Position numbers and translations under genes: made by a program. From positions 1-14,256 of the forward strand of contig JBMFOP010000076.1 of NCBI GenBank assembly GCA_049969675.1: a stretch of 14,256 bases of DNA, read 5' to 3'. The notes below the pieces were generated by a model. It ran no database searches. It was given only the letters and a program-made list of their open reading frames with translations, and had not been told where the DNA came from. Source of the stretch: Myxococcota bacterium (GTDB lineage: Bacteria > Myxococcota > SpSt-1050). This document shows, one piece after another, positions 1-14,256 of this stretch; the first letter of the stretch is position 1, and each line of letters starts with the position of its first letter.

Positions 1-2
1 AA

Positions 3-260
3 TATGCTTATGGAGCAAAAGATGCATTAGAACAACTTCCCATTCCCCCCATCACCCCTCAAAACCAGCAAATAGTCCAGCAAATAGAAAACCTTGTAAA
101 CCAAATCCTTTTTCTTACCCAATCTTCCGACTACGAAACAGACCAAAAAAAACAAGCAAAAGTCAAAGAACTTGAATCCCAAATTGACCAATTAGTTTAT
201 AAACTTTATGATTTAACAGAGGAAGAGATAAAAATAATTGAAGGAGCGTCATTATGTTAA
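3..260 (+). CDS. 3' end (partial) of a Type IIG / Eco57I-like restriction-modification enzyme (end of target-recognition region and conserved C-terminal helical tail)
   Basis: Manual translation of frame 3 is open from the window edge to TAA at 258-260: YAYGAKDALEQLPIPPITPQNQQIVQQIENLVNQILFLTQSSDYETDQKKQAKVKELESQIDQLVYKLYDLTEEEIKIIEGASLC*. 'LPIP...IDQLVYKLYDLTEEEIKIIE' is the characteristic C-terminus of Type IIG/TaqI-C-type N6-methyltransferase RM proteins. It is absent from the ORF track and overlaps the next ATG (254) by 7 nt. Confidence 0.85.
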   Translation, partial: YAYGAKDALEQLPIPPITPQNQQIVQQIENLVNQILFLTQSSDYETDQKKQAKVKELESQIDQLVYKLYDLTEEEIKIIEGASLC

Positions 261-1954
261 CAAAAATTGTTATAAAGAACTTTAAGAGATTAGATGTTGA
301 GTTGGATCTATCCCCTGTTGTTGTGTTTGTTGGACCAAATAATTCTGGTAAGACATCGGCATTGCAGGCGATATCCCTATGGGACATTGGTTTAAGAAAA
401 TGGGTTGAACTTAAAGGAACTAAAACATCAAAGGCAAAAAAGAGAACTGGTGCCGCAATAAACAGAAAAGACATTTACAATATTCCTGTCCCTTCACTGA
501 GAGAATTATGGAAAGACCTGCAGGTTAGAAGTACCATAAAAAATAAAGGTAAGCAAGCAACAAAAAACATCACTATTCAGATCTCACTTGAAGGAAACAC
601 AGATGGAAAGAATTGGTCTTTTGGATTGGAATTTGATTTTGCTAATGCCGAGGTTTGTTATGTTAGACCAACTGATGTCCCGGATGATGAAACTATCAAA
701 ATTGTCCTGAAAGAAAGGGTTGTCTTCCTTCCACCTATGTCTGGATTGTCTGCTGAAGAATATAAATTGGAGCCTGGCACCATAAATGTTTTTATTGGTC
801 AGGGTAAAACCGCAGATGTACTAAGAAATCTCTGCTGGTATGTCTTCAATAATAACAAAGAAAAATGGAAAGTAATTGTGGAGTTGATAAATAATATGTT
901 TGGAATAAAACTCAATGAACCAGAATATGACCCTGCCACCGGTAGGATTGTTGTCACCTATAAAGAAAGAAATACAAACTATGACTTGATAAACGGAGGA
1001 AGGGGATTTCATCAGGTTTTACTACTATTAGCCTATATCTATGTTAATCCCGGAACTATTATTTTAATAGATGAACCGGATGCACATTTAGAAATTTTAA
1101 GGCAGAGGCAGGTCTTTAATCTGCTTTGCGATATTTTAGCCCGTGAAAAATCCCAGTTAATCATAGCAACACATTCAGAGGCACTACTAAATGAAGCAGT
1201 TCAAAAATCCAATATAATTGCTTTTCTCGGTAAGCCACATATTGTAAATACAAGTTCACAACTGATAAAATCATTGACCTCAATTGGGTTTGAGCAATAT
1301 CTTCTTGCAGAACAAAAGGGATGGGTTTTGTATTTAGAAGGTTCCACAGATTTGGATTTACTTAAGGGATTTGCAAAGGTATTAAATCATCCTGTCTTAC
1401 AATACCTGGAAAGTCCGTTTATTAGATATGTTGGAAACAAACCTGAGGATGCAAGAAATCACTATTATGGCTTAAAAGAGGCAGTTCAGGATTTAATAGC
1501 AGTTGCATTGTACGACAGGGTTGAGAAAGAACTCCGGCAAGATGACCTGTATGAAATGATGTGGACAAGGAGGGAGATAGAAAATTATCTGCCTTTACCA
1601 GAGGTAGTGGAGCGATTTTTCACAGCGCAACCCCGTGACCTATTTTCAAACAAGGATCCTGAATTAATCGCTGAAATTATTAAAGAGGAAGTTCCACCAG
1701 CCGCATTAAAAGATAAGAACCACGACTTTTGGGTAAATACAAAAATAAGCGACGAATTTTTGGATAAGATTTTAAAAAAATTTGCCGAGGGAAAAAACAC
1801 AAAAGTTCCTCTCAGTAAGAAGGATTATTATCTTTTGATTCAATATGCAAAGCCAGAGGAAATATTAGAGGAAGTTAAAGAAAAATTGGATAAGATTTTT
1901 GAAATAGCAGAAAAAGCGGAGAAAAATAAGATAGATGTATCTATTCATTGGTAA
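254..1954 (+). CDS. ABC-type (AAA_15/AAA_21-like) ATPase fused to a TOPRIM-like domain; OLD-family-like putative anti-phage nuclease
   Basis: 566 aa. N-terminal IVIKNFKRL, Walker A GPNNSGKT, degenerate signature NGGRG, Walker B/D-loop ILIDEPDAHL, H-loop IATHS. C-terminal VLYLEGSTD (TOPRIM glutamate), LYDR and RREIENYL motifs. SD-like GAAGGAG at 240-246. Confidence 0.8.
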   Translation: MLTKIVIKNFKRLDVELDLSPVVVFVGPNNSGKTSALQAISLWDIGLRKWVELKGTKTSKAKKRTGAAINRKDIYNIPVPSLRELWKDLQVRSTIKNKGKQATKNITIQISLEGNTDGKNWSFGLEFDFANAEVCYVRPTDVPDDETIKIVLKERVVFLPPMSGLSAEEYKLEPGTINVFIGQGKTADVLRNLCWYVFNNNKEKWKVIVELINNMFGIKLNEPEYDPATGRIVVTYKERNTNYDLINGGRGFHQVLLLLAYIYVNPGTIILIDEPDAHLEILRQRQVFNLLCDILAREKSQLIIATHSEALLNEAVQKSNIIAFLGKPHIVNTSSQLIKSLTSIGFEQYLLAEQKGWVLYLEGSTDLDLLKGFAKVLNHPVLQYLESPFIRYVGNKPEDARNHYYGLKEAVQDLIAVALYDRVEKELRQDDLYEMMWTRREIENYLPLPEVVERFFTAQPRDLFSNKDPELIAEIIKEEVPPAALKDKNHDFWVNTKISDEFLDKILKKFAEGKNTKVPLSKKDYYLLIQYAKPEEILEEVKEKLDKIFEIAEKAEKNKIDVSIHW

Positions 1955-2000
1955 AAGAGCAAAAGCTAAAAACTGCTGGGGGTAGAAAATTCCGTACCTA

Positions 2001-2115
2001 TTTTATTGACCAAAACAGGGGGTAAAAAACATTAAAATTTATTTCCCATGAAAATAAAAAATTCGTAATTCGTTGTTTTACAATATGTTTTATTGACCAA
2101 AACAAGGGGTAAAAA
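2001..2115 (+). repeat. Pair of 28-bp direct repeats (2001-2028 and 2088-2115)
   Basis: ttttattgaccaaaacagggggtaaaaa versus ttttattgaccaaaacaaggggtaaaaa: 27/28 identical, starts 87 bp apart. Confidence 0.9.
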
Positions 2116-2177
2116 GCAATAACCTCCGCACCCCTGTGGTGAAAAAAAAATCAACCACAGAGAAACACAGAGAAAAA

Positions 2178-2239
2178 AACCTCGCCCCTTCCCCTCTCCT
2201 TTACAAGGAGAGGGGTGCCCGCCAAGGCGGGGTGAGGTT
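2178..2239. repeat. GC-rich nested palindromic element (REP/MITE-like)
   Basis: Outer arms aacctcgcccc (2178-2188) / ggggtgaggtt (2229-2239), one G-T pair. Perfect inner stem cccctctcctt (2191-2201) / aaggagagggg (2205-2215). Extra hairpin cccgcc-aa-ggcggg (2218-2231). Confidence 0.8.
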
Positions 2240-2245
2240 GAAAAT

Positions 2246-2383
2246 ATGCAGGTGGATACGAGTGCGTTAGAGCGAGAAATAGACCAATTGGTTTATCTGC
2301 CTGTGCCGTGCTTGGCAAGGCAGACAGGCAAACTTTATGACTTAACAGAGGAAGAGGTAAAAATCATTGAAGGTAAAAATTAA
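2246..2383 (+). pseudogene. Orphan copy of the Type IIG RM C-terminal tail (45-aa mini-ORF) carrying an in-frame 33-bp palindromic insertion
   Basis: ATG 2246 to TAA 2383 gives MQVDTSALEREIDQLVY-[LPVPCLARQTG]-KLYDLTEEEVKIIEGKN*. Excluding the insert, 2277-2296 plus 2330-2373 match 181-244 at 59/64 nt (manual count). Confidence 0.85.
2297..2329. repeat. 33-bp palindromic insertion element
   Basis: ctgcctgtgccgtgcttggcaaggcagacaggc, with pairing gcctgt/acaggc, gcc/ggc and tgc/gca. Its limits are defined by alignment with the uninterrupted copy (tat|aaa at 198-203). Confidence 0.8.
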
Positions 2384-2405
2384 TGACCAGAAAAGCCCTT
2401 GATGA

Positions 2406-2747
2406 CATCATTTTCCCCATGCAACATTGGATGAATTTGTAATAATGCCTAACCATTTGCATGGAATAATTATTATCAATGATGTAGGGGCGAATAATTA
2501 TTCGCCCCTACAATCACAACATACATCTCAATTTCGTTTACCATCACAATCCATCGGTTCAATTATACGCGGATTCAAAATCGGTGTTACCAAATGGTTT
2601 CATCAAAATACAGGTGTAGACACAATCTGGCAAAGGAATTATTATGAACATATCATACGGGATGACAAAGAATTAAATGAAATTCGTGTTTATATAATCA
2701 ACAATCCATTAAAATGGGAATTGGATAAATACTATTCAGAAAAATGA
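2406..2747 (+). pseudogene. 5'-truncated REP-associated tyrosine transposase (RAYT, IS200/IS605-related Y1 HUH)
   Basis: HHFPHATLDEFVIMPNHLHGII (HUH motif), SIGSIIRGFK, WQRNYYEHIIRD, and YIINNPLKW (catalytic Tyr helix). An in-frame TGA at 2403-2405 lies directly upstream and the usual N-terminal part is missing. Confidence 0.85.
2483..2512. repeat. GTAG-type REP: perfect 30-bp palindrome inside the RAYT frame
   Basis: tgtaggggcgaataattattcgcccctaca is a perfect inverted repeat with GTAG near both 5' ends. It translates as VGANNYSPL. Confidence 0.9.
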
Positions 2748-2838
2748 TACCCGATTTAAATATTCTTGGTAACCGCTATGGGTGTTATGATGTTTCAAAA
2801 ACAAGGAACTATTATATGATTAAAATGACCTTCAAATT

Positions 2839-2983
2839 CCAAATCCTCTCCCTCACTCAATTCCCTGACTATGAGAACAAATCAAACGAAGCAGGCAAAA
2901 GAAAAAGAACTTGAAGAACAAATTGACAGGATGGTATATAAATTTTATAATTAACCCCAGAGAAGATAGGGGGTTGGAAGGTG
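2839..2983 (+). pseudogene. Third, frameshifted copy of the Type IIG RM C-terminal tail
   Basis: Aligns with 101-244: QILSLTQFPDYE /+1 shift/ TNQTKQAKEKELEEQIDRMVYKFYN /shift/ TPEKI..EG versus QILFLTQSSDYETDQKKQAKVKELESQIDQLVYKLYDLTEEEIKIIEG. Confidence 0.8.
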
Positions 2984-2987
2984 TAAG

Positions 2988-3242
2988 ATGAAGTCTATCA
3001 GACTATCAGGACATGCAAAAGAGCAACTATCCTATAGAGGTACTACAGAAGAAGAGGTTATAGAAGCAATTCGAACATCTCCCTGGCAACAGGCAGAGCT
3101 TGGAAGGCTGGAATGTAGAAAAGAGTTTATCTATGAAAAAGAGTGGAATAAAAGGTATTATAAAATAAAGCAGATCAGACCGATATTTGTTGAAGAAAAA
3201 GAGGAGATTGTAGTAGTAACCGTTTATACATACTTTTATTAA
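2988..3242 (+). CDS. DUF4258-like protein (putative RelE/BrnT-like toxin)
   Basis: 84 aa. N-terminal IRLSGHAKEQLSYRGTTEEEVIEAI and C-terminal EIVVVTVY match the DUF4258 pattern. It lies next to a DUF2283-like gene. SD-like GGAAGG upstream. Confidence 0.75.
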   Translation: MKSIRLSGHAKEQLSYRGTTEEEVIEAIRTSPWQQAELGRLECRKEFIYEKEWNKRYYKIKQIRPIFVEEKEEIVVVTVYTYFY

Positions 3243-3257
3243 AACAGGAGGTTTAAG

Positions 3258-3473
3258 ATGAGAATCACTTATGACCCTGAGGTGGATGCCCTTTATATAA
3301 GGTTTCTGGAAACAACAGTGACTACTAAGCATGTAGCGGAAGGCATCGCAATAGATTATGAAGCAGAGGGGAAGATTGCCGGTATAGAGATACTTGATGC
3401 AGTAAAGCGGTTTGGCAGTAAAGATGTCTTTAAAAAGGTAATCCTTGAAGACCTTGCACTGCATACAACATAA
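3258..3473 (+). CDS. DUF2283-like protein (putative antitoxin)
   Basis: 71 aa. MRITYDPEVDALYIRF...IAIDY...GKIAGIEILDA is the DUF2283 signature. Strong SD AGGAGG upstream. Confidence 0.85.
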   Translation: MRITYDPEVDALYIRFLETTVTTKHVAEGIAIDYEAEGKIAGIEILDAVKRFGSKDVFKKVILEDLALHTT

Positions 3474-3561
3474 GTTTAAGCCTTGATTTCAGAATAACTC
3501 CCTCAAGAGATTCGCTTCTTTCCTTTTTTGCTATTTCAAACAAACCAATTGCAGAAAACAT
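3430..3561 (-). CDS. Possible 43-aa small ORF or truncated gene start
   Basis: Perfect AGGAGG (3572-3567) lies 5 nt before ATG (3561). Product MFSAIGLFEIAKKERSESLEGVILKSRLKLMLYAVQGLQGLPF*. It overlaps the DUF2283 3' end by 44 nt. No family recognised. Confidence 0.3.
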   Translation of the reverse strand: MFSAIGLFEIAKKERSESLEGVILKSRLKLMLYAVQGLQGLPF

Positions 3562-3581
3562 AAAAACCTCCTCTCTCAAGT

Positions 3582-3724
3582 CAATCCTCAATTCCTCTTC
3601 TGTGAAGAGGTGGACGATAGATTCGGACTGGGAGTTCCATTTTTTAAAGTTGTTGATTTGTTTTCAACTACTTTGTCAGTCCTCTAAACTGCCACCCATT
3701 CTTTGAAGGGGAATGAGCGGATTG
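3582..3724. other. Long imperfect rod-like inverted repeat (candidate structured RNA or palindromic element)
   Basis: Nested pairings: caatc..ctca / tgag..gattg; attcctcttc (3591-3600) / gaaggggaat (3705-3714); ggtgg (3609-3613) / ccacc (3692-3696); ggactg (3625-3630) / cagtcc (3677-3682); aaagttgttga (3646-3656) / tcaactacttt (3664-3674). Confidence 0.55.
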
Positions 3725-3740
3725 TTGGCGATAGGAGACA

Positions 3741-3756
3741 GGGCAAAGCTTTGCTC
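3741..3756. terminator. Short palindrome between convergent units; possible terminator
   Basis: gcaaagctttgc (3743-3754) is a perfect palindrome about 20 nt past the stop of 3777-4841. There is no clear U-tract. Confidence 0.25.
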
Positions 3757-3776
3757 CGCCTCGTGGTCTACAGACT

Positions 3777-4841
3777 TTATAGTGCCTTATTTATCTCAAT
3801 ATCATCCGAATTTATGTTTGGGGAGCGGTTTGATGGGAGATTGTGTATTTTGATTACATCGTTGGGAGATATAATTTTGAGCCTACTTTTCTCATCACCT
3901 CCTCTTGCAAGTACTTTGACATTTAATATCTCACTGCCATTACAGATTTGTAAATCAAACCCATATTTTCTCCTGTCTGGATATGTGAGAACTCTATATA
4001 GATGTGGGTCAATAGTCTTCTTAGTGCGAGACAGGACAAGATAACAGAACTTTGCAAATCTGTGATTTGCATTTATTACACTCTCCAGTTGAATAGAGAT
4101 ATCCTGCCTGATGTTGAATCTACAGATTTTATCTGTTCCCATTGAAAGCGGGCAGTTGTCCGGAGATGGACAGGGGGCAAGTATATATTCTGCAAATATT
4201 TCTCTCATTCTTTTGAGCATCTCTAATGATTCTGATTTGATTGGCTCTATAATGATTACAGTATTGAGTTGATTTAACTCAAGTAGATCTGATACTAAAT
4301 CAATAGATTCTTCGGCCTTACCTCTATTCTCGGATAGAGAGTTCATAAAGAGAAAGAGTGAGGGGCTTTTGGGGGAAGGTGAATTTGCAAGAAAATCAGC
4401 CTTTATGATTATATATTCAGATGTTGAAATCCTTTTGAGAATTTTGGCAGCGATTGAGAGCATAAATGGATTTTTATCTATTAAGAAAAGTCTCTTTCTA
4501 TCCGGGTCAATGAGGTTGATTAGAATGCCTGCGGTTCCGCTTCCACACCCGAGGTCATATACATCTTCAATTCTCTTTAGAAGGGCTGGAAATCTTTTTA
4601 AGAGTTCAGAATAGACAAAGAATATCTTCGGAATATGTTCTGGAAGGAAATAGAGCGCATAGGCAAGTGCATCCTCTTCGCTGGTTATGTTGAACTTATT
4701 TAAGATGTAGTTGCGATTTAAATTCTCTACCCTTTTCTTTATCTCGGAGGCTCTGAGATTACTCTCTTCAAATAATTCATCAAGTGCACTCCGCAGAATG
4801 ACAGAAATATCAGAGTGGATTTCATCTCTGTTTGAGGACAT
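3777..4841 (-). CDS. Rsm22/METTL17-like class I SAM-dependent methyltransferase
   Basis: 354 aa. AYALYFLP, SAM motif DLGCGSGT, IIIEP, and the ILAPCPSPDNCPL...ICRF...KFCYLVL segment typical of the Rsm22 family. Confidence 0.75.
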   Translation of the reverse strand: MSSNRDEIHSDISVILRSALDELFEESNLRASEIKKRVENLNRNYILNKFNITSEEDALAYALYFLPEHIPKIFFVYSELLKRFPALLKRIEDVYDLGCGSGTAGILINLIDPDRKRLFLIDKNPFMLSIAAKILKRISTSEYIIIKADFLANSPSPKSPSLFLFMNSLSENRGKAEESIDLVSDLLELNQLNTVIIIEPIKSESLEMLKRMREIFAEYILAPCPSPDNCPLSMGTDKICRFNIRQDISIQLESVINANHRFAKFCYLVLSRTKKTIDPHLYRVLTYPDRRKYGFDLQICNGSEILNVKVLARGGDEKSRLKIISPNDVIKIHNLPSNRSPNINSDDIEINKAL

Positions 4842-6210
4842 CGGGATACTTCTTGAGTAATTTTGCCAGATTGCTCCTGTCCATCCCCGCGAGCTCTGCA
4901 GCCTTTGAGATATTCCCCCCGGTTCGTTTTAGGAGCTCTGAGAAATAGTTCTTTTCAAAAGACTCTATGACCCTCTTTTTGGCATCTGCATATCTTTCGC
5001 CTGTAAATCTCTCTCTCTCTTTATTGTTGACTCTGGTTATATATGATGGAAGGTCCTGAAATTTGATGACATCACTTCTTGTCATTACAACTGAACGTTC
5101 AATTGCATTCTCAAGCTCTCTAATATTTCCGGGCCAGTTATAATTTTCAAGGGCGATAATCGTCTCCGGGGCAAAGCCTTTTATAACCTTATTCTGTTGA
5201 GTAGAGAACCTCTTGAGAAAGTGTGTGGCAAGAATGAGGATATCCTCTCTTCGTTCTCTAAGTGGAGGCAGGTCTATCTCAATGACATTCAGGCGATAGT
5301 AGAGGTCCTCTCTGAATTTTCCCTCTTTTATCAATTGATTTAAATCTTTGTTGGTGGCTGATACAATTCTTACATCAATCTTGATATTCTCGTTTGAGCC
5401 AATTCTTCTGATCTCCCGCTCCTGAATCGCCCGCAGGAGTTTAACCTGAAAATTTAACGGTATATCTCCCACCTCATCTAAAAACACTGTCCCGCCATTT
5501 GCATATTCAAGTAGCCCTTTCTTATTGTCGTATGCGTTTGTGAATGCGCCCTTTATATGTCCGAAGAGTTCACTCTCAAAGAGGGTCTCTGTGATGGCAG
5601 AGCAATTAATAGGTACAAAGGGGGCTGTACTCCTGCTGCTCTTTTTATGGATGGCACGGGCTACCAGTTCTTTCCCTGTCCCGCTCTCTCCGGTAATGAG
5701 GATGCTGGAATCTGTTGGGGCAATGGTCTCAATGGTCTCAAAGACCTTTTTCATTACATTTGAACGTCCGATTATTCCACAGAAGCTGTATTCGGATTCA
5801 AATCCTTTTCGTAAGGTATCTATCTCTAAAAGCAGTCTGCGTTTTTCAAGTGCCCGTTCTATAATGGATATCACAAGTTCCAGATTGATAAATGGCTTCT
5901 GTATCAGGTCATATGCCCCTTCTTTGATGGCGGTTACCGCATTCTGAACTGTTGCCATGCCAGAGATTATAATTACTTCTGTATGCTGATATCTCTTTTT
6001 TGTCTTTTTTAGCAGCTCGATCCCGTCTATCTCCGGCATGTTGATGTCAAAGATGCAGAGGTCTGGCTCTGAGGTATTTATAAAGTTGATGGCACTGATA
6101 GGATTTGTAAATGCATTGATATCGTATCCCCTCTTTGAGGCGATTGCCTTAAATACAGTTAGTACGCTCTCATCGTCATCTACCACGACTATCCTGGCAC
6201 GGTTTTGCAT
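4822..6210 (-). CDS. Sigma-54-dependent response regulator, NtrC family (REC-AAA+-Fis HTH)
   Basis: 462 aa. VVDDD and phosphoacceptor DINMP, GESGTGKE, ESELFGHIKGAFTNA, FLDEVG, FREDLYYRL, WPGNIREL, and a C-terminal GNISKAAELAGMDRSNL HTH. Confidence 0.97.
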   Translation of the reverse strand: MQNRARIVVVDDDESVLTVFKAIASKRGYDINAFTNPISAINFINTSEPDLCIFDINMPEIDGIELLKKTKKRYQHTEVIIISGMATVQNAVTAIKEGAYDLIQKPFINLELVISIIERALEKRRLLLEIDTLRKGFESEYSFCGIIGRSNVMKKVFETIETIAPTDSSILITGESGTGKELVARAIHKKSSRSTAPFVPINCSAITETLFESELFGHIKGAFTNAYDNKKGLLEYANGGTVFLDEVGDIPLNFQVKLLRAIQEREIRRIGSNENIKIDVRIVSATNKDLNQLIKEGKFREDLYYRLNVIEIDLPPLRERREDILILATHFLKRFSTQQNKVIKGFAPETIIALENYNWPGNIRELENAIERSVVMTRSDVIKFQDLPSYITRVNNKERERFTGERYADAKKRVIESFEKNYFSELLKRTGGNISKAAELAGMDRSNLAKLLKKYPDVLKQR

Positions 6211-6213
6211 CTT

Positions 6214-6954
6214 CTATTGATTCCCCTTAAGCTCAAAAATCCTTTTATATTCTTCTGTTGGCTTCCCCTCAGAATTAAAGAGTATGAGCGGCGGAAGTAT
6301 CTCAAGAGATGACCTGCCAAACTTTACGCCTTCAACAAGTGCTATATTTGATGAGCTATTCGGTCTGTGATATACGAGCCTCAATCTCTTAGGCTCAATC
6401 TTTCTCATTCTCATAAGATAGAAGAGGTCCACAAGTCTCATTGTGGGGTAGACGAGTTTCAATAGCCCCTTTGATTTTAAAAGGTATCTTGAAATATTTA
6501 ATATGTCCTGAATACGGAGCAGAATCTCATGTCTGGCGAGCGCCTTCTCGGAGAAGGTGCTGATTATTCCGTGGTCAACCTGCGTATATGGAGGATTTGA
6601 GATAACTACATCAAATATCTGAGGTCCAAAATTCTCTTTGAGTTTTCTTATGTCCTGACTGAGTATCTCTACTTTTGATTCCACCCCATTTAATCTTACA
6701 TTTTGAATTGCCAGTTCAGATAATCTCTTTTGAATCTCTACTCCATATATCTTTTCAACATCAAAAGATTTTGTAGCAACGATTATAGGGATTATTCCAC
6801 ACCCTGTCCCAAGGTCTATTGAGAGCCCTCTTATATTTGAACTGAAATCTGCAAGCAGGATTGAATCCTCATTGAATCTGTATCCATCTTTTGGCTGATA
6901 TACCTTTATTCTGCCACCGAAGATGCTGTCCAGACTGTTTTCTGTTTGATTCAT
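6214..6954 (-). CDS. tRNA1(Val) adenine-37 N6-methyltransferase family protein (YfiC/YabB-like)
   Basis: 246 aa. YQPKDGYRFNEDSILLADF, DLGTGCGII, NPPY, ARHE and EPKRLRLV motifs. Confidence 0.9.
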   Translation of the reverse strand: MNQTENSLDSIFGGRIKVYQPKDGYRFNEDSILLADFSSNIRGLSIDLGTGCGIIPIIVATKSFDVEKIYGVEIQKRLSELAIQNVRLNGVESKVEILSQDIRKLKENFGPQIFDVVISNPPYTQVDHGIISTFSEKALARHEILLRIQDILNISRYLLKSKGLLKLVYPTMRLVDLFYLMRMRKIEPKRLRLVYHRPNSSSNIALVEGVKFGRSSLEILPPLILFNSEGKPTEEYKRIFELKGNQ

Positions 6955-6960
6955 ATACTT

Positions 6961-7431
6961 TTAGAAATTGATAAGTTTAATTTTCAATGTATTTGCCTTT
7001 GGTGTAATCTCGGCAAATCTTCCTTGAGGCCTTTCTGTCTCAAAGATGTCCAGTTCCCTGAGGAGGGGATTCTTATTATAGTAATAGACAGATTCTGCTG
7101 CACTCACTGCCTGATAAATTCTATTAACCGCTGCTATTGCGACTGCCAAAATTATGGACCTATCACTGTAGTTGTCAAAGTAGAGGGTTAAGAAGCCGAG
7201 ACCGAGTCCGGCGATGTCATAGGCGATATATCTGATTCCGCCCCAGGTGTCTTTTGCATAAAAATGCCCTGAACCAAAACCGACAATAAAGGCGAGCGGG
7301 ATGGCTACGAAGTAGCTCTTCTCTGTAAAATTATTTTGTAGCACTGAGTTCTTATTTGCATCGGTGTCGGTTGTCTGTGCGTAGATAGAAAGGGATATGA
7401 GCATTAAAGTTAAAAACGCAATTGACTTCAT
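6961..7431 (-). CDS. Exported or membrane hypothetical protein, weakly Borrelia P13-like
   Basis: 156 aa. Signal peptide ending IYA-Q, three hydrophobic segments, and LAFIVGFGSGHFYAKD. Overlaps the ybeY stop by 4 nt. Confidence 0.6.
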   Translation of the reverse strand: MKSIAFLTLMLISLSIYAQTTDTDANKNSVLQNNFTEKSYFVAIPLAFIVGFGSGHFYAKDTWGGIRYIAYDIAGLGLGFLTLYFDNYSDRSIILAVAIAAVNRIYQAVSAAESVYYYNKNPLLRELDIFETERPQGRFAEITPKANTLKIKLINF

Positions 7432-7883
7432 ACGAAAAACTCCTTTCTATAAATTTTATATAGAGCCATTTCCCTCTCCCTCATTATCTTCCTCTCACTT
7501 CTCTCTGTATGGTCAAATCCAATCAGATGTAATATTGCATGGATAACAACTTTTAATAGATAGTCATTGAATCGCCTCTTCTGGCTCCTGCTCCTTCTCA
7601 TAATGGTTTCAAGAGAGATGACCACATCCCCGAGCGGGATTTTTGAATTACAGAAAAGTATTGGCTCTCTGAGATCACCTCTGTAAAAGTCATATTGTGG
7701 GAAGGAGAGGACATCTGTGGTCCTATTAATGTGCCGATATTTTGAGTTTAATTCTCTGATTCCATTGTCGTCTGTCAGTGAGTAAGAGACATCAAAGAGA
7801 TTAAAGCCCAAGTCTCTTAAGATCACTGTCGTTATCGTCTGGATCCTCTTCTTTATCAGATGTTCCGTTTTCTGCCTTTTCAT
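7428..7883 (-). CDS. ybeY: rRNA maturation endoribonuclease YbeY
   Basis: IRELNSKYR, TDVLSFP, LGDVVIS and the metal-binding HAILHLIGFDH motif. Canonical position after phoH and the HD protein. Confidence 0.95.
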   Translation of the reverse strand: MKRQKTEHLIKKRIQTITTVILRDLGFNLFDVSYSLTDDNGIRELNSKYRHINRTTDVLSFPQYDFYRGDLREPILFCNSKIPLGDVVISLETIMRRSRSQKRRFNDYLLKVVIHAILHLIGFDHTERSERKIMREREMALYKIYRKEFFV

Positions 7884-10239
7884 CGCCCTGTTTCCTCTGT
7901 GTATCTGAGAGTTTTACGGCTGGTTCAAAATACTCCGGCCTCTGATGATATATACCATCCAGTACCTTTATAAATGCGCGCGCAATCTTGTCCAGGTCCC
8001 TCAATGTCAGGTCGCACTCAGAGAGCTGCCCATCCTTAAAGATTGAGTTGATAATCTTCTGTACAAGTCCACGAAGTCGGGTTGCGTCCAGGTCCGGCAC
8101 AGATTTCGCAGCCGCCTCCACTGAGTCAGCGAGCATAACCAGTGCAGACTCTCTGGTCTGTGGTTTTGGTCCTAAATATCTAAAATCTCCTTCATTCACC
8201 GCCTCTCCCATATTCTTTGCCTTTTGATAAAAGTATTTAATGAGTGATGTGCCGTGGTGTTGTTCTATTACATCCAGAATGGGTTGCCCGAGTCTGTAAT
8301 TTCTTGCCATATCAATTCCATCCTTGACATGGGCCTTGAGTATAAGTGCGCTCATCGTCGGTTTAATTGAGTCGTGCTTATTTATCCCGTCCTTCTGGTT
8401 CTCTCCAAAGTAGTCGGGTTTGTTTATCTTACCGATGTCGTGATAATATGCACAGACCTTTGCGAGTAATGGATTGGCTCCTATATCCTCTGCCGCCGTC
8501 TCTACAAGGGATGCCACAACTATAGAGTGATGGTAGGTGCCTGGCGCCTTAACTATCAGTTCTTTTAAGAGTGGATGGTTGAGATTTGCAAGTTCAAGGA
8601 GTTTGATATCTGTAATATAGTCCATTGCAACTTCCAGAACAGGTGCTGATGAGGTGACTATCATTGAGACCATAACTCCATTGATAAAACCGAGAAGGCA
8701 TCCTAAGAGTATGGTGACTGTAATCTGCTCGCCACGCATAAGTGTAAAGATAACAATCATTATAGCATTCATAATCCCGGTCATAAGCCCACCTTTGAGA
8801 ATGATTGCCCTTGTCGTAGCATGTGCAACACTGTATGCAGCGATGAGTGAGCCGATGAGTGTATAAAATCCATAGTACATATCGCCCGCTGTTAAAAGAT
8901 ATGAAAAGCCAGAGATAACAATTGAGAATATAACGGCTGTCTCACTATTGAGAATAAATCTTACGAGCATCGCCCCTGCTGCAAAGGGTATCATATACTC
9001 CCATATAAACTGCGGGATATTGGGAAAGTAGTCGCTGAGTGCCACGCATACTGTGAGAAGTAGTTTTCCAAATATAACTGTAAATGCCGCGAGTATCCCC
9101 ATCAGTAGTATATCTTTTGTCTTTGGAGCAAACTTTCTAATATATGTCTTTGCAAAGACGAATGGGACCAGAATGATTATCGTAGAAAATAGAAACATCC
9201 CTATGGTTGTAATTATGTCTCTCACCTTTGTCGTCTGTCTATAAATCCCCTTAAATAACTTTATATGGTCGTGTGTAATCTTTTCGCCATCCCTTATGAG
9301 TATATCTCCCTTCTTTATATTGATCGTTATTGGAGTAATCTGATTTAGTGCCTCCTCCTTTCTCCTCTCGGTCTCAGCCGCATTGTAAAATAGATTTGGC
9401 TTAATGAGTTTTGAGGCTATGGATATAATAATCTTTCTCTCCTCTTTGCTGTATTCAGCCAGAAGGAAGATTATCTTCTTCTCAATCAACTTTTTGACCT
9501 CACCTATATCCTTGATAGAGGTGATAGAGGAGATTATTCCCTCCGCCCGTTGTTCTTTTGCGTATATTCTCTGAATCATTATTCCGGAGCCCTTCTCCTG
9601 AATCAACCTATTCTTATCCTCTACTATGACCTCCTGCATAACAGGTTGAACAATGGAGATAATCCCATCCTCTATCTCTCTGGAGAATCTCAGATAAATC
9701 AACTTATTATATTCCTCATCAGTAAGTTTTATCCCGAGTGCCTTTTCAAATTCCTCTCTACCTGTTAGTGCTACCTCTCTAATCACCTCCTGTTCCCTCT
9801 TTTTGATGTTTTCAAGTGCCTTTTTGGAGATAGTCGCATCTGGATTCTCCTGTTCATCACCCTGATAGAGCTCAATCTGTATGTTGTTGCGGATATAATT
9901 GAATGCCTCTTTTACAGCGTCAGAGATATTGTCTGATAGAGAGGCATCAAAGAAAAAGACCGGTTTTACATTTTTGATGGCATCCTCCCTCGCCTTCTTT
10001 GTTGCCTCTTCATCCACGATGATGTAGTCCCTATCAGCCCTTATCGTTGCAGTTGATACCTTCCCTACATTCTGGTCGTCAGCGGGGAGTTCCATCTGTT
10101 TTATAAGGGGTGATGTGGCAACAGTCACAGAGGCAACGGCTATTAAGAAAGAGATGAATTTAATGAAACCGGAGTGCCTATCCATAAATCTAACTTTGCG
10201 ACTCTGCATTAAATTGTCTGTTCGAAAGTCTGTTGCCAT
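7801..10239 (-). CDS. 7TM-HD (HDIG) membrane phosphodiesterase, PgpH-like
   Basis: N-terminal TM, large extracytoplasmic domain, about 7 TM helices, then APGTYHHS, YYHDIGK, QHHGT, GPKPQTRE and MLADSVEAA. The start is placed at ATG 10239 (MATDF) rather than the track's TTG at 10257, which overlaps phoH. Confidence 0.93.
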   Translation of the reverse strand: MATDFRTDNLMQSRKVRFMDRHSGFIKFISFLIAVASVTVATSPLIKQMELPADDQNVGKVSTATIRADRDYIIVDEEATKKAREDAIKNVKPVFFFDASLSDNISDAVKEAFNYIRNNIQIELYQGDEQENPDATISKKALENIKKREQEVIREVALTGREEFEKALGIKLTDEEYNKLIYLRFSREIEDGIISIVQPVMQEVIVEDKNRLIQEKGSGIMIQRIYAKEQRAEGIISSITSIKDIGEVKKLIEKKIIFLLAEYSKEERKIIISIASKLIKPNLFYNAAETERRKEEALNQITPITINIKKGDILIRDGEKITHDHIKLFKGIYRQTTKVRDIITTIGMFLFSTIIILVPFVFAKTYIRKFAPKTKDILLMGILAAFTVIFGKLLLTVCVALSDYFPNIPQFIWEYMIPFAAGAMLVRFILNSETAVIFSIVISGFSYLLTAGDMYYGFYTLIGSLIAAYSVAHATTRAIILKGGLMTGIMNAIMIVIFTLMRGEQITVTILLGCLLGFINGVMVSMIVTSSAPVLEVAMDYITDIKLLELANLNHPLLKELIVKAPGTYHHSIVVASLVETAAEDIGANPLLAKVCAYYHDIGKINKPDYFGENQKDGINKHDSIKPTMSALILKAHVKDGIDMARNYRLGQPILDVIEQHHGTSLIKYFYQKAKNMGEAVNEGDFRYLGPKPQTRESALVMLADSVEAAAKSVPDLDATRLRGLVQKIINSIFKDGQLSECDLTLRDLDKIARAFIKVLDGIYHQRPEYFEPAVKLSDTQRKQGDEKAENGTSDKEEDPDDNDSDLKRLGL

Positions 10240-10240
10240 G

Positions 10241-11191
10241 CTATCTTCTCTTCTCAAACGCCTTTATAATTTCCTGTACAAGAGGATGTCTTACCACATC
10301 CTGTTCAGACATAAAACAAAATTCTATACCATCTATATCTTTTAAGATATCAACACACTCCACAAGCCCGGATTTTACATGGTTTGGTAGGTCTATCTGT
10401 GTGATATCTCCGGTAATTACAACCTTTGAAGAGAAGCCCATTCGAGTAAGAAACATCTTGATCTGGTCAATCGTAGTATTTTGTGCCTCATCTAATATCA
10501 CAAATGAATCGTTGAGGGTCCTTCCTCTCATAAATGCGAGGGGAGCTACCTCTATTATTCCTCTGGAAATTAACGATTGAAATCTCTCAAACTCCATCAT
10601 ATCGTTGAGGGCGTCATAAAGCGGTCTCAGATATGGATTGACCTTCTCCTCAAGGTCGCCGGGTAAAAATCCAAGTTTCTCCCCGGCCTCCACAGCCGGT
10701 CTTGTAAGAATAATTCTTTTTACAGTCTTATTTAGCAGGGCGGTTATAGCCATAGCCATTGCCAGATAGGTCTTACCGGTCCCCGCTGGACCTATTCCAA
10801 ATACAATATCATTCTTTCTTATTGCATCCACATATCTCTTCTGTCCGAGAGTCTTTGGAGTTATTGACCTGTTTTTAGAGACTACAAAGATGGTATCCAT
10901 ATAGATGTCGGAGAGTGATATCTCTGGATTGTTCTTTAATGTCCTGATGCCATATTCAATGTCCTGAGCGGTGATTGTATGGCCTGTGTTGATAATTTCA
11001 CAGAACTCCCTGATGACCCTTTCTGCAAATTCGGTATCTCCCCTTTCGCCCCTCAGAACGACCTGATTACCTCTCGTGTCAAATAATACATTGAGTCGCT
11101 TTTTGAAGACACTGGCTATATCGTTCTGATGGAGAAAGAGCTGACGCGCTGTATCAATATTTGAGAGTTCAATCTTTATCATATCGCTCAT
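10241..11191 (-). CDS. phoH: PhoH family ATPase (YbeZ-like)
   Basis: 316 aa. GPAGTGKTYLA, RPAVEAGEKLGFLPGD, PLAFMRGRTL, DEAQN and VVRHPLV motifs. Confidence 0.97.
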   Translation of the reverse strand: MSDMIKIELSNIDTARQLFLHQNDIASVFKKRLNVLFDTRGNQVVLRGERGDTEFAERVIREFCEIINTGHTITAQDIEYGIRTLKNNPEISLSDIYMDTIFVVSKNRSITPKTLGQKRYVDAIRKNDIVFGIGPAGTGKTYLAMAMAITALLNKTVKRIILTRPAVEAGEKLGFLPGDLEEKVNPYLRPLYDALNDMMEFERFQSLISRGIIEVAPLAFMRGRTLNDSFVILDEAQNTTIDQIKMFLTRMGFSSKVVITGDITQIDLPNHVKSGLVECVDILKDIDGIEFCFMSEQDVVRHPLVQEIIKAFEKRR

Positions 11192-11204
11192 TCAGCACTC
11201 CATA

Positions 11205-12344
11205 TCAATAAAGTGGATTTTGAATTATAACAGCATCACCCTCTTTTTTAAATATATATTTCATCTTAAATGGGTATGAGAGGTCTCTCTCTTCAAGAAG
11301 CCCACTCTTTACAAGTAGGTCCATCTGTTCGGGTAGATGCCCCTGTATGTGTCTGTACACCTCAATGGAGTTTTTGATTCGTTCCCTGGTAATCTCTGAT
11401 AACAGCTGCTTGTAGATCGACACCCTTACCGCTGCATTGAGGCTCTCTGACTGCACTGTCTTTATTCTGGAAATAATACCACCAACAAGCAATATCACCA
11501 GAAGGAATGCAATAATTCCAAGGAAGAGATTTAGAATAAGAACAGAAGGAATAACGACCTTCTTGGTATTCAGTGGCCCACCCTTGAGGGCGTTAAACTG
11601 TATAGGGTGTTTTGGTCTCTTTGCCTGTAATATACCTGTTCTGACAAGATTATAGAGGGCTTTGCAACTCTCAAATTCGCCGAGCCTTGATATGTCTATT
11701 AGTTTCTGGACATCATAGTTTGGATTTTCTAATATAAGTGAATATATCCTCTTCTCGGACTCTCCAAATTCGTTCTGACTGGAGATCTTATCAAAATCCT
11801 CTGCCATAGGATTGAGTTCAAAGGTCATATTTACGGCGCTTATGACATTGTTAATAGATGGCCATTCATCTACAACCCTGAATGTATCCATCAGAACACT
11901 ATCGGTTGGTTGAGGGGTATCATATGCAGAATTTACAGAGATCTCGGATGGCTCAAATTCAAATTCTCCCTCCTTCCACCCCATCAGTTTATAGAGTAGT
12001 TCGCTATTCTTGAGCCTGATAAAGACAATGAGGTCTTCACGACTCACAAAATTTTCATCCAGAAGTATATCCTCTGTCCGTCGCATACTCTTGCTTCTCT
12101 TATCAACAATATACTGAAAGTCCTTTGGGGTAATTACCCCTGCTCTGAGTAGCATGGTGAGAAGTATATCTGCGGGTTTGCCGCCTTCAAATACCTCGGA
12201 ACGAACAATGTTGCCATTATAGAAGTAAACCCGCATCATAAATCTGCCGGACCTGATGTGCAGGATGCCGGACTTTGTCTGTTGAGCAATCAACTGAAAG
12301 ATGTCTGCCAGATTGAAGTCTTTTAATGAGCCAGCAAGCGCCAT
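11205..12344 (-). CDS. DUF4388 (PATAN-like) domain protein with a single TM and a C-terminal extracytoplasmic domain
   Basis: MALAGSLKDFNLADIFQLIAQQTKSGIL...WKEGEFEF is the DUF4388 pattern. A winged-helix-like segment (SRLGEFESCKALYNL) and a TM (ILNLFLGIIAFLLVILLVGGII) follow. Confidence 0.85.
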   Translation of the reverse strand: MALAGSLKDFNLADIFQLIAQQTKSGILHIRSGRFMMRVYFYNGNIVRSEVFEGGKPADILLTMLLRAGVITPKDFQYIVDKRSKSMRRTEDILLDENFVSREDLIVFIRLKNSELLYKLMGWKEGEFEFEPSEISVNSAYDTPQPTDSVLMDTFRVVDEWPSINNVISAVNMTFELNPMAEDFDKISSQNEFGESEKRIYSLILENPNYDVQKLIDISRLGEFESCKALYNLVRTGILQAKRPKHPIQFNALKGGPLNTKKVVIPSVLILNLFLGIIAFLLVILLVGGIISRIKTVQSESLNAAVRVSIYKQLLSEITRERIKNSIEVYRHIQGHLPEQMDLLVKSGLLEERDLSYPFKMKYIFKKEGDAVIIQNPLY

Positions 12345-12347
12345 ATT

Positions 12348-14255
12348 CTAATCCCTCTTAAAGCAGTTTTTAAGGTTTATAAGATAAGCGATACCTCCAG
12401 CGATCAAAATGGGGATCTTAAAGAATGTCTCAAATCCCGTTGTAGAGAAGTATGGCAGTGGATTTGGACGATTAAAGAAGAAGAATGAGATGAATCCAGA
12501 GATAGAGAGGAGAAGTATAACCAGTCCCTTTGTAGGTCCCCCCTTCCAGATAAAGACAGTGCCCGGTATCACAATAGAGAGTAATCTGGTGGTCATATCA
12601 TGCAGAAATTGGTAGCTTGAAATCTCCTTGTCTTTGATGAATCTGTTCTTGGGGTCAGAGACATCCCTTCTGGTGAATATATGAAAGCATTGAGCACATT
12701 CATCGTCGCTGTGCAGTTCGGGGCTACAACGTTTGCATACTGGTCTTCCGCACCTCTGACAGGTATAGGAGATTGTTATCCTCTTTGAGGTCAACTCAAG
12801 ACCAACAATTAAAACAGATATAATGATCAGCCAGAACATTACATCAGAGGTAATTATACCTCCGGTGATGTAGTATTCAAATGGGAGATAAAGTCTTGTA
12901 TTTGAGGTTAAATCCCCTTTTATCAAATTTGTAAGATTGATATTGAATTCAGGTTCTAAATCATAGATAAAACGATTTATACCCGAAGTGGAGTTCTTCA
13001 GGAGTGTGGAGATAAATTCCTCATTAAATCTCTTTGCCTCCATTAACTCTGAATTACTCTTATCCAGCTCCTTCTTTCTTAAGAATAGTCGGGAGATATT
13101 GTATCTTACGACCGCTGATTGCGGCTCAAGGTTGAGTGCGTTATTGTACTGGGTGAGTGCCTCATCATATTTTTCGGTGATTAGATAAAGATTTCCAAGA
13201 TTGTTATAGGCGATTGTATTTGAGGCATTTAGTTCAATTGCCTTTTTATACATCTTCTCGGCAATTTCAAAATCCCCTCTCCTCTTAGAGAGAAGCCCTG
13301 AGACGATATAGTCATCAACAGAGGCATTCCCTGAATCTATTCTCTGTTTCAGTCTTGATAAGGCCTCAGGGTCTTCAAATTTTAATGCCTTGAAGGTGTA
13401 TATTTCTTCACTTCTATAGATATTGAGCAATCTGTTGTAGAGACTGAAGTTGTAAGGGAGAGTAGATATTAAAATAATCAATATGACAAGCAGTACCTTT
13501 TCCCGCTTTTTTAGATATACCCAGAGGAAGATACAGCTTATGAATATAAAGTGAAATACGGATAAAAATCTGATAATTATAATAAAGAAGACAGATAACC
13601 AGATAATGTACGAAATGAATGTAGACCTTCCAGCCGGGAAGAGGTGTGAGAGGTCGTGAAGTACTCTATTGGCATTCTTGAGTAGCAATGAAATAATGAA
13701 TAGAAAAGATGTCAAAGAGATGATTAAAGAGATGAGTGTCAGGGTATTTCCGATAATAAGCGGGGCGATATTTATAGGCTGGAAAGTCCGCCTGAGCGCT
13801 CCTATAAGCCGGGTTAGAGGTTTGTAAAGTTCAGTCTTATTGGTAGTCCATAGGACATAGGCATCAAAGAACCATACTTCATATATATCGGGTGATATGG
13901 TAAGTGCTGCCTCAGAGAGCCTTTGAGCGGTTACATAGTCGTTTGCCCTGAGCGCATTTTTTGCCTCCAGCATGAGAGATAGAGAGATGTAAGGTATATT
14001 TGAGATCCCGCTATTAAGTTTATCTTCTATGATCTTCTTTAATTTCTCCTCTGATAAGGCAAACTCCCTCTTTTTGAGATTCTCAATCCTTTCAAACCAG
14101 AGTGCATTGATCTCATCTAATCTTCTCTCGGGGACAACCAGTTTTGTAATTTCCTCCTCTTTCTTTTCTGTAGCCTTTATCTCCTCTCCTCTCTTCTTTT
14201 CCTCCTCCTCTTTTATACCGGCATCCAATGTCTTTGGCTCTTCTCCCTTCTTCTC
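12348..14255 (-). CDS. Multi-pass membrane tetratricopeptide-repeat protein with a Cys-rich Zn-binding module (5' partial)
   Basis: TPR motifs (AEKMYKKAIELN, AYNNLGNLYL, YNNALNLEP), several TM stretches, and CQRCGRPVCKRC...CAQC. The frame stays open past the track's TTG start to the window edge (EKKGEEPKTLDAG). Confidence 0.85.
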   Translation of the reverse strand, partial: EKKGEEPKTLDAGIKEEEEKKRGEEIKATEKKEEEITKLVVPERRLDEINALWFERIENLKKREFALSEEKLKKIIEDKLNSGISNIPYISLSLMLEAKNALRANDYVTAQRLSEAALTISPDIYEVWFFDAYVLWTTNKTELYKPLTRLIGALRRTFQPINIAPLIIGNTLTLISLIISLTSFLFIISLLLKNANRVLHDLSHLFPAGRSTFISYIIWLSVFFIIIIRFLSVFHFIFISCIFLWVYLKKREKVLLVILIILISTLPYNFSLYNRLLNIYRSEEIYTFKALKFEDPEALSRLKQRIDSGNASVDDYIVSGLLSKRRGDFEIAEKMYKKAIELNASNTIAYNNLGNLYLITEKYDEALTQYNNALNLEPQSAVVRYNISRLFLRKKELDKSNSELMEAKRFNEEFISTLLKNSTSGINRFIYDLEPEFNINLTNLIKGDLTSNTRLYLPFEYYITGGIITSDVMFWLIIISVLIVGLELTSKRITISYTCQRCGRPVCKRCSPELHSDDECAQCFHIFTRRDVSDPKNRFIKDKEISSYQFLHDMTTRLLSIVIPGTVFIWKGGPTKGLVILLLSISGFISFFFFNRPNPLPYFSTTGFETFFKIPILIAGGIAYLINLKNCFKRD

Positions 14256-14256
14256 C

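Follow-up and report, generated by a model that had tools for sequence, protein, structure and literature searches.

We find that the conserved end of a Type IIG RM gene recurs as orphan tails in tandem downstream of such genes in many unrelated genomes, and we consider it probable (about 0.65) that these tails are former gene ends displaced by recombination and reusable as crossover anchors, with no dedicated recombinase. They are a recurring genome scar with a use and not a dedicated cassette machine. The first-pass annotation had proposed that incoming DNA pushes old tails downstream; relatives lend support to this displacement and also to tails acting again as homology anchors, as locus pairs there reveal identity between live ends and orphans as well as crossovers inside tails, and for the window we infer that its own array arose by displacement and tail reuse.

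The window, i.e., the whole stretch of 14,256 nucleotides analysed, is one whole contig (C76) of the 188-contig genome G000. Three same-strand copies of the end of a Type IIG RM gene are present in it (Table 1), and both a PADLOC match and nucleotide comparison confirm what had been described from the letters alone. The ORF holding copy 1 is open at the contig edge, with the repeated part at about 101-247, and it matches the last positions of the Type IIG model PDLC03612 (1177-1245 of 1247, E 3.2e-18, PADLOC). A Shine-Dalgarno-like GAAGGAG at 240-246, inside the RM end, precedes the next ATG. The match to the model end stands, but because the window has only the last 85 codons of a gene cut by the contig edge, copy 1 is live by presumption. 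The RM gene resembles Type IIG (Eco57I-like) genes with an upstream PLD/SNF2-type helicase, here split across an assembly gap, and the helicase matches DrmD/HKD+Snf2 models (PADLOC). The sole Type IIG N-terminal part of the genome, 881 aa running off the end of contig C54, and the window tail each match PADLOC REase_MTase_IIG models on their separate contigs; about 220 aa would be unassembled if the two form one gene. The C54 part probably belongs to the window's RM gene; no synteny joining C54 to C76 was found.

Table 1. Features of the window, with the evidence used to define each.
Feature	Position	Strand	Basis
Last 85 codons of Type IIG RM gene, tail copy 1	3..260	+	ORF and PADLOC match
Cargo 1, intact 566-aa ABC-type ATPase	254..1954	+	Pfam AAA_15, AAA_21
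Intergenic block with 35-nt direct repeat (2001-2035, 2088-2122)	1998..2122	.	
G+C-rich compound hairpin, REP/MITE-like, directly 5' of copy 2	2180..2238	.	fold z -5.3
Orphan tail copy 2, 45-codon ORF	2246..2383	+	sequence comparison
33-nt in-frame palindromic insertion within copy 2	2297..2329	.	sequence inspection
Cargo 2, broken: ATG stub and RAYT/Y1-type transposase half	2383..2747	+	
Relic of the 3' end of 'gene X' (cargo gene)	2771..2818	+	79% over 63 nt to L180, E 1e-8
Orphan tail copy 3, frameshifted, copy 1 subtype	2839..2983	+	sequence comparison
Cargo 3a, DUF4258-like small protein	2988..3242	+	Pfam 22.1 bits, below cut-off
Cargo 3b, DUF2283 small protein	3258..3473	+	Pfam E 2.8e-17

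The two orphans retain about 45-50 codons of the constant tail. Copy 2 is identical to copy 1 at 59 of 67 nt once its 33-nt insertion is set aside; the similarity first noted is real, and the figure given for it, 59/64, had left the insertion unmentioned. A loose pattern for this insertion was found at three other places in G000. The upstream segment of copy 2 belongs to a second (ADTS-like) tail subtype, which rules out a plain local duplicate of copy 1 and supports the proposal that it came from another RM allele. Its last 66 nt are nearest copy 1 (59 matches; none of 141 other tails exceeds 57) and its last 90 nt nearest the tail of L106 (71 matches vs 66); the copy looks mosaic at the sequence level. 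Copy 3 aligns with 101-213 at 73.7% over 114 nt (E 3.7e-11). The most distal copy had been called the most decayed, which is only loosely true: copy 3 has its frameshift, yet copy 2 is the shorter of the two and is the one with the insertion. Among the assembled contigs of run X1, none joins sequence in a way that skips a unit, and the listed contigs leave copy 2 uncovered; runs X2 and X3 contributed almost no matching sequence. One contig joins 245 back to 184 with 85% likeness; it is perhaps from another organism and was not used as evidence.

Each tail is followed by different content. The ATPase of cargo 1, whose start overlaps the RM stop codon, has weak, partial PADLOC matches to NsnB, AriA and ATPase-Toprim (the last with E 8e-13) and no Pfam TOPRIM match; the earlier label ATPase-TOPRIM is secure in its first half, and the C-terminal part is probably TOPRIM-like (OLD/AriAB-like) from its sequence. 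Blocks like the one behind it separate cargo from orphan tail in L024, follow the live tail in L026 and an MNT-HEPN-like pair in the congener G002, and also occur on contig C92 of G000. In cargo 2, a stub of 19 codons (2383-2442) overlaps a transposase reduced to its C-terminal half (2427-2747), within which lies a perfect palindrome (2483-2512). It had been read as a RAYT fragment; it clusters with a 235-aa ORF of L069, while its Y1_Tnp score of 16.9 bits is under the Pfam cut-off. Gene X directly precedes orphan tails on G000 contig C46 and in L180, its homologues do likewise in L177 and L178, and the junction between gene X and the tail is found ahead of differing downstream genes. The 'MGVMMFQK' stretch before copy 3 was considered as a methyltransferase relic and rejected, being unmatched in live IIG proteins; it is the end of the cargo gene. 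As for cargo 3, the DUF2283 assignment is clear and the DUF4258 assignment falls short of the Pfam threshold; we take the two to be a putative antitoxin and a putative toxin, respectively. In L068 the same pair stands after the live tail and before an orphan tail. The idea that cargo families are dedicated cassettes was rejected: in another phylum, where 6 of 201 genomes have homologues of the ATPase (34-48% identity), a tail lies within 1.5 kb at none of the seven loci.

Loci elsewhere were taken from the top of two match lists, the best 80 of 534 and the best 80 of 437 confirmed tail matches, so that their frequencies are not unbiased. Of these 160 loci, 28 carry two or three tails each, in line with the prediction made from this one locus; the other 132 have one, and with a maximum of three the idea of a growing array is unsupported. 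Around 91 intact genes, 18 extra tails occur in 356 kb downstream, all on the same strand as the gene, and none in 349 kb upstream (polarity p 4.5e-6); the tail profile gave no matches on 1.93 Mb of reversed sequence (chance level). Orphans hold 57-546 nt of RM sequence in 34 of 36 downstream cases (median 152 nt), the 546 nt of L051 being the longest non-adjacent one, and the point at which their similarity begins differs between orphans, from about 21 to 175 nt ahead of the tail end. The tail had been suggested as an attachment site or homology anchor; crossovers inside tails fit the second, and a fixed attachment site is unsupported because the left ends vary. A role in specificity swapping fails because the orphans are short and mostly without the recognition domain. 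Defence genes by PADLOC follow 8 of 22 orphans vs 13 of 36 single live RM genes, which removes the expected special enrichment of defence cargo; 14 of 22 and 23 of 36, respectively, are without a PADLOC match. Arrays are also not universal: the tail occurs in 31 of 151 genomes of the phylum of G042, never twice per contig, and only 1 of 40 other genomes among the window's relatives matched a single-protein query.

Comparisons between relatives support displacement. L174 (G041) and L177 (G061, on a 1.76-Mb contig) occupy one and the same place in the chromosome, and their RM genes are 87% alike over the first ~575 nt and divergent beyond. The C-terminus encoded in L177 differs from that in L174, and behind it come a 251-aa cargo and an orphan tail, the last part of which, with its flank, matches the live end of L174 at 97.9% identity (337 nt); breakpoints inside tails had been anticipated, and here an orphan is live in a relative. 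The 5' part of the same orphan is nearer the L178 orphan (88%) than L174 (70%), i.e., the tail is mosaic. The order of events within this pair is not fixed. Similarly, the live tail of L110 with 4.5 kb behind it equals the L160 orphan and flank (89.5%), and the first tail of L160 with its UvrD gene equals L012 (89.7%). Around one tail of 86-100% identity, either an orphan start or a recognition-domain end stands upstream, and cargo is either present or absent downstream; each of the four possible pairings is represented (L181; L100/L102; L095/L096; L105), mostly on metagenome contigs in which mis-joining at the shared ~180-nt repeat is possible. L102 was rejected as an empty live site, being an orphan behind another RM allele. 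Empty and filled sites pair up in L105 vs L095 and L174 vs L177, the two tails differing in allele. The last ~27 nt of an old tail stand behind cargo in L095, L181, L098 and L139, with a short shared motif at the junction, and cargo was gained or swapped without an orphan tail in two locus pairs. For the window, no strain pair and no empty site were found, three congeners having neither RM genes nor tails at the site.

We propose that foreign DNA would bring another RM allele with the gene or genes behind it and recombine homologously with the resident RM gene in its conserved 5' part, the right-hand junction being illegitimate, as in homology-facilitated illegitimate recombination, or made by short homology. 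A junction before the old stop codon would shift the old tail and cargo downstream, and one after it would leave no tail. The tail behind a cargo would move with it and serve as a second homology arm of 60-200 nt in later events, so that crossovers in tails would reassort RM alleles and cargo separately from each other. The process would require no dedicated recombinase, and orphan tails would decay. The enzymes, a linear donor and the order of events are likewise what we infer. Short orphans without recognition-domain remains require later trimming or homologous junctions under this displacement model.

A stronger reading makes Type IIG tails a cassette system that is widespread and works without an integrase: selection would keep short copies between defence genes, and host recombination, possibly through tail-to-tail circles, would place new defence genes immediately after the RM gene, where they would be in frame with its expression signals, and would exchange the recognition domain in one step with this. 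We regard this combination as unlikely; most loci are one-tailed, and cargo also swaps without leaving a tail, which tells against the dedicated cassette system first envisaged.

Quite unlikely as a general account is the repeated insertion of whole helicase-IIG operons at one hotspot followed by collapse through internal deletion, the tail surviving as the carrier of the following gene's ribosome-binding site. Tails do end in a GAAGG-like sequence near the next start (median 58 nt to the next ORF), and a relic at C54:7530-8376 consists of a helicase start, a distant helicase piece, an IIG-middle piece and a tail, then an MNT gene. As this G000 orphan, ~10 kb upstream of the IIG start, lies within a collapsed operon, deletion makes orphans too, and collapse probably accounts for some of them. 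However, most downstream orphans have no RM remains ahead save the live gene's own end, orphans are much longer than a ribosome-binding site, and collapse predicts neither strict downstream polarity, mosaic tails nor the four combinations.

It is very unlikely that the tails are mobile cassettes in which tail-tail recombination excises a circle of tail and cargo that enters another cell's tail by a single crossover. Variable fragment lengths and downstream shunting match what Jackson et al. 2009 (PMC2935791) propose for rhs, tail-cargo-tail units are common, and L024 repeats a tail with the same cargo start. But repeats mostly 75-90% alike are poor excision substrates, the contigs of run X1 contain no circle junctions (weak evidence, being contigs only), and circles do not explain those orphans that follow a Type I/III-like system or an RM gene whose C-terminus differs (L023, L100, L102, L114, L156, L160, L179, L185), which require a crossover upstream of the tail.

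Highly improbable is a model in which integrase-driven islands attach at the tail and orphans are displaced attR fragments: islands that target gene ends typically displace 3' gene ends, but the orphan left ends vary as above, 72,556 plasmids are without a tail match, and recombinase queries (one tyrosine and one serine, of low sensitivity) match at 1 of 31 multi-tail loci (weakly, and 7 kb upstream) and at 7 of 149 loci with a single tail, but on neither C76 nor C54 (the tyrosine-recombinase query matched three other contigs, the C54-C76 gap lying outside the search). An assembly artefact or recent local duplication is scarcely credible. The assembly does break here, with a tail-bearing fragment on C183 and an ATPase fragment at the C119 end, but the copies differ by 12-26% and in subtype, an X1 contig (X1 may be the source sample) covers 2737-3163 with 0 differences, and the same layout recurs in G002 and on a 1.8-Mb contig of G058.

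Integrons and tandem islands at gene 3' ends hold accessory, often defence or toxin-antitoxin genes separated by a repeat, with the newest unit beside the anchor. Tail loci are likewise accessory-gene arrays separated by a repeated element; unlike integrons, they have coding repeats, no integrase that we found, no conserved attC-like hairpin seen in the tails and no fixed crossover point, 27-nt-relic and no-relic cases adding to the spread of left ends. In Rhs and CDI/MafB loci, orphan modules arise by C-terminal displacement (Jackson et al. 2009; review PMC4436062): the intact gene is followed by a tandem series of variable-length fragments of its conserved part, with variable content after each, homologous recombination shunting the old end downstream is invoked, and the conserved piece precedes a variable tip, so that orphans store alternative toxin domains. 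In Type IIG tails, by contrast, the conserved piece follows the variable recognition domain and orphans mostly store none, the variable content is separate downstream genes, and arrays are short and decaying. The window has no Rhs or CdiA core with immunity genes, its core being the RM gene. The tails work like Rhs tip displacement; the locus is neither an Rhs locus nor an integron. Furuta et al. 2010 (PMC2853133) describe allelic change in the recognition domain of Type IIG enzymes and insertion with long target duplication at RM loci, which shares long variable direct repeats around an insert in the absence of any other mobile element; what is inserted there is the RM system itself, between copies of a duplicated target, whereas here the repeat lies within the RM gene, alleles or subtypes often differ, and cargo only, with no R and M genes, stands between tails. 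Homology-facilitated illegitimate recombination (PMC3240628) integrates foreign DNA by one homologous and one illegitimate end and predicts variable right-hand junctions, as in tail loci; it is a laboratory-defined process and not a locus type, and reuse of old tails goes beyond it. The ComEC encoded in G000 and the motif at the 27-nt-relic junction appear compatible with it. We found no description of orphan Type IIG tails in the literature searched (open-access full texts, supplements excluded).

The tails bear on how defence genes build up beside RM genes without an integrase. If tails are only passive scars, they are a modest addition to RM evolution. As a concrete, datable marker, each tail records one displacement event and orders the cargo, and the tail profile is a discovery tag, the roughly two thirds of following genes without a PADLOC match being candidate new defence genes. 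With a long RM arm and a short tail arm, tails offer a testable route for defence-island turnover in many phyla.

Three tails in the same orientation, i.e., copies of the conserved 3' end of a Type IIG restriction-modification (RM) gene, are present in the window (the whole of contig C76, one of 188 contigs in the genome assembly G000), and the first-pass annotation is confirmed on this point by a PADLOC match and nucleotide comparison. The close match it reported for copy 2 stands at 59/67 nt, and only when an in-frame, palindromic insertion of 33 nt is left out. Our tail profile, built from 62 tail sequences, gave 0 matches in 1.93 Mb of reversed DNA. Copy 3 and both its neighbours are covered with 0 differences by one contig of sequencing run X1, which may be the source sample, and none of the X1 contigs listed spans copy 2.

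Tails, cargo and associated features (plain positions, window; C, contigs of G000; L, fetched tail-bearing loci)
Feature	Position	Strand	Description
Copy 1	window start	+	last 85 codons of Type IIG RM gene; PADLOC model positions 1177-1245/1247, E 3.2e-18
ATPase gene	start overlapped by copy 1		566 aa, intact; Pfam/PADLOC
Copy 2	2246-2383	same as copy 1	59/67 nt identical, 33-nt insertion left out
Broken cargo	after copy 2		19-codon stub, half of RAYT-type gene
Copy 3	2839-2983	same as copy 1	73.7% identity over 114 nt, frameshifted
Cargo	after copy 3		DUF4258-like gene, DUF2283 gene
Housekeeping genes	3600-14256		ordinary (Rsm22-like methyltransferase, sigma-54-type regulator, PhoH, others)
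AT-rich spacer block	1998-2122; L024:2632-2755; L026:10290-10407; L008; C92 end		TTGAC-containing 35-nt unit
Tail-only ORFs	L023 (7337), L100 (2273), L102 (1663), L181 (1887)		intact, 64-92 codons, own start
Further tail-only ORFs	L138, L179, L039
165-aa gene	C183; L060:9493-9993; L173:12209-12706; L186:1071-1739		after tails in four genomes; no Pfam or PADLOC match
~590-aa fusion	L008 (congener G002), L024, L123, L126, L173		PDC-M30A-like N-terminal part and radical SAM; after live or orphan tails
251-aa gene	L177:10104-10859; L178, L179, L180	minus (L177)	between RM genes and orphan tails; no PADLOC match

The remainder of the RM gene lies outside the window. G000 contains just one IIG N-terminal part, which is placed behind a helicase gene and runs off the end of contig C54; if it forms a single gene with the window tail, about 220 aa including the recognition domain would be unassembled. 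Synteny between C54 and C76 was looked for in congeners and none was found. The short, probably partial ORF between helicase and IIG gene (C54:18084-18632) we take to be DUF1016-like. The tail is absent at 7/7 loci of window ATPase homologues, and 138 nt at the end of C119 (7262-7399) are 95% identical to the ATPase gene at 1459-1596, either as an additional copy or as a variant from another strain. G+C is 36.3% in the array and 40.8% in the housekeeping region.

Orphan tails, i.e., tails that do not end an intact gene, recur downstream of Type IIG genes elsewhere, as had been anticipated. Two collection scans were performed, and loci from the best 80 of 534 and best 80 of 437 confirmed hits carry one tail in 132/160 cases, two in 26 and three in 2, giving 28/160 multi-tail loci. 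The 6 kb on either side of 91 intact genes contain 18 extra tails, all of them downstream and 0 upstream (p 4.5e-6; 356 kb vs 349 kb scanned, loci from best-ranked hits), 3 of the 18 being less than 100 nt past the stop with no intervening cargo. Among best-ranked loci, an orphan stands behind 11 of the 59 intact genes having at least 3 kb of downstream sequence. Tail occurrence is patchy among lineages: tails are found in 15/49 genomes of the family of G041 and in 31/151 of the phylum of G042, with no tandem pair among these 31, and genome G058, of the G041 family, has four tail matches inside 5 kb.

Three further tail pieces lie in G000 outside the window: a collapsed operon on C54, the start of C46, and C183 (577 bp). 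The first (C54:7530-8376) is a helicase-IIG operon of another lineage that has shrunk by internal deletions to less than 1 kb, start and tail kept; an MNT gene, a broken HEPN-like gene and REP-like repeats follow. Operon collapse explains the origin of at least this relic, which is situated upstream of the live operon and did not enter the 6-kb count. The order in congener G002 is helicase, IIG gene, 589-aa cargo, two decayed tails, then an MNT gene with its HEPN-like partner. The C46 tail ends (at C46:128-140) at the codon where copy 2 has its palindromic insertion (2297-2329), and similar bases continue.

Among 36 downstream orphans, drawn from all loci then fetched including the window, the RM-like stretch has a median of 152 nt; 34 hold at most 546 nt, and the remaining two adjoin a full gene. 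The recognition domain is rarely kept, and orphans are therefore unable to supply a new specificity, contrary to the specificity-swapping role first suggested. Their left ends vary, the match is interrupted by a stop or frameshift or truncated on its 3' side in 12/36, and the median gap from the previous gene's stop is 55 nt. Tail-only ORFs stand directly behind RM genes with a different C-terminus, and the protein database contains many similar small proteins. L051:10085-15057 has a complete second helicase-IIG operon on one strand and, facing it on the other, two broken tails.

Over its last 66 nt, copy 2 has 59 matches to copy 1 and 57 to the best of 141 other tails. Its upstream part belongs to a second subtype (as in L106, L018, L141 and L024), in line with the earlier view that copy 2 is no local duplicate, and copy 2 fits a putative hybrid tail, by a small margin (59 vs 57). 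The spacer block preceding copy 2 also precedes the L024 orphan; such blocks adjoin RM-linked cargo in unrelated genomes and may be a promoter or operator array. The 48 nt ahead of copy 3, linked by DNA similarity to L180, are the 3' end of a cargo gene. This gene also stands ahead of orphan tails in C46 and L180 and has homologues in L177 and L178, with different downstream genes each time. A cargo thus moves together with the tail that follows it, which reuse of tails as homology arms requires. A search with the L177 cargo protein found no match in the window or G000.

An all-against-all comparison gave 37 locus pairs with common downstream DNA, of which the informative ones were inspected by hand. 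L174 and L177 (on a 1.76 Mb contig) are the same chromosomal site: the RM genes are alike over ~575 nt (87%) and then diverge, L177 having another C-terminus, the 251-aa cargo and an orphan. The orphan end and flank are 97.9% identical over 337 nt to the L174 live end, and its 5' part is closer to the L178 orphan than to L174, so that a crossover occurred within the tail, whichever state is older. The L160 orphan plus 4.5 kb matches the L110 live end (89.5%), and the first L160 tail with a UvrD gene matches L012 (89.7%). Upstream and downstream states combine in all four ways around one 86-100% identical tail (L181; L100, L102; L095, L096; L105), and behind the cargo stand the final ~27 nt of the old tail; as these are mostly metagenome contigs, they are possibly chimeric assemblies. 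The predicted breakpoints within tails are thus seen in L174/L177, but in L093/L104 and L028/L133 cargo differs and the orphan tail is absent, which speaks against a strict cassette view.

Array cargo includes Gabija, OLD, DarT, Mrr_N, MNT and PemK-like genes. At E 1e-8 or better, with generic matches (Csa3; DpdF, mad3) kept in all sets, PADLOC matched 8/22 genes after orphans (28 less 2 duplicates, 2 window ORFs and 2 reverse-strand ORFs), 13/36 after single intact genes (intact loci with a single tail, taken only from the first scan, best 80 of 534 hits) and 5/52 genes at least 7 kb away (53 less one near-duplicate). The expected defence enrichment is real relative to distant genes (p 0.015) but equal to that of any RM neighbour (p 1.0 vs single intact genes), which is what orphans that were once live gene ends should give. 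The 165-aa gene is a candidate defence gene.

We favour, with a probability of about 0.65, displacement by 5' recombination and a variable join, followed by use of tails as short second arms. Incoming DNA would recombine with the RM gene in its conserved 5' region, bringing a new RM 3' part and cargo; its join to the resident sequence would fall at a variable point and, when before the old stop, would leave a tail, which could later serve as a second arm. Of these elements, polarity and length variation were observed directly, as were live/orphan identity and mosaic tails; the enzymes, donor form and event order of displacement are inferred. Rhs-type circles, with tail-to-tail excision and integration, are a less probable route. 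The tail is unlikely to be an integrase site, given that orphans have no fixed end and that two recombinase queries match 1/31 multi-tail vs 7/149 single-tail loci.

Displacement of rhs tips (PMC2935791; PMC4436062) shares its working principle with IIG tail displacement, but rhs orphans hold the variable domain; IIG orphans store none, and the array therefore falls outside rhs membership. Insertion with long target duplication (PMC2853133) resembles the IIG pattern, but in the IIG loci the RM gene supplies the repeat from its own end, and cargo forms the insert. Integration from one side has been described as HFIR (PMC3240628). A keyword search of a recent RM review (PMC12707154) yielded no passage on orphan tails, and no description of orphan IIG tails was found in the open-access articles searched. 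Orphan tails exist, recur, and seem not to have been described so far for Type IIG genes. The homology-anchor role suggested at first is supported as reuse at crossovers in relatives, and a dedicated cassette or specificity-switching system is not supported; the tails are a variant of C-terminal displacement, with evidence from relatives that such scars serve again as crossover points.
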